A stretch of DNA of 64,000 bases from a virus (IMGVR_UViG_3300032301_001148:12049-76048), one strand, 5' to 3'. Counted from the stretch's first letter, positions 1-64,000 are shown. Program-made: numbers and translations. The notes: generated from the sequence alone by a model not told the origin.

Positions 1-252
1 ATAGAAAAAGATAGTGAAATAGCTAAACTAAATTTAGATATTAAGTATCTTAAAGAACAACAAGCTTTAGAACTTAAAATAAGTAAAGAATTAAGTGATA
101 ATATAGTAGTTATTAAAGATAAAAGAATACAGCAATTAGAAGATAGTAAAAAATGGGATGATGTTAAGCTATTTGGTTCTATGTTACTAGGAATGGCTTT
201 GTCAGTAACAATATTTTATGCAGCGGTGAAAATAACCAATGTCAATCAATAA
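1..252 (+). CDS. 3' end of a coiled-coil protein with a C-terminal transmembrane helix (partial)
   Basis: Frame 1 open from base 1: IEKDSEIAKLNLDIKYLKEQ...KLFGSMLLGMALSVTIFYAAVKITNVNQ*; not in ORF track. Confidence 0.7.
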   Translation: MEKDSEIAKLNLDIKYLKEQQALELKISKELSDNIVVIKDKRIQQLEDSKKWDDVKLFGSMLLGMALSVTIFYAAVKITNVNQ

Positions 253-631
253 AAAAGACCCTAACTACATAGCTGCTTTAGAAAGAGCGGTAAAAGAAAA
301 GTATGGAGAACAAGCAACAATGCATCCAAAATATTTCTGGAATCAGGATAAAGAACGTGAATATGCCGCAGATACTAAAGAAACGGTTAAAAAGCAGCTA
401 ACTAATGAACAATCCAGAGAAAAAGTAGATTTAGGCGGGATTTTAATACCAAAGAAACTAATTAATAAAAATGAACATAAGTCTTGTTCTGTCTGTAAAC
501 AGTATAGTTTTGATAAAAAAGACGATGTATATTTAAATAAATTCACTACATGTCAAATATGTTATATTCAGCATATAGAAGGTAGAGAAGAAAGATGGAC
601 TAGTGGTTGGCGTCCATATGGAGATAAATAA
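239..631 (+). CDS. Hypothetical protein with two CxxC pairs (possible Zn ribbon)
   Basis: CSVC and CQIC motifs; abuts neighbouring genes. Confidence 0.7.
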   Translation: MSINKKDPNYIAALERAVKEKYGEQATMHPKYFWNQDKEREYAADTKETVKKQLTNEQSREKVDLGGILIPKKLINKNEHKSCSVCKQYSFDKKDDVYLNKFTTCQICYIQHIEGREERWTSGWRPYGDK

Positions 632-1141
632 ATGGCTAGCATTCTAGAAGTTGTAAATGGAATTTCACAAGCAATACACGCTAAACATCATGGTGGAGCA
701 GAAGTAGGCTTAAAGCGTGAAACAGAAGACCTTGTACAAGGAGTTTCTATTTATGACCCCAGAATGATTGATGGTTTCGGAATTCAATATCAAGGTAACA
801 TGTTAATCTTGAAATATCACAGTGAAATGCCAATAGTAAAAGTACATGATAAAAATTTTGAAACTGATATTCGTAGAACTATGAAAGATATTATTTCTTT
901 TATCAAATCTGAATATAAGAAAGTAACTAAAAAGTCTTTAGAATTAACCGAACATGGCGATGTCAACGTAATGGTCCAAAGTGCTAATCGTAGAACCGCT
1001 TACGTTAACGCAACTCAATCTTATCAAATTGGTAACATAGAAGGTTATAACAAAGAAGATAGTAAGCCAGAACAATCTTATGCTGATATTGCTAAGCGCT
1101 GGTTGATGAATGTTAAACAACCAAAAACGTATCTTAAATAG
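632..1141 (+). CDS. Hypothetical phage protein
   Basis: 169-aa ORF directly abutting the upstream gene. Confidence 0.7.
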   Translation: MASILEVVNGISQAIHAKHHGGAEVGLKRETEDLVQGVSIYDPRMIDGFGIQYQGNMLILKYHSEMPIVKVHDKNFETDIRRTMKDIISFIKSEYKKVTKKSLELTEHGDVNVMVQSANRRTAYVNATQSYQIGNIEGYNKEDSKPEQSYADIAKRWLMNVKQPKTYLK

Positions 1142-1157
1142 GTAATAAGGTAATGGC

Positions 1158-2735
1158 ATGGCGTATAAATTATCTAAAGAGGAAATCACTAAAGAAATCC
1201 TAAAGTGTGGCAAAGACCCAGCCTACTTTTTAGATAATTACGCCAAAATTGTTCATCAAAGCAAAGGTTTAATACCATTTAGAACTTTTAAGTTTCAAAA
1301 AGAGTTATTAAACGATTTCCACGACCATCGTTATAACGTAATTTTAAAATCCCGTCAAATGGGTATTTCCACGATTGTATCTGGTTATATTGCATGGATG
1401 CTTTTGTTTCACAAAGAACGCAATGTTCTTGTAATGGCAACGAAACTCAACACGGCAATTGAAATCGTAGAAAAAGTTAAAGACATTATTGATTCAGTGC
1501 CAGCATATATCAAGATTGCTGAAATAACTATTAACAATAAAACTAAACTTGAATTAAGCAACGGTTCTAAAATTCAAGGTGTACCAACTTCAAAAGATGC
1601 AGGCCGTTCTCAAGCGCTATCTTTATTAGTTCTTGACGAAGCAGCTCACGTTGAAGACATGGATGATTTATGGACAGGTTTGTTACCTACAGTTTCTACA
1701 GGTGGTCGCTGTATCGCTCTTTCAACACCAAATGGTGTTGGTAACTGGTTCCATAAAACATATGTAGATGCTGAAAGTGGCCAAAATAACTTTAAACCAA
1801 CTAAATTGCCATGGCACATGCATCCTGAATATACTCAGGAATGGTTTGATAATATGACACGTAACATGAGCAAGCGTCAAATTGCTCAAGAATTTGAATG
1901 TAATTTCAATGCATCTGGTGAAACAGTAATGCATGCAGAAGATATTACTAAATTAAAGAAGCTTATTGTTGAACCAAAACATAGAACTTGGATTGATAGA
2001 AATTATCACATTTGGAAAGAGTATGAACCAAACGGCTCTTATTTATTGTCTGCTGACGTAGCTAGAGGTGATGGAAAAGACTATTCTGTATTTCACGTGT
2101 TAGATGTTAAAAATATGGAACAGGTGGCAGAGTATCAAGGAAAAGTAGACCTTGATAATTTTGCTAAATTACTTTTTGATTCTGGAAAAGAATACGGCAA
2201 TTGCATGATAGTTGTAGAAAATAACAACGTTGGATTTGCGGTATTAACAAAATTAGTTGATATGTTGTATCCAAACGTTTATTATTCACAAAAAGGTTCT
2301 CAAGATTTTATTGACAGTACTTCTGCACAGTATAGTTCTAATTCTGTTCCCGGCTTTACAACAACAATGAAAACCAGACCATTGATTGTAGCTAAATTAG
2401 AAGAATTTATTCGTAATAAAAGTATTAAAATTAATTCACAACGTGTTATAAATGAATTAGATACTTTCGTATGGGTAAATGGCAGACCAGAGGCACAAAA
2501 GGGCTATAACGACGATTTAGTAATGTCTTTGGCAATTGGTTGTTGGGTTAGAGATACTGCGGTAATTAATAATGAAAGAAATTTAGAATATTCTAAAGCA
2601 TTCTTAAATTCAATTATTAAAAGTAGCAATTATTTAGAAACATCAATTCGTAGTTTTCAAAATGAAGATAAAGCTCGTAAAATACAACAAGCACAACAAC
2701 AATACAAAGATTTTTTGTGGCTTATTAAGGGTTAA
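1158..2735 (+). CDS. terL: Terminase large subunit (T4 gp17-like)
   Basis: Walker A-like KSRQMGIST, Walker B LLVLDEAAH, STPNG coupling motif, RNase H-like nuclease (ADVARG...DYS, NDDLVM). Confidence 0.95.
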   Translation: MAYKLSKEEITKEILKCGKDPAYFLDNYAKIVHQSKGLIPFRTFKFQKELLNDFHDHRYNVILKSRQMGISTIVSGYIAWMLLFHKERNVLVMATKLNTAIEIVEKVKDIIDSVPAYIKIAEITINNKTKLELSNGSKIQGVPTSKDAGRSQALSLLVLDEAAHVEDMDDLWTGLLPTVSTGGRCIALSTPNGVGNWFHKTYVDAESGQNNFKPTKLPWHMHPEYTQEWFDNMTRNMSKRQIAQEFECNFNASGETVMHAEDITKLKKLIVEPKHRTWIDRNYHIWKEYEPNGSYLLSADVARGDGKDYSVFHVLDVKNMEQVAEYQGKVDLDNFAKLLFDSGKEYGNCMIVVENNNVGFAVLTKLVDMLYPNVYYSQKGSQDFIDSTSAQYSSNSVPGFTTTMKTRPLIVAKLEEFIRNKSIKINSQRVINELDTFVWVNGRPEAQKGYNDDLVMSLAIGCWVRDTAVINNERNLEYSKAFLNSIIKSSNYLETSIRSFQNEDKARKIQQAQQQYKDFLWLIKG

Positions 2736-2740
2736 ATAAA

Positions 2741-4678
2741 ATGGCAGATAATAAAAATAAATATAACAGTTTGTCTAAGAAGAATCCACGCAATAGTCAA
2801 TCGCCGCTATATACTGGTTTGACTAGATTATTTTCTGGTCCATTAGCTAGCTTTCGTTCACAGGCACAAATTCGTTATAAGCGTCGTGATTTAGACCGCT
2901 ATAAGTTTACTTCTGCTAGTGGTCAAGCCTTTAAGAAAAAGTCCTATAACCCATTTGAAGCCATTCAAAGCAACATTATGGCCAACCAAAGTCGTGCTGA
3001 GCGTTACAGCGACTTTGACCAAATGGAATTCATGCCGGAAATTGCTTCTGCATTAGATATATATGCCGATGAAATGACAACATGTAATTCTTTTAGACAA
3101 GTATTAATAGTTGACAGCAAAAATGAAGAAATAAAAAATATTCTTTATAATCTTTATTATAATATTTTGAATCTAGAAACAAATTTATTTTCTTGGTGCA
3201 GAACCATGTGTAAATTTGGTGATTTCTTTCTTTATTTAGATATTGATGAAAAATTAGGAATTAAGTCTTGCTTAGGATTGCCTTCACCAGAAGTAGAAAG
3301 ACTAGAAGGCGAAGATGAAAGCAATCCTAACTATGTTCAATTCCAATGGAACAGTGCTGGAATGACATTTGAAAATTGGCAAATTGCACACTTTAGAGTA
3401 TTAGGACAGGATAAATATGGTCCATATGGTACCTCTATTCTAGAACCAGCTAGACGTATATGGCGTCAACTACAATTGATGGAAGATGCGATGATGGCAT
3501 ATCGTATTGTTCGTGCCCCTGACCGTCGTGTATTTTATATAGACGTTGGAAACGTAGCACCGGCTGAAGTAGAACAATTCATGCAAAAAATTATTACTCA
3601 AATGAAACGTAACCAAATAATAGACCCAAACACAGGTCGTGTTGATTTACGTTATAACCCAATGAGTATTGATGAAGATTACTTCTTGCCAGTTAGAGGT
3701 ACACAAGGTGGTACTAAAATTGATACACTTCCCGGTGGTCAATTTCAAGGTGATATTGATGACGTACAATATCTTCGTGATAAGCTATTTTCTGCTATTA
3801 AAGTTCCACAAGCATATCTTTCAAGCGCTAAAGATAAAGCTCCAGAAGACAAAAGCACATTAGCTCAAAAAGATATTCGTTTTGCTAGGACTGTACAAAG
3901 ATTGCAAAGAATTATTACTAGCGAATTAGAAAAAATTGGTATTATTCATCTTTATACACTTGGATATCGGAATGAAGATTTACTTAAGTTCAAAATTAAA
4001 CTAAATAATCCATCAAAAATCAGTGAATTACAAGAAATTGAACACTTTAAAGCACAACTAGAAGTGGCTGCATCAGCAAAAGAAAACGGTTTCTCTAAAC
4101 GTTGGATTTATGAAAATATCTTCCGTATGAATGATACAGATTTCTTGCGTATTCAACGTGATTTATATTACGACAAGCAAACTGAAAAAGCTATTGAAGC
4201 AGGAGAAGTAAGTGATACAGGAACAGTAGGCGGTGGTACCACGGCAGCTGATACAGCCGCATTAGGACTAGAAGGCGGCGAAGGTGAAGAAGCACCAGCG
4301 GGAGAAACATCAGCCGAAGAAACACCAGCTCCAGAGGAAGAATCTAATTTATTAGCGGCTCCAGCTAGAAGAGATGATTCATCTTATACAACTCCCGGTG
4401 CAAAAGGTAAAGTTTATACACCAGTAAAATATGATAGCCGTCCAAGTGGTGCCCGTTCAAGACATTTTGAAAGAACTCACACACCTGAATCTACTACCAG
4501 TAAATACAGAAATTTATTTGCCGGTAGCAAACCTTTGTCTCAAGCCAGTAAAGGAATATTTAATGAGTCATCAGAAGGTTTTGAGAGTGATGAAAAAATG
4601 TTGATGGACGTAGAAAATAAGCTCCAAATGCTTTCAAAAACACTACTTAAAGAAGATAAAGAATCGGAGAAAGAATAA
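2741..4678 (+). CDS. Portal protein (T4 gp20-like) with long acidic C-terminal extension
   Basis: RIVRAPDRRVFYIDVGN, EDYFLP, IDTLPGG and KDIRFAR motifs; follows terL. Confidence 0.93.
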   Translation: MADNKNKYNSLSKKNPRNSQSPLYTGLTRLFSGPLASFRSQAQIRYKRRDLDRYKFTSASGQAFKKKSYNPFEAIQSNIMANQSRAERYSDFDQMEFMPEIASALDIYADEMTTCNSFRQVLIVDSKNEEIKNILYNLYYNILNLETNLFSWCRTMCKFGDFFLYLDIDEKLGIKSCLGLPSPEVERLEGEDESNPNYVQFQWNSAGMTFENWQIAHFRVLGQDKYGPYGTSILEPARRIWRQLQLMEDAMMAYRIVRAPDRRVFYIDVGNVAPAEVEQFMQKIITQMKRNQIIDPNTGRVDLRYNPMSIDEDYFLPVRGTQGGTKIDTLPGGQFQGDIDDVQYLRDKLFSAIKVPQAYLSSAKDKAPEDKSTLAQKDIRFARTVQRLQRIITSELEKIGIIHLYTLGYRNEDLLKFKIKLNNPSKISELQEIEHFKAQLEVAASAKENGFSKRWIYENIFRMNDTDFLRIQRDLYYDKQTEKAIEAGEVSDTGTVGGGTTAADTAALGLEGGEGEEAPAGETSAEETPAPEEESNLLAAPARRDDSSYTTPGAKGKVYTPVKYDSRPSGARSRHFERTHTPESTTSKYRNLFAGSKPLSQASKGIFNESSEGFESDEKMLMDVENKLQMLSKTLLKEDKESEKE

Positions 4679-4679
4679 A

Positions 4680-5492
4680 ATGAAACATAATAAGAAAAGA
4701 AATACCGCTTTTCTTTACGAGGTTCTTCTACGTGAAGGCACAAAAGCATCTTTAGAAAAAGATTTTAATCGTTTAAAGGCAATTAAATCTTTAATTGTTG
4801 AATATTTTCACCCTCAAGCAGTTTTAGGATACGAATTATCACTATATAAAGCTTTACGTTCTACAGAAATAGAAAAGTCAATTAGTGAAAAGTATCTAAC
4901 TGAAGTAAAAAATCGTCATAACAATATTGATAAACGTTTATTATTTAATGAACAAACTAAATTAATTAATAAAATTAATAAATCTTTAGGAGCAAATATA
5001 TATAATAATTTTGTTCCTTATTATAAAGATTTAGCAACAATTTCTCAAATATTTAGCGATTCTACTCCAATAAAAGAAAAAATATTACTTGAAGAAGCAC
5101 TATTAAAAGACTTGCAAACCCTTAATGAAAGCGGCAAGCAAGAGTTAAAACCAATTGATGCAATTGTTTACAGAACATTCGTTAAAAAGTTTAATGACAA
5201 ATATTCTAGTTTATTAAGTGAACAAAAAGATTTATTAACAAAATATGTTAGTTCGTTTGCTGATAATAGCCTAGAACTTAAGTTATACCTAAACGAAGAA
5301 ATTAGTAGATTAAACGATAAAATTAATTTTGCTTTACAATCGGAAGAAATTAAATCAGATTTTAGAATGCAAGATAAAACAAAAAAATTGCTATCTGTAT
5401 TACAAGAATTTAAATCTAAAAAAGATTTAACTCCTGACATGTTAGAAAATGTATTAAAAATACAACAATTTGTTCATGAGGTAGAAAGTTAA
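4680..5492 (+). CDS. Hypothetical protein, probably head assembly
   Basis: 270-aa helical ORF immediately after the portal gene. Confidence 0.6.
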   Translation: MKHNKKRNTAFLYEVLLREGTKASLEKDFNRLKAIKSLIVEYFHPQAVLGYELSLYKALRSTEIEKSISEKYLTEVKNRHNNIDKRLLFNEQTKLINKINKSLGANIYNNFVPYYKDLATISQIFSDSTPIKEKILLEEALLKDLQTLNESGKQELKPIDAIVYRTFVKKFNDKYSSLLSEQKDLLTKYVSSFADNSLELKLYLNEEISRLNDKINFALQSEEIKSDFRMQDKTKKLLSVLQEFKSKKDLTPDMLENVLKIQQFVHEVES

Positions 5493-6013
5493 TGCTTAAA
5501 ATTATTGTTAAAGGCTCAACCGGCGAACAAAAAGAAGTAAACATTCGCAAAACTCTTTCTGGTGATTTTATGTTACGGGAACATCCAGAAATTGATATTA
5601 TTGTTGTGCCTGAAAAACAAAAAGTATTGGTATTACCAAAAGATGAACAAAGCGACCACGTTTACAAATTGCAAGAACGTTTATTTAAATATATGGTACA
5701 AAAAGGCGTAATACTACCTGAAAGCGTATTTGCTGGTAATGTTTATGGTTCATTGCAGGGTAACTATCCGCAACAAGCCCCAGAAGGCGTAGACCCATTA
5801 CAGGTTGTTATATATAATCTTGCTAATTTTATAGAAGAAGAACGTCCTAAATACGAATACGAAAAAGCATACGAAGAAGAAATGGAAAAAGAACTTCTCG
5901 TTCCTGATACAGAAGATTCTACAGAATTAGGAGAAGTTCCTCAAGAACCGTTTAAGGGAAGCATTCCTAAATATGGATTCCCAACCCGTGGCATATATCG
6001 TTACAATTATTAG
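5492..6013 (+). CDS. Hypothetical protein
   Basis: 173-aa ORF coupled by a TAATG overlap. Confidence 0.65.
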   Translation: MLKIIVKGSTGEQKEVNIRKTLSGDFMLREHPEIDIIVVPEKQKVLVLPKDEQSDHVYKLQERLFKYMVQKGVILPESVFAGNVYGSLQGNYPQQAPEGVDPLQVVIYNLANFIEEERPKYEYEKAYEEEMEKELLVPDTEDSTELGEVPQEPFKGSIPKYGFPTRGIYRYNY

Positions 6014-6034
6014 TATCTTTTAAGGAGAAAACAT

Positions 6035-6631
6035 ATGAAGGTTACAAAACAACACTTGATGAGTTTAATTAAAGAAGAAGTAGAGTTAATGAAAGAAGAA
6101 CAATTATTGAATGAGCAATATGATGCAGTATTAGAAAAAATTAATACTATGTCTTATGAAGAATTACATGAGGCAGTATTAGGCAGGTTCGCTCAAAAAT
6201 TAGGTAGTGCCGCAGCCGGTGCTGTTAAGACAGGTGCTGAAAAACTTGGTCAAGCAGTTGGTAAAAAAGTAACCGCTGCTAAAACAGCTGTTACTAACAC
6301 ATTAACCGCCGCTAAAGCATCTGTAGATAAAACAAAAGAACAAGTTTTAGCTATGTATGATGAAGCACAAAAAGAAGAAGTTAAAGCAATTATGGCTGCA
6401 GCAAGACAAAAAGCCGCTAGTCAAACAGCGCAAATATTAACTGATTTTGTTTCTTTAGCAAAAAAGAAAAATATTCCAAACCCAGAAGCATTAGCATTAG
6501 GTGTTCTAACAAGTATTTATGACGGTTTCCAAGAACAAATGGGAAAAAATCCACAAACTGGCATGGGTAAAATTGGACAACGTGGCGTTACCGTAGGTGG
6601 TGCAGCAGCTTCCGGCCAAGTAGAAGAATAA
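6035..6631 (+). CDS. Ala/Lys-rich putative internal head protein
   Basis: N-terminus MKVTKQHLMSLIKEE...LLNE; GGAG RBS; in head module. Confidence 0.55.
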   Translation: MKVTKQHLMSLIKEEVELMKEEQLLNEQYDAVLEKINTMSYEELHEAVLGRFAQKLGSAAAGAVKTGAEKLGQAVGKKVTAAKTAVTNTLTAAKASVDKTKEQVLAMYDEAQKEEVKAIMAAARQKAASQTAQILTDFVSLAKKKNIPNPEALALGVLTSIYDGFQEQMGKNPQTGMGKIGQRGVTVGGAAASGQVEE

Positions 6632-6632
6632 A

Positions 6633-7148
6633 ATGAAGTTTAATAGGCAAAAAATTGTAGCTTTAATTCTTGAAGCTTTAAACGAAGAGGATGTTCGTGA
6701 TAAATACGGACATCTTATCTCTACAGATTTGCCTAAATTAAAAAAAGATAGATACCAAATACCTGATAGAGAAATAGTTTTTATATTGCAACCACTTATT
6801 TCATTTGTAAATCAAGAATATGCTAAAATAGCAAATGAAGTTTTACGAGAAATGATAGAGGATGTTGTAAATATAAGAAAATTAAATCCTGATATGGAAA
6901 AAGCGGTTGCTATATTTAATAAAAAATATGATTCCGCTTTTTCAGTTAAGCAAATAAAAAATATATCGCTTGTATTCAAAGTTGCTGAAGAATTACGTGG
7001 AGTTCATAATTTAATAAACTTCTATCAACAGGTAACTAAAAGAGAAGGTATGAAGCCATCTTCATATCAACCTTCAAAAGATACTCCAAGAGAAGCAACA
7101 CCAGTGTTAAAGGAAAAGAAAGTTAAGGTTAAATATAAATGCAATTAA
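6633..7148 (+). CDS. Putative internal head protein
   Basis: N-terminus MKFNRQKIVALILEALNEE resembles that of the neighbouring gene. Confidence 0.5.
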   Translation: MKFNRQKIVALILEALNEEDVRDKYGHLISTDLPKLKKDRYQIPDREIVFILQPLISFVNQEYAKIANEVLREMIEDVVNIRKLNPDMEKAVAIFNKKYDSAFSVKQIKNISLVFKVAEELRGVHNLINFYQQVTKREGMKPSSYQPSKDTPREATPVLKEKKVKVKYKCN

Positions 7149-7405
7149 TAACTTTTATATTAGCTTGCTATGGCATGACAATGATTGTTGTATACGGTAA
7201 AATATTTGAACCTGTTCGTCCAAATCATTATTTTTTCCGTTGTACAATGTGTATGGGATTTTGGGTTGGTTTAATTAATATTTTTATGATTGAACTTCCA
7301 TTTAATGCATTTACAGCTGGCTGCATAAGCTCTGGAACTTCTTACTTATTAAGTCGTTTAGTTGATGATGATGGAATATTAATTAAATTGAAAAAAGAAA
7401 AATAG
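7139..7405 (+). CDS. Small membrane protein
   Basis: Two to three hydrophobic segments and a CTMC motif. Confidence 0.6.
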   Translation: MQLITFILACYGMTMIVVYGKIFEPVRPNHYFFRCTMCMGFWVGLINIFMIELPFNAFTAGCISSGTSYLLSRLVDDDGILIKLKKEK

Positions 7406-7439
7406 GTAACTATTTATAAATGATTGGAGGTGTTTACCT

Positions 7440-7511
7440 ATGAAGCAAGAAATCACCTATATTAGACGTTATTTACTCCAGCCAGTGCGCCGTTGCTGTA
7501 ATGGTAGTTGA
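7440..7511 (+). CDS. Putative 23-aa peptide MKQEITYIRRYLLQPVRRCCNGS
   Basis: GGAGGTG RBS 6-7 nt upstream of ATG, ACTATTTATA motif upstream, hairpin downstream. Confidence 0.45.
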   Translation: MKQEITYIRRYLLQPVRRCCNGS

Positions 7512-7515
7512 ATTT

Positions 7516-7543
7516 AGCCCCGATAAAATATTCGGGGCTTTAA
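7516..7543 (+). terminator. Hairpin, terminator-like
   Basis: AGCCCCGA-loop-TCGGGGCT followed by a short T run. Confidence 0.5.
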
Positions 7544-7559
7544 CCTTTATAAAAACATT

Positions 7560-8171
7560 ATGTCAAAAGAATTATTAAGAGAATGGTACGAATTATGTGA
7601 AGGTGGCGTTTGTCAAGATTTATTGACAGAAGCAGAAAAACTTCATGTTAAAAATGGCGGCCTAATGTTGTCGGGGATTATGCAAAGAGCCGATAAAGAA
7701 AATGGCAATGGTCGTGTTTACGGCAAAACTATTTTAGAACGCGAAATAGAAAATTACAAAAAACTTGTTGAAGACCGTAGAGCTTTGGGTGAATTAGACC
7801 ATCCAGAAGATTCCGTAGTTAATCTTAAAAATGTCTCCCATATGGTTACAGGTATTTGGTGGGATGGCGATGCAGTAATGGGAAAAGTTAAAGTTTTAGA
7901 TACTCCATCAGGAAAAATTCTTCGTTCTCTAGTAGAAAGCGGCGTAAAGCTCGGTATTTCAAGTCGTGGTTTAGGTAGCACAAGAAAAGAATACGGTAAA
8001 ACCATCGTAGAAGATGATTTTCAGTTAATCTGCTTTGATTTCGTTCAAGAACCAAGCACTCCCGGCGCATTTATGATGAGTGAAAGCAAAAAACGCACTC
8101 TAGACCCAAAAGCTATTTGGACAAAAGCAGACCGTTTAAATAGATTATTAAATGATATTGTAAAAGGATAA
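7560..8171 (+). CDS. Prohead core protease (T4 gp21-like)
   Basis: N.NGRVY, ALGELDHP, GISSRGLGS and DFVQEPSTPGA motifs. Confidence 0.95.
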   Translation: MSKELLREWYELCEGGVCQDLLTEAEKLHVKNGGLMLSGIMQRADKENGNGRVYGKTILEREIENYKKLVEDRRALGELDHPEDSVVNLKNVSHMVTGIWWDGDAVMGKVKVLDTPSGKILRSLVESGVKLGISSRGLGSTRKEYGKTIVEDDFQLICFDFVQEPSTPGAFMMSESKKRTLDPKAIWTKADRLNRLLNDIVKG

Positions 8172-8177
8172 AAAGAA

Positions 8178-8576
8178 ATGTCAGAATTTCAATATAAAGC
8201 AGGATTAAATCACGTTGGCAGCTATCAAATAAGCGGTATTCCTTATGTAACAGGAAATTTAGTACTTCCCGCAAATGCAGCAGGTTCTGCATCTTTAGAA
8301 GTTGCATTTCCAAGTGTTACCAGCCTAATAACTTATACAAATCATGGTGGAGTGCATGCAAGAATTGGTTTTAGCAATAATGGTGTTAAAAATACTAATT
8401 TTTATTTAGTTGAACCAAGTGGTAGCGTAGAATTAAAAATTAGAACAACTAAATTATTTTTGATTTCTAATAGTCCAATAGCCACATGTACTTCTGGTAC
8501 TATTGCCGCTTCTCTAACTGGTATTACGGGTTACGATTTAACTACAAATTATTCTGGTAGCAATGGTATAGGATAA
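8178..8576 (+). CDS. Putative virion structural protein (beta-rich)
   Basis: Gly/Ser/Thr-rich 132 aa in head module. Confidence 0.5.
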   Translation: MSEFQYKAGLNHVGSYQISGIPYVTGNLVLPANAAGSASLEVAFPSVTSLITYTNHGGVHARIGFSNNGVKNTNFYLVEPSGSVELKIRTTKLFLISNSPIATCTSGTIAASLTGITGYDLTTNYSGSNGIG

Positions 8577-8583
8577 AATTTAA

Positions 8584-9735
8584 ATGCCCACTTTAATTGA
8601 TTGCGCTGATACTTTAAATTGTGCCACATTATCGGGAAGCGATAACGTTAATGTAGCTTTTCAAGCGGGCGTTCCAAATAAAATTGTTGTTTCTTTAACG
8701 CAGTCTGTTGTTGGATTATCTAACTTAGAAGTTACTGGAACAATTAAAGCAAAAAGCATACAATTATCTAACTCTGGTGGATATAGTTATTTAGAAATTG
8801 GTGCTCCCGTTGGTGCATACATAGATTTAAAAAATCCTGAATCTGATGATTTTGATTTAAGAATAATTTCTGATTCTGCACCAGCTGGTGGCGGTTATTT
8901 GCAAGCTGCCGGTGGAGCAATATTAGCACTATCTGGAAGTAATGTTGGAATTGGTACAAAATCACCATCTACCGAGTTAGACATTAGAGCAAATGGTTTT
9001 AATAATTTAGATATGATATCAGCCGGTGCAAGTGCTGGCTCATATGTTTCCATGAAGCGTTCTAGAGGAACAATAGATTCTCGTACAATATTATCTAGCG
9101 GCGATTATGTTGGAGGATATTTATTTTATGGATACGACGGGGACCAAGATGTTATCTTGGGAGGAATGTACGGCATAGTTGATGGCGCACCCAGTGATAA
9201 TGATATGCCGGGAGCTTTAGCATTTTCTACTACTGCTGATGGTGCCAGCGGTGTTACCGAAAGAATGAGAATTAATGCTGCCGGTAATGTCGGTATTGGA
9301 AGCACCAATCCCGGCTATACTCTAACTGTTACAGGGTCAATAGCAGCTAGCAATTTACTTGGCGGTGCCACTACTTTAAGCGTAGATGCCACAGGACAAA
9401 TAATTAGAACTCCTTCAGATGAAAGATTAAAAGAAAATATTCAATCACTAACAGGCTCATTAGAATTAATTTCATTAATGAATCCAGTTAGATTTAATTG
9501 GAAAAATAAAGAATTATTTGGCGATAAAACAGATATAGGTTTAATAGCACAAGAAGTAAAAGAATTATTTCCTGAAACAGTAAGTACAGATAATGATGGA
9601 GTTTATGGTTTAGATTATACTAGATTAGTTCCTGTACTTGTTGATGGCGTTAAACAACTCAAACAAGAAAATGATGATTTAAAATCTAAACTAGATGATG
9701 TCTTAAAAAGACTTTCTTTATTAGAAACTAAATAA
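8584..9735 (+). CDS. Fibre/spike protein with C-terminal intramolecular chaperone (peptidase S74-like)
   Basis: Repeated GNVGIG motif; SDERLKENI...RFNWK...IGLIAQEV followed by coiled coil. Confidence 0.85.
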   Translation: MPTLIDCADTLNCATLSGSDNVNVAFQAGVPNKIVVSLTQSVVGLSNLEVTGTIKAKSIQLSNSGGYSYLEIGAPVGAYIDLKNPESDDFDLRIISDSAPAGGGYLQAAGGAILALSGSNVGIGTKSPSTELDIRANGFNNLDMISAGASAGSYVSMKRSRGTIDSRTILSSGDYVGGYLFYGYDGDQDVILGGMYGIVDGAPSDNDMPGALAFSTTADGASGVTERMRINAAGNVGIGSTNPGYTLTVTGSIAASNLLGGATTLSVDATGQIIRTPSDERLKENIQSLTGSLELISLMNPVRFNWKNKELFGDKTDIGLIAQEVKELFPETVSTDNDGVYGLDYTRLVPVLVDGVKQLKQENDDLKSKLDDVLKRLSLLETK

Positions 9736-9791
9736 TTTTAATTGAACATATTTATAGCAATATAATAAGATACTATTTATTGCGAGGACTT

Positions 9792-10160
9792 ATGAAAAAA
9801 GAAGAATTAAAACAAATTATCAAGCCTTTAATAAAAGAATGTTTAAAGGAAGTATTAGTAGAAGAAGGTTTTGCAAAAATGTTAAGCGAAACAAAACAAT
9901 CTCTTCCTGTACAAGAAATCAAAAAACCGGTTCAACAAAGCGTCAATATTAAACCAACCGCACTGTTAGAAGCAAAGAAAAAAATGCTGGATGCAATTGG
10001 CAATACTGGCTTTGATGCGTTTGCTAACACACAACCCTTACAAGAAGACAAAGAAATTGTTGGTAATGACCCCGGCATAGACATTAGCAAATTATTAGAA
10101 AACAAACAAGTTTGGAAACAAACATTAAATGCCATGAATGGCAAGAAAGTAAAAGAGTAA
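9792..10160 (+). CDS. Putative internal head protein
   Basis: N-terminus MKKEELKQIIKPLIKECLKEVLVEE; GAGG RBS; start refined from 9780. Confidence 0.6.
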   Translation: MKKEELKQIIKPLIKECLKEVLVEEGFAKMLSETKQSLPVQEIKKPVQQSVNIKPTALLEAKKKMLDAIGNTGFDAFANTQPLQEDKEIVGNDPGIDISKLLENKQVWKQTLNAMNGKKVKE

Positions 10161-10163
10161 AGT

Positions 10164-10469
10164 ATGAGTAAGCGTCCTGTAAATTTAGAAACAAAACTCC
10201 CAAAGGGAATGCAACCATCATTAGAAAATAATGAATTAATCATAAACAGATTCTTGAAAGCTTGCAGCAAAGAATCCCTAACACAGTATCTTTATGATTA
10301 TTCAGCATACAATAGACGTTTTGATAAGCCAAGCGTTTTAGAACGTCAACGTCAATTACAATATAAGCGTAATGCAAAAAAAGCCAATCAATTGTTAATG
10401 ACTGACCCTGAAACAACTCCTAAAAAGAAGAAGAAAAAAGTCGCTAAACGTGCAGAATCAGCACATTAA
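10164..10469 (+). CDS. rpsU: Divergent ribosomal protein bS21-like protein
   Basis: E.IINRFLKACSKE...RRFDKPSVLER fits the bS21 RRFK...YEKPS pattern; basic; upstream of capsid genes. Confidence 0.55.
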   Translation: MSKRPVNLETKLPKGMQPSLENNELIINRFLKACSKESLTQYLYDYSAYNRRFDKPSVLERQRQLQYKRNAKKANQLLMTDPETTPKKKKKKVAKRAESAH

Positions 10470-10541
10470 TTGTCATTTCAGTGCAATTAATACTAATTAA
10501 GTAAAAGTATTAGTCTTTTTTCCTGCATACAGGAGATATTC

Positions 10542-11876
10542 ATGTCAGAATTGTTACAACAAGCCATCGTTGATGCGACTGCTTTGAAAGAAGCAGCAAT
10601 CAAAAACGCAGAAAACACACTTATTGAGAAATATTCTCAAGAATTCAAAGAAACTGTTCAGAAATTGTTAGAGCAAGAGGTAGCTGCTGCGCCTGACACT
10701 TCTTCTACTACTACACCAACACCTGATGCCGCTTTAACAGCAGCCCCAGCTGATGCAGAAGCTGCTATTGACCCTTCTGCTTTAGACCCAATGGCTGGTG
10801 GATTAAATGCAACAGGCGATATTGGTAAAAAGGATGCATTTTCTAAAGTTCCCGGCGTTTTTTCCGATACTTCTGATGATGAAATGATTACCATTAACTT
10901 TGACCAAATCCGTGCAACATTAAATGAAATGTTAGGCTATGAAACCAATCAAGACCCAACATCAGACGCTTTAGCACAAGGTAAAGCACCAATTAATGTA
11001 ACAGAAGAAGAAGTAGAAGAAGAAATTTCTTCTCCCTCTAAAGTTAAAGTAAAGGTTGTTGGCGAAAAAGAAGAAATGGATGAATTAGAAGAATTAGAAC
11101 TTGAAGAAGCGGAATTAGCATCGCCTGAAGTTGTTTCCGCAGAACAAGAATTAGCTGATAAACAAGCTGCAGTAGCAGGCGCACAAAAGAAAATCGGTGA
11201 TGCAAAAGTTAAAGCTGCTCAAAAAGCTGCTGAACAAGCAAAAGCAGCAGCAGCTGGCGCTGTACCTAGCGCCATGGAAGAAGACATTGAATTAACCGAA
11301 CAAGAATTACAAGAATTAGCTGAAGAATTAAAAGTTGATTTAAAGGTTGGAAATTTAAGCGACGGCTATCTTGGTTCTACCGAAACACAAAAACGCGAAC
11401 AACGTAATGTAGAATTGGCAGCTGCACGTGATGAAGCAGCAGCAAAAGAACGTGAAATAGAAGTTCAAAAAATGAAAGACTTGATGCAAGAAAATATAAA
11501 AGTCAAAGATTTAAACGGTGAATTATTAAAAGCAGTAGAAACATTAAAAGAACAAATGGAAGCAATTAATCTTTCTAATGCTAAATTATTATACACAAAC
11601 AAAGCTCTAGGAAATATCTCCTTGAATGAGCGACAAAAGCAGAATATTGTTGAATCAATTTCCAAAGCAGATAGTGTATTAGCGGCGAAGACAATCTATG
11701 AAACACTTCAAAATGCGGTTGACACTGTAACTAAAGAAAAAGAAGCTCCACAATCACTCCGCGAAGCATTAAATAGAGCACCTTCTCCATTCGTAGTAAA
11801 GAAGTCCTCTGCTAACAGTATTAATGACTTAATGGCAGAAAGAATGAAAGCCCTAGCGGGTATCAAAAAACAATAA
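10542..11876 (+). CDS. Prohead scaffolding/core protein (gp22-like)
   Basis: Very acidic and coiled-coil; between protease and major capsid; ends RMKALAGI. Confidence 0.75.
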   Translation: MSELLQQAIVDATALKEAAIKNAENTLIEKYSQEFKETVQKLLEQEVAAAPDTSSTTTPTPDAALTAAPADAEAAIDPSALDPMAGGLNATGDIGKKDAFSKVPGVFSDTSDDEMITINFDQIRATLNEMLGYETNQDPTSDALAQGKAPINVTEEEVEEEISSPSKVKVKVVGEKEEMDELEELELEEAELASPEVVSAEQELADKQAAVAGAQKKIGDAKVKAAQKAAEQAKAAAAGAVPSAMEEDIELTEQELQELAEELKVDLKVGNLSDGYLGSTETQKREQRNVELAAARDEAAAKEREIEVQKMKDLMQENIKVKDLNGELLKAVETLKEQMEAINLSNAKLLYTNKALGNISLNERQKQNIVESISKADSVLAAKTIYETLQNAVDTVTKEKEAPQSLREALNRAPSPFVVKKSSANSINDLMAERMKALAGIKKQ

Positions 11877-11896
11877 CTATCTTAAGGAGATATAAA

Positions 11897-13672
11897 ATGA
11901 GTAACGTATTAGAAAAACTAACAGAAGGCGTCGTAGAACGCAATATGTTAACAGAAACAAAAGCAATCGTAGGCAAGTGGGAAAAGTCCGGTTTATTAGA
12001 AGGTTTAAAGACCGAACGTGAACGCAGCACAATGGCAGTATTATTAGAAAACCAAGCAAAAGAACTTCTCCGCGAATCAACCACAATGGCAGGAGGTGAT
12101 GTTCAAGGTTTCGCAGCTGTAGCTTTCCCAATCGTACGCAGAGTATTCGCTGGCTTAATTGCTAACGACCTCGTATCCGTACAACCAATGAGCTTACCAA
12201 GCGGCCTTGTATTCTTCATGGATTTCCGTCGTGGCACAAACATTGGTAGCACTGGTGACACCGTATTCGCAGTATCCTCTTCATTATTCGGTGACCGTCT
12301 TGGCGTACAAATCACTGGCGGCGTTCGTGTAGACGGCGTAGACTTTGCTGAAAAGGGTTTCTACAATCTTGCTAACGGCTATAACACATCACGCTACAGC
12401 AGCGGCGTAGCAACTGGTAGCGTAACAGTATCAAGCCCATTCAACTTGGAACAAGGCGGTGCAAACGCAACCGCAGCACAATTAGCAGCAATCCGTTATG
12501 ATGCTGACTTATTAGCAGGCGCTGATGCAACCCCATATGTATCCGCTTCTGTAATTACAGTAGCATTAAGCGACTTAGATTACGGTTCATTAATTGCACT
12601 TGACGATGTATTCGCAACCTCTCTTGTAACAAGCAGCGCAGACGTAAATGCATCAGGTGATTACACAAGCGGCGGTGCATTAGGAGCCAGCGCAAAAGTA
12701 ATTCGTCGCTTGAGCACTATCTCAGGTTCCAGTCTTGTTATGGTAGTTGCCACAACAAGCACAAGCCCAACAAAAGCAAACTTGTTCTCTGGTGCTAACT
12801 TTGCAGTATTAACCTATCCAATCAAGGATAATCTTCAAGCTGTAGGTGCTGATGCTCTCGGCGCAATCGCTGGTGCAACACCTTGGACATTTGAAGGTTC
12901 TACAGCAATTCCAGAAATTGAATTGAAGGTAGACAGCTTCTCCATCACTGCTCGTACACGTAAGCTCAAGGCTCAATGGACCCCAGAATTAGGTCAAGAC
13001 TTGAACGCTTACCACAACTTGGATGCAGAAGTAGAATTAACCTCCATGTTGTCTGAACAAATTGGTCTTGAAATAGACCAAGAAATCCTTAATGATTTAG
13101 TTAAGGGTGCAACAGCAGGCACCAAGTATTGGAGCCGTCGTCCCGGTAAGTTCGTAAACCGTACAACCGGTGCAGAAATTAATGCCGGTTCTCCAACCTC
13201 ACCACCAGACTTCACTGGTAACGTAAGCATGTGGTACGAAACACTCGTTGAAACAATCAACGATGTATCTGCCAACATTCACCGTAAGACATTACGCGGC
13301 GGCGCAAACTTCCTCGTATGCTCACCAGAAGTTGCAAACATTCTTGAATTCACCAGCGGTTTCCGTGCATCTGTAACAAACGATGCAGAAAAAGGTTCCG
13401 TAGGCGCAGTCAAGGTTGGCGATATGAACAAGAAGTGGGATGTAATTGTTCACCCATACTTCTTACGCAACGTAATCCTAGTTGGTCGTAAGGGTGGTAG
13501 CTTCCTAGAAAGCGGTTACGTATATGCACCATACGTACCACTACAATCCACACCAACCATCTTCTCACCAACCGACTTTACACCACGTAAGGCTGTAATG
13601 ACCCGTTATGGTAAGGCAATGGTTCGTCCAGACATGTACGGCCTCGTAATTTGTCAAGACTTGTTGGGTTAA
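11897..13672 (+). CDS. Major capsid protein (T4 gp23-like)
   Basis: LLENQ, VRRVF...VQPM..PSGLVF, KLKAQWTPELGQDLNAYH, EIDQEI, YAPYVPL and MTRYG motifs. Confidence 0.97.
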   Translation: MSNVLEKLTEGVVERNMLTETKAIVGKWEKSGLLEGLKTERERSTMAVLLENQAKELLRESTTMAGGDVQGFAAVAFPIVRRVFAGLIANDLVSVQPMSLPSGLVFFMDFRRGTNIGSTGDTVFAVSSSLFGDRLGVQITGGVRVDGVDFAEKGFYNLANGYNTSRYSSGVATGSVTVSSPFNLEQGGANATAAQLAAIRYDADLLAGADATPYVSASVITVALSDLDYGSLIALDDVFATSLVTSSADVNASGDYTSGGALGASAKVIRRLSTISGSSLVMVVATTSTSPTKANLFSGANFAVLTYPIKDNLQAVGADALGAIAGATPWTFEGSTAIPEIELKVDSFSITARTRKLKAQWTPELGQDLNAYHNLDAEVELTSMLSEQIGLEIDQEILNDLVKGATAGTKYWSRRPGKFVNRTTGAEINAGSPTSPPDFTGNVSMWYETLVETINDVSANIHRKTLRGGANFLVCSPEVANILEFTSGFRASVTNDAEKGSVGAVKVGDMNKKWDVIVHPYFLRNVILVGRKGGSFLESGYVYAPYVPLQSTPTIFSPTDFTPRKAVMTRYGKAMVRPDMYGLVICQDLLG

Positions 13673-13697
13673 TAATTAAAAGAGGTTAAAATCTCTG

Positions 13698-13727
13698 CCC
13701 CGCTACTGAAAGGTAGCGGGGTTTTTT
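13698..13727 (+). terminator. Rho-independent terminator after the major capsid gene
   Basis: CCCCGCTAC-tgaaag-GTAGCGGGG followed by T6. Confidence 0.9.
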
Positions 13728-13787
13728 ATTTGTGAAGAAAGAACATAATTATAACTAATTACTATACTATTTCCCGAGGAATAAAAG

Positions 13788-15092
13788 ATGGCACTTCCTA
13801 ATTTTTCACCTGCTTCACAAATGAGTAAGGTGATTTTACCGCCAACTGGCAACGTTTCAAACGTAACCGTATCCACTTTACCGTTTGGCGTTTATGTATC
13901 AACACAATATTGGACAAATGAACAAATAACAACTTATAAATCAGGCTCTGTAGAAGAAGTGGCATTTGTTTATAAGAAATTAGGCGGTGATGTAGTAGAT
14001 ATTGAATTGGTTGAAACACAAGTTCACGCCGCATACGAAGAAGCATGTCTAGAATATTCATATCTTATCAATCTTCACCAAGCAAAGAATGCTTTACCAT
14101 TTGTTCTTGGACAAGATACAGGCTCTTTTAACAATGATGGTCAATTAACTGGCAGTAATAGCGGAAGTTTATTAAATGCCAATCTTGCATTTCCAAAAAT
14201 GCAATTTACATATGCCAAAAATGTTGGCATGGCGGTTAATACATTAGTTGGACTAAACAGTAATGAACCAATTTATTCTTCTTCATTTAATATGATACCG
14301 GGAACTCAAGATTATGACTTACAAGCAGCTGCTTCTGCTTCTGCGGTGCAATATGGATTTGATTTAAACGATAAACGTATTAATATCCAGAAAGTTTATT
14401 ATAAAACCGCTGGTGCATCATGGAATTTCTATGGTTATTTCGGTGGTTTAAACGTAGTAGGTAATTTAAGTACTTATGGTCAATATGCTGATGATAGCAC
14501 ATTTGAAATCATCCCAGCATGGCAAAACAAACTACAAGCCATGGCGTATGAAGATGCCATTAAGACACGTGTAAGCGATTGGTCGTTTCAAATTCGCAAT
14601 AACATGTTAAGAATATTTCCTGTTCCTAATGCTTCTTCACCAGAAAAATTTTGGTTTGATTTTACTGTTGGTTCAAATGCATGGGAGCAAACTCCACAAA
14701 CTGTTGGGGTTAGCGGCTCTACAATGCCAGCAGAAAGCGGAATTAACGGCATTAACAACATGAATACGATGCCATTTCAAAATTTACCATACGATAAAAT
14801 AAATAGCATTGGTAAACAATGGATTCGTCGTTTTGCTTTGGCATTATGCAAAGAAATGTTGGGTCAAATACGTAGTAAATGGGATAAAATACCAATTCCC
14901 GGCGATTCAGTTACATTAAATGGCGATAAATTAATCAGCGAAGGTAAAGAAGAACAAGATAAGCTTCGTGAAGAATTAAAGACGCAACTTGCAGACATGA
15001 CATATGTTAAGTTGGGAGAAGACAGCGCTAAAACAATGGAAGATGCTTCAAAAACACAAGCATATGTTCCAAATCTCATCTTTGTGGGCTAA
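13788..15092 (+). CDS. Neck/head-completion protein (gp13-like)
   Basis: KKLGG.VVDIEL, W...FALALCKEMLGQIRSK and PG..VTLNG motifs; follows the capsid gene. Confidence 0.8.
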   Translation: MALPNFSPASQMSKVILPPTGNVSNVTVSTLPFGVYVSTQYWTNEQITTYKSGSVEEVAFVYKKLGGDVVDIELVETQVHAAYEEACLEYSYLINLHQAKNALPFVLGQDTGSFNNDGQLTGSNSGSLLNANLAFPKMQFTYAKNVGMAVNTLVGLNSNEPIYSSSFNMIPGTQDYDLQAAASASAVQYGFDLNDKRINIQKVYYKTAGASWNFYGYFGGLNVVGNLSTYGQYADDSTFEIIPAWQNKLQAMAYEDAIKTRVSDWSFQIRNNMLRIFPVPNASSPEKFWFDFTVGSNAWEQTPQTVGVSGSTMPAESGINGINNMNTMPFQNLPYDKINSIGKQWIRRFALALCKEMLGQIRSKWDKIPIPGDSVTLNGDKLISEGKEEQDKLREELKTQLADMTYVKLGEDSAKTMEDASKTQAYVPNLIFVG

Positions 15093-15097
15093 AATAA

Positions 15098-15613
15098 ATG
15101 GCAAGAAAGAAAAAAACAAAAGCTAGCATTGCAGAAAATATTGCAAGACAGCCAGACGCCCCACCGCCACCCCTCTTTTTGGGTGAAAAAGAACGTAATC
15201 TTGTTAAGCAAGTAAATGATGAAATCATTGAACGTGTAATAGGACAAACAATTACCTATTATCCCATGAGTCGTGAACACACAAATTATAATCTTTACGG
15301 TGAGGCTATACAAAAAACTTTCCTTTCTCCAGTTAAAGTTCAAGCATTGGTAGAATGGGAAGGCAGTAAAACAGCAACTCAGGTTTTTGGTATTGACCGT
15401 GTTACTTCAATTACAGTCAATTTTCATCGCAGAAGATTAACAGAAGACCAAGATTTATATGTCCGTGAAGGCGATTTTGTATTATATGGCGAAGTATTTT
15501 ATGAAATTGTTACGATAGCGGAACCAAAAAATTTATTTGGTCAAGTAGATTATAAATTTGAAGTTGTTACAAAGTGCATTAAGGCTAGAGAAAGCGTATT
15601 TAATGCCAAATAA
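15098..15613 (+). CDS. Neck/head-closure protein (gp14-like)
   Basis: YNLYGEA...F, VREGDFVLY motifs; between neck and sheath. Confidence 0.65.
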   Translation: MARKKKTKASIAENIARQPDAPPPPLFLGEKERNLVKQVNDEIIERVIGQTITYYPMSREHTNYNLYGEAIQKTFLSPVKVQALVEWEGSKTATQVFGIDRVTSITVNFHRRRLTEDQDLYVREGDFVLYGEVFYEIVTIAEPKNLFGQVDYKFEVVTKCIKARESVFNAK

Positions 15614-15647
15614 AACAACAATTTATAGCTTTTTCAAAAAAAGTACT

Positions 15648-15657
15648 ACTATTTATA
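15648..15657 (+). promoter_or_regulatory. Representative copy of the ACTAWTTA motif (candidate late promoter)
   Basis: Similar intergenic copies at 7409, 9772, 10492, 13754, 20924, 50709, 54746, 56750 and 63944. Confidence 0.65.
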
Positions 15658-15711
15658 ATAAGTCAGTAGACTATAAATTTTGCCTATAAACTCCCAAAGG
15701 AGAATTGAATA

Positions 15712-18414
15712 ATGTCAGTTTCCAAGTTCAGATTTGTATCCCCCGGTGTGTTCGTCAATGAAATAGACAACTCACAATTACCAAGATTACCAGAAGATAT
15801 GGGACCAGTTATCATTGGTCGTTCTCTTCGTGGTCCAATGATGCGTCCAGTACGTATTCAAAGCTTCTCCGATTTCGTAGATGTTTTCGGTGAACCAGTT
15901 GCCGGTGGTGTTGGTGGTGACGTTTGGAGAGATGGAAATCGCTTGACACCTACTTACGCTGCTTATGCTGCACAAGCATATTTGAAAAATTCTTCTCCTA
16001 TCACATTCGTTCGTTTAGGTGGTTTTCAATATCGTGGCGTTTCTGCTACAACAGCAGCAAAAGCAGGTTGGCAAGTGGGCACAACATACGGTTTATTCGT
16101 TGCAACTGCCGTTTCAGAAAGTGGCGGTTGGAAAGTCACTGGTAGCGCTCCATTAGCTGCAATGATTTATGCTTCTGGTTCATTAGGCTTAGTTGGTAAG
16201 AGCTTAACAGGCTCTGTAGATGACGTATTTAACAAAGAAGCAACTTGGGTACGTGTTGATGGTGCAAATTTAGAATCAAGAATTATTGCTAACGGCGTAA
16301 CATCAAGTTTCAATTTAAATGAAGATTCTAAAAAATATATTAGAAATATCTTAAATGTAAATCCAACCGCTTACGGCGATAAGAAATATTTCCTTGGTGA
16401 ATCATTCGCTTCATTTGTTGAAGCAAAAGGTGTTTCTTTAAATTCAACCGGCAGTGCAGCAATCTTGTTAAAACTAGCTGGTTATCAAAATTTTAAGCAA
16501 GAAGCAGTAGATGCGGCAACAGGTTATATCGTAGCACAACACTTAGGAGTAACCAGTTCATATACTGCTAATGCTAGCGGTTCTTATCCTGAATTACAAC
16601 AATTATTTAGATTCGTTGGTTTAACAGAAGGTGAATGGAACAGCCAAAACTTAAAGATTTCAATTGAAGACATCAAAGGCCCAGCAAATGCCTATGTTAA
16701 GTACGGTACATTCACCGTATCAGTAAGAAAAGCAGCAGATAATGATGTTCAACCACAATACGTAGAAAGATTTACAGGTTTAAATCTAGACCCTTCTAAT
16801 GAAAATTATATTGCTAAGAGAATTGGCGATAAATATACAGAATGGGATTATGACAAAGCATCATATATTGAGTATGGCACATATGATAATAATTCTAAAT
16901 TCATTAGAGTAGAAATGAACACTGACGTAGATGATGCCAAGATTGACCCCAGTTTATTACCATTTGGTTATTATGGTCCAGTAATGTACGCAGACCAAAC
17001 TTTGTCTGGCTCTGGCACTTCTGGCACAGCGGCATCTGCTCAATTGGCAGGCAACAGCATTACTGGCGCCTATATCTATTCAGCAAGTTTCTTGATGCCA
17101 CAAATTCCATTATTGGACAGCAAGGCAAACTCTCCAGTATCTTCATTGTCAGCATTATATTGGGGCGTAAAATCAACTGTTGGCGCAACTAAGACCATCA
17201 ATGCAGATTACCCAGATTTTGTTAGAGCAATACCAGCAACATTTACTGCAACCAAGTATCAATATATGTTCTCACTTGATGACGTAAGTGCATCAGTAAG
17301 CAATGGAGCAATAGTAGAAGCTTCAGGAGCTTCATGGACACAGGATAACAGGCGTGCAGGTACATCTGTTACAGCAAATAATACAATTGACGTATTATTA
17401 AGTAAGTTTGACCAATTCACAGTACCAATGTACGGTGGATTTGATGGTGTAGATATCACAAAACGTGACCCATTCGCAAATACTGCATTAACTGGCGACC
17501 AAAACACAAACTATGCCTATAACAGCGTTAAGGTAGCAATTGAAAGCATTGCAGACCCAGAAGTAGTAGAAATGAACCTTGCTGCAATGCCCGGTATCAC
17601 AGTTTCTGGTTTGAATGGTCAATTGATTGAAAAATGTGAACTCCGTGGTGATTCATTGGCAATCGTTGATTTAGCAGGCGACTATAATCCAGAAGGCACA
17701 ACTGCTGTTGCTAAGAAACCAAACGTAGATACAGTAATTAATGAAGCAAAAAATAATTATGCCAACACAAGCTATGGTTGCACATTCTTCCCATGGGTAT
17801 TGGTAAAAGATACCATCAATAACAATAAGTTATGGGTACCACCATCTGTTGTAGCATTAGGCACCTTCTCTTCTTCACAAAAGAAGACCGAATTATGGTT
17901 TGCTCCAGCAGGTTTTAACCGTGGTGGTTTGACAGACGGCGCAGCAGGTTTACCAGTTCTTCAAACAGCATTACGTTTGAATTCCAAAGACCGTGATGCT
18001 CTTTATGAAGCGAACATCAACCCAATCGCTACCTTCCCAGCAGAAGGCATTGTAATCTTTGGTCAAAAGACATTACAAGTAACTCCATCAGCACTTGACC
18101 GTATCAACGTTCGTCGCTTGATGATTTACTTGAAGAAAGAAATCAGCCGCTTTGCTTCAACAGTATTGTTTGACCCAAACGTAGAAGTAACTTGGAAGCG
18201 TTTCTTAAATCAAGCAGAACCATTCCTTGCAAGCGTTCAATCACGTTTCGGTCTTTCTGAATATCGTGTTATCTTGGACAACACAACAACCACACCAGAC
18301 TTGGTAGATAGAAATATCGTATATGCCAAGATTTTATTGAAGCCAGCCCGTGCAATTGAATTTATCGCACTTGACTTCGTAATTACAAATACTGGTGCAA
18401 GTTTCGCTGATTAA
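15712..18414 (+). CDS. Tail sheath protein (gp18-like)
   Basis: SPGVFVNEID, WFAPAGFNRG, GQKTL, RINVRRL and KPARAIEFI motifs. Confidence 0.97.
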   Translation: MSVSKFRFVSPGVFVNEIDNSQLPRLPEDMGPVIIGRSLRGPMMRPVRIQSFSDFVDVFGEPVAGGVGGDVWRDGNRLTPTYAAYAAQAYLKNSSPITFVRLGGFQYRGVSATTAAKAGWQVGTTYGLFVATAVSESGGWKVTGSAPLAAMIYASGSLGLVGKSLTGSVDDVFNKEATWVRVDGANLESRIIANGVTSSFNLNEDSKKYIRNILNVNPTAYGDKKYFLGESFASFVEAKGVSLNSTGSAAILLKLAGYQNFKQEAVDAATGYIVAQHLGVTSSYTANASGSYPELQQLFRFVGLTEGEWNSQNLKISIEDIKGPANAYVKYGTFTVSVRKAADNDVQPQYVERFTGLNLDPSNENYIAKRIGDKYTEWDYDKASYIEYGTYDNNSKFIRVEMNTDVDDAKIDPSLLPFGYYGPVMYADQTLSGSGTSGTAASAQLAGNSITGAYIYSASFLMPQIPLLDSKANSPVSSLSALYWGVKSTVGATKTINADYPDFVRAIPATFTATKYQYMFSLDDVSASVSNGAIVEASGASWTQDNRRAGTSVTANNTIDVLLSKFDQFTVPMYGGFDGVDITKRDPFANTALTGDQNTNYAYNSVKVAIESIADPEVVEMNLAAMPGITVSGLNGQLIEKCELRGDSLAIVDLAGDYNPEGTTAVAKKPNVDTVINEAKNNYANTSYGCTFFPWVLVKDTINNNKLWVPPSVVALGTFSSSQKKTELWFAPAGFNRGGLTDGAAGLPVLQTALRLNSKDRDALYEANINPIATFPAEGIVIFGQKTLQVTPSALDRINVRRLMIYLKKEISRFASTVLFDPNVEVTWKRFLNQAEPFLASVQSRFGLSEYRVILDNTTTTPDLVDRNIVYAKILLKPARAIEFIALDFVITNTGASFAD

Positions 18415-18476
18415 AGTAAATAATTAAGTTGCCTACTATATAATGTAGTAGGGAATATGTTTAGGAGAATAAATAC

Positions 18477-19067
18477 ATGGCATTTTGGAGCGCAGTAGGT
18501 ACAGAACCAAAAAGAGCACACAGATGGGTAGTAACCTTTCCAGCAGCAGGTGTAAATTTACAACAAATTTCATATGCTTTAAAAAAGGTTGATAAGCCAA
18601 AAGCAAAAGTTGGCGAAATTACACACAAATATTTAAATCATAGTTTTTATTATCCCGGTCGTTTGGAATGGGAAGCAGTAAATATGACTTTTGCCTCTGT
18701 TACTCAAGTAGATGCTAATCAATTAGTTAATGATGTATTGTTAGCAGCTGGTTACGGTGTACCACAGAACGCAGGTATCACTCCAGAACAACGTGCTACA
18801 ATCGGCAAAAATAAATTTGCTGGAGCATTAGGTAGAAAGATTTATATTCAACAAGTAGATGCAGACGGTGAAAAAATTGAAGAATGGGAATTAAACAATC
18901 CATTCTTTACCAGTGTTCAATTCGGTGCTTTAGATTATAGCAGCGAAGAAATCGTAGAAATTTCCTGTACAGTACGTTATGATTGGGCAAAATTAAATAC
19001 TCCAGCATTAACACCCGGAGAACCAGAAATTCCAACTCCACCAGCAGGAAGCCCCGGTATTCCATAG
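18477..19067 (+). CDS. Tail tube protein 1 (gp19-like)
   Basis: EPKRAHRW, YPGRLEWE, FGALDYSSEE.VEI..TVRYDWA; follows sheath. Confidence 0.85.
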   Translation: MAFWSAVGTEPKRAHRWVVTFPAAGVNLQQISYALKKVDKPKAKVGEITHKYLNHSFYYPGRLEWEAVNMTFASVTQVDANQLVNDVLLAAGYGVPQNAGITPEQRATIGKNKFAGALGRKIYIQQVDADGEKIEEWELNNPFFTSVQFGALDYSSEEIVEISCTVRYDWAKLNTPALTPGEPEIPTPPAGSPGIP

Positions 19068-19100
19068 TAGCTTTTATTTAACCTTTTATATACCACCATT

Positions 19101-19805
19101 ATGGCATTTTGGTCAGAACCAAACTTAAGAGAACCATTGCGCCAAAATAGGTGGTATATTATTTTTGGTGATTCTTTAATCCAGCAATACGTTTTTGCTT
19201 TAAAAGAATGTTCTAAACCAGAATATAAAATTGAAACAACTTCTCATGTTCTTTTAAACCATACTTTTAATTATCCAAAAAATCTCGTTTGGCAACCAAT
19301 TACAATTAAGATGGTTTCTGCAAGAGATAAAACAAATAATTTAGCTTCTGTCCTGCAAGCAAGACTAGATACTAATGGATATGTTGTGCCATATTCAACA
19401 CAAGACCAATCAAAAGAACAAAATCAATTATCAAAAGAGTTAATGTCTAAAAACATGGATTTAAGACTTTGTCAAGTTGATGCAAATGGAGCAAGAATAG
19501 AAGAATGGAAATTATATAATCCTATGATTACGAACGTAAATTACGGTTCATTGTCATATGAGAATGATGGGTTTGTAGATATTTCTTTTACAATAACTTA
19601 TGACTATGCAGAGTGGATGGTTAATGCCGATACCGGTATAAATGCAAATATTAGATATGTTAATAATAATGGTAATATAACTAATTTGAAATTAGAAAAT
19701 GCTCCAGAAGAACAAGTAAATATTGCAGCAAGGGGACTTTCTAAAGAAAATGAAGAACCAGTAAGAGTAGGAACTCCCGGTTTTCCTTCCAATACAAGTA
19801 AATAA
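19101..19805 (+). CDS. Tail tube-like protein 2
   Basis: Paralog of the previous gene: both start MAFWS; YP..L.WQPI, YGSLSYE, ITYDYA. Confidence 0.8.
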   Translation: MAFWSEPNLREPLRQNRWYIIFGDSLIQQYVFALKECSKPEYKIETTSHVLLNHTFNYPKNLVWQPITIKMVSARDKTNNLASVLQARLDTNGYVVPYSTQDQSKEQNQLSKELMSKNMDLRLCQVDANGARIEEWKLYNPMITNVNYGSLSYENDGFVDISFTITYDYAEWMVNADTGINANIRYVNNNGNITNLKLENAPEEQVNIAARGLSKENEEPVRVGTPGFPSNTSK

Positions 19806-19862
19806 TAATTTAACATTTTTCTTTTCGTAAGTATAATTAAAACAAGAAAGCGTAGGTAATAA

Positions 19863-20717
19863 ATGCGAAACAATTTAGAACGTCTTGGCGCTGATTTAAA
19901 CAATCAAGATGTTACTGCACCACAACAACTAGAAGAATCAAACGATGTAAAAGCAGCACCATTAAGCTTCATAGTCCCAACAGAGTTTGTCTCCCTTCCT
20001 TCTAAGGGTTTATTCTATCCGCAAAATCATCCATTATATGGTAAGGATAGTATTGAAATTAAGCAGATGACTGCTAAGGAAGAAGATATTCTTTCATCCC
20101 GAAATCTATTAAAAAAGGGGGTGGCATTAGATAAGCTTATTCAATCATTGGTTGTTGATAAAAGAATCAATACAGATACTTTAACAATAGAAGACCGTAA
20201 CGCAATTATTGTTACAGCACGTATATCTGCTTATGGAGCAGATTATTTAACAACGGTTGCTTGTCCATCTTGTGGAGAGAAAAGCAAGCATACTTTTAAC
20301 TTATTAGAAAAAGTTGACGCTGCCGAACAATTGCAGCCAGTATCAGTAGATGAAAATGGCTTATTTACCGTAACCCTTCCAGCAACTAAATGGAACGTAA
20401 AATGTCGTGCATTAAATGGTTATGATGAAAAAGCCATTATGCGCCTTACGGAAGCAAAAAAGAATTCTTCAGAAGGCGATTCGCTTTTGTTAGAACAACT
20501 TAAAATGACTGTCATTTCTATCAATAATGTTAACGATAAAACTATGATTTCAGATGCGTTGAATGCTCTTCCAGCAAGAGATGCTAAATATTTACGTTCT
20601 ACCTATCAGAACACCATTAAAGGTGTAGATATGCGTCATACTTTTAACTGTAAGTCTTGCGATACTCAAACCGAGTTGGAGGTGCCACTGTCCGCAGACT
20701 TTTTTTGGTTTAAGTAG
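19863..20717 (+). CDS. Baseplate hub/tail assembly chaperone (T4 gp26-like)
   Basis: LPSKG.FY, MTAKEEDIL, two CxxC pairs, ends SADFFWFK; upstream of tape measure gene. Confidence 0.8.
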   Translation: MRNNLERLGADLNNQDVTAPQQLEESNDVKAAPLSFIVPTEFVSLPSKGLFYPQNHPLYGKDSIEIKQMTAKEEDILSSRNLLKKGVALDKLIQSLVVDKRINTDTLTIEDRNAIIVTARISAYGADYLTTVACPSCGEKSKHTFNLLEKVDAAEQLQPVSVDENGLFTVTLPATKWNVKCRALNGYDEKAIMRLTEAKKNSSEGDSLLLEQLKMTVISINNVNDKTMISDALNALPARDAKYLRSTYQNTIKGVDMRHTFNCKSCDTQTELEVPLSADFFWFK

Positions 20718-20880
20718 TGATTATCAGCAAAGTATCTACGAAACTTTTTTCTATCTTAAATACTATGGCGGATTCTCGCTTTTTGAGAGTTATAATCTGC
20801 CAATAGGTTTAAGAAAATGGTTTGTAGAAAAACTGCTAGACCAATTAAAGCAGGAAAGTGATGCATATAAGAAGAAGTAA
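20701..20880 (+). CDS. Start-less ORF (gp51-like), probably a frameshift extension of 19863..20717
   Basis: FFGLSSDYQQSIYETFFYLKYYGGFSLFESYNLPIGLRKWFVEKLLDQLKQESDAYKKK*; no in-frame ATG/GTG/TTG after the TAG at 20626; overlaps the T7 run at 20700-20706. Confidence 0.75.
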   Translation, partial: FFGLSSDYQQSIYETFFYLKYYGGFSLFESYNLPIGLRKWFVEKLLDQLKQESDAYKKK

Positions 20881-20884
20881 TTCT

Positions 20885-20919
20885 TGAGCGAGAATAATGT
20901 TTCTCGCTCATTTTTTTTT
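20885..20919 (+). terminator. Rho-independent terminator
   Basis: TGAGCGAGAA-loop-TTCTCGCTCA followed by T9. Confidence 0.9.
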
Positions 20920-20965
20920 GTATACTATTTATTGTGTAAATCCTTGTTTTGAGAGATAAAATATT

Positions 20966-23386
20966 ATGGCTACAGAGACAGAAAGAGAATTGGAGATTGT
21001 TCAAGAGATTGCCGCTCTTAAAGAAAAAATAAAAAATCTTAATGCTCAAGAAGCTGAACTTGCTGCTGTTGAATATAAAAATTTATTAGATAAATTAGAT
21101 TTAGAACAAAAAAGAACACGCCAATTAGAAAATAACTTAAAAACCATTTCTCAAGAAATAGAAGAATTAGAAGAATTATCTAGTTTAGCTAAAGACTCAA
21201 ATGAGAAATCAAGAATAGAATTTGAAATTGCTAAAAAAAATGTTGAGCTTACTAAGCAGCGTCTTGAACTAACAAAAGCTACAAATTCAATTAATAGAGA
21301 AGTAATTGAAAAAGAAGAAGAGGCATTAGAAGAAGCAAAAGAAAAAGTAAAAAAAATAATTCAACAAAATGAAAATTTAAAAAAACAAAATGAATTATTA
21401 AAAGAACAAGAACAATCTAAAGAAAAAATTCTATCTTTTGTTAATAAAATAACAGGTGGATACAGCGAACAAATTCGTTCTTTGTTTACCATGGATGGTA
21501 TTTTATCTTCTATTAGTAATATGGTAAAAGAAGTAGTTACTGCCAATGAAAACTTTGCAAAAACAACTGGTAAAGTTAGCACGTTAACTGCCGATTTTGG
21601 TAAAGGTTTTGAATCATATGGTGTTGGTTATAAGGAAATGAGTGAATCTTTTGGTACACTTTATACCAACATGGCTTCTTTTTCCAATCTCAGTAAACAA
21701 ACACAAAAAGATTTATCTGCTAATGCTGCTAGAATGGCTAATCTAGGCGTTGATACCGCCACTACTGCACAAAACTTTAACATATTAACAAAATCGTTAG
21801 GCGTTAATGCTAACGAAGTTGCATCAATAAATAATAAGTTAGCTGCTTCTGCTATAGGTGCAGGAATAGCGCCAGCAAAGATGTTAAAAGAATTCGGTTC
21901 TGCTATGCCACAATTAGCAGCATATGGCAAGCAAGCGGTAAATGTATTTATTGATTTACAAAAGCAAGCTAAATCTCTTGGCATGGAGATGGGTACTTTG
22001 ATGGGTATCGTTGGTGATGGATTTGATACTTTTGAAGGTGCAGCAGAAAAAGCAGGTAAGTTAAACGCGATATTAGGTGGAGATTATCTCAATTCAGTAG
22101 AAATGTTGAATGCTACAGAAAGCGAACGAGTAGAGATGTTGAAGCGTTCGTTTGAACAATCGGGAAAAAATTTTGATTCATTAGACAAGTTTGAAAAGAA
22201 AGCAATAGCCGCTTCATTAGGCATTAAAGACATGAATGAAGCTGGTAAATTGTTTGGTAACACTTCTGCAGAAATGCGTGCAGAAATGCAAAAACAAGCA
22301 GCTAGTCAAACAGAGTTAGAAAAATCACAAAAAGCTGCAGCTGACACAAATAGACAGTTAATGCTAGCAATGAATGAATTATTAACAATTGCAAAGCCGG
22401 TTGCGGAAATTATAAAAACAATAGTTACCAAAATGGCTGAATATCCTACTGCAACCATAATAGTAACTTCTTTTGTGGCCGCCTTAGTTGGATTAGGAAA
22501 AATTATACCTATACTTTCTAGTTTAAAAATTTTGTTAGGTGGATTCGGTAAAACAGCTGTTGTAGCTGGAGGGGAAGTAGCAGCTGGAGCTGGAGAGGCA
22601 AGTGGTGGTGTAACTATGCTAGGAACCGCAGCAACTATGTCTGCAGGACAAATATTAGCCCTTGGTGCCGCTATTGCCTTGGTTGGAGTTGGCATTGGAG
22701 CAGCGGCATATGGCGTTTCATTCTTGGTGGAATCATTCTCTAAATTGAGCGGTGAGCAAATTTTTGGTGCCGTAGCGGCAATAGGTGCTTTATCATTAGC
22801 AATGTATGGTATAACAGTTGCATTAGCTGGTGTAGCAACAGCTGCAGCTGCTGCAGGAACTGCAGCATTAGTTGGTGCTCCCGGCTTATTAGCACTTGGT
22901 GCCGCTATAGCATTGGTTGGAGCAGGAATTGGTGGTGCTGCCTATGGAATGTCGCTTCTTGTAAAATCCATAGGTGAGTTAGTAGATAAGGCTTCTAATA
23001 TTGATAATTTATTGGCCATATCAGGTGCAATATATGATATTTCAAAAGCAATATTGCTAATGCCAGATAGTAAAGAATTTAATGCTAAGGTAACAACATT
23101 AAAAACTGTTGCCGAAACGGTTAGTATTGCTGCCGATAAAGCGCCATCACTAGCGCCAGCAACGCAATTCGTTACTGCCGCTAAAGATTACTATATTGCT
23201 CAAAAAGACTCCAAGGCGTTTGACCAAGATGCGTTAGTCGCTGCAATAAGGGGTATAGTGCCAACTGGCGGTACAACTACAGGTGGTTTAGCGGCGGGAA
23301 CCCAAGTGGTAATTAAAATAGAAAATGGTAAAGATTTAATTGGTATGGTCATGGGTCGTCAAGCAGGCACTTTTAATCCAGTGTAA
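20966..23386 (+). CDS. Tape measure protein
   Basis: N-terminal coiled coil, central helical region, Ala/Gly-rich hydrophobic repeats; follows tube and chaperone genes. Confidence 0.85.
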   Translation: MATETERELEIVQEIAALKEKIKNLNAQEAELAAVEYKNLLDKLDLEQKRTRQLENNLKTISQEIEELEELSSLAKDSNEKSRIEFEIAKKNVELTKQRLELTKATNSINREVIEKEEEALEEAKEKVKKIIQQNENLKKQNELLKEQEQSKEKILSFVNKITGGYSEQIRSLFTMDGILSSISNMVKEVVTANENFAKTTGKVSTLTADFGKGFESYGVGYKEMSESFGTLYTNMASFSNLSKQTQKDLSANAARMANLGVDTATTAQNFNILTKSLGVNANEVASINNKLAASAIGAGIAPAKMLKEFGSAMPQLAAYGKQAVNVFIDLQKQAKSLGMEMGTLMGIVGDGFDTFEGAAEKAGKLNAILGGDYLNSVEMLNATESERVEMLKRSFEQSGKNFDSLDKFEKKAIAASLGIKDMNEAGKLFGNTSAEMRAEMQKQAASQTELEKSQKAAADTNRQLMLAMNELLTIAKPVAEIIKTIVTKMAEYPTATIIVTSFVAALVGLGKIIPILSSLKILLGGFGKTAVVAGGEVAAGAGEASGGVTMLGTAATMSAGQILALGAAIALVGVGIGAAAYGVSFLVESFSKLSGEQIFGAVAAIGALSLAMYGITVALAGVATAAAAAGTAALVGAPGLLALGAAIALVGAGIGGAAYGMSLLVKSIGELVDKASNIDNLLAISGAIYDISKAILLMPDSKEFNAKVTTLKTVAETVSIAADKAPSLAPATQFVTAAKDYYIAQKDSKAFDQDALVAAIRGIVPTGGTTTGGLAAGTQVVIKIENGKDLIGMVMGRQAGTFNPV

Positions 23387-23401
23387 GGATAAAATATTAT
23401 T

Positions 23402-24184
23402 ATGGTACAAGGCTTAGACACATTATTAAAAAATGCAAATAAAGTATATAAAATACAGATATATTCTTTTTCAAATGGTGTATTTTCTGCAGCTTCAAAC
23501 ACAATAGAATTTCCTGCGTTCATAACTGATTTTACTGATTCTTTTAAATCTGATTGGAAAAAGGAATCAGTCTATGGAAGAATGGACCCAATATCTATTT
23601 TTAAAAGCACAACTAGAAATATAAACATATCTTTTGATATCCCAAATGAATCCGTTCAAGTGGCAAAAGATAATATGAGAAATATAGATTTTCTTATAAG
23701 AGGCTTATATCCAGTTTATACAAATGGCGCTTTGGGAACAAGAGTTATTTCTTCTCCTCCGATGTTTAGAGTAAAATTTGCTAATTTGATTTCTAATGTT
23801 ACGGCAACAGCTGATGATGTAACTTTAAGAACTGGTTTGTTATGCTATATCCCAAGTTTTGATTTTAAACCAAAGGTTGATAGCGGATTTTTTATTGAAG
23901 GTGCAACAATATTACCAAAATTAGTTTCTGCAACTTTGAATTTAGAAATCGTTCATGAACATTCACTTGGAAATCAAATAGATTCATCTGGCAAGCTTGT
24001 ACCAAGAGTGAATATTGTTAGTGGCTGCTATCCTCATAACATCCCTGATAATCCACCACCAGCGCCGCCACAGCCAACGACTTCTACCACTACCCAACCT
24101 ACGAATTCTACACAACAGGCTCAACAGGGAGCAGCTGATAATTTCTTACAAGGTTCTCCATCTGGCGGAACGCCAGTTTTTTAA
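23402..24184 (+). CDS. Tail tube initiator/baseplate protein
   Basis: VYGRMDPI...TRNINISF and PP..RVKFANL motifs, typical of proteins after a tape measure gene. Confidence 0.65.
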   Translation: MVQGLDTLLKNANKVYKIQIYSFSNGVFSAASNTIEFPAFITDFTDSFKSDWKKESVYGRMDPISIFKSTTRNINISFDIPNESVQVAKDNMRNIDFLIRGLYPVYTNGALGTRVISSPPMFRVKFANLISNVTATADDVTLRTGLLCYIPSFDFKPKVDSGFFIEGATILPKLVSATLNLEIVHEHSLGNQIDSSGKLVPRVNIVSGCYPHNIPDNPPPAPPQPTTSTTTQPTNSTQQAQQGAADNFLQGSPSGGTPVF

Positions 24185-24191
24185 TTAATTT

Positions 24192-24530
24192 ATGATAAAC
24201 AGATATAAAAATAGAAAAGTTTATAAAAATGATTTAGAAGCTTACAAAGAGGTTTTTAGAAATAGAAACGTCAAGTTTGTAAATCAATTCTCAACACCAA
24301 AATTTGAATTTCCAACAGCAGAAGAAATGGCAAATTTAAACATCGTTAAGCATGTTTGGAAAGAGGGAGATAGATATTATAAATTAGCAGAAAAATATTA
24401 TGGCGATTCCCGTGATTGGTGGATTATCGCTAAATTTAATCAATTACCTACTGAAAGTCACATACAGGTTGGTGATATAATAAACATTCCGTTACCTTTG
24501 AATCTTATATTACAATATATGGTAGGTTAA
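24192..24530 (+). CDS. LysM-like baseplate wedge protein (gp53/tail X-like)
   Basis: EGDR...LAEKYYGD..WWIIAKFN...GDII.IP. Confidence 0.8.
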   Translation: MINRYKNRKVYKNDLEAYKEVFRNRNVKFVNQFSTPKFEFPTAEEMANLNIVKHVWKEGDRYYKLAEKYYGDSRDWWIIAKFNQLPTESHIQVGDIINIPLPLNLILQYMVG

Positions 24531-24534
24531 AAAT

Positions 24535-27500
24535 ATGGCTTTGACACCAGAACAAATTACGCAAATTAATAACACGCTTTTAACAAAATTAAATGGTGGC
24601 GAGTTTTTAAAAGATTTAAATAATCTTGAAAAAGTAGTTCAAATTAGAAATGCTTGGCTTGGACAAGCGGGAGGAGAATATACATATGCCATAGTTCCTG
24701 ACAATATGATAGATTCTCTAACTCCGGAACGAAAAGCATTTTACGACGAGGCCGTTAAAAATGCAAATATAATTGTTGATAGATATATAACAAGTATGAT
24801 AGCGGCAGGTCGTCAAAAAGAAATAACCAAGGCAACAGATGAAACCACTTTTAATAGCATTGTAGATAGTGTTGCAAATAGTGTTTCAGATAACGCCCTC
24901 GCTGCTGCACAAACTATTGATACAATGGTATTTAGTGGTTTATTGGGATTAAACAAAAAACCAGAAAAAACCCCAGAACAAAAAGCACAACAAGCAAAAG
25001 AAAATCGTCTTAGTGAACAAGCAGCATTAATGCTCTCTATTGATACTATTTTACAAAGTATAGTTCAAGGTGGCACAACAAATGTATCTTCAGAACAAAA
25101 TCAAGTAACACAACTAAATAGGATATATAAGAACTTTGCCATTATTCGTTATGAAGATGATAGGCAAAACCCAACTGGCCATTTCTTTTTAACTAATAAA
25201 TTTACAAAAACAAAAGGGGTAGATAAATTATTTGAACAATTACCTCCGCAGCTTATATCTTTGTTAGTCCCCTCAATTAAACTATATAAAACGTTTTATC
25301 CTGTTCCTCCTGCCTCTTTTGCGTATGCTCCAACAAATAATGTTAAAGGTTATGATTGGAGAATACCTTTTGACGATGTACCGGTTAGTTATAAAGACGA
25401 AACAAGTGAATTTGTTGCACAAGACATAAACAAGATATTAGATGGTCACGGTTCCTTTCATGGCGTTGGTATCAAATCTTTTTCTTATCACTACAAAGGT
25501 GTAAATCCAGCAGAAATAAATACTAATATTGAAGCCACATTAGATTTATTTTTTCAAAATCCAGAAGAATTAGTTAAAGAAATAGATATTAATTTCAAAG
25601 ACCCAAGATTTAAAACACAACCATCATCTAATAATGGTTTTGATAATGTTAAATTTTCATATCTTGATTTAATTAACGGCTCTTCAAGAACAATTAATGA
25701 TGTATATGGACCAAGATTTAATAATGAATATTACAAAATAAAAATTGAGTGTGGATATACAGATATTAATATTGAAATGTTCAAAGAATTATTAAGAAAT
25801 AGTTCTAAAAGCGATTATTCTAAATTTAATGAAAAAGAAATAGAAGACATAATAAATGCAATAAATGGCTCTAAAGTTAAATTTAATTTAACTCCCTATA
25901 ATTATGATATTAATTTTAATAAAGATGGTACCATAAATTTAAAAATTAATTTTGCTGCTTCTATAGATACCTTGCTTGCTTCACCAGAAGCAGATTTATT
26001 TTCTATAACTAAAGATACAAAAACTCTTAATAAATTTGTTAAAAAATTTAATGATTTTTTGGATTTAAAACAGCAAAACAAGATTAATGAAAATAACGAA
26101 CAGGCATCTTGTAAAAGCGTTGATGAGCTAAAAAAAGATTTACAAGAATTTAAACAAACATATGGTACTGAATTTGCTTATTTAAAAGAAGAAGATTTAG
26201 AAAAACAACTGAATCTAGCTAGAAAATATGTTTATAATGGTTTATTTAATTACTTGGTTGGAAAAGAAATATTAGAAGGCGATAACTCTCAATCAATAAA
26301 ACCAAAAATATATGTTGCTCTATTTAAGCCGGGTATTTTAGGCGTTAAAAATAGCGATAATCAAAATAGTACCGAAAAAAGAATTTTAGCTTTAAAAGAT
26401 GGTCAACAGCTTTTGGGTGTTGAACCGCTTTTTGATGATAAACAAATTTCTACTCTTGTTCAAGAGTCCAGCGAAGAACAAACAACCAGCTCTAGCTCTC
26501 AACCACAAGAATTGGCTGATGTAGCTTTACAAACATTAGATGAAAGAATAAGTGTAAGATTTCCTGACCCAAACACGGAATTTTATAAAGTTAAATTTAT
26601 TTTGCTAGGTGATATTTTAGATGTAGCATTGGAATGTTTGAATAACATCTCTCCTGCTAGCGATTGTCCAAGAATTATTTTTGGTGGTATACCAATGGCA
26701 ATACCTACAGAAATAGTTGAAAGCTTTGGTTCTAATGTTGTAGCCAAGCTACAAGAAATACATCCTAATTTAGCTGACATTCCAATTTCTTTTGATATGT
26801 TTCAAGAATTTATGATTGAACATATTGTTAGACCTAAAAAAGAACGCTACCCGATTATACAATTTATTAAAGATATAATTTCTGATTTAATTATACCCGC
26901 AATTTCTCCTGTCGTATTCGGGCAATCGTCTGCTATTAATGCTTCAATTAGATTTTCGTCTGCTTACTTTACTCTTGATGCGCCGAATGGCAAAGATTTA
27001 ATATTTAGAAAACTAGAAAAGGATAAAAAAGCATATCCTAAAGAAATAACAGATAGAACATATCCTGCAATTATTAATGATAGCACTCTACAAGATATTA
27101 AAAAATATTTTGATGAAGGCGGCCATAAAGTAAATCCTACTAAGTCTACAAGTGTTACATCTAATGAGAAAAATGTTTCCGAAGATATAAATTATATGTT
27201 TATAACTTGTACAAGTAGATTTCCAAATATTTATAAAGGTAACGAAGTAGACGACAAAAGTAAAGGTGTCATGCACATTAGAATGGGTACTGATAGTGGA
27301 ATAGTAAAAGAAATTAATTTCAGTAAGAGTCCAACGCCATATTTGAGAGAAATGGTTGCTCGTAGAGAGGGTAACGGAAAAGGCACTTCAATAAAACAGG
27401 TATATAATGCGACAGTTGAAATGTTTGGTAATAACATATTTCGTCCCGGCGATTATATATACATTCATCCGCTATTTACATTTGGCTCTACTGGTAAAGC

Positions 27501-27687
27501 TTTAGACCTAGAACAATCATTAGGTGTTGGTGGTTATTATTTGGTTATTGATGTAAAAACTGATATAAGCGACTTGTCCTTTAAAACTTCATTAAAATGT
27601 TCTTTCCAAGCGCACGTTGAAAAAGAATCAAAAGAAAATGTTAAAGTTAAGGTTGTAGGTATAAATGAAACGTGTGCTACTAAATAA
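24535..27687 (+). CDS. Large baseplate hub protein (gp27-like C-terminus)
   Basis: C-terminal MFGN.IFRPG.YIYI...GGYY.V..V motif of hub proteins. Confidence 0.6.
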   Translation: MALTPEQITQINNTLLTKLNGGEFLKDLNNLEKVVQIRNAWLGQAGGEYTYAIVPDNMIDSLTPERKAFYDEAVKNANIIVDRYITSMIAAGRQKEITKATDETTFNSIVDSVANSVSDNALAAAQTIDTMVFSGLLGLNKKPEKTPEQKAQQAKENRLSEQAALMLSIDTILQSIVQGGTTNVSSEQNQVTQLNRIYKNFAIIRYEDDRQNPTGHFFLTNKFTKTKGVDKLFEQLPPQLISLLVPSIKLYKTFYPVPPASFAYAPTNNVKGYDWRIPFDDVPVSYKDETSEFVAQDINKILDGHGSFHGVGIKSFSYHYKGVNPAEINTNIEATLDLFFQNPEELVKEIDINFKDPRFKTQPSSNNGFDNVKFSYLDLINGSSRTINDVYGPRFNNEYYKIKIECGYTDINIEMFKELLRNSSKSDYSKFNEKEIEDIINAINGSKVKFNLTPYNYDINFNKDGTINLKINFAASIDTLLASPEADLFSITKDTKTLNKFVKKFNDFLDLKQQNKINENNEQASCKSVDELKKDLQEFKQTYGTEFAYLKEEDLEKQLNLARKYVYNGLFNYLVGKEILEGDNSQSIKPKIYVALFKPGILGVKNSDNQNSTEKRILALKDGQQLLGVEPLFDDKQISTLVQESSEEQTTSSSSQPQELADVALQTLDERISVRFPDPNTEFYKVKFILLGDILDVALECLNNISPASDCPRIIFGGIPMAIPTEIVESFGSNVVAKLQEIHPNLADIPISFDMFQEFMIEHIVRPKKERYPIIQFIKDIISDLIIPAISPVVFGQSSAINASIRFSSAYFTLDAPNGKDLIFRKLEKDKKAYPKEITDRTYPAIINDSTLQDIKKYFDEGGHKVNPTKSTSVTSNEKNVSEDINYMFITCTSRFPNIYKGNEVDDKSKGVMHIRMGTDSGIVKEINFSKSPTPYLREMVARREGNGKGTSIKQVYNATVEMFGNNIFRPGDYIYIHPLFTFGSTGKALDLEQSLGVGGYYLVIDVKTDISDLSFKTSLKCSFQAHVEKESKENVKVKVVGINETCATK

Positions 27688-27690
27688 TTT

Positions 27691-28986
27691 ATGACTATTC
27701 CACAAAATGTACAAATTAACAAACCATTAGGTAAAAATTCTATTTCTTCTTTATATGTATTATTTGAAGATAGAAGTTATTATCATGATTTTATCATCCC
27801 AGCTATAATTCAAAATTTTGGTTTTGTACCATTTGGAGACTTAACTAAAAATAATTCTCTATATGGATTAGTGGATGAACAACTAAATGTTATTACTCCA
27901 GACAGTTCTTTTTTAAAACTAATTCCATCAGCTGACAATAAAGATAAATTGGTAATGGATTTTGTTGCTGATGCATTTATAGAAATGAACAATTATTTGG
28001 CCTCTGCCGTTGTCATCGGTAAATTGTCAAAAAATAGTCCATATTTCAATTTAAAATCACATAGAAGTTATATAAATCCTGCAACAGTAGTTAATGAATC
28101 ACAAATAAGAATATTGAGCAAGTTTAATACTTATGCAAATTCTAATAAATCTCTATATTCATCTATAATTGATGAAGAATCGTTTAATAAAAAATATATT
28201 GATTATATTAAAAATCAAATAAAAAATAATTTTGTAATAACAAAAAGTGGTATTGTATTATCTACTAATTTCTTTAATTTCGTCAGTGGTTTAGTAATAG
28301 ATATAGCTAAAGATAAAGCAGACAACGATACTATAAAATATGACAAATATTTAAATGTTAATGATTTTGATTGCTTCCGAGATGCGTGCAAAAGATTTGG
28401 ATTTAAGATAGATGTTAATGTTCCGTGGAGAATATACGCAGATTTAAATTCTCCTGCTATGAAAGAAAAATCTGGAAATCATATAGGCTATATGCAGAGA
28501 TATAATTTGGGCGGTATAACAGATTTATTTTCAAAAAGATATTTAGTCGCCTATGCAGAAGAAATAGAACATTTAAAAAACTATTTTTATAATTCTTATT
28601 CAGACTTTATGAAAAATAATTTATATTATGAATTAGATTATAATAAGCTACAATCTTGTGATTTTAGAAAGAGTGTTGTAAGAAAAAGAGATTTAATTAC
28701 AAGAGAACAATATTATCAAAAATTTCCTGATACGTACTGGTTACGTCTTTATACCTATTTTAGAAATTATGAAACAAAAAGAGGATTAACTCAGCAACAA
28801 TTTGAAAACGTAGTACGTGAAGCCAATAATTATGTTAAAGCAGGAAGAAATTTTCCTGCTCTAACTTATGTAAACGATTATTTTAAACAATTTAAAGATG
28901 TTCAATATCTTTCTTCTTTACAGGCGAACAATAAAGTAGTAGAACAGAGAGTGCAAAGTGCTTTTGTGTCTGATTTAATTTTCTAG
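27691..28986 (+). CDS. Hypothetical protein, probably virion-associated
   Basis: 431-aa ORF at the end of the baseplate cluster. Confidence 0.55.
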   Translation: MTIPQNVQINKPLGKNSISSLYVLFEDRSYYHDFIIPAIIQNFGFVPFGDLTKNNSLYGLVDEQLNVITPDSSFLKLIPSADNKDKLVMDFVADAFIEMNNYLASAVVIGKLSKNSPYFNLKSHRSYINPATVVNESQIRILSKFNTYANSNKSLYSSIIDEESFNKKYIDYIKNQIKNNFVITKSGIVLSTNFFNFVSGLVIDIAKDKADNDTIKYDKYLNVNDFDCFRDACKRFGFKIDVNVPWRIYADLNSPAMKEKSGNHIGYMQRYNLGGITDLFSKRYLVAYAEEIEHLKNYFYNSYSDFMKNNLYYELDYNKLQSCDFRKSVVRKRDLITREQYYQKFPDTYWLRLYTYFRNYETKRGLTQQQFENVVREANNYVKAGRNFPALTYVNDYFKQFKDVQYLSSLQANNKVVEQRVQSAFVSDLIF

Positions 28987-28994
28987 AGGAAATC

Positions 28995-30209
28995 TTGATT
29001 TTTCAAACTCTTGATGATAAAAATGAATGCGTTGGTTTTTTTGTTGACCAAAAATTAAATTTCCATCAATCAATTCCCGATAACTTATCTAAAACTTGGT
29101 CTTATTCCGGCTTTTTAAAGGGCAAGAATATTGACTATGCACAACTTTATTGTGATGGTAAAACGCTTGATGAAGTGTGCCCCGAGCATTTGAAGGAGGA
29201 TTGGCAAAATATCAATAAAAAATTAAAGAGTATTATTTCTTCTTGCATTGAATCAAAAGTGTCATTAAGAGAAAATTGTTTTTTTGATTTGACTCCGCAA
29301 CGTTTTCTGGTTGAGTATTGTCATTTGCGAAATCAAATTAGTGAACATGTTTTTAATGCTTTTCCTAAGCCAAGTGAATATGATTTCTATAAGCGGTTTA
29401 ATGAATTGCTGCACGATATTAAATGCAGAGATATGAATATTAATTTAGAGAATATTCAGAACAAACTATGGAAAGAAAATGCCATGGCGTTCTACAAAAA
29501 GATTGCAAATGGCAATAATCATATTTCATACAATATGTTTGGTTCTATCACAGGTCGCCTGACGGTTAATAAAAACAGCTTTCCTATTTTGACATTTCCA
29601 AAACAGTTTCGTAGCATTCTTCAGCCGCAAAATGATTGGTTTATTGTATTTGATATGAATGCCGCCGAACTACGCACCGCTTTGGCTTTAAATGGGCGAG
29701 CGCAACCCGAAGGCGACTTACATGGTTGGAGTGCCGAAAACGTTTTTAAAGGGCAGCTAGACCGCTCTAAAGCGAAAGAAACGGCAACTGCTTGGTTGTA
29801 CAACTCACATTCTCCGCTTTCTGTACAGTATGATAAGGAATTAGCGCAGCTTTATGATAAGCAAGCATTATTAAAGAAGTATTGGATTGATGGTTATGTT
29901 GAAACGCCATATGGTCGTAAAATGCAAGCTGACGAACATCATGCAATATCATATTTAAATCAGTCTACGTTTATTGACATGTTTCATCGTCAAATTATTA
30001 AAGTGGATGATTATTTAAAAGATAAGAAAAGTTTTGTATCTTTCATGATTCATGATGAATTTGTTTTGGATGTAACAGATGATGAAAAAAATGATATAGT
30101 CCAGATAATTAAGATACTGCAAAGCACGCCATATGGTACATTTCCTGTTAATGTAAAGGCAGGAAAAAACTATGGTGAATTAAAGAAGTTAAATTTAAAG
30201 GTAGAGTAA
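28995..30209 (+). CDS. Minimal family A (PolA-like) DNA polymerase domain
   Basis: Motif A FDMNAAELR, motif B RSKAKETATAWLYN, motif C IHDE; TTG start after GAGG; no recognisable exonuclease motifs. Confidence 0.8.
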   Translation: MIFQTLDDKNECVGFFVDQKLNFHQSIPDNLSKTWSYSGFLKGKNIDYAQLYCDGKTLDEVCPEHLKEDWQNINKKLKSIISSCIESKVSLRENCFFDLTPQRFLVEYCHLRNQISEHVFNAFPKPSEYDFYKRFNELLHDIKCRDMNINLENIQNKLWKENAMAFYKKIANGNNHISYNMFGSITGRLTVNKNSFPILTFPKQFRSILQPQNDWFIVFDMNAAELRTALALNGRAQPEGDLHGWSAENVFKGQLDRSKAKETATAWLYNSHSPLSVQYDKELAQLYDKQALLKKYWIDGYVETPYGRKMQADEHHAISYLNQSTFIDMFHRQIIKVDDYLKDKKSFVSFMIHDEFVLDVTDDEKNDIVQIIKILQSTPYGTFPVNVKAGKNYGELKKLNLKVE

Positions 30210-31036
30210 TGCAAACAGTTATTTGTCTTGGCCCAAAAGCTTGTGATATTGGAGAGCTATTTGAAAAAGATAGTGATTTTCAAGTTAAGCTTATTGATAA
30301 AGAAATTGAAGGCGATAATTGCCTTGGGTTAGAAAAGCAAAAAACTCCAGAAGATTATGAAAAAAGCGTTCCAGATATGAGTGGTTTTTTCAAAGACGCT
30401 CATGACGAAATACTATTTATTACAACAGGTGAATGCGATGTATTAAGCTGTTCTTTGAAAATTTTACAACAAATAAAAGATAAAAATATCACTATTATTT
30501 ATTTAAGGCCAAATGCCGATTTTCTTGGAAGACAAGGTACATTACAAGATAAAATGGCATTTAACATATTTCAGGAATATACTCGTTCTGGATTATTTAA
30601 AAAATTATTTATTATCAATGAAGAAAATATTGAACAGCACCTTTTAAATGAAATGCCCATAACAGAAATTTATGAAGCATACTTAAAGATGATACATAAT
30701 TTTGTTTTGAATTTAAATTTTATAGAAAGTGAACCATTAATTAATCATTTTTCTCCACCAAAAGATATCAGCAGAATATGCACATTTGCTTTTTATGATT
30801 TGCATACTAACAGTGAAGTCTCAATGTATAATTTTAATTTAATAGATGATAAAGTTTATCATTTTTTTCTTACAGAAGACACGCTGAAAACAAATACAAA
30901 AATAATGAGAGAAATAAAAGATAAATTAAAAAATAAAGTACTTGACGGCATGAAGGTTTCATATACAATCTATAGTACATCAGGAGATACGGATTATTGC
31001 TTTGTTGTTTATTATAGTAAGGCAATTCAACCATAG
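30209..31036 (+). CDS. Degenerate tubulin/FtsZ (PhuZ)-like protein
   Basis: N-terminal VICLGPKACDIG and Rossmann-like spacing (KLID, ILFITTG, IIYLRP); GGGTG signature absent. Confidence 0.55.
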   Translation: MQTVICLGPKACDIGELFEKDSDFQVKLIDKEIEGDNCLGLEKQKTPEDYEKSVPDMSGFFKDAHDEILFITTGECDVLSCSLKILQQIKDKNITIIYLRPNADFLGRQGTLQDKMAFNIFQEYTRSGLFKKLFIINEENIEQHLLNEMPITEIYEAYLKMIHNFVLNLNFIESEPLINHFSPPKDISRICTFAFYDLHTNSEVSMYNFNLIDDKVYHFFLTEDTLKTNTKIMREIKDKLKNKVLDGMKVSYTIYSTSGDTDYCFVVYYSKAIQP

Positions 31037-31043
31037 GTGATAA

Positions 31044-31286
31044 ATGAAAAGCTACCACGCTACATACGTAAAAAAGAATGGCGATATAAGAAATATGCAT
31101 TTTGCTAAATTAAAAGACTTGCCAAGTGCATTTGTAAATGATAAGATTAGAGGCGGTAATCAACAACATAATTTAGATGAAGGCATGGAACTTGTTTGGG
31201 ACATGCAAAATAAAGGATTCCGTATTATTAATTGGAATACGGTTGAAGGTGCAGTAAAAGAAGAAGAAGTAGAGTTTGTACTTTAA
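31044..31286 (+). CDS. Small SH3/WYL-like beta-barrel protein
   Basis: YVKKNGDIRNM...LVWDM...GFR pattern. Confidence 0.55.
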   Translation: MKSYHATYVKKNGDIRNMHFAKLKDLPSAFVNDKIRGGNQQHNLDEGMELVWDMQNKGFRIINWNTVEGAVKEEEVEFVL

Positions 31287-31357
31287 CTGTAGCACAGACC
31301 GTGGTACAGTTCATAACAGTTAGCGGGAGATTTACCGACTAACAAGGAGAAAAACAC

Positions 31358-32134
31358 ATGGGTATTGACGTAAAGAAAATGAAAGCAAAGCTTCAAGCAC
31401 TACAAAACAAGGGCGGTTCTGGCAGCAAGACTCTTTTCTGGAGTCCAAAGGAAGGTCAAAATTATTCACTCCGTATTGTTCCTACACCAGACGGTGACCC
31501 TTTCAAGGAATACTGGTTCCATTATGAGCTAGGCACACAAGGCGGATTCCTCTGTCCAAAGAAGAACTTTGGTGACCAATGCGCTGCTTGTGATTTTGCA
31601 AGCAAGCTTTACAAGGAAAAGGATGAAGAGTCCACAAAGATGGCTAAGAAATTTCTTCCACGTCAACGTTTCTTTTCACCGGTACTTGTACGTGGTGAAG
31701 AAAAGGAAGGCTTGAAGGTTTGGGGTTATGGTAAGAATGCTTACCAAGACCTTATCAATCTTGTTCTCAATCCAGATTACGGCGATATCACCGACCCAGA
31801 AGCTGGAACAGACCTTTCTATTCATTCAGCAAAGGCACCCGGCCAAAGCTTCCCAATGACAAAGATTGTTGCTGCTCGTAAGACCAGCAAGCTTTGCCAA
31901 GGTACTGATGTAGAGTGCAAGGAATTACTTGAGACACTTCCTGATTTTGACAAGCTTCACACTCGCAAGACTTCACAAGAAGTATCAACTATTCTTGACG
32001 AGTATCTTGCCAGTGCCGATAACGATGCCGATGCAGAAGCTTCTTCAAGTGAAACAAAGAAGTTCGCAGCTGCTACGCCTGTAAAGAGCAAGAGTGCCGT
32101 TGATTCTGCATTTGAAGAATTAATGAGTAATTAA
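31358..32134 (+). CDS. ssb: Single-stranded DNA-binding protein (gp32-like)
   Basis: Aromatic OB-fold motifs, C..K...C.AC Zn site, DITDP..G.D, acidic tail; upstream of recA. Confidence 0.8.
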   Translation: MGIDVKKMKAKLQALQNKGGSGSKTLFWSPKEGQNYSLRIVPTPDGDPFKEYWFHYELGTQGGFLCPKKNFGDQCAACDFASKLYKEKDEESTKMAKKFLPRQRFFSPVLVRGEEKEGLKVWGYGKNAYQDLINLVLNPDYGDITDPEAGTDLSIHSAKAPGQSFPMTKIVAARKTSKLCQGTDVECKELLETLPDFDKLHTRKTSQEVSTILDEYLASADNDADAEASSSETKKFAAATPVKSKSAVDSAFEELMSN

Positions 32135-32191
32135 TCTTTTCTTCAAAAGCTAAGTCAACAAGGCTTAACATTGTAGAATAGGTATAGTATA

Positions 32192-32225
32192 AAGAAGGGA
32201 ACAGGGTAAAACTTGTTCCCTTCTT
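32192..32225 (+). terminator. 12-bp hairpin between ssb and recA
   Basis: AAGAAGGGAACA...TGTTCCCTTCTT. Confidence 0.55.
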
Positions 32226-32244
32226 GTCTTTCTAGGAGATAATA

Positions 32245-33387
32245 ATGTCAATGGCTAAAAACAAAAATAAAGAATCAGCAGGAAAAGTATCTATTGGACA
32301 ATTGCGTGATTTGCTAAATAAGAAAAGCGGTCGTGAAGTTGCATATGATTTGCAAGATGAGAATCCAACCGAAGTAACAGATTGGATTCCAACTGGCTCA
32401 CGTTGGCTTGATTCAATTATTTGTCGTGGAAAGCTTGCGGGAATTCCAGTAGGCAAGATTAGCGAATTAGCTGGTCTTGAAGGTAGCGGTAAATCCTATA
32501 TGGCTGCACAGATTGCCGCTAATGCACAAAAGATGGGAATTGATGTTATCTATTTTGATTCCGAAAGTGCTATTGACCCTGAATTCATGAAGAAAGCGGG
32601 GTGTGATATGTCACGTATTCTTTATGTTCAAGCCGAGAACGTAGAATATGTTTTGGAAAGCATTGAAGACCTCCTAAAGAACAATCAAAATCGTATGTTA
32701 TTTATTTGGGATTCTATGGCATTAACTCCAAGCAAGACAGACTTAGAAGGTGATTTTGACCCACAATCTTCTATGGCCGTTAAGCCACGTATTCTTGCTA
32801 AGGGTTTGTCAAAACTTATTCAACCAATTGCAAATAGTCAAAGCACGCTTCTTGTTTTAAACCAATTAAAGACAAACCTACAGGTTCAGAATATCAAGTA
32901 TGCAACTGATAGTGAAAGATATACAACGCCAGGAGGTAAGGCTTTATCTTATGCCTATAGCCTCCGTATTTGGCTTACAGGAAGAAAGGCAAAAGATAGT
33001 TATGTTCTTGATGAACGCGGATATAAGGTTGGCAGCGAAGTTAAGGCAAGACTTGAAAAATCTCGCTTTGGCACAGCAGGAAGAGAATGCCTTTTCAAAA
33101 TCATGTGGGGAGGAGCAATCGGTGTTCTTGATAATGAAAGCATCTTTGAGGCAATTAAACCTTTCATTAAACAAACTGGTGCTTGGTATGAGATGGAAGT
33201 TGACGGACAAGCTAAGAAATTCCAGCAATCTTCATGGGAAGAATTAATGAAAGAAGAAGGTTTCAAAAAAGCCGTTCTTGATATTATGGATAAAGAAGTT
33301 GTAGTTAAATTTGATACCCGTGAAGGGGATGCAAAGAATTTTTATAATATAGAGGGCGAAGAACCACAATCAGAAGAATTAAATTAA
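32245..33387 (+). CDS. recA: RecA/UvsX recombinase
   Basis: IPTGS, GLEGSGKS Walker A, FIWDS Walker B, NQL and TPGG motifs. Confidence 0.95.
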   Translation: MSMAKNKNKESAGKVSIGQLRDLLNKKSGREVAYDLQDENPTEVTDWIPTGSRWLDSIICRGKLAGIPVGKISELAGLEGSGKSYMAAQIAANAQKMGIDVIYFDSESAIDPEFMKKAGCDMSRILYVQAENVEYVLESIEDLLKNNQNRMLFIWDSMALTPSKTDLEGDFDPQSSMAVKPRILAKGLSKLIQPIANSQSTLLVLNQLKTNLQVQNIKYATDSERYTTPGGKALSYAYSLRIWLTGRKAKDSYVLDERGYKVGSEVKARLEKSRFGTAGRECLFKIMWGGAIGVLDNESIFEAIKPFIKQTGAWYEMEVDGQAKKFQQSSWEELMKEEGFKKAVLDIMDKEVVVKFDTREGDAKNFYNIEGEEPQSEELN

Positions 33388-33410
33388 TAAAATAGTTGTT
33401 GCAGATAGAG

Positions 33411-33443
33411 CCGCACCAGTGTATTATGAACTGGTGCGGTTTT
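33411..33443 (+). terminator. Terminator-like hairpin after recA
   Basis: CCGCACCAGT...ACTGGTGCGG followed by T4. Confidence 0.65.
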
Positions 33444-33458
33444 CTATTTGGAGGATAT

Positions 33459-34388
33459 ATGGCTCTAGGATTATGTTGTCAGTATTTGCAAGAAAACAAA
33501 AAGCGTAATGGAACTGTATATACAGAAAATATTATAGATGAAAAAAGTTTACAGCTAGGTGCTTATAAGGCTGGTAAATACAGCGAACAACGTATCGTTG
33601 ATACATATCATAATAACGTTGATGAACATATTCGTTTCTTTCCAAAGCTTATTGAAAACAACATCAAATCATTTCGTATTTCTAGTTCCTTGTTCCCTCT
33701 ATATGAGTTTGCAGGAGAACTCGCAAGGAATGACCAAAAACTTATTAATAAACTTGCCTATCTAGGTGGTTTATTTTTCAAGCATGGCATTCGTGTAACT
33801 ACGCATCCCGGTCAATTTACAATCATTAATAGCAATACTGATAGAATTATTCACAATAGCATTCGTGAATTGGCATATCATGCATGGATATTTGATACAA
33901 TGGGTTTTGACCAAACGCCTTATTATGCAATCAACATTCATGGTGGTAAGCGTGGCAATATGGAAAAACTTATTGAAGTAACACAAACGTTACCATCAAA
34001 TATTAAGAACCGTCTTACATTTGAGAATGATGAAAGGTGTTTCAATGTCAAACAGTTACTTGAAGTATATGAAAAGACAGGTGTTCCTGTTGTTCTTGAT
34101 AGTCATCACCATTCTTTTGGAGCTAATGATTTGTCTTTCATAGATGCATTTTATGAAACTCTTAAGACATGGCGCAAGATAAAGCCTTTACAACATCTTT
34201 CTAATACTGAACCAAGCAAAATGAACGGCTCTTTTAGTGACCGCCGAAGTCACTCTAACTATATTCATTATGTTCCCGATATTCAACTTGCAGCAATTAA
34301 AGATAATTTGATTGACGTTGACATTGAGGCTAAAATGAAAAATCTTGCTCTAATTAAAATGAGACAAGATTATGGCATCCAAGCGTAA
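33459..34388 (+). CDS. uvsE: UV damage endonuclease (UvsE/UvdE family)
   Basis: FRISS, HPGQF, IHGG, ENDE, DSHHH and DIEAK motifs; start refined to the ATG after GGAGG. Confidence 0.92.
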   Translation: MALGLCCQYLQENKKRNGTVYTENIIDEKSLQLGAYKAGKYSEQRIVDTYHNNVDEHIRFFPKLIENNIKSFRISSSLFPLYEFAGELARNDQKLINKLAYLGGLFFKHGIRVTTHPGQFTIINSNTDRIIHNSIRELAYHAWIFDTMGFDQTPYYAINIHGGKRGNMEKLIEVTQTLPSNIKNRLTFENDERCFNVKQLLEVYEKTGVPVVLDSHHHSFGANDLSFIDAFYETLKTWRKIKPLQHLSNTEPSKMNGSFSDRRSHSNYIHYVPDIQLAAIKDNLIDVDIEAKMKNLALIKMRQDYGIQA

Positions 34389-34593
34389 AGGTAATTTTAA
34401 GCCAAAGATTGGTCAATTGGTGGCATGGCCCATGGTGTATACTTTTACAGGAGAGCCTATAGAATATTTGGGCATAATAACTCACATATTTCCTGATGGT
34501 TTAGTAGAGGTATCATTTCTTAAAAATAATTGGATTATTACTCTTCAACTAAAACATTTAAAATTATTAAATGATGTTGAAAAGGGACATTAG
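34372..34593 (+). CDS. Small hypothetical protein (SH3-like)
   Basis: FKPKIGQLV...GIIT pattern; overlaps uvsE stop. Confidence 0.55.
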   Translation: MASKRKGNFKPKIGQLVAWPMVYTFTGEPIEYLGIITHIFPDGLVEVSFLKNNWIITLQLKHLKLLNDVEKGH

Positions 34594-34604
34594 TGTGGTA
34601 CTAT
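34577..34604 (+). promoter_or_regulatory. Sigma70-like promoter with extended -10
   Basis: TTGAAA-N16-TACTAT with TG at -15/-14. Confidence 0.55.
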
Positions 34605-34634
34605 GTATTTGTAGTTCCACCCAAGGAGAGAAAT

Positions 34635-35103
34635 ATGGATACCGATGCGACGACGAGCTATGTGAAGAAGCATAATAATATTGAGGATATTCATATTCCA
34701 CGAAAGGATGCTTCTAAAAAAGTTCGGAGGTATCTTCCAGCTGGCTAAAAAGCTTGCAGGTAATTCTACTTATGGTAATTTTAGACATGGTGCGGTTCTT
34801 GTTCGCGGTGGTGCCATTATTGGCTTGGGCATCAATTCAGAGCGGTATTGTTCAGTTGGAAAAAATCACCGTCCAGAAGAAAAAGGAAACGCAACGTACC
34901 ACGCCGAAATCAAGGCGCTCATAAATATTCCTCGTCATGTTACAAAAGGTGCAGTTATGTATGTGGCACGTTGTTCTAAAAACAACAACGAAGACCGTAT
35001 GAGTAAGCCTTGCAATATGTGTCACGCCGTAATGGAAGAGCGTGGTATTCGTAAGGTTTATTATACTATTGATAATGAGGTTGTTGGTACTTATAAATTT
35101 TAA
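34635..35103 (+). CDS. Zn-dependent cytidine/dCMP deaminase-like protein, apparently with a +1 frameshift near 34737
   Basis: HAE and PCxxC motifs in the 34681 frame; RBS and ATG at 34635 are in a different frame that stops at 34748. Confidence 0.7.
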
Positions 35104-35114
35104 AGGATTATAAT

Positions 35115-35249
35115 ATGATTATTTATCTACTTATTGGTTTTAATATCATCACTGCTCTTTTTGCGCTAGAAATGTTCTTGCAAAATCGTGCTTTACGTTC
35201 AGGCTTGGTAGAAGAATTTAAAAAAGAAATGTTAAATAAGGAAAATTAG
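35115..35249 (+). CDS. 44-aa single-TM protein
   Basis: MIIYLLIGFNIITALFALEMF...; AAGGA RBS; fills the gap exactly; not in ORF track. Confidence 0.55.
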   Translation: MIIYLLIGFNIITALFALEMFLQNRALRSGLVEEFKKEMLNKEN

Positions 35250-35461
35250 TGATGAATGATAATTTAAATGTGATGAAGTATATTTCTAATCTTGAAAGTG
35301 AAAATGACTTTCTTAAAACACAAATAAAAGCCATGATAGATGATTTATCTAATCTACGTAAAGAAGTACAAAATCTTAGATTAGAATTGTTAACTATTCA
35401 TGGGCAATGTCTAGAAGAACATCATTGGAAAGGAAATTGTCCAAATGAACGACTCTACTAA
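35249..35461 (+). CDS. Small coiled-coil protein
   Basis: Heptad pattern; overlaps both neighbours. Confidence 0.6.
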   Translation: MMNDNLNVMKYISNLESENDFLKTQIKAMIDDLSNLRKEVQNLRLELLTIHGQCLEEHHWKGNCPNERLY

Positions 35462-36419
35462 GAAACGTATATTAGTTATTGACGGTAATAATCTTTATAT
35501 CCGCAATTATGTTATGAATCCAGCCGTGTCTACCAAAGGCGACCCAATAGGCGGTATATTTGGCACGATTAAAAGCTTACAAAAGTTATGCCGTGAGATT
35601 AAGCCTAACCGTATTGTTATTGCATGGGATGGTAAAGGCGGCTCTTCAAAACGCAGAGCGGTAAACAAGAATTATAAAGAGGGACGTAAGCCATTTCGTT
35701 TAAACCGAAACATTCGTAACTTAAATGAAAATGAAGAACTAGAAAACAAAATCTGGCAAATGACCAGAGTAGTAGAATATTTAAATAACTTTCCTATTAT
35801 TCAGCTACTACTAGATGCAGTAGAGGCTGATGATATTATTTCTGCTATTTGCCAGCATCCACAATTAACAGATTATAATAAAGTAATTGTATCTAACGAT
35901 AAGGATTTTATTCAGCTTTGCAAACATGATACTATTCTCTATAGACCCGTTCAGGATGAAATTTTGAACAGTAAACGGGTTGTAGAAGAATATGGTATTC
36001 ACCCTACTAATTTTTGCTTGGCAAGAGCCATTTCTGGCGATACAAGCGATAATTTGGTCGGGGTTGGTGGTGCAGGTTTGCCAACAATTGCTAAAAGATT
36101 TCCGCAATTAAGGGAAGATAAATCCTATCGTATTGACGATATTGTTGATGTATGCAAAAGCACAGAAAGCAAAATCAAACTATTCTCTAATATCGTAGAA
36201 CACGAAGATTTAATTCGGGAAAACTATAAAATAATGCAACTTGCTATTCCTAATATGTCTATTCAGGATATGCAAAAAATTAATTATGCATTAGAAAATA
36301 GCGAATGTACCTTTAACAAAACTGAATTGGTAACTATGATGTTAAAGGACGGTTTTGGTGAAAGCAATTTTGAAGAGCTATATGCACACATGAATAAGAT
36401 TGTTGTTGAAAACTGCTAA
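35445..36419 (+). CDS. 5'-3' exonuclease/flap endonuclease (T4 RNase H / PolI N-domain-like)
   Basis: IDGNN, AWDG, YKEGR, EADDII, SNDKDFIQL and GDTSDNL.GV.G.G motifs. Confidence 0.93.
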   Translation: MNDSTKKRILVIDGNNLYIRNYVMNPAVSTKGDPIGGIFGTIKSLQKLCREIKPNRIVIAWDGKGGSSKRRAVNKNYKEGRKPFRLNRNIRNLNENEELENKIWQMTRVVEYLNNFPIIQLLLDAVEADDIISAICQHPQLTDYNKVIVSNDKDFIQLCKHDTILYRPVQDEILNSKRVVEEYGIHPTNFCLARAISGDTSDNLVGVGGAGLPTIAKRFPQLREDKSYRIDDIVDVCKSTESKIKLFSNIVEHEDLIRENYKIMQLAIPNMSIQDMQKINYALENSECTFNKTELVTMMLKDGFGESNFEELYAHMNKIVVENC

Positions 36420-36435
36420 TTTCTTGTGGTACTGT
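36406..36435 (+). promoter_or_regulatory. Sigma70-like promoter with extended -10 upstream of the helicase gene
   Basis: TTGAAA-N18-TACTGT; shares TGTGGTACT with the 34577 site. Confidence 0.45.
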
Positions 36436-36455
36436 AATCAAACTTTGGAGGAACA

Positions 36456-37835
36456 ATGTCGTTTATCAACGAAAAAGCAAGCTTTGAGCGTTTCGGTACA
36501 AAATTTCAAGAAAACTTTGTCCAATTAATCTTGGATGATAGAGTTTTTGCGGACCAAATCGGAGAAGTGTTAGATACTAGTTTTCTAGAGTTAAAATATC
36601 TACGTGTGTTCGTAGATAAGATATTTGATTATCGCAAGAAATATGGCACGCATCCATCACGGGATACAATTACAACCATTCTACGTACAGATATTGATAA
36701 AGAAAACGAACTTTTGCAAAAGCAGGTTCGTGAATATTTTGCTCGCGTTACGTCTAATGATTTTAGTATTGATGGTGAACAACACATTAAAGACCAATCT
36801 CTTGATTTTTGTAAGAAACAAAAGCTTAAAGAGGCAATGATTAAAAGCGTTGGACTTATCCAGAATTCTTCATATGATGAAATCTCTAAAATCATTAATG
36901 ATGCTCTTAAGTTGGGAACGGATAATAATCATGGCTATGATTTTATTCTTGACTTTGAAAAGCGCTTTGAATTGAAAGCACGCAATCCAGTATCAACTGG
37001 TTGGGAGCTTATTGATAACATTTCCAAGGGTGGTCTTGGTCGTGGTGAATTAGGCGTTGTAATCGCTCCTACGGGTGCTGGTAAAAGCATGGCACTTGTT
37101 CACCTTGGAGCTATGGCATTGCAAGCAGGATTGAATGTGGTGCATTATACGCTTGAATTACAGGATAAGGTTGTAGCATTACGTTATGATTCCTGTATTA
37201 CTGGTATTTCCCTAACTGACGTTAAGGAACAAAAGGATATTGTTTGGAATGGAGTAAAAGATGTTAAGGGTAAGCTTATTATCAAAGAATATCCAACCAA
37301 GTCTGCTTCTACCAATACAATCAAGAATCATCTTGAAAAGTTAAAGCGTAAGGATTTTCGTATTGATATGGTCATTGTGGATTACGGTGACCTAATTAGA
37401 CCGGTTAGCGCACAAAAGGAGAAACGTATTGAGCTTGAGAGCATCTATGAGGAATTGCGTGGATTAGCACAGGTATATCAATGTTCCCTATGGACTGCAT
37501 CACAAACAAATCGTTCTGGACTAAATGCGGAAGTAATTACGATGGAAAGTATTAGCGAAGCCTTCAACAAATGTTTCGTTGCGGATTTCATTTTTACTAT
37601 TTCTAGAACTATCAAAGATAAGAATATGAATGAAGGTAGACTATTTGTAGCTAAAAATCGCAATGGACCAGATGGACTAGTATTCCCAATCTTTATGGAT
37701 ACAAGCAATGTAAAGATTAAGGTTCTTTCTCAAAGCACTGAAAGCGCTACAGAGATAATTGAGAAGGCAACAAAGAAACAAGAAGAGAACCTCAAACAGA
37801 AGTACAAAAATTATAAAAAGGAAAAGAAAGGATAA
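36456..37835 (+). CDS. dnaB: Replicative DNA helicase (DnaB/gp41 family)
   Basis: APTGAGKS Walker A, VDYGDL Walker B, TASQTNR and KNRNG motifs. Confidence 0.93.
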   Translation: MSFINEKASFERFGTKFQENFVQLILDDRVFADQIGEVLDTSFLELKYLRVFVDKIFDYRKKYGTHPSRDTITTILRTDIDKENELLQKQVREYFARVTSNDFSIDGEQHIKDQSLDFCKKQKLKEAMIKSVGLIQNSSYDEISKIINDALKLGTDNNHGYDFILDFEKRFELKARNPVSTGWELIDNISKGGLGRGELGVVIAPTGAGKSMALVHLGAMALQAGLNVVHYTLELQDKVVALRYDSCITGISLTDVKEQKDIVWNGVKDVKGKLIIKEYPTKSASTNTIKNHLEKLKRKDFRIDMVIVDYGDLIRPVSAQKEKRIELESIYEELRGLAQVYQCSLWTASQTNRSGLNAEVITMESISEAFNKCFVADFIFTISRTIKDKNMNEGRLFVAKNRNGPDGLVFPIFMDTSNVKIKVLSQSTESATEIIEKATKKQEENLKQKYKNYKKEKKG

Positions 37836-37840
37836 ATAAT

Positions 37841-38095
37841 ATGAAAAAAGTTATAATGTTTTCAGCAAGTTGGTGCCGTCCCTGTCAAGCAACAAAGCCA
37901 ACGTTTAACGCTTTAAAAGAAGAATTGAAAGATGTTAGTATGGAAGTGGTAGATGTTAATGAGCAAGAAACATTAGCACAAGAATATGATATTCGTGCTG
38001 TTCCAACTTTCGTACTATTTAATGGCGAGGATGAAGTTGCTCGTATGAGCGGTGGAGCATCGGCTGATAAATTAAAAGCATTTATAAATCAATAA
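37841..38095 (+). CDS. trxA: Thioredoxin
   Basis: WCRPC active site, IRAVPT; next to RNR. Confidence 0.9.
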   Translation: MKKVIMFSASWCRPCQATKPTFNALKEELKDVSMEVVDVNEQETLAQEYDIRAVPTFVLFNGEDEVARMSGGASADKLKAFINQ

Positions 38096-38108
38096 AGGAA
38101 ATAACAAA

Positions 38109-39980
38109 ATGTCAAACTGGTCCAACCTTGCAAAAGTAGTATATAAGCGTACATATGCTCGTAAAGATTCTGGTCAATTAGAAAATTGGGCAGATACTGT
38201 TGAACGTGTAATTGCCGGTAATGTTCAAGGTCATAATGTTTCAACAGAAGAGATTGAGCGTTTGCGCTATTATTTGATGAATCGCAAGGCGGGTCCAGCT
38301 GGACGTGGTTGGTGGTATAGTGGCGCACCAAGTCATAAAAAGCTTGGTGGAGTTGCACTTAATAATTGCTGGTTCGTAGCTAGTGATGAATGGAATAACT
38401 TTGTATTAGCACAAGATTTGCTAATGCTTGGTGGCGGTGTAGGTATGAGCGTTGAACACCGCTTTGTTTCAAAATTGCCAAGATTGAAGAAAGATGTAAA
38501 TATTGTTAGCCGTGAAACAAAAGACGCAGACTTTATCGTTCCAGATTCCCGTGAAGGTTGGAATGAATTAACTCGCAGAGTATTAGAAGCTTATTTTGTA
38601 ACCGGTAAATCTTTCTCTTATTCTACTGTTTGTATCCGCCCAGCGGGTGAGCCAATTAATGGCTTTGGTGGTGTTTCTAGTGGTCCAAAGCCATTAGTTA
38701 CATATGTAGAGAAATTAGTTGCGCTCTTAAAGTCAAGAGAAGGCAAACATCTACGTCCAGTAGATGCTGCTGATATTCTTTGCTCTATCGGTGAAATGGT
38801 TGTATCAGGCAATGTTCGTCGCTCCGCTATTATTATCCTTGGCGACCCTTGGGATAAGGAATATCTAAAGGCAAAGCGTTGGGATTTGGGTAATATTCCT
38901 ACACAACGTGCAATGGCTAACTTCTCAGTTGTTGTAGATGATGTAGAAGATTTGCATCCTCTATTCTGGAAAACATACGAACAAGGTGAACCATTTGGTC
39001 TTGTAAATCGTAAGAACATTCAAAAGTTTGCTCGTATGGGCGATTTAAAGCCTGATAGTGCCATTGGTGTAAATCCTTGCGCAGAGGCAACTTTAGAAGA
39101 TGGCGAGCCATGCAATCTTCAAGAAATTGCATTACCAAATCTCTTAAACGAAGAAGAGTTTATTGAATCTGCAAGACTCATGCATCGTTGGGGTAAGCGT
39201 GTAACTATGGAAAAATATCATCAACCAAAATGTGATGCCGTTGTGAAACGTAATCGTAGAATTGGTACTGGTATTACAGGATGTCTACAAAGTCCGCTAT
39301 TTAATCCTGACACATTAGACAGAGCATATGCAGCAATCCAAAAAGAGAATCGGGACTATTCAAAGGAATTAAACATCCCAGAAAGCATCCGTACCACTGT
39401 TATTAAACCAAGTGGAACAATCAGCAAAGTTATGGATTGCTATGAAGGTGTACATCCAGCATATTCACGTCATATCATTCAACGTGTACGTTTTGCTGGT
39501 AACGACCCGTTACTTCCGTTATTACGTGAAGCAGGACATTATATGGAACCAACAATTCGCTTTGATGGTACATTAGACCACAACACACAAGTTGTAGACT
39601 TTTATGTTGCGGCACCAGAAAATGCCCCTGTAGCTGATGAGGATTGGACAACATGGAAACAATTAGATGTTGTTAAAATGGCTCAGAAACATTGGGCAGA
39701 CCAAGCGGTAAGCGTTACTGTATATTATAAGCAAAGCGAATTAGAAGAACTAAAGACATGGTTAAAAGATAATCTTAAGTATCTCAAGACTATTTCTTTC
39801 CTTTGCCACAGCGAGCACGGTTTTAAGCAGGCTCCAAAAGAAAAAATCAGCAAAGAGCAATATGAAAAGTTATCTGCCAAGATTAAGTCAATTAATATTG
39901 ATAATAAAGACGTTGGGCAAGCAGACCTATTAAGTTCAATGGAGTGTGCTGATGGAGCGGGTGTCTGCCCAGTTAAATAA
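38109..39980 (+). CDS. nrdJ: Class II (B12-dependent) ribonucleotide reductase
   Basis: NNC, GNVRRSA, NPCAE, KPSGT and C-terminal Cys pair; about 620 aa; no beta subunit nearby. Confidence 0.9.
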   Translation: MSNWSNLAKVVYKRTYARKDSGQLENWADTVERVIAGNVQGHNVSTEEIERLRYYLMNRKAGPAGRGWWYSGAPSHKKLGGVALNNCWFVASDEWNNFVLAQDLLMLGGGVGMSVEHRFVSKLPRLKKDVNIVSRETKDADFIVPDSREGWNELTRRVLEAYFVTGKSFSYSTVCIRPAGEPINGFGGVSSGPKPLVTYVEKLVALLKSREGKHLRPVDAADILCSIGEMVVSGNVRRSAIIILGDPWDKEYLKAKRWDLGNIPTQRAMANFSVVVDDVEDLHPLFWKTYEQGEPFGLVNRKNIQKFARMGDLKPDSAIGVNPCAEATLEDGEPCNLQEIALPNLLNEEEFIESARLMHRWGKRVTMEKYHQPKCDAVVKRNRRIGTGITGCLQSPLFNPDTLDRAYAAIQKENRDYSKELNIPESIRTTVIKPSGTISKVMDCYEGVHPAYSRHIIQRVRFAGNDPLLPLLREAGHYMEPTIRFDGTLDHNTQVVDFYVAAPENAPVADEDWTTWKQLDVVKMAQKHWADQAVSVTVYYKQSELEELKTWLKDNLKYLKTISFLCHSEHGFKQAPKEKISKEQYEKLSAKIKSINIDNKDVGQADLLSSMECADGAGVCPVK

Positions 39981-40001
39981 TCTTTCTTCTTAACAAGGAA
40001 G

Positions 40002-40040
40002 CGGCACTATGGTACAAAAGACTGTAGTGCCGTTTTCTTT
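40002..40040 (+). terminator. Terminator after nrdJ
   Basis: CGGCACTAT...GTAGTGCCG followed by TTTTCTTT. Confidence 0.7.
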
Positions 40041-40053
40041 TGGAGGAATCGTT

Positions 40054-40296
40054 ATGTTTAATATCAAAGTCATAGAAAATGAATTAACCCGTAGATGTAA
40101 TCGTGATGTAAGATTTTCAAACGAATCATATTATATGTCTGACGACTTTGGTTTTTATCGTAAGCTTCTTGTTGATAATAGAGATACTGGTATCAAAGTT
40201 CGCTTAGACCACTTGCAAGAAGCAGAAGAACGTGGTAGAATAGAGGATAAGTACAGTGTCCTATTAGGACAAATAGAGAAGGTCACTAACCGCTAG
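40054..40296 (+). CDS. Hypothetical protein
   Basis: GGAGG RBS; start refined from 40009. Confidence 0.6.
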   Translation: MFNIKVIENELTRRCNRDVRFSNESYYMSDDFGFYRKLLVDNRDTGIKVRLDHLQEAEERGRIEDKYSVLLGQIEKVTNR

Positions 40297-40304
40297 GAGC
40301 GCAC

Positions 40305-40565
40305 ATGTCATACGCCGTTAATAATGTTGTAGATAAGCCCAAGACCAAGGAAGAGCGCATTAAGGATTTTGTTAAGGCACTTGCTGCTGTGGACCAAGCC
40401 ATGCAACCATTCAAGGAACAACGTGCGGATTTAAAGAAGAATTACGTTGAGAATGATTGGTTGAGCAAAGAAGAACTTAGATACGTATCTAAAGCCTATA
40501 CTCTTGCAAAGAAGAGCGACTTTGATATTGACAAGTTTGTAGATGCATACAACAAGGTAAAGTAA
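40305..40565 (+). CDS. Small helical protein, possibly DsbA/GapR-like dsDNA-binding
   Basis: ERIKDFVKAL..VD....FKEQRADLKK pattern. Confidence 0.45.
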   Translation: MSYAVNNVVDKPKTKEERIKDFVKALAAVDQAMQPFKEQRADLKKNYVENDWLSKEELRYVSKAYTLAKKSDFDIDKFVDAYNKVK

Positions 40566-40578
40566 AGGGGTATACATA

Positions 40579-40857
40579 ATGGAATTCTATCCAAAGAATA
40601 AATATCTTTTGGTAGAGCCAGTAGAAGATGCGAAGCCAGAGAATAAAACCTCTGGCTTCATTCTTCCAGAGGACTACAAAAAGATTGAAAATCATAAAGC
40701 AGTAAAACTTTTGAGAGCGGCTGGTGATTCTCCATATCGTGATTTAGGAGTTTGTCTATTAGTGGTTTCTTCAAATATGATTGAAGAAATTAAAGCCGCT
40801 GGGAAAACAATTTATGTTGTTCCCGAAAGTGCAGTTTATGGCGCATTTTACAAATAG
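40579..40857 (+). CDS. groES: GroES/Cpn10-like co-chaperonin
   Basis: P.NKYLLVEP...KTSGFILP mobile-loop pattern; 92 aa. Confidence 0.65.
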   Translation: MEFYPKNKYLLVEPVEDAKPENKTSGFILPEDYKKIENHKAVKLLRAAGDSPYRDLGVCLLVVSSNMIEEIKAAGKTIYVVPESAVYGAFYK

Positions 40858-40864
40858 GTGATAG

Positions 40865-41584
40865 ATGATTAACGATACAATTTATTTATACGATGATAAT
40901 ATTGGCCGTGTTCAATATGTTCAACATGTTGGGAACGATAAAATGGTTGTAAATGCAGCCCGTGTAAGTTTCGGAATGGACAATGAAAAAGAACTAGACG
41001 ATAGAGACAAGAAGCTTATCCGCTATCTTATTCAGCATCGCCATACTTCTACTTTGGAACATTGCAGCATCACGTTTAAGTTTGTTGTACCGTTATTCAT
41101 TCGTTCACAACACCACAGGCATCGCACATGGTCTTATAATGAAATCTCTCGTCGCTACACGGACGAAGATTTAAAGTTCTATGAGCCAAAGCAGTTTCGC
41201 ACACAGCATAAAAGTAATCGTCAAGCCAGCAATAGCGAACAGCTAATAGACCCATGGTATCAAGAACCCGACCAATGGATTCAGGGCATGCGTGTGAGTG
41301 ACATAGTGCAGGACCATCATAAAATCTCTGTAGAAATTTATGAAAAGATGTTAGAACTTGGCGTGTGTCGTGAACAGGCCCGTGGTATATTGCCACAAAA
41401 CTTATATACAGAATATTATGGTACAACCAACTTAAATAACTTGTTCAAGTTTATTGAATTACGCACACACGATGGAGCGCAATGGGAAATTCAGAAAGTT
41501 GCCGAAGCATGTTTAAAAATGGCAGAAGACCTATTCCCAGAAACCATTAAAGCTTATAATGAAATAAGAGGTAAACATGATTAG
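40865..41584 (+). CDS. thyX: Flavin-dependent thymidylate synthase
   Basis: RHRTWSYNEISRRY signature, EQARGILP, AQWEI. Confidence 0.95.
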   Translation: MINDTIYLYDDNIGRVQYVQHVGNDKMVVNAARVSFGMDNEKELDDRDKKLIRYLIQHRHTSTLEHCSITFKFVVPLFIRSQHHRHRTWSYNEISRRYTDEDLKFYEPKQFRTQHKSNRQASNSEQLIDPWYQEPDQWIQGMRVSDIVQDHHKISVEIYEKMLELGVCREQARGILPQNLYTEYYGTTNLNNLFKFIELRTHDGAQWEIQKVAEACLKMAEDLFPETIKAYNEIRGKHD

Positions 41585-42293
41585 TTATTTATTTGATATT
41601 GATGGTACATTGACCGACCCAAGACAAAAGATATCTCCAGAATTTGAGGAGTTCTTTTTTAATTGGATGCAGGAAAGGCAGGTATTTCTTGTAACTGGTA
41701 GTGATTTACCAAAAGTAAAAGAGCAATTAAGCGAAAGAATTATTAAATCATGCGCTGGTATATTTTGTTCTATGGCTAATGAGCTTTATATGGAAGGAGT
41801 AGAGATTTATAAAAATCAATTACGTATGCCAGACGAATTAATTATGTGGTTAAAAAATCAATTAGAAAAATCTTCATATCCAATAAAGCGTGATAACAAT
41901 CTAGAGTTTCGTTCTGGAATGTTAAACTTTTCTATTGCTGGCCGTAGTTCTTCAGTTGAAGAACGTAACACATATTACGAATGGGATAAAATAAATGGAG
42001 AGCGTCAAAGAATAACTGTCTATATTAATAAGACATATCCAGAAATGGAAGCTTGCGTAGGAGGCCAAATTAGTATTGATATTCAGAATAAGGGTAATAA
42101 TAAAAGCCTAGCTAGTAAGTGGATACGTAACTGGATAAAAAATCCTGATATCATTTTCTTTGGTGACAAAACAATGCCGGGAGGAAATGATAGAGCAATT
42201 GTAGAAGACATAATTAAGAATATGGATGGCTTTAGCGGTTTCTATCAAATAGAAGGACCACAAGATTTAAAAAGTATATTAGAGGTAATTTAA
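41577..42293 (+). CDS. HAD-IIB phosphomannomutase-like enzyme
   Basis: FDIDGTLT, RSGMLNFS, GGQISIDI and FFGDKT.PGGND match the PMM pattern. Confidence 0.85.
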   Translation: MISYLFDIDGTLTDPRQKISPEFEEFFFNWMQERQVFLVTGSDLPKVKEQLSERIIKSCAGIFCSMANELYMEGVEIYKNQLRMPDELIMWLKNQLEKSSYPIKRDNNLEFRSGMLNFSIAGRSSSVEERNTYYEWDKINGERQRITVYINKTYPEMEACVGGQISIDIQNKGNNKSLASKWIRNWIKNPDIIFFGDKTMPGGNDRAIVEDIIKNMDGFSGFYQIEGPQDLKSILEVI

Positions 42294-42827
42294 ATGCACA
42301 CTTCGTTACCATATCATTTCTACGTATACGTAGACAATAGCTATCTTGGTCCCGAAATGCCATCTGGCTTCACAGAAGGTATTTTACATGGTATATTTTG
42401 TAAATCTGGACAATTAATGCTTACACACGTACAACTCCAAACCGGCGCTCATTGGAGTGGCCTACCTTTATCGGCTTTGTATCATAAAAAAATAAATGAC
42501 AAACTAAATTATATACAACCATGGGGATGCATGGGAACTGAAATTACAACTAACTATTTTCCGTACCTAGATGGTCTGTCGGGTAAAGTTATTAAAGAAA
42601 ATTGCCTCTTTAGACACACTGGTATAATTATAGACTGGAATGACGGTTTTTCTAGATATCCACAAGAACATAAACCTTTATCTCTATTGGCTTTAGAACA
42701 AGGAAATTTTGCTTTATTACCAAATAATTATTTTAAAATTTATGATAAACATTTTACAGAACAGTTAGACGAAGCAAATGTAAATTTAAAAAAATATAAA
42801 CGTGGTGAAATAATTTATTGGGAATAA
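42294..42827 (+). CDS. Hypothetical protein
   Basis: 177-aa ORF in operon. Confidence 0.65.
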   Translation: MHTSLPYHFYVYVDNSYLGPEMPSGFTEGILHGIFCKSGQLMLTHVQLQTGAHWSGLPLSALYHKKINDKLNYIQPWGCMGTEITTNYFPYLDGLSGKVIKENCLFRHTGIIIDWNDGFSRYPQEHKPLSLLALEQGNFALLPNNYFKIYDKHFTEQLDEANVNLKKYKRGEIIYWE

Positions 42828-42828
42828 T

Positions 42829-43659
42829 ATGTTTCAGCGCACTCTTGATTTAGAATACGATAAATTAGTTATCGGCTCTGACTTGAGTGCGCTTTCTTAT
42901 TGTTACGTTAATAAATGTCCAGCTATTTTTTTACGTAATTGTAGACCTTATCAATACAATGAAAAAGAAAACTGGACAGAAGAAATGTCTTTATGGGATG
43001 ATTTAGCGTTTTCTTTATCAATCACAAAATACCTTCCATTTAGTGATATGATAGTATCGTTGCGTTTAGAAAACGATAATTTGCTAAAAGCTATAACTAA
43101 AAACGGTTTAGTTACTTCTATTAGATTTAATAATTTGATTATAAGTGACGATTATGGATTAGAAGGTTTACCTCCTAGTATTGGAAAAACGAATACAGAT
43201 AATTGGGTAATTGATTGGTTTGATGTAAACATTGGTAGCATTCATCCGCATGATTTTATAAATGATGATAATGAACAATTTGTAAAAAAGATATATTTTT
43301 ATATTTCCAAAAGAACATTTAAAAATAATACTAAAAAAGATTTAGTTTCTGTTTCCAAAATTAAAGAAGAAAATATCAATATATTTGACTATTCAGAAAC
43401 GATGGCAAGATTTAAAATCCTAAAAATGATGGATAATGTAGGAATTAAAGGTAATTGGGATAAAACAAATCAACGGTATGTTAAGCCAAGAATTTATTCT
43501 ACTAGACGTGATGTGTATACATTAGGTAAAAACGTTTATAATAATTTACCTAATAATATATCTGTTCTCCATGATGAATACCAAAAAATATTAGCGGAAA
43601 AACATATAAGCGATGAATATTTTGAATTTATAAAAAAACAATATGCAATCTATAGATAA
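42829..43659 (+). CDS. Hypothetical protein with degenerate dinucleotide-binding start
   Basis: LVIGSDLSAL resembles a decayed GxGxxG. Confidence 0.5.
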   Translation: MFQRTLDLEYDKLVIGSDLSALSYCYVNKCPAIFLRNCRPYQYNEKENWTEEMSLWDDLAFSLSITKYLPFSDMIVSLRLENDNLLKAITKNGLVTSIRFNNLIISDDYGLEGLPPSIGKTNTDNWVIDWFDVNIGSIHPHDFINDDNEQFVKKIYFYISKRTFKNNTKKDLVSVSKIKEENINIFDYSETMARFKILKMMDNVGIKGNWDKTNQRYVKPRIYSTRRDVYTLGKNVYNNLPNNISVLHDEYQKILAEKHISDEYFEFIKKQYAIYR

Positions 43660-44506
43660 AATTTCTTCAATACAACATTTAGCTGGTATCGTTCCAATCG
43701 GTGGACAAAAATTAGATTTTAATATGCCTTGGGAAGATAGCCTAATGCCGATAGCGCAAAACTATCTTGCAGTTGAAAGAGCAGTATTTCAATGTGCTTT
43801 AGCAGGTTGTGAGACTATTTGGATAGTTGGTCATTTAGGAACACAACCATTAATAAGAAAAAGAATTGGAGATATATTAATTGACCCAATATCTTTAAAT
43901 GCTAGATTCCAAGAGCAGCAATATAAGGAAATTAGTATATATTATGTTCCAATTCATCCAAGAGATAGAACAAGAAGAGATTGTTTGGGATGGAGTGTAT
44001 TACACGGAGCCGATAATGCTTTTAGAGTGTCTAGATTTATTTCTAAATGGATAGCGCCAGAAAGGTTTTTCTGTTCATTCCCATATGGTATAGTATCTGA
44101 CGAGAGCTTAAGAGAAAATAGACTATTACTTTCCAGCAAGCAAAAAGTCTTATATTCTTATGACAACAAAACTGTAAAAGATAATTTACATTTGCCGTTT
44201 ACATTTGATGCTGAAGATTATTTCTGCTGTAGGGATATAGTTAAACATAAACAAGCAGAAGAATGGGGAGAAACTTCAGCTAGATTTTATGACTTAAAAA
44301 CAGTATTTAAAGGAGTTGATTCCCAAAATGCTTCCATGATAGAGTTACCGTGGTTTCACGATATAAGCACTTGGAATGGCTATACAAATTATATATCTTC
44401 CCAAGAAAGTAAATTATATAGCAAGCCAACCAGCTTATTTAAAGGCAATAAAAGAAAACCTTTTGAAAGGAAAAAACATGAGCAAGACAACAGAGAAGAT
44501 TTATAA
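43643..44506 (+). CDS. Sugar-nucleotidyltransferase-like (GT-A fold) protein, divergent
   Basis: AGIVPIGG...LMPI...AVERAV..CALAGCETIWIV resembles an NTP-transferase N-terminus. Confidence 0.55.
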   Translation: MQSIDKISSIQHLAGIVPIGGQKLDFNMPWEDSLMPIAQNYLAVERAVFQCALAGCETIWIVGHLGTQPLIRKRIGDILIDPISLNARFQEQQYKEISIYYVPIHPRDRTRRDCLGWSVLHGADNAFRVSRFISKWIAPERFFCSFPYGIVSDESLRENRLLLSSKQKVLYSYDNKTVKDNLHLPFTFDAEDYFCCRDIVKHKQAEEWGETSARFYDLKTVFKGVDSQNASMIELPWFHDISTWNGYTNYISSQESKLYSKPTSLFKGNKRKPFERKKHEQDNREDL

Positions 44507-44723
44507 CGAAATGAGTAGGCAATACAAGAGTAAAATTGATTTTCCTGCATATTATTCTGAATTATCAGTAGACCAGCAATTATTCATTGATAATTTATTT
44601 GACGACACTGCTGATGAAAAGTTAGAAAAATTAAGAACTGCTTATAGAGGCGTAATGGAACATATTAATGGCTTTGTAGACAATCTAGAAAAGACAGAAT
44701 CTATACTTTTTCCTATGGAATAG
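44478..44723 (+). CDS. Hypothetical protein
   Basis: AAGGA RBS; start refined from 44376. Confidence 0.55.
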   Translation: MSKTTEKIYNEMSRQYKSKIDFPAYYSELSVDQQLFIDNLFDDTADEKLEKLRTAYRGVMEHINGFVDNLEKTESILFPME

Positions 44724-44758
44724 AATATTTGATGCCTAGTTATTATGAGGGCATCTAT

Positions 44759-45913
44759 ATGAAAAAAATATTATTATTACTTTTATTAGTTTCTTGCGAC
44801 AATTCTAAAATTCAAAAGTATAATCTATGTGGACAAGTATGCCACCCAGACTCTAAAAAGGCTGGTGTTGGCATTTGTCATTTAGGATATTGGGAATGTA
44901 ATGAAAATCAGGAACCAGAATGTGTTGGCTATGGCGCAGCAGGCAAAGAAATATGCGATGGTTTAGATAACGATTGTGATGGTGCTATAGATGATTCACT
45001 AATTCAAATTTGCCAATCAACTTGCGGAGTTGGATTTGAGATATGTGTTAATGGAAAATACATTAATTGTGATGCCCCTAATCCGCAAACTGAAATATGT
45101 GATGGTTTAGACAATGATTGTAATGGCAAAGTTGACGATTTTCAATTTCAATCACAACCATGCTATACAGGAGATGCAGGAGATTTAATGTATGGCGAAT
45201 GTCATCCCGGCTCTAGCAGATGTATAGCAGGAAAAGTACAGTGTGTAAATCAACAATTACCGCATTACGAAATGTGTGACGGCAAGGATAATGATTGTGA
45301 TGGCGAAATAGACGAAAATGTAACAAAACCAAACCGTTTAATAGATGTTGTATTTGTTATTGACGAAAGTGGGTCAATGGAAAGTGTTATTAGAAATATA
45401 GCTAATGTTTCTAAAACTTGGGTAACAAAATATAATAACAGAGCAGATTTAAAATTTGCAGTTGTTGCCGCACCTTGGTCTAATTCGGCATATGACTCGC
45501 AAACGTTGTTGATTCAAGATTTAGCTAATGCTAGTATTGCATCTATCGCCTTGTCTAACCAATATGCAGGTAACTGTACTTATGAACCAACATGGGATGC
45601 AATATATTTATTAAGTAATTCTCTTAATGAATTAGGCTTGACATGGAGAACAAACTCAGTTAAAGTGATTATTATGTTTACAGATGAAACAGGGCAATCT
45701 TACGAATATAACCCCCCACTTGTTTTGCAAGAAGTAGTAGATATGGCAGTCCAAGAAAATAGACATGTTTATGTTTTTACTGTTGCAAATGTTTATACGT
45801 CATACCAACCAATAGCTGATGCAACAGACGGTGGAATATATAATTTATATCTGTCTCAACCAGAAATGGAATCAGTATTAGACTCTATCGTAGCGGAGGA
45901 AACGTGCAAATAA
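44759..45913 (+). CDS. Lipoprotein with Cys-rich CDGxDNDCDG repeats and a C-terminal vWA domain
   Basis: Lipobox LLVSC; three E.CDG.DNDC.G repeats; MIDAS-like DESGS. Confidence 0.85.
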   Translation: MKKILLLLLLVSCDNSKIQKYNLCGQVCHPDSKKAGVGICHLGYWECNENQEPECVGYGAAGKEICDGLDNDCDGAIDDSLIQICQSTCGVGFEICVNGKYINCDAPNPQTEICDGLDNDCNGKVDDFQFQSQPCYTGDAGDLMYGECHPGSSRCIAGKVQCVNQQLPHYEMCDGKDNDCDGEIDENVTKPNRLIDVVFVIDESGSMESVIRNIANVSKTWVTKYNNRADLKFAVVAAPWSNSAYDSQTLLIQDLANASIASIALSNQYAGNCTYEPTWDAIYLLSNSLNELGLTWRTNSVKVIIMFTDETGQSYEYNPPLVLQEVVDMAVQENRHVYVFTVANVYTSYQPIADATDGGIYNLYLSQPEMESVLDSIVAEETCK

Positions 45914-46137
45914 TCAAGAACGCAGCACAGTGTTTAAGTTGTAATGAAGTGGTTGAAAGCAAGCATCGCCATGATTTTGTTCGTTGTAGCTGTGGAAACT
46001 TAGCCGTAGATGGTGGGAAAGATTATCTAAAACGTTCTGTAGGTAAGCATGGTATAAAAAATATGTCCCAGACAGAACACGATAAAGATTGCTATTGGCA
46101 TAAAGATTGGCATCAGTGTAGCTGCGGTGCTTTCTAA
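45904..46137 (+). CDS. Small Cys/His-rich phage protein
   Basis: CLSC...HRHDF..CSCG..AVDGG. Confidence 0.7.
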   Translation: MQIIKNAAQCLSCNEVVESKHRHDFVRCSCGNLAVDGGKDYLKRSVGKHGIKNMSQTEHDKDCYWHKDWHQCSCGAF

Positions 46138-46544
46138 TGCCAATTAAAAAAGATGAAACGTATTTTCGTCAATACGTAAACAAATTATTTTCACTTCCAA
46201 GCCGTACCGACAAATACGCAATCGTAGATGTAAAAAAGATTGGCAAGATATATTATTTTGTTTATATTGGTTTTGAAAATCACAGCAGCGATGAACCAGC
46301 TATGGAAGAATGTAAAACATTATTAAAAACAGTTAATATTCTAGACCTGCCATGTGATTATAAATGTGAAAGTTGTCAAGAAGCATGTGCAATAGTTAAG
46401 AATAGCGAACAGAATAATCTTTCTTGCCCAAAATGTTTTCATGCATCAAATTGTCAATCATGTGATGAATGTGGAGTGGATGTTTATTGGGAACACGCAA
46501 AGAAAAAAGATGATATGAGAGTTTGCGAGGATTGTTTTGAATAA
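46137..46544 (+). CDS. Hypothetical multi-CxxC protein
   Basis: Several CxxC pairs. Confidence 0.6.
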   Translation: MPIKKDETYFRQYVNKLFSLPSRTDKYAIVDVKKIGKIYYFVYIGFENHSSDEPAMEECKTLLKTVNILDLPCDYKCESCQEACAIVKNSEQNNLSCPKCFHASNCQSCDECGVDVYWEHAKKKDDMRVCEDCFE

Positions 46545-46746
46545 TCTTACTATCAATAAAACAAACGTTAAATGTTGTGAAAAGGGTAACCAAGCTCTTC
46601 ATTTCCTCCATAAACGCAAAGAGTTCATGATAATGTATGAAGGTGAAGAATGGTGGATTATAGTTGACTTCTGCCCGTGGTGTGGTGTAAAGTTAGATAC
46701 ATGGCACGTTGATTACGATAAAACTGAAAGGTTTGAAAAGGTATGA
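46537..46746 (+). CDS. Small hypothetical protein (FCPWCG Zn motif)
   Basis: Overlapping gene chain. Confidence 0.55.
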   Translation: MNNLTINKTNVKCCEKGNQALHFLHKRKEFMIMYEGEEWWIIVDFCPWCGVKLDTWHVDYDKTERFEKV

Positions 46747-46943
46747 GCGGTAATCATAAATCAAAATCTTTAAATAATTTATTAGAATCATTAGAAAAAG
46801 CTGGTTGTATTTTAAATGAAACTAAAAACGGGATTAAGATATATGCACCAGATGGTATAAATACATATATTTGTCATAGAACCGAAAAGGCTTTTCACCC
46901 TGTTCGTAGGTGGGCTAACCGATTTGTGTTTAAGAATCTGTAA
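46743..46943 (+). CDS. Small hypothetical protein
   Basis: ATGA overlap. Confidence 0.55.
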   Translation: MSGNHKSKSLNNLLESLEKAGCILNETKNGIKIYAPDGINTYICHRTEKAFHPVRRWANRFVFKNL

Positions 46944-46958
46944 AGAAAGAAACTTAAT

Positions 46959-47213
46959 ATGCCTAAGAAATCTAAACTGCAAAAGGTAATTGAAGCAGCG
47001 GCAGAAACTCCAGAAGTTCGTACTTTTAAACCTTATACTTGGATTAAGTGCAATCGTCCTAGTATGTGGAGTGATAAATTAAAGAAAAACGCTCGTTATC
47101 TTTTCATGGGTTGGATTACAAACAATCCTGAATTTGGTGATAACGCTGTTTTAATGGATGACCGTGGAGTATTTACTTGCTCCATAAAAGAAGAAGATTT
47201 TGAGGTTTATTAA
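46959..47213 (+). CDS. Small hypothetical protein
   Basis: 84-aa ORF in chain. Confidence 0.55.
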   Translation: MPKKSKLQKVIEAAAETPEVRTFKPYTWIKCNRPSMWSDKLKKNARYLFMGWITNNPEFGDNAVLMDDRGVFTCSIKEEDFEVY

Positions 47214-47217
47214 TAAA

Positions 47218-47613
47218 ATGACTGAACATGAAATGCGATTAAAGATTCAGCAATATGATTGTACTTATGGTGATAATCCATTTTTAATTCATTGTCCTCT
47301 TAATAAGCCGTGCATGAAGCATAAGTATGAAAATCTTCACCAGAAACTATTTGAAGAAACCCAGACAAAGGGTGTAGAATGTGATAAGTGTGGTTGGGCA
47401 ATGAAGTTTCCCGACGAACCTTGTCGTTGTGAATTGGAAGAAAAAGTAAAGTTATTGAGAAGTGCTTTGGATATCTTATTTGACGAAGCTACCAATAGCA
47501 GCAATATATATACACACGATGGTTGGAATGTACGTAATCCTTATCTTGAATTACCGAAAAAGGTAGAAGAACAGGTACGTGAAGCTTTAAGAGTAACAGA
47601 GGATATTAAATGA
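47218..47613 (+). CDS. Hypothetical protein
   Basis: CDKC...C.C motif; start refined from 47200. Confidence 0.55.
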   Translation: MTEHEMRLKIQQYDCTYGDNPFLIHCPLNKPCMKHKYENLHQKLFEETQTKGVECDKCGWAMKFPDEPCRCELEEKVKLLRSALDILFDEATNSSNIYTHDGWNVRNPYLELPKKVEEQVREALRVTEDIK

Positions 47614-47846
47614 AAATCAGATTAAATAGAGTGCCTTATATTTGTCCTGTAATAAATGACCATTTAGGCGGTGGTGCAGGACATTACCAGTTTGGTACTT
47701 CATGGTTAAATGTTCCTGTTGACTTCCAAAAAGAAAAGGAAGATGATATGTTTTGGACAGGTAAAATCATCACACGTTATGAAAATACGGATGGTTGGTT
47801 ACAAGTAGAATTGTATAAAGAGTGCTTTGATGTTGTGGAGGAATAA
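47610..47846 (+). CDS. Small hypothetical protein
   Basis: ATGA overlap. Confidence 0.55.
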   Translation: MKIRLNRVPYICPVINDHLGGGAGHYQFGTSWLNVPVDFQKEKEDDMFWTGKIITRYENTDGWLQVELYKECFDVVEE

Positions 47847-48043
47847 TGAATGATAATCCGCTAGCTGGAGAATTATGGTTAGATAAACATAATGATAATT
47901 ATTTATTTATCACCACTCAAAAAATGATGATTTCTTCTTCTCTTGACCAAGAATGGATTTGGTGGCATAATATAAGCTGTAACACAGTCGGTAATTCATC
48001 GTTAGAATATTTCTTAAACCGTTGCATAAAGGTAAACAAATAA
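47846..48043 (+). CDS. Small hypothetical protein
   Basis: TAATG overlaps on both sides. Confidence 0.55.
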   Translation: MNDNPLAGELWLDKHNDNYLFITTQKMMISSSLDQEWIWWHNISCNTVGNSSLEYFLNRCIKVNK

Positions 48044-50700
48044 TGAGCGAAAGAAAAAAGCCTAGCATTCCGTTTGCCAATTTGCATGGACACACCACGT
48101 ATTCGGTAAGTGATGGATTGGGCTATCCAGAAGAGCACGCCAACTTTGCAATTAGCAATGGTCTTGAAGGAATGGCTTTTACCGAACACGGTAATTGTAA
48201 TTCTTTCTCATATGCTTTTATGAAGGCAAAGAAGCTAAAGGAAGAAGGCAATAAATTTAAGATTTGCTACGGCATTGAAGCCTATATCCATCCGTCTATT
48301 CAGGATTGGAAACTGGAAAAGCAAAAGCACAAGGAAGATGCAAAGCTTTCCAAGCAAATTGATGAAGATGTTGGACTTGTTGTTGAAGACGAAAGCGAAA
48401 CCAAGAAGGGTATTCGCTCAACACTTAATCGTCGTTCTCATTTAGTTTTGCTTGCCCAGAATCAAAAGGGTCTAAACAACATTTTTAAGCTTGTTTCAGA
48501 TTCATATCGTGGGGATAACTTTTATCGTTTCCCACGTATGGATTATGAAATGCTCAAGAAGTATAATGAGGGAGTTATTGCAAGCTCTGCCTGCCTTGGT
48601 GGAGTGTTGAGCAATGATTATTGGGCAAACATAGATAAGGGAGAGAAGGCCGTTTATACAGCAATGGAAAAGACTGTCGGGAATATGATGGATATCTTTG
48701 GCGACCGCTTTTATGGTGAGTTGCAATGGGCAAACTATAAAGAGCAGCATATTGTAAATCAGTTTATCATTAATCTTTCCAAACAATTTGGTTTCAAGCT
48801 TATCAGCACTTGTGATGCACATTTTCCTTCACCAGATATGTGGAAGGACCGTGAGATTTATAAGATGCTTGGTTGGCTTGGAAAAGGTAAGAATGAACTT
48901 AAGATTGATGCACTTCCACACACATTGGAAGAAATGGAATACCAACTTTATCCCAAAAATGGTGACGAACTATTCGCAACGTATAAGCGTTTTTCAGGCG
49001 CTCTTGGATTTAGCTACGATGATAAATTGGTAGAGGAGAGTATCGCTCGTACTGCGGATATTCTCAAGAATCGTATTGAAGATTATATGCCTGATACAAG
49101 TGTTAAGCTTCCGTCCTTCGTTGTTCCAGAAGGTGAAACGGCTGATAGTGCATTGGCAAAGATTGCCGTTGATGCACTAAAGAATACTGGTCTATACAAA
49201 GATAATGATTATGTTTCCAGACTTAAGGAAGAACTCCACACCATTAAGGACCGTGGATTCTCTAAGTATTTCCTTACAATGAAAAAGATTTCCGATAAGT
49301 CTAAGGAAGTCCAGCTTTGCGGTGGAGGTCGTGGTTCAGGAGCAGGTTCGCTTGTATCTTATTTATTGAATATTACCGAAGTAGACCCAATCAAATATAA
49401 GCTTCAGTTCAGCAGATTTATCCGCAAGACGGATACGAATCTTCCTGATATTGACTTTGACGTTTCCGACCCGATGGAAATCAAGGAAATGTTTATCAAG
49501 GAATTCGGTGAGAACACTGTTGTTCCTATCTCAAATTATAACACTCTAAAGGCTCGCTCTCTTGTTAAGGATATCAGCAAGCTATATGGTATTCCTTTTA
49601 CAGAGGTAAATGAAGTTACGTCCAAAATGATTCATGAGGCAACTCCTGTCTGTAAGAAGATTCATGGAATTATTGCGGGTGTGTATGAGCCTACTTGGGA
49701 AGAGTTAAAGGAGCATTCTCCTTCTCTTGTGTTATATCTAAAGAAGTATCCGCACGTTGCGACACACGTTGATAACTTGCAGAAGCAAGTTCGTTCAATC
49801 TCTCGCCATGCTGGTGGTGTATTGTTTGCAGATAATATAGATGAGAAAATGCCGCTAATTAATAGCGGTGGCATTATTCAAACTCCTTGGACCGAAGGGC
49901 AAACAGTTCGTCACTTGGAACCCCTTGGTTGGGTTAAGTTTGACGTGTTAGGTTTAGCTTCTCTCCGCATGATTGAAGGTGCGATTGAGCATATCTTGAA
50001 GCGGCACCACAATATGCCAAATCCAAGCTTTGCGGATATCAAAAAGTATTACAACGAAAAGCTACATCCAGAAAAGATTGACCTAAATGACGAAGGTGTA
50101 TATAAGCATATCTTTAATGAAGGCAACTTCTGTGGAACGTTCCAGTTCACCAGTAAGAATGCACAGAAATTCTGCATGCAAGCAAAGCCAAAGAACATTG
50201 TAGATATTGCCGCTATTACGTCTATTTTCCGTCCCGGTCCATTATCAGCAAACGTACATGAAAATTATATCACTGCAAAAAATAATACTGATACGATTCG
50301 CTATGCTCACCCACTAATTAAAGAGGTAACACAAGACACATTTGGCTTCCTTGTATTCCAAGAACAATTAAGCCTACTCGCTCATAAACTAGGCAAGGAT
50401 ATCTCGCTGGATGAAGGCAACGAACTCAGAAAAGTTCTTACAAAGAAAGGCACTGGAAAAGAGGCTCAAGTTAAAGAGAAACTGTACAGCAAGTTCATTG
50501 CCGGTTGCACCGAAAAAGGTCTTTCAGAGGATGACGGAATCTCTCTTTGGAAGACTATGGAATTCTTCTCAGGATATGGCTTTAACCTTTCTCATGCTAT
50601 CTGTTATTCTATACTTTCTTATCAGTGTGCTTATCTTTTCTATCATTACCCTGCTGAATGGCTTGCTGCATTTCTTGATGCGGAATCGGGAATAATTTAA
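48043..50700 (+). CDS. dnaE: DNA polymerase III alpha, N-terminal fragment (PHP, palm, thumb, part of fingers)
   Basis: LHGHTTYS.SDG, GRGSGAGSL, PDIDFD, HAGG, KFDVLGL, RPGP, YGFNLSHA..Y; stops just after YPAEWLAAFLDAESG. Confidence 0.95.
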   Translation: MSERKKPSIPFANLHGHTTYSVSDGLGYPEEHANFAISNGLEGMAFTEHGNCNSFSYAFMKAKKLKEEGNKFKICYGIEAYIHPSIQDWKLEKQKHKEDAKLSKQIDEDVGLVVEDESETKKGIRSTLNRRSHLVLLAQNQKGLNNIFKLVSDSYRGDNFYRFPRMDYEMLKKYNEGVIASSACLGGVLSNDYWANIDKGEKAVYTAMEKTVGNMMDIFGDRFYGELQWANYKEQHIVNQFIINLSKQFGFKLISTCDAHFPSPDMWKDREIYKMLGWLGKGKNELKIDALPHTLEEMEYQLYPKNGDELFATYKRFSGALGFSYDDKLVEESIARTADILKNRIEDYMPDTSVKLPSFVVPEGETADSALAKIAVDALKNTGLYKDNDYVSRLKEELHTIKDRGFSKYFLTMKKISDKSKEVQLCGGGRGSGAGSLVSYLLNITEVDPIKYKLQFSRFIRKTDTNLPDIDFDVSDPMEIKEMFIKEFGENTVVPISNYNTLKARSLVKDISKLYGIPFTEVNEVTSKMIHEATPVCKKIHGIIAGVYEPTWEELKEHSPSLVLYLKKYPHVATHVDNLQKQVRSISRHAGGVLFADNIDEKMPLINSGGIIQTPWTEGQTVRHLEPLGWVKFDVLGLASLRMIEGAIEHILKRHHNMPNPSFADIKKYYNEKLHPEKIDLNDEGVYKHIFNEGNFCGTFQFTSKNAQKFCMQAKPKNIVDIAAITSIFRPGPLSANVHENYITAKNNTDTIRYAHPLIKEVTQDTFGFLVFQEQLSLLAHKLGKDISLDEGNELRKVLTKKGTGKEAQVKEKLYSKFIAGCTEKGLSEDDGISLWKTMEFFSGYGFNLSHAICYSILSYQCAYLFYHYPAEWLAAFLDAESGII

Positions 50701-50762
50701 AATATCATACTACTTATAGTAAGATGGTTGGCGGCATTTCTTACTATTATGGAGAAAATGAT

Positions 50763-51458
50763 ATGATGGGTATTTATAAAATAACTAATAAAATAAACGG
50801 ATTAATTTATATAGGTAGTTCTAAAAATATAGAATATCGCTGGAGAAAGCATAAGGAAATGTTGGAAAGTGATAGACATTATAACTGTCATTTACAAAGT
50901 AGTTGGAATAAATACGGCTCCGAAAACTTTATTTTTGAAGTTTTAGAAGAAACAACAAAAAATCATTTATTAATTAGAGAGCAGTATTATTTAGACACCT
51001 TGACTCCTTTTGATACTTTAGGCTATAATGCCTGTAAGATTGCTGGTTCTCCTTTGGGCTATAAACATACCGAAGAAACTATAGAGAAAAGAAGAAAAAT
51101 ACTTAAAGGTAGAACAGTGAGCGAAGAAACAAGAAAAAAAATTGGTGATAAATTAAGAGGCAAAAAACGCTCTCCAGAACAAATAAAAAAATTTTCTGAA
51201 GTACAAAAAACAAGATGGGAAAAAATGTCGGATGAAGAAAAAAGTTTAAAAAAGCAAGAAGTTAAAGAACATTTTGCCAAATATCCAAAAAAAATAAGCG
51301 AAGAAACAAAAGAAAAAATAAGGCTTTCTCTCCTTGGAAGAAAAAGACCAAAAGAATTTTGTGAAAAAATGTCAAAGATTAGAAAAGGTAAAAAACTTTC
51401 CGAAGAAACAAAACAGAAATTAAGGGAAATAGCAAAAGAAAGAAAAAATAATGAGTGA
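50763..51458 (+). CDS. GIY-YIG homing endonuclease with NUMOD3-like repeats, inserted in dnaE
   Basis: GIYKITN...YIGSS, R...H, E..Y, YN motifs, HTEET/SEETK repeats; GGAG RBS 8 nt before the ATG at 50763. Confidence 0.93.
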   Translation: MMGIYKITNKINGLIYIGSSKNIEYRWRKHKEMLESDRHYNCHLQSSWNKYGSENFIFEVLEETTKNHLLIREQYYLDTLTPFDTLGYNACKIAGSPLGYKHTEETIEKRRKILKGRTVSEETRKKIGDKLRGKKRSPEQIKKFSEVQKTRWEKMSDEEKSLKKQEVKEHFAKYPKKISEETKEKIRLSLLGRKRPKEFCEKMSKIRKGKKLSEETKQKLREIAKERKNNE

Positions 51459-52245
51459 CATTGTAAATATTGAAAAGGCTATTGCAATGGTAAAAACTTT
51501 TGGTTTTGAAATAAAACCATTAGATATAAATACGTCCGGTGTTCGCTGGGGTATATCAGATGATGGTAAAACATTAATCCAACCTCTATCTTCTATTAAA
51601 GGTCTTGGCGATACTGCTATGGCGGAAATCATGAAGCACCGTCCATTTAGGGACGTAGAACATTTACTGTTCAGTGAAGATATTGTTTACAGCAAGCTAA
51701 ACAAGAAAGCTTTGGACGCATTAACACGCAGCGGAGCTATGAATAATCTAATGGATAAAAGATTTACTGGATTAAAGCACTTCTGGTCTGCTGTTGTAGT
51801 AGACCGTCCAAAGAATGTTAAGAAGCTACATGAAAACATTGACAAGTATAAGCCAGAAGGAGATTTCACAACTGAAGAAACAATTGAAAATCTAACTTCA
51901 CTTTCTGGTGTATATCCAATCAACCTTGTCGTTGATGCGAAAACACTAAAGAACATTGAAGATAAATATATACCTCCTATTGGAGATTACGACCCAGCAT
52001 TAGGAGAAGTTGTTTGGTTTATTCCTCGTAAGATTACAGAAAAGAAAACAAAGAATGGAAAGATGTTTTGGATTCTTGAAGTTACCGATATTACAAACAA
52101 GATTACCAATATCAAGTGCTGGGGAGTAAATCCAGAAAAGGATAAGATTTGGCTTAACAGACCATATCTTGGTAAGTTACAGTACGATGAAACATGGGGA
52201 TTTAGTACCAGAAGTATTAAGCACACATTTAAACTATTAGGATAA
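51451..52245 (+). CDS. dnaE: DNA polymerase III alpha, C-terminal fragment (HhH, OB fold)
   Basis: PLDINTS, LSSIKGLG, GAMNNL and OB-fold motifs; own ATG overlapping the endonuclease stop. Confidence 0.9.
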   Translation: MSDIVNIEKAIAMVKTFGFEIKPLDINTSGVRWGISDDGKTLIQPLSSIKGLGDTAMAEIMKHRPFRDVEHLLFSEDIVYSKLNKKALDALTRSGAMNNLMDKRFTGLKHFWSAVVVDRPKNVKKLHENIDKYKPEGDFTTEETIENLTSLSGVYPINLVVDAKTLKNIEDKYIPPIGDYDPALGEVVWFIPRKITEKKTKNGKMFWILEVTDITNKITNIKCWGVNPEKDKIWLNRPYLGKLQYDETWGFSTRSIKHTFKLLG

Positions 52246-52248
52246 TAT

Positions 52249-52587
52249 ATGACAGAACAAAGACCTTGGGGATATTATAAGATTTTAGAAGATGCCGATA
52301 CGCATAAAGTTAAACGTATTTGCGTTAATCCAAATCAGCGTTTAAGTTTGCAATCTCACGCTAAACGTGAAGAACTATGGATTATTTTAAAAGGTAGGGG
52401 ATTTGTAACTTTAGATGATAAAGATATTTTAGTAATTCCCGGTTCCATTATACGTATACCATTGGGAGCAAAACATCGTGTAAAAAACGATGGTGTGGAA
52501 GATTTAGAGTTTATTGAAGTTCAAACAGGTAGTTATTTTGGCGAAGATGATATTGTTCGCTATAGCGATGATTACGGGAGAGCATAA
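52249..52587 (+). CDS. Cupin, mannose-6-phosphate isomerase type II C-domain-like
   Basis: RPWG, LSLQSH.KR.E.W, IEVQTG.YFGEDDIVR.SDDYGR. Confidence 0.9.
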   Translation: MTEQRPWGYYKILEDADTHKVKRICVNPNQRLSLQSHAKREELWIILKGRGFVTLDDKDILVIPGSIIRIPLGAKHRVKNDGVEDLEFIEVQTGSYFGEDDIVRYSDDYGRA

Positions 52588-52588
52588 T

Positions 52589-52984
52589 ATGAAAATAGTA
52601 GCGTGTTCGGGTTATTTCAACCCTTTACATAAGGGACATGTAGAATATCTAGAAAAAGCAAAATCATTAGGCGATAAGCTTGTAGTCATTGTTAATAGTG
52701 ACCACCAGCGAGCCTTAAAAGGCTCAAAAGAATTTATGAGTCAAGAAGAACGAATGATTATTGTTAAGGCTTTACGATGTGTAGATGAAGTGATACTATC
52801 AGTAGATAAAGACGGAACTGTTTGCGAGTCACTGAAGCTGGTTAGACCAGACATATTTGCCAAAGGTGGAGATAGATTCGCAAACGAAATACCAGAAGCA
52901 AAAGTTTGTGATGAATTAAAAATAACTATGGTAGATGGTTTAGGAAATAAGATTCAAAGCTCTTCGTGGTTACTAGATAAATAG
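52589..52984 (+). CDS. Cytidylyltransferase (TagD/RfaE family)
   Basis: SGYFNPLHKGH (HxGH), KGGDR, SSS; start refined from 52514. Confidence 0.9.
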   Translation: MKIVACSGYFNPLHKGHVEYLEKAKSLGDKLVVIVNSDHQRALKGSKEFMSQEERMIIVKALRCVDEVILSVDKDGTVCESLKLVRPDIFAKGGDRFANEIPEAKVCDELKITMVDGLGNKIQSSSWLLDK

Positions 52985-52993
52985 GAGATACTA

Positions 52994-53434
52994 ATGGTTG
53001 AATTACAATGCAAGAAGTTAACTGATACTGCTAAACTTCCTTCTAAAGCACATTTTGAAGATGCTGCTTATGATTTATTTGCCGATATTCCTAACGGTTC
53101 ATTGCAAATTCCAGCTGGTGAAACACGAATAGTGCCAACAGGTATGGCTATTATGCCACCCCAAGGTTGGAGTTGTGATATTCGTGGGCGTAGTGGAATG
53201 TCTAGCAAGGGCAAGTTAGTGTCTCTAGGATTGGTAGATGCATATTACACTGGTCCTTGGGGTATTATTCTTTTTAATAGCACACCAGATACTTTGACAA
53301 TTAATCATCACGATAAGATTGCTCAATTTACAGTTAATCGCGTGAATGATAGTACATTGAAAGTAGTAGAGGATTTTAAAACTCCTGAAAATGCTCGCGG
53401 TGAAGGTGGCTTTGGCAGTACAGGACAAAAATAA
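52994..53434 (+). CDS. dut: dUTPase (trimeric)
   Basis: AYDL, GRSG, G.VD..YTG, IAQ and RGEGGFGSTG motifs. Confidence 0.95.
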   Translation: MVELQCKKLTDTAKLPSKAHFEDAAYDLFADIPNGSLQIPAGETRIVPTGMAIMPPQGWSCDIRGRSGMSSKGKLVSLGLVDAYYTGPWGIILFNSTPDTLTINHHDKIAQFTVNRVNDSTLKVVEDFKTPENARGEGGFGSTGQK

Positions 53435-53682
53435 TGGCATACGAAATCGGTGAATTGATATTATTTCATGACGCTGAAGGTAATGTAGATAACACAGCTA
53501 TTGTCCTAGATAGTAGGACACTAGAACATTCTGAACATTATTATCCTTCTCATGCTCAAGAAAAGATTTATAAAATTCATCTTACAGAAGATGGAAACGT
53601 AATAGAATATCCAGAATATCATCTAAAAATGCGAGCATCTAGTCGTAAAGAATATGAGGCTAAATATGGGTTCAAGAAGTAA
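53434..53682 (+). CDS. Hypothetical protein
   Basis: TAATG overlap. Confidence 0.6.
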   Translation: MAYEIGELILFHDAEGNVDNTAIVLDSRTLEHSEHYYPSHAQEKIYKIHLTEDGNVIEYPEYHLKMRASSRKEYEAKYGFKK

Positions 53683-53917
53683 AACTGGTAATAAAACAAA
53701 TAAGCTTAAAAATAGAATGGCTCAACAGGCCAGTATGATTTTAAATATTCCTGATAATTGTAAAATTTGTAATGAACCATTTGACAAGAAGAACAAAATG
53801 ATGGTAATGTCATGGTTCGTTGAAGTCTATAACGAACAAAAACGTGTAGATTTATATTGCCCAAAATGCAATGAAGATAGGAAAAGTCATGAAACTTCAA
53901 GAAACACTAACATTTGA
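53666..53917 (+). CDS. Hypothetical CxxC protein
   Basis: CKIC...FD and LYCPKC. Confidence 0.6.
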   Translation: MGSRSKTGNKTNKLKNRMAQQASMILNIPDNCKICNEPFDKKNKMMVMSWFVEVYNEQKRVDLYCPKCNEDRKSHETSRNTNI

Positions 53918-54722
53918 TGATGTTTTGCTGGTACCACAATATAGCGATATTGAATCTAGGAAACAAACTGATATTTCTTCCCTTCTTGATAATACAATCA
54001 AGTTACAAATACCTATTATCTCAAGTCCAATGGATACTGTAACTGGCCAAGTAATGGCTTGTGAAATAAGCATTCTTGGTGGTTTAGGAATATTACATAG
54101 ATACAATACGCCTGACCAACAGGCAGATATGGTTAAATACTGCAAAGATAATAAGGCTGGCTCTGTAGGTGCTGCGGTTGGGTCTACTGGTGACTTTCTA
54201 GAAAGAACAGAAAAGCTATTAAACGCTGGTGTTAATGTTCTATGTGTAGATGTAGCTCATGGCGACCATATATCAGTAAAGAATGCTATTGCAGCCATAA
54301 GAGCAAAGTTTGGCTATAAGATACACATAATGGCAGGCAACGTAGCCACCAAAGAAGCTTTTGAGCGTTTGTCTGATTGGGGTGCAGACAGTATACGTGT
54401 TGGTGTCGGCGGGGGATGTTTTATACCAGATACTCTAGTTCGTACAGAGAGTGGCTTAAAAAAAATACAAGAAATCCTCATAGGTGATTCAGTTTTTACT
54501 CACGATGGTAGTTTACAAACTGTAATTGATACAATGAAGTTTTATAAAAATGAAGAGATAATTTCTATTAATGGTATTGAATGCACTAAAAATCATGAAT
54601 TCTATGTAATAGAAAAAAAAGATGCCCATTTAGTAAATGATAACAATATTCATGAATATGCAAAATGGGTAGAGGCTGATTATTTAGATAAAGAAAGATA
54701 TTTATTAATTGAATTAGAATAG
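53889..54722 (+). CDS. guaB: IMPDH/GuaB-family N-terminal part (176 aa) fused to a split N-intein (101 aa)
   Basis: LTFDDVLLVP, SSPMDTV, VDVAHG, AGNVAT, RVGVGGG then CFIPDT... Confidence 0.92.
   Translation: MKLQETLTFDDVLLVPQYSDIESRKQTDISSLLDNTIKLQIPIISSPMDTVTGQVMACEISILGGLGILHRYNTPDQQADMVKYCKDNKAGSVGAAVGSTGDFLERTEKLLNAGVNVLCVDVAHGDHISVKNAIAAIRAKFGYKIHIMAGNVATKEAFERLSDWGADSIRVGVGGGCFIPDTLVRTESGLKKIQEILIGDSVFTHDGSLQTVIDTMKFYKNEEIISINGIECTKNHEFYVIEKKDAHLVNDNNIHEYAKWVEADYLDKERYLLIELE
54417..54719 (+). other. Split intein N-fragment
   Basis: Block A CFIPDTLV, block B CTKNHEF, ends LLIELE*; very like the IMPDH-1 N-intein as recalled. Confidence 0.92.
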
Positions 54723-54771
54723 GCAGCGGATTACCATGTTTGCACACTATTTACACTAGGAGGCACCACGT

Positions 54772-55572
54772 ATGACTATAGTATGCAAACAGTGTAAGAG
54801 GGAGTTTCTTACAAAAGATAAAAGACAAAAATATTGTTCAAAAAATTGTTATCATGACTTCAACACGGGTTCAAATAATCATTTTTTCTATTATAGAAAT
54901 TCCAAAGAAAAAATACAAAAAATAAATAAAATAAACTCTGATAATTTTAGGGGAGAAGGTAATCCTTTTTATGGTAAAAAACATTCTGACAATACAATAG
55001 AAAATATAAAAGAAAAAAATAGAATTTATAGAGAAAACAATAAAGAAAAAATAGAACAATCAAATTTAGATAGACTTAACTTAACTAAACAAAAAATAAT
55101 TGATATTTTTAACGAATATAAAAATACACATTTAAATTTTCAAAGTATTGAAGAAAAATATAATGTAGATAAAAGAGTATTAAAAAAATACTTTATAAAG
55201 CATGCTTGTACAAAAGAAGAATTAGAAAAAATTTGCTTTAATAAAAAATATAAAAACTCTACATCAGCTGGAGAAGAAACTTTATATTTGCTTTTATGTA
55301 ATCAATTTGGAAAAGAAAAAATAAAAAGACAGTTCAACTTATCTTTTTATTATTATGATTTTTTAGTTGATTCAAAATTAATAGTAGAGTATGATGGTTA
55401 TTATTGGCATCAAGTGTTAGAAAGTAACGATTTCATTAAAAATGAATTAGCTAAATCTAACAATTATGCGTTATATAGAGTTAGAGAAGACGAAAAAAGA
55501 AAAGTAGATTTTCTTAAAGAAATTAAAAATATAAAAGAGGCTATAAATGAAATTCAAGCTAAAGCCAATTAA
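54772..55572 (+). CDS. Vsr-like (DUF559-type) homing endonuclease between the IMPDH halves
   Basis: N-terminal CxxC...CS..C, NUMOD-like GEGNPFYGKKH, C-terminal YDF...IVEYDGYYWH; AGGAGG RBS. Confidence 0.85.
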   Translation: MTIVCKQCKREFLTKDKRQKYCSKNCYHDFNTGSNNHFFYYRNSKEKIQKINKINSDNFRGEGNPFYGKKHSDNTIENIKEKNRIYRENNKEKIEQSNLDRLNLTKQKIIDIFNEYKNTHLNFQSIEEKYNVDKRVLKKYFIKHACTKEELEKICFNKKYKNSTSAGEETLYLLLCNQFGKEKIKRQFNLSFYYYDFLVDSKLIVEYDGYYWHQVLESNDFIKNELAKSNNYALYRVREDEKRKVDFLKEIKNIKEAINEIQAKAN

Positions 55573-56167
55573 TCATATTGAAAAAAAATATTACACAGGT
55601 TTTGTTCACGACTTAACGGTACAAAAAAATCATTCTTACAATATAAATGGAACAATTGTTCATAATTCTATTTGTTCAACCAGAATTCAGACAGGCCATG
55701 GTGTTCCAACACTTTGGTCTGTTTCAGATTGCTCCAATACAACAAAAAGAGCAAAACTAATTGCCGATGGTGGTATAAAAACATCTGGCGATATAGTTAA
55801 AGCTTTAGCTGCTGGAGCAGATTTTGTTATGCTTGGTTCTATGCTAGCAGGCACAGATGTTTCACCGGGAGACATTTTTGAAGAAAACGGTAAACAATAT
55901 AAAGTTTATCGTGGAATGGCTAGCAAAGAAGCGCAAATAGATTGGAAGGGTAGCTATTCCAGCTTTGAAGGAGTAGCGTCTAAAATACTCTATAAGGGTT
56001 GTTTACCAAATATTCTAGAAGATATTACGAGAAATATTCGTAGCGGACTTTCATATAGTGGCGCAAATGACTTGGTAGAACTGCAAGCTAAGGCTAAATT
56101 TATTAAGCAATCTAGCGCTGCACAGATTGAAAGCTCGCCGCACATTTTAATTAAAAATGGAAAATAA
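55547..56167 (+). CDS. guaB: Split C-intein (40 aa, 55547-55666) fused to the IMPDH C-terminal part (166 aa)
   Basis: VHDLTV...HSY...IVHN|SICSTR, then IADGGI..SGDI.KAL and YRGMAS. Confidence 0.92.
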   Translation: MKFKLKPINHIEKKYYTGFVHDLTVQKNHSYNINGTIVHNSICSTRIQTGHGVPTLWSVSDCSNTTKRAKLIADGGIKTSGDIVKALAAGADFVMLGSMLAGTDVSPGDIFEENGKQYKVYRGMASKEAQIDWKGSYSSFEGVASKILYKGCLPNILEDITRNIRSGLSYSGANDLVELQAKAKFIKQSSAAQIESSPHILIKNGK

Positions 56168-56471
56168 TGAAAAAAAGCTTGTATTTAAGATTGATGAAGA
56201 TTTGCATGCAAGGTTTCGTATCGCTTTACGTTATGATAGCCTCACTCAATCGTCATTTGTTAAATATATTATTGCGGGTTATTTAACTAACGATATTAAT
56301 ATTCGTAATTTTATTGATAATGCTCTAGCAGATAAATTAAGCAAGCACCGTAAGAGAAATAGAAAATTAGATAGAAAACAATATGATAGTGTAGTAAATG
56401 ATTTTGCCTTGAATGAACAAGAAATACAAAATATCTTTGATTTAATAGAAAGCGAGAATCCAGATTTATGA
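56157..56471 (+). CDS. Possible ribbon-helix-helix regulator
   Basis: LVFKIDEDLHARFRIAL N-terminus. Confidence 0.45.
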   Translation: MENNEKKLVFKIDEDLHARFRIALRYDSLTQSSFVKYIIAGYLTNDINIRNFIDNALADKLSKHRKRNRKLDRKQYDSVVNDFALNEQEIQNIFDLIESENPDL

Positions 56472-56710
56472 GTGAATTTAAGAGTTGCGTACAAGCTTGT
56501 CAAAAATTAGGTGTATCTTGTCCAAATAAAGATTGCAGACAGTGGATAAAATATGAAGAAGATTTAAACTGTTCTTTTATCGCCATAGATAAAAATGATA
56601 AAATGACTTTAAGGGATGTCGCAAAGCGTCTAAATTACAGTTTTGTTCGGGTAAAACAAATTGAGGAAACGGCTTTGCAAAAAATGAATAAGAGATTGGG
56701 TAAATTGTAG
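56468..56710 (+). CDS. Cys-rich protein with sigma70 region-4-like HTH
   Basis: MTLRDVAKRLNYSFVRVKQIEETALQKM. Confidence 0.7.
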   Translation: MSEFKSCVQACQKLGVSCPNKDCRQWIKYEEDLNCSFIAIDKNDKMTLRDVAKRLNYSFVRVKQIEETALQKMNKRLGKL

Positions 56711-56798
56711 TTAAAAGTACAGATTTATGTACTTTTTGAAGTTAAGTTGACTATTTATTTTAAATTTGTGTCATACAAATTATTTTAGGAGATAATAC

Positions 56799-57689
56799 AT
56801 GAGCAAAAAACAATTATTAAACGAATCAGAGATTCGTCGTTTTATGAAATTGGCCAATCTTGAACCATTGACCAAGGCCGTAGTAACAGAAATGGCAGCA
56901 GTTAATCAAATTCCACAAGATACTCGTCGTCCAGAAACTGGCATGCAACAAGAAATGATGGGTAAGGAAGATGAAGCTAAGAATCTTTCTATGGAAGCTG
57001 AAGATGCCATGGAAGTAGAAGTAGGTGACGAAGCAGACCCAGAAAAACAATCTGCTTTTGAAGCTGCTGTTAAGGCACTTGCTGATGCAATGGGCATTGA
57101 AGTAGAATTAGAAGGTCAAGAAGAACACGCCGAAGAAGCAGGCGAAGAAATGCACGATTTAGATATGGGTGGCGAGGAAGGCGGTGAAGAATCTGAAGAA
57201 GAAGCTGGCAAAGAAGAAGCCGGTGAAGAAGAAATGGATGAAGCAAAAAAGGCTAAAAAAGAAGAAGGTGAAGAAGAATTAGATGAAACAAAGAAAGAAG
57301 AAGAGGAAGAAGTAGAAGAATCAAAAGCTCTTTCTGAAGATTCTCTCGTAGAAGCTGTATTAGCTCGCGTAACCGCTCGTCTTGTAGCTGAAGCAAAGAA
57401 AAAGAAAATGTCTGCTAAAGAAAAGATGAAGATGAAGGCTAAAGAAAAGAAAGCAGAAAAGAAAGAAGTTGTTGAAGAAGCAACTGATTCAAAGGGTGGC
57501 GGTCCACTATTAAGCAAGGGCGGTAATAAGCATGACGTTTGGAAGGGTCATGCAGATATGGCCTATGCTAAAGGCAAAGAAGGCAAAGGCGGTCACCAAA
57601 TGGAAGACCTTCCTGCTAAAGCAGAACACACTGTAACACACGGTGGCAAAAACCTTGCAACACTCGGTGGTAACAAGAAGAAAGTATAA
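56799..57689 (+). CDS. Glu/Lys-rich putative internal head protein
   Basis: LLNESEIRRFMKLANL start, many LxE sites, ACTATTTAT motif upstream. Confidence 0.6.
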   Translation: MSKKQLLNESEIRRFMKLANLEPLTKAVVTEMAAVNQIPQDTRRPETGMQQEMMGKEDEAKNLSMEAEDAMEVEVGDEADPEKQSAFEAAVKALADAMGIEVELEGQEEHAEEAGEEMHDLDMGGEEGGEESEEEAGKEEAGEEEMDEAKKAKKEEGEEELDETKKEEEEEVEESKALSEDSLVEAVLARVTARLVAEAKKKKMSAKEKMKMKAKEKKAEKKEVVEEATDSKGGGPLLSKGGNKHDVWKGHADMAYAKGKEGKGGHQMEDLPAKAEHTVTHGGKNLATLGGNKKKV

Positions 57690-57719
57690 TAGATAGTCAT
57701 AGTATTATTTCCTAAAGCT

Positions 57720-57756
57720 CACCGGCATATCCCGTAAAAAGGTGTGCCGGTGTTTT
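57720..57756 (+). terminator. Terminator-like hairpin
   Basis: CACCGGCATATC...GGTGTGCCGGTG followed by T4. Confidence 0.7.
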
Positions 57757-57774
57757 AGGTTTAAGGATAAAAAA

Positions 57775-58047
57775 ATGCAAATCTCCAAAAAACAATTAAA
57801 AGAAATTATTGCCGAAGAAATGGAAAGCGTTGCTAATGAAAAAAGCGCAGTTGATACTCTATTAGAGGGCTACGCCGCAGATTATGATGCTAACGAAGCA
57901 ACGGTATCTAAAGAAGCATTAATTGACTTTTTGAATGTACTAGAAGAAGGAACAATTCCATTAGAAGCTTTTCAGGCATTTATGGAAAACATGCCAGAAC
58001 AAACTGTTACTGGTATCTTAAGTGAAGTAGTAGAAACAGAAGAATAA
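57775..58047 (+). CDS. Acidic putative internal head protein
   Basis: MQISKKQLKEIIAEE start; start refined from 57742. Confidence 0.6.
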   Translation: MQISKKQLKEIIAEEMESVANEKSAVDTLLEGYAADYDANEATVSKEALIDFLNVLEEGTIPLEAFQAFMENMPEQTVTGILSEVVETEE

Positions 58048-58062
58048 AATAAAATACTTATT

Positions 58063-58109
58063 AAAACCCGCTATTCTTCTTGTTACAATCAAGAGGTAGT
58101 GGGTTTTTT
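58063..58109 (+). terminator. Terminator
   Basis: AAAACCCGCTA...TAGTGGGTTTTTT. Confidence 0.7.
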
Positions 58110-58126
58110 GTTATCTAAAGGATATT

Positions 58127-58498
58127 ATGAATTACTTTTATTTTATGTTAGGTTTTCTATTTTGTGGTTTATTGGTAGAAATAACAAAAGCCTTCTCTAT
58201 TCGCCAATCGTTTGTAATCCTTGAAAGGCAATTTTTGTTAGGTGCTATGTACCTTATACAATTTAAATATCATGCAATACAGATACTGGAATTGTCATAT
58301 GCGGAAGCCGCTGAAACAAATCCAGAAAAAGCAGAAGAGTGTAAGGTAGTAGTAACAAAAATTCACGAAAAGTTTTCACAATTCGGTGACACTTGGGTAG
58401 CTAATTTTGTTAAACTTTTACCATATAAAACTGAATATAATGATTGGAATTCTGCGATACTATATGTTGAGCGACTACTTAATAAAGAAAACAAATAA
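58127..58498 (+). CDS. Membrane-anchored hypothetical protein
   Basis: Hydrophobic N-terminus; AAGGA RBS. Confidence 0.6.
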   Translation: MNYFYFMLGFLFCGLLVEITKAFSIRQSFVILERQFLLGAMYLIQFKYHAIQILELSYAEAAETNPEKAEECKVVVTKIHEKFSQFGDTWVANFVKLLPYKTEYNDWNSAILYVERLLNKENK

Positions 58499-58509
58499 GG
58501 CTGAATAAC

Positions 58510-58815
58510 ATGGGTATGGCAATTATAATGGATGATAAAGACAAAGATTTATTATTGAAAGGTATAATAAAAAAATATCTAAAAATAGAAGATAATATAT
58601 TATTGTCTGAAAGATTATTTATTGCTAAATCTATATTAAATTGGATATTTGAAAATAGTAAACATCCAAATGTAATTAATCTTTATATGAAAGATTTAGA
58701 AAAATATCTAAATGGTGAGATGGAATTAAAATGGATTAATGGCATAATCACCAAAAAATCCAAGAAAGAAGACAAAAATGATAACAAGAAAACAAAAGAC
58801 ACAAAAGAAGAATAA
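58510..58815 (+). CDS. Hypothetical protein
   Basis: 101-aa ORF. Confidence 0.5.
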   Translation: MGMAIIMDDKDKDLLLKGIIKKYLKIEDNILLSERLFIAKSILNWIFENSKHPNVINLYMKDLEKYLNGEMELKWINGIITKKSKKEDKNDNKKTKDTKEE

Positions 58816-59446
58816 AACACGTATGCCAGAAAATCCAAAAATTGAAGATTTAGAAAAAATGCTTGATGGTCCTATGTTTCAGCTAGAGCAAGCCTCACCA
58901 GAACCAATGCGTGTTGTTGGACTTTTTGGTGATGTAAATGAACAAACTTGTGCTGATGTGGTACAAAACTTACTTGTATTGAGCAAGCAAGGGGAGATTC
59001 CGAAAGAAGAACGTAAGGATAAATATACACACCCGCCTATTGAATTTTATCTTAATACACATGGCGGAAGTGCCAGCGATATGTTTGCGATTTACGATAT
59101 GATGCGCAATGCAAAAAAGAATTGTGAAATTCACACAATTGGTATTGGTAAAATAATGAGTGCTGGTGTTTTGTTATTAGCGGCAGGAACAAAAGGCAAG
59201 CGTAAGATTGGTTCTAATGCACGTGTTATGATTCATTCTGTTTTGGGCGGTAGCGAAGGCCCATTATTTAATCTTGAAAATGAAATGAACGAAATACGTT
59301 TCGTTCAGGAAAAATACAGCAAAGCATTAACACGTGAAACAAATCTTACTTCAAAAGCAATGAAAGATTTATTAGAGAAGCATGTAAATATTTATCTATC
59401 AGCAGAAGAAGCAGTTAAATACGGAATAGCAGACGAGGTATTTTAA
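58778..59446 (+). CDS. clpP: ClpP-like protease
   Basis: YLNTHGG, IMSAG (catalytic Ser), VMIHS, YLSAEEAVKYG.AD; start may be 58823. Confidence 0.9.
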   Translation: MITRKQKTQKKNKTRMPENPKIEDLEKMLDGPMFQLEQASPEPMRVVGLFGDVNEQTCADVVQNLLVLSKQGEIPKEERKDKYTHPPIEFYLNTHGGSASDMFAIYDMMRNAKKNCEIHTIGIGKIMSAGVLLLAAGTKGKRKIGSNARVMIHSVLGGSEGPLFNLENEMNEIRFVQEKYSKALTRETNLTSKAMKDLLEKHVNIYLSAEEAVKYGIADEVF

Positions 59447-59447
59447 A

Positions 59448-61097
59448 ATGTCAGATAAGATGGAGAAATTAATAGAAAGTTTTTTTGCTAATCAAGAAAA
59501 TGTTTTTGGTGTTGAACAAATTAATCTTCTTATTAAAGAAACTCTTTTGCAAGAAGCTGTATTTAGTTATGAAAAACTAGCAGAACCAAAATATTTTAAT
59601 GGATGGATAGAAAAAATTAGAAAAGAAGAACCGTTCATACTAGAGATTGATGGCAAAAAATCTGAAATTGTAATATCTAAGGAATTTGCTGATGTTTTAG
59701 AATCTACAAAAGGAAATGTAGAAAAACTTAAAACAATATTTAAACCTTTAGGTAGATACGTTCCCGTTATTCCTGCGTCAGATGGTAAAAAATATGCCAT
59801 AAATCAAATAAGCAAAGATATATTTACTCTTAAGAAAAAAGAAGGAGGTATAGAAGGTTCTTCTACCGCTGACATGAAAGAAGGTTTAGCTAGTTATTTT
59901 TATTCTTTAGGTGAAGAGGGAATATCGCTAGCGGAAAAGAAAATTAAATCTGGAAGTTCAGAAAAGATTAATTTGCCAATGTCAATAGTTGATAATCCTT
60001 CAATAATTGGTGATAAAGCATCTTCTTTAGTTAAAAAAGCAATTTTACATTTAAACGATTCTCAAATATCTAAAGAAGAAAAAAATTTATATTTGAATGC
60101 TATTTCCGCAGCTAAAACAATTATGAATATTCAATCTGGAATAGTTATAGACAGAGGAGCGCTTTTCAGCAAAATAAGAGCTGTCGCTACAGAAATAACA
60201 TCCTTAGAAGCCGATAAGTGGTGCCCGGGCGATGTATACGTATACAAAAAAGAAGATGTAGGGGAAATTGAACGAGTGCTGCAAAATGCCTTAGAAACTA
60301 AAACACTTGTAAATATAAGTGAGGGCGGTAAAATAATAAAGTTAGGTATTAATTCGCTCTTTGATTTGGAACAACCACTTATTAAAGCTATTTCTTTAAA
60401 AGAACAAGATGCCCAGCATGGTAGAGCTACTGGTTTTATTAGCATTAAAAGAACAACTGGCGAAGAATTAGCTCAAGGAAATTTCAAGTTAAGTGAAGAA
60501 GAAAAAGATTTGTTAAGTACTGGTAAAAAACAGGAAAAAATTAAAAATCAAAAAAAATTAATACAAAAATATGAAGATGAATATGAATCCGAAAAAGCAA
60601 AATTTGAAAAATTATTAAAGAAATCAGAGTATCAAATTAAAGAAGTAAAATTTATTTCTGGCAAAACAAAAGAATTACCAGAAGATAAAAAATTATTATA
60701 TCTAGTCAGCAAATCTACTTGTTATCGTTTTATGGAATACTATCTAAGTAATTTTGATAGCTTAAAAAAGTTTAATGATGTTATGGCGAAATATAACAAT
60801 CCGCTTTTAGCCTTAACAGCATATGGAGTTAGTTTGAGCGGTTTTAATCCAACGTTTTATAAAGTTCAATCATCTAATAAAGGCGATATTACTAAACCTT
60901 CAATATTTAAGGGAAGAGATTCTTTAAATATGGCTACTGAAAAAATAGATGTATTGGATACAATGGGTAAAGCTGGATTCTTATTTCAGTTTATTACTAA
61001 AATGGGTGAAAAAAACTATACTACCACTCTTGATATTCGTTATGCCGGAACGTTAAATATTTCAGTTATTGTTGAAGAATTTAAAGAAAATGCCTAA
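59448..61097 (+). CDS. Putative PD-(D/E)xK-fold nuclease (PD...SxK variant)
   Basis: TADMKE, DKWCPGDVY and AISLKE motifs. Confidence 0.5.
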   Translation: MSDKMEKLIESFFANQENVFGVEQINLLIKETLLQEAVFSYEKLAEPKYFNGWIEKIRKEEPFILEIDGKKSEIVISKEFADVLESTKGNVEKLKTIFKPLGRYVPVIPASDGKKYAINQISKDIFTLKKKEGGIEGSSTADMKEGLASYFYSLGEEGISLAEKKIKSGSSEKINLPMSIVDNPSIIGDKASSLVKKAILHLNDSQISKEEKNLYLNAISAAKTIMNIQSGIVIDRGALFSKIRAVATEITSLEADKWCPGDVYVYKKEDVGEIERVLQNALETKTLVNISEGGKIIKLGINSLFDLEQPLIKAISLKEQDAQHGRATGFISIKRTTGEELAQGNFKLSEEEKDLLSTGKKQEKIKNQKKLIQKYEDEYESEKAKFEKLLKKSEYQIKEVKFISGKTKELPEDKKLLYLVSKSTCYRFMEYYLSNFDSLKKFNDVMAKYNNPLLALTAYGVSLSGFNPTFYKVQSSNKGDITKPSIFKGRDSLNMATEKIDVLDTMGKAGFLFQFITKMGEKNYTTTLDIRYAGTLNISVIVEEFKENA

Positions 61098-62340
61098 AAA
61101 AATATTCTTAAATTACCTTCTTGAACAGATTAAAGCTTCTCTTGATGAGGAAATGGCCAATCAAGAGAAGCTCATGTCTGATATTAAAAAATCGTTATCA
61201 GGTATTGAAGATTTATCCGTTACCGATTCCAACAAAAGTGATATGGCTATTGTTGTTCGCGTAGAGGACAAAGACCAGATAGAAAAAACGAGAAAAAAAG
61301 TACGTTCTGCTATTAAAGGTGGCGGAATCTCATTAGAAGATAAATTAGTAAAGAAATTTGACCCAAGCATTGAATGCACTGTTGCAGAATATAGCGACGG
61401 TTCAGGACGTGTTTATGTTGTTTATAAATATGATATTGGTTCCCGTGAAGGGCTAGCTTTAGAACACGTAGTACAATTTCTATTAACGAGAAAAATAACA
61501 GACGAACTAAAGAACCGCCTTGATTTATCACCCGAAGCAACTAAAGAAGAAGTTAAGGCAAAATTAAAAGGCGATTATAGAGATACACTAGACGTTGGAT
61601 TGCGTGGTAAAAAACTAATAGAAGATAAGATTGGCCAAATTATAAATGCCGAAAGTGTTGGCAGTGCAAACAATAAAGCAGATTTAGTATTAACAACATC
61701 CGATGGTAGAAAGGTCGGTTTGTCTATTAAATTAGTTACCGAAGAAGGACGTGGTGTAAGATTTACATATAACAAAAATCTTGGATATGGAGATGAGACT
61801 GATGATAACCTTGTACGTAATCCTAGTGGAAAGCCTTGGTGGCTTGTCGGCAGGCAAATATTTGCAAGGAAAGTCGGCTCTAGAAGTTATAATCCCGATA
61901 AAGAAGATTTTGAAGCGCCTGCTTGGATGACCAGTGCAAAAGAAAACCATCCAGACATTTACAAAGAAGCAATGAGTGAATTATATACAAAAGTTCGTGA
62001 TGTCTTGACAACTAACCTTCGCCGTCTTAAATTAAAAGAATTGGTTGCAATGGTTAATGAAGCGCATATGGGTGTTGAAGATGAAAGAAGTGAATACGAT
62101 GAATTTTATGTCTTAACAAGTACCAGTGAAGGTGTTAAGTTAGAGGCCAAAGATGGCGGAAAGCCAGATTTAGAAACCATTAAAGCTAAAGGTATGAACA
62201 AAGCTGATATTGTTAGACAGGAAGATAGCCGTATAGTTATTGATATTCCCGGCCTTGAGCCACTAACAATACACAGCGTTAAGTTCCATAGCGATATGTT
62301 GAGCGATGACAAGCAGAATTTAAAAATTAAGACCCGATGA
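61090..62340 (+). CDS. Putative PD-(D/E)xK-fold nuclease
   Basis: GLALEH, NKADLVL and GLSIK motifs; start refined from 61069. Confidence 0.5.
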   Translation: MPKKIFLNYLLEQIKASLDEEMANQEKLMSDIKKSLSGIEDLSVTDSNKSDMAIVVRVEDKDQIEKTRKKVRSAIKGGGISLEDKLVKKFDPSIECTVAEYSDGSGRVYVVYKYDIGSREGLALEHVVQFLLTRKITDELKNRLDLSPEATKEEVKAKLKGDYRDTLDVGLRGKKLIEDKIGQIINAESVGSANNKADLVLTTSDGRKVGLSIKLVTEEGRGVRFTYNKNLGYGDETDDNLVRNPSGKPWWLVGRQIFARKVGSRSYNPDKEDFEAPAWMTSAKENHPDIYKEAMSELYTKVRDVLTTNLRRLKLKELVAMVNEAHMGVEDERSEYDEFYVLTSTSEGVKLEAKDGGKPDLETIKAKGMNKADIVRQEDSRIVIDIPGLEPLTIHSVKFHSDMLSDDKQNLKIKTR

Positions 62341-62361
62341 TAAAGAAAGGTGTGGTGTTTT

Positions 62362-63942
62362 GTGAAGAAAGTATATGATAACGGTTTGTCTTTAAACTCA
62401 AAGATTTTAACTGGTGTAAACAAATTAGCTGATGCGGTAAGTTGTACATTAGGTCCAAAAGGTCGTAATGTCATTATTCACAGTAAGGGTAAGAATCCTG
62501 TAATTACCAAGGATGGCGTCACATGTGCTGCTGCTATTACACTTGAAGACCCATTTGAAAATGTTGGTGCTCAAGTATTAAAACAAGCATCAGCCGTTAC
62601 AGCAACAGAAGCAGGCGACGGTACAACTACTGCAACAGTATTGGCAAGAGCTATTGTTAATCAAGCACAGAAGTATATTATTGCTGGTGCTTCTCCAACA
62701 GATTTAAAACGTGGCATGGAAAGTGCTGCTGCAAAGATTGTATCCAAGATTAAAGAACACAGCAAACCAGTTGCATCTTTAGAAGATATTGAACATATCG
62801 CCACCATATCAGCTAACGGCGACAATAAGATAGGTAAGCTTATTTCAACTGCCGTAGATAAGGTTGGTAAAGACGGTGCGGTAACTATTGAAGAAGGTAA
62901 AAGCCTAGATACAGTATTAGATATTGTTGAAGGATTTCAATTTGATAGCGGATTCGTATCTCCTCAATTTATCACAGACGAACGTAGAGGAGCAGTAAGA
63001 TATGAAAATTGTCTTGTTATGGTAACAGACCATGATTTGTCTTCCGTTGATGAAATGATGCCAATATTGGAAGTTGTAGCAAGAGAAAATAAACCATTTA
63101 TCCTTGTTGCAGAAAATATAAGTGGTCAACTGTTAGCTGCTTTAATTTTAAACACAGTTCGTGGCTCTATGCGTATTGCCGCTATTAAAGCTCCAAGATA
63201 TGGCGAAGAACGTAAAAATATCTTATCTGATTTAGCATTATCGGTTGGTGCTACATTTGTGTCCCGTGAAAGTGGTAAGCTAATTCAGGATTTAAAGCGC
63301 AGTGATTTAGGCACCGCAAAAACAGTAGAAGGTTTAAAGACTTGGACTACTGTTGTAGGTGGTGGCGGTAATTACGAAGATGTAGATAAACGCATTGAGG
63401 CATTAAAAACTGAAATTATCAATTCTAGCGATATGCGTGAGTGCGAACGTATACAAGAACGTATCACTAGATTGGCCTCTGGAATCGCCATAATTCGCGT
63501 AGGAGGCTTAACAGAGGTAGACATGGTAGAACGGAAGCATCGCATTGAAGATGCTCTAGAAGCCGTTAAAAGCGCTCAAATAGAAGGTATATTGCCGGGA
63601 GGCGGAACAGCGCTGTATAAACTATCCCGTAATTTATTGTCCGAAATAAGTGTTGAGAACGACGATGAAAAGTTTGGAGTTGAGATTATCATGAAGGCTT
63701 GCGAAGAACCAATACGCAAGTTATCTGAAAATTCAGGCTTAAAAGCTGATGTAATACTTCATGATTTATCCAAAAAGTTTGAAGACTTTTGGGATGGTAT
63801 AAACTTTGCCACTGGTCATTATAGCGATATGTCAGCTGTTGGTATTATAGACCCTGCTAAAGTTACTCGTTGTGCTTTACAAAATGCTGTAAGCGCTGCG
63901 TCTACTTTACTCACCACTTCTCATGCTATTATAGAAATATAA
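62362..63942 (+). CDS. groEL: Chaperonin GroEL
   Basis: TLGPKGRNV, ITKDGVT, AGDGTTTAT, KAPRYGE, EGILPGGG, DPAKV; GTG start. Confidence 0.97.
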   Translation: MKKVYDNGLSLNSKILTGVNKLADAVSCTLGPKGRNVIIHSKGKNPVITKDGVTCAAAITLEDPFENVGAQVLKQASAVTATEAGDGTTTATVLARAIVNQAQKYIIAGASPTDLKRGMESAAAKIVSKIKEHSKPVASLEDIEHIATISANGDNKIGKLISTAVDKVGKDGAVTIEEGKSLDTVLDIVEGFQFDSGFVSPQFITDERRGAVRYENCLVMVTDHDLSSVDEMMPILEVVARENKPFILVAENISGQLLAALILNTVRGSMRIAAIKAPRYGEERKNILSDLALSVGATFVSRESGKLIQDLKRSDLGTAKTVEGLKTWTTVVGGGGNYEDVDKRIEALKTEIINSSDMRECERIQERITRLASGIAIIRVGGLTEVDMVERKHRIEDALEAVKSAQIEGILPGGGTALYKLSRNLLSEISVENDDEKFGVEIIMKACEEPIRKLSENSGLKADVILHDLSKKFEDFWDGINFATGHYSDMSAVGIIDPAKVTRCALQNAVSAASTLLTTSHAIIEI

Positions 63943-64000
63943 TACTAATTATATATAGCCTGCCATTTTCTGGCAAAGCGGGAGTTTTTTCATGGAGCAG

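Follow-up and report, generated by a model that had tools for sequence, protein, structure and literature searches.

The window, a stretch of 64,000 nucleotides from an uncultured freshwater phage, carries dnaE as two genes with a mobile endonuclease cassette between them, as seen in its list of open reading frames (ORFs). dnaE-N, a gene for a GIY-YIG/NUMOD3 endonuclease and dnaE-C lie consecutively on the + strand, and all three ORFs are open. dnaE-N (48043..50700, + strand), recognized from the ORF list, Pfam, phrog_405 and PDB alignments, encodes 885 aa from an ATG at 48043 (alternative start TTG 48022) to a stop codon at 50698-50700, and its product ends in YPAEWLAAFLDAESGII. dnaE-C (51451..52245, + strand; ORF list, HHH_6, phrog_405 and PDB alignment) encodes 264 aa from an ATG at 51451, with the N-terminus MSDIVNIEKAIAMVKTFGF. 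A 62-nt spacer (50701..50762, + strand) separates the dnaE-N stop from the ATG of the free-standing homing endonuclease gene (50763..51458, + strand; 231 aa), which was assigned by Pfam, PHROG and I-TevI alignment. Its TGA stop at 51456-51458 overlaps the dnaE-C ATG by 8 nt. Both dnaE parts share one reading frame and the endonuclease ORF uses a different one. No terminator was found on the + strand between the three genes. The initial annotation had described a dnaE cut in two by a free-standing GIY-YIG endonuclease; the ORFs are as it described and the Pfam hits agree, its spacer of about 60 nt measures 62 nt with the ATG at 50763, and the stop-start overlap was borne out. dnaE is the only replicative polymerase gene detected for this phage, although a second, intact dnaE may lie elsewhere in the genome, since the record is estimated to be 38% complete.

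The endonuclease gene, free-standing by its own frame, start and stop, encodes a product matching Pfam GIY-YIG (PF01541, E 1.9e-11) and NUMOD3 (PF07460) as well as PHROG homing-endonuclease families. Residues 2-90 align to the catalytic domain of I-TevI (1MK0/1LN0) with E 1.5e-11. The GIY and YIG motifs, the residues mutated in 1MK0/1LN0 (R27A, E75A) and the Asn of GYN are all kept, so that the catalytic residues are intact. The enzyme resembles I-TevI of the T4 td intron (PDB 1MK0, 1LN0) in its GIY-YIG catalytic domain, followed by NUMOD3 repeats as in modular GIY-YIG enzymes, but I-TevI is intron-encoded. Compared with its orthologue in another phage lineage (L065), dN/dS is 0.12. Translation most likely starts at ATG 50763 (MMGIYKITN), 8 nt downstream of a GGAG at 50751-50754; this start fits the 231-aa product called by the sources and the L065 orthologue, which begins with MIGVYK. 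An alternative in-frame ATG at 50724 would give an endonuclease of 244 aa. Within the spacer, an 18-mer (50710-50727) is identical in L065, and a second partial target copy, ATGGTTGGCGGCATTTCTT (50724-50742), is 84% identical to 50658-50676 (repeat family D6). The spacer can also be drawn as a hairpin with stems at 50716-50724 and 50739-50747; with weak z-scores (-1.7 and -0.2), it is supported only by being conserved in two cassettes.

Taken together, the two DnaE halves show the domain order of a DnaE-type Pol III alpha: PHP, Pol3 core (palm, thumb, fingers), (HhH)2 and OB. DnaE-N comprises the PHP domain, palm and thumb and most of the fingers (Pfam PHP PF02811, DNA_pol3_alpha PF07733 and DNA_pol3_finger PF17657). 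DnaE-C consists of one fingers helix, the (HhH)2 duplex-binding module (Pfam HHH_6) and the OB domain, with OB strands at 1067-1133 in a structure model of an intact relative. The tau-binding C-terminal domain is absent from DnaE-C, as it is from the intact relatives (~1144 aa). On the phrog_405 profile the halves cover positions 38-825 and 832-1039. The DnaE-N alignment reaches residue 790 of E. coli alpha and residue 847 of Taq alpha, and residue 2 of DnaE-C aligns to E. coli alpha 789.

The break was located against related viral contigs, of which 22 encode one uninterrupted DnaE ORF of 1142-1154 aa; other contigs, partial or with broken frames, also align through the junction and lack the cassette. 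Aligned to intact DnaE, the halves fit end to end with an overlap of ~6 residues and adjoin at the loop WLAAFLD-KEPExRK-E. In the model of the intact relative this is a two-residue turn, E882-P883, between helices 871-881 and 884-896, where pLDDT dips to 71. It maps to about residues 789-795 of E. coli alpha, one helix ahead of the tip-of-fingers body, and lies one helix before the rigid-body boundary at 810/811, which shifts when DNA is bound (PMC4703070). As the initial annotation had stated, YGFNLSH is kept and the break lies further on, 35 residues after its F. The same annotation held that no motif appears lost, which is not quite right: KEPExRK is invariant in the 22 intact relatives and is replaced in the window by AESGII plus stop and MSDIVNI, the tail AESGII standing for KEPEDR of the intact loop. 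Given this invariance, something may be lost in the window DnaE.

The replacing residues belong to the insert. In a junction alignment against 27 relatives, the C-terminal tail AESGII with its TAA stop (50680..50700, + strand) and the N-terminal head MSDIVNI (51451..51471, + strand; compared also with the L065 cassette) occur in none of the intact relatives. In the L065 cassette the tail is LESGLI before the stop and the head MSDMGNI, and the consensus (xESG[IL]I plus stop, MSD..NIE) is conserved as protein, the head Ser codon being switched from AGT in the window to TCT in L065. Tail and head came with the cassette. Only 6-7 residues long, they may, by analogy with Aeh1 NrdA, have a role in assembly.

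Comparison of closely related intact and split alleles revealed a footprint of mobility. The flanks of the window cassette are 99% identical to the intact L002: 296/300 nt match up to the junction, then 45/90, then 349/360. The drop marks a foreign dnaE tract of ~90 nt (51472..51561, + strand), found only on the 3' side of the cassette. Likewise, L065 and the intact L007 are ~100% identical for ~1.4 kb upstream and >5 kb downstream, and the cassette and a ~120-nt tract are all that distinguishes them. That two independent intact/split pairs each show a foreign tract on one side only, and that the phylogeny is patchy, supports the view of the insert as probably a cassette that moved recently and co-converted dnaE on one side. 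The cassette-borne dnaE segment shows pN 0.25 and pS 0.94 between the window and L065. For the dnaE halves against intact relatives dN/dS is 0.12-0.18, a value that largely stems from the time before insertion; in the most closely related intact/split pairs the sequences resemble each other too much to test selection since then.

The split at this loop is not confined to the window. It was found in at least four other phage lineages: L065 (885 aa, GIY-YIG, 264 aa; endonuclease 66% identical to that of the window), L067 (GIY-YIG ahead of a 260-aa C-part), L070-73 (877/880 aa, GIY-YIG of 284 aa, 267 aa; 14 contigs from JGI and ENA samples) and L066, where the halves are split as stop-T-ATG and no endonuclease is present. 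The endonucleases of the cassette lineages are 37-66% identical. In all five lineages, the window included, the dnaE-C ATG overlaps or abuts the upstream stop, after purine-rich or AGGAGG-like stretches. In the DnaE tree the split forms are polyphyletic and scattered among intact ones. A close syntenic relative of the window, L074, has a split intein at FN(K/L)SH instead (N-intein junction GFNK-CLAADT, C-intein junction ISVSN-SHA), ~35 residues upstream of the window break, and the first break of L066 and L067 is probably a split intein as well.

The anatomy of the locus, the absence of an intron and an intein (see below), the mobility footprint, the recurrence and the selection are established. 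On this basis we propose that a GIY-YIG cassette inserted at the turn between the last palm-fingers helix and the helix leading to the HhH tip-of-fingers module. The cassette would supply the upstream half with a 6-residue tail and a stop codon, then a spacer carrying the translation signals of the endonuclease, then the endonuclease gene, whose 3' end would provide a purine-rich ribosome-binding stretch, an ATG and a 7-residue head for the downstream half. With neither RNA nor protein splicing, the phage would make a catalytic chain of 885 aa and, with the HhH and OB domains, a DNA-binding chain of 264 aa; the two would reassemble non-covalently, probably via the existing fingers/HhH interface and perhaps aided by tail and head. 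Homing would proceed by cleavage of intact dnaE alleles of co-infecting relatives, and repair would copy in the cassette plus ~90-125 nt of donor dnaE on its 3' side. Cleavage specificity, coupled translation and the assembly and activity of the two chains are predicted here from sequence. As a whole, a homing-cassette split of dnaE with a two-chain polymerase that works without splicing is an explanation we regard as likely. Function as two chains is very probable, since the window has no intron or intein that would rejoin the halves and its break is shared by at least four further lineages.

The strongest alternative is that the split dnaE is dead or dispensable, a recent tolerated or harmful hit, with another polymerase, of the host or the phage itself, replicating the genome. 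The loss of an invariant loop would fit such a gene, and so would the near identity of the closest intact/split pairs outside the cassette, which leaves little time since those particular insertions. However, the cassette lineages are old, as judged from the 37-66% identity of their endonucleases, and the dnaE segment that they carry is open and constrained (the pN and pS given above). Both halves are open in five lineages, one of which is represented by 14 contigs of several samples, and the split persists in L066, which has lost the endonuclease. Moreover, each of five near-complete relatives (162-191 kb) has exactly one dnaE. We therefore consider a dead gene unlikely.

Restoration of a single mRNA by an unrecognized self-splicing group I-like intron with a GIY-YIG ORF is very unlikely. 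Many GIY-YIG endonucleases are intron-encoded, the sources label relatives of this one as group I intron endonuclease, dnaE-N and dnaE-C share a reading frame, and the spacer holds the conserved hairpin. Yet Rfam gave no match to any intron family at the window locus, group I and II included, at E<=10, and none at the other split loci at the gathering threshold. On the 5' and 3' sides non-coding DNA amounts to just 62 nt and 0 nt, KEPExRK is not regained by any choice of splice points, one nucleotide is all that separates stop from ATG in L066, and in every lineage the C-part has its own ATG behind a ribosome-binding stretch. The earlier judgement that an intron core does not fit is thus upheld, and so is the one that no intein is present: the broken ends carry only 6 (DnaE-N) and 7 (DnaE-C) extra residues, and no Hint/Intein signal was detected at the window dnaE ends by a scan that gives E ~2e-4 for L066 and L074. 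Joining of the chains after translation by protein trans-splicing or another ligation is accordingly less probable still, even though dnaE of the same phage group has split inteins at other sites (in L074 and, probably, at the first break of L066 and L067), as the ends show neither a Cys/Ser/Thr-initiated N-intein nor an HN/SN end followed by a nucleophile. That the arrangement arose in assembly or sequencing, for example by chimerism of the contig, can practically be dismissed: all evidence on the window and its relatives comes from metagenomic contigs and the window record is a single one, but the exact three proteins, of 885, 231/244 and 264 aa, have been recorded by independent sources in separate assemblies, JGI/IMG (76-kb contig) and Logan/ENA (182,240-bp contig), and the same architecture occurs in L065, L067 and L070-73 from other samples.

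Pol III alpha normally consists of one chain. The window dnaE belongs with the intein-less genes fractured by endonucleases, such as Aeh1 nrdA/mobE and phage 25 gp43, here with a C-family polymerase; a published description of an intein-less endonuclease-split dnaE was not found in the literature. The split of Aeromonas phage Aeh1 nrdA by mobE was described by Friedrich et al. 2007 and Crona et al. 2010 (PMC3045599). The comparison with it, drawn already in the initial annotation, is apt (PMC3045599, PMC2677866). In both cases a free-standing homing endonuclease gene turns an essential gene of DNA metabolism into two ORFs without intron or intein, both polypeptides bear short insertion-made tails, and the pieces stand in one operon-like row. 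The host gene is that of the RNR large subunit in Aeh1 and a C-family DnaE in the window; mobE is of the HNH type (PMC2677866) and the window endonuclease of the GIY-YIG type. Function and the role of the tails were shown experimentally for Aeh1 NrdA (PMC3045599), whereas the window DnaE is known from genes and its function is deduced from them. Unlike Aeh1 nrdA, the window split recurs in several lineages, one without an endonuclease. As cited in PMC2677866, the family B DNA polymerase gp43 is split in T4-like Aeromonas phages, e.g. phage 25 (Petrov, Karam and co-workers), and there, too, two genes code for the replicative polymerase of the phage; the break points are unrelated, since polymerase family and fold differ (B versus C).

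The fractured genes of Dassa et al. 2009, found in aquatic phages and including three DnaE loci (PMC2677866), share with the window the order half, free-standing GIY-YIG or Vsr-like endonuclease, half, an endonuclease 3' end that runs into the beginning of the downstream half, and a hairpin upstream of the endonuclease. Their products are ligated by split-intein halves, which the window lacks, so that its DnaE product would stay two chains. L074 has a true fractured dnaE in the sense of Dassa et al. In cyanobacteria the catalytic subunit is likewise encoded by two genes, but these lie at separate loci and the halves are trans-spliced by a split intein beside FNKSH (Wu et al. 1998; Caspi et al. 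2003; both cited in PMC2677866), whereas the window halves are adjacent, without intein and broken at a different site. In a survey of bacterial C-family polymerases the PHP-Pol3-(HhH)2 region is nearly universal, and the splits reported are intein-mediated only, apart from fragments attributed mostly to frameshifts (PMC3919608).

A further-reaching reading, which we put forward tentatively, is that the WLAAFLD-KEPExRK-E turn is a safe site for splitting C-family replicative polymerases, used repeatedly in nature. The following points are part of it and share its doubtful standing. The catalytic core and the HhH-OB module facing DNA and clamp may be separate subunits; the split may become fixed, as in L066, or join a split-intein break to give a three-gene DnaE; and tail and head may be required elements of assembly, by analogy with Aeh1 NrdA. 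I-TevI regulates itself at its own promoter, and in like manner the target copy in the spacer hairpin may mimic the homing site as an operator-like element through which the endonuclease regulates itself.

The natural two-chain form, three-chain in some relatives, would show where Pol III alpha tolerates a break. This break lies beside the rigid-body boundary, which shifts when DNA is bound (PMC4703070), and offers a ready-made split site for dissecting and engineering C-family polymerases. The pairs window/L002 and L065/L007 are clean material in which homing, the length of co-conversion and the loss of fitness from a broken essential gene can be measured, and such intact/split pairs show endonucleases marking recombination boundaries in phage genomes. 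Finally, as sister phages have dnaE broken with a split intein and without an intein at sites 35 residues apart, two modes of survival after endonuclease invasion can be compared directly.

dnaE-N (48043-50700, + strand) encodes a protein of 885 aa with PHP, DNA_pol3_alpha and DNA_pol3_finger domains, and dnaE-C (51451-52245, +) one of 264 aa with an HHH_6 domain. An endonuclease ORF with GIY-YIG and NUMOD3 domains lies between them. An ORF listing and a domain search reproduced the positions of all three ORFs in the initial annotation exactly. On the phrog_405 DnaE profile (PHROGs), the two dnaE parts occupy adjoining stretches (positions 38-825 and 832-1039). The endonuclease start is most likely ATG 50763 (MMGIYKITN), because GGAG is found 8 nt upstream, the 231-aa product is called by the sources and the orthologue in the related split locus L065 begins MIGVYK. 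With this start, a spacer of 62 nt precedes the gene; its TGA stop (51456-58) overlaps the ATG of dnaE-C. The window record, a 76-kb viral contig (completeness estimate 38%), contains a single dnaE locus and a single GIY-YIG gene. Exactly the same three proteins are independently encoded on a Logan/ENA contig of 182,240 bp, and an assembly artefact as the origin of the three-gene locus is therefore very unlikely.

Cultured phages gave no match at the DNA level (blastn), and their protein-level relatives are only ~33% identical. Scans of IMG/VR yielded ~30 loci with a DnaE 55-97% identical to that of the window. In all of these loci the N-part match is followed by 5 in-frame codons and then by the C-part match, and an uninterrupted single ORF of 1142-1154 aa was confirmed in 22 of them. 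Each of five near-complete relatives (162-191 kb) carries a single dnaE. The intact junction, as aligned among relatives, reads ...YPAEWLAAFLD-KEPExRK-EAAI..., and all residues of the loop other than x and R are invariant in 22/22 intact relatives. The window reads ...WLAAFLD-AESGII-stop and MSDIVNI-EKAI.... The window halves therefore meet at one loop with a ~6-residue overlap, and the loop itself is replaced. Mapping on the intact DnaE of relatives, the check proposed at the outset, thus places the insertion at the single loop KEPExRK.

Two further observations were made among the relatives. At L001:3659-5985 (a contig shared with L028), matches to the dnaE N-part fall in three frames and lack residues 108-146 and 749-811; the junction to the C-part is intact (DKEPEDRKE). 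Either the gene is decaying or the assembly is poor. Some 20 proteins within records P0005-P0120, each exactly 269 aa long, start MAAFLDKEPE... at the EWMAAFL Met; their source marks several of them "complete". These are probably internal-Met starts set by gene callers at contig ends; they may also represent another break point slightly upstream of the loop.

The initial annotation had excluded both an intron and an intein. An Rfam scan of window 50400-51800 (E<=10) found no intron family, and scans of six related or comparison loci returned tRNA alone at gathering score. Non-coding space at the endonuclease gene amounts to 62 nt upstream and 0 downstream, and KEPExRK is not restored by any choice of splice points, all of which upholds the absence of an intron. 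Positive controls for inteins were the N-terminal pieces of the fractured loci L066 and L074: each ends in a split-intein half, and they gave Intein_splicing/Hint signals (E ~2e-4). The last 100 residues of the window N-part were empty of Hint/Intein matches, and the first 100 residues of the C-part matched only HHH_6. Since the ends carry only six and seven extra residues, there is no room for an intein. The window ends are blank where the split-intein controls score, and the claim stands in this part, too.

L074 (90-4901), a close syntenic relative, contains a true fractured dnaE. Here, DnaE-N with an N-intein (939 aa, ...GYGFNK/CLAADT...) is followed by a Vsr-like DUF559 endonuclease (318 aa) and a C-intein with DnaE-C (335 aa, ...ISVSN/SHAICYS). 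Its break (GYGFNK/.../SHA) lies ~35 residues upstream of the window break, in agreement with the distance of ~35-40 aa from the intein site estimated initially. Sister phages thus carry split-intein and intein-less breaks ~35 residues apart in the same gene. Proteins P0051, P0099, P0112 and P0118 look like more C-intein forms. Within the window itself, ORFs of 283, 266 and 206 aa at 53871-56167, the latter two overlapping, have a layout that fits a fractured IMPDH with a Vsr-like endonuclease. If this reading is true, one phage carries a split-intein fracture as well as an intein-less one.

Stand-alone C-parts starting at the KEPExRK loop were collected with the window C-part as query. Besides the window (885 aa, GIY-YIG of 231 aa, 264 aa; tail AAFLD-AESGII-stop, head MSDIVNI-EKAI), the same break was found in L065 (885 aa, a GIY-YIG sharing 66% identity with that of the window, 264 aa; SYLD-LESGLI-stop, MSDMGNI-EAAI), in L067 (454-aa middle piece, GIY-YIG of 277 aa, 260 aa; AAFLQ-KHTK-stop, MGMNM-EKAI) and in L070-L073 (877/880 aa, GIY-YIG of 284 aa, 267 aa; AAFLQ-SETEK-stop, MSKGL-EHAI), a form present on 14 contigs from JGI and ENA samples. 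L066 has no endonuclease; a 459-aa middle piece lies directly before a 260-aa C-part (AAFLQ-METEKGS-stop, MSKL-EKAI), and the junction reads AGC TAA T ATG. The endonucleases of the split groups are 37-43% identical to one another and to that of the window (L065: 66%). In the DnaE tree the split forms are scattered, with the window next to intact L002, L065 next to intact L007 and L067 next to intact L032.

Three pieces make up dnaE at L067:1156-6783 and L066:3-4727. The first break of both, with 523 aa and ~455 aa on either side of a free-standing LAGLIDADG gene (323/340 aa), resembles a split intein. The tails of piece 1 gave weak Intein_splicing matches (E 2.5e-4 and 0.13), and piece 2 of L066 has a ~35-aa leader ending ...IRN/T. 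In L067 the residue following Asn appears to be Gly, which would be unusual. LAGLIDADG endonucleases are absent from the fractured-gene types listed by Dassa et al. (PMC2677866).

The extent of the inserted block was read from split/intact pairs. Window and L002 are identical at 296/300 nt immediately upstream of the junction, at 45/90 nt past the conserved Glu of the C-part and at 349/360 nt thereafter. L065 and L007, an independent pair, show the same pattern more cleanly: ~1.4 kb of ~100% identity on the upstream side, ~120 nt of diverged sequence, and then 100% identity to the end of dnaE, in a downstream block of >5 kb that is 99% identical overall. Farther out the genomes form a mosaic (75-90%), so that close identity is not genome-wide. 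From these steps, the foreign block runs from the tail and stop through the spacer, endonuclease gene and head into ~30-40 codons of another dnaE allele. Homing with co-conversion would leave such a one-sided tract, and its 3' position suggests that the endonuclease cuts 3' of the insertion point. Direct repeats around the whole cassette, a sign of excision, were not found.

Several candidate signals of the cassette were rejected. The motif ACTACTTAT is not enriched in the window as a phage promoter would be (1 exact copy; 8 with one mismatch vs 4.8 expected); it also occurs in the spacer of the unrelated L074 endonuclease and is absent upstream of the IMPDH endonuclease of the window. The 18-mer CTACTTATAGTAAGATGG, used as a cassette probe, hit 0 viral contigs and 7 metagenome contigs, all by chance matches in unrelated genes. 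A second WLAAFL copy differs, in codon register, by synonymous changes only between window and L065. An alignment with a one-base indel that keeps the hairpin arm explains these data with 3 substitutions, and the coding-selection signal there is thus weak. The hairpin upstream of the endonuclease is kept in two cassettes and is not significant against shuffles.

In an alignment with the I-TevI catalytic domain, the endonuclease keeps GIY, YIG and the residues altered in 1LN0 (R27A) and 1MK0 (E75A). Compared with the L065 orthologue, its dN/dS is 0.12, and by sequence it looks active. A third variant of this type (75% identical) is present on three short contigs. Free-standing GIY-YIG genes 36-47% identical to that of the window are located directly upstream of intact dnaE in L007 (3813-4520), the intact partner of L065, L017 (3984-4550) and L020 (3803-4540). 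Evidently, the surroundings of dnaE are a hotspot of this family.

Within the enzyme, the N-part aligns as far as E. coli alpha residue 790 (Taq 847; M. tuberculosis DnaE1 ~809), and the C-part alignment starts at residue 789. In an AlphaFold2 model of the intact L002 protein (mean pLDDT 79.5), the break falls in a turn of two residues (E882-P883) that links helices 871-881 and 884-896; block 881-890 has a pLDDT of 71, its neighbours 94 and 82. Cryo-EM of E. coli alpha defined rigid bodies 510-810 (palm-fingers) and 811-928 (tip of fingers), followed by a tail 929-1160; the tip contacts duplex DNA and carries the clamp motif 920-925 (PMC4703070). By alignment to these bodies, the C-part carries a single helix of the palm-fingers body in addition to the HhH tip and OB domain. 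We infer that through this first helix the small chain would dock onto the large chain.

Support for a functional two-chain enzyme is indirect. In every split lineage all pieces remain open, and L066 shows that the split can outlast loss of the endonuclease. Each lineage has its C-part ATG next to, or overlapping with, the stop before it, behind a purine-rich or AGGAGG-like stretch, and no + strand terminator was found between the window pieces, an arrangement that fits co-transcription and coupled translation. The best sigma-70-like match of the region (51000-51029, +; TTGACT, 18 nt, TATAAT; 11/12) falls within the endonuclease ORF, with the dnaE-C start ~420 nt downstream, and this candidate promoter could supply a separate dnaE-C transcript; the overall promoter count shows no excess over shuffles. 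The cassette-borne dnaE segment has pN 0.25 and pS 0.94 (saturated) between window and L065. Tail (xESG[IL]I-stop) and head (MSD..NIE) are conserved between these cassettes, and the head serine codon differs (AGT versus TCT), which points to constraint on the peptide instead of the DNA. dN/dS against intact relatives (0.12-0.18) was down-weighted because this divergence is largely older than the insertion. The initial observation of a dnaE split without intein or intron is confirmed and its interpretation supported; that DnaE functions as two chains, we infer as very probable.

Mechanistically, the window dnaE most resembles Aeh1 nrdA split by mobE, whose insertion-derived tails are required for activity (PMC3045599). 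Another close case, cited in PMC2677866, is the gp43 polymerase of Aeromonas phage 25, whose two halves flank a GIY-YIG gene. The three fractured DnaE loci of Dassa et al. (2009) all have split inteins; the same authors reported that intein-less genes can also be fractured by endonucleases (PMC2677866), and no mention of DnaE among the latter was found there. A survey of bacterial C-family polymerases lists only intein splits, plus fragments ascribed mostly to frameshifts (PMC3919608). Two Bacillus phages were rejected as precedents: KLEB27-3, with a break near residue 730 and an HNH gene, and Edson (L076, PV796108.1), with an intervening sequence at another site, GYG/FNRSH. The annotated third dnaE piece of Edson (4040-4434) begins mid-exon and is mis-called; its frame runs on upstream as ...NRSHAACY...YPIEF, leaving a ~300-nt ORF-less intervening sequence that is below every Rfam gathering score. 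Its site is the same hotspot as that of the L074 intein. No description of an intein-less DnaE split was found in the searchable literature, where absence is no proof. The window dnaE belongs to the intein-less genes fractured by a homing endonuclease, and it adds a new and important host enzyme to them, for which the signs of mobility and of recurrence at a single hinge are unusually clear.
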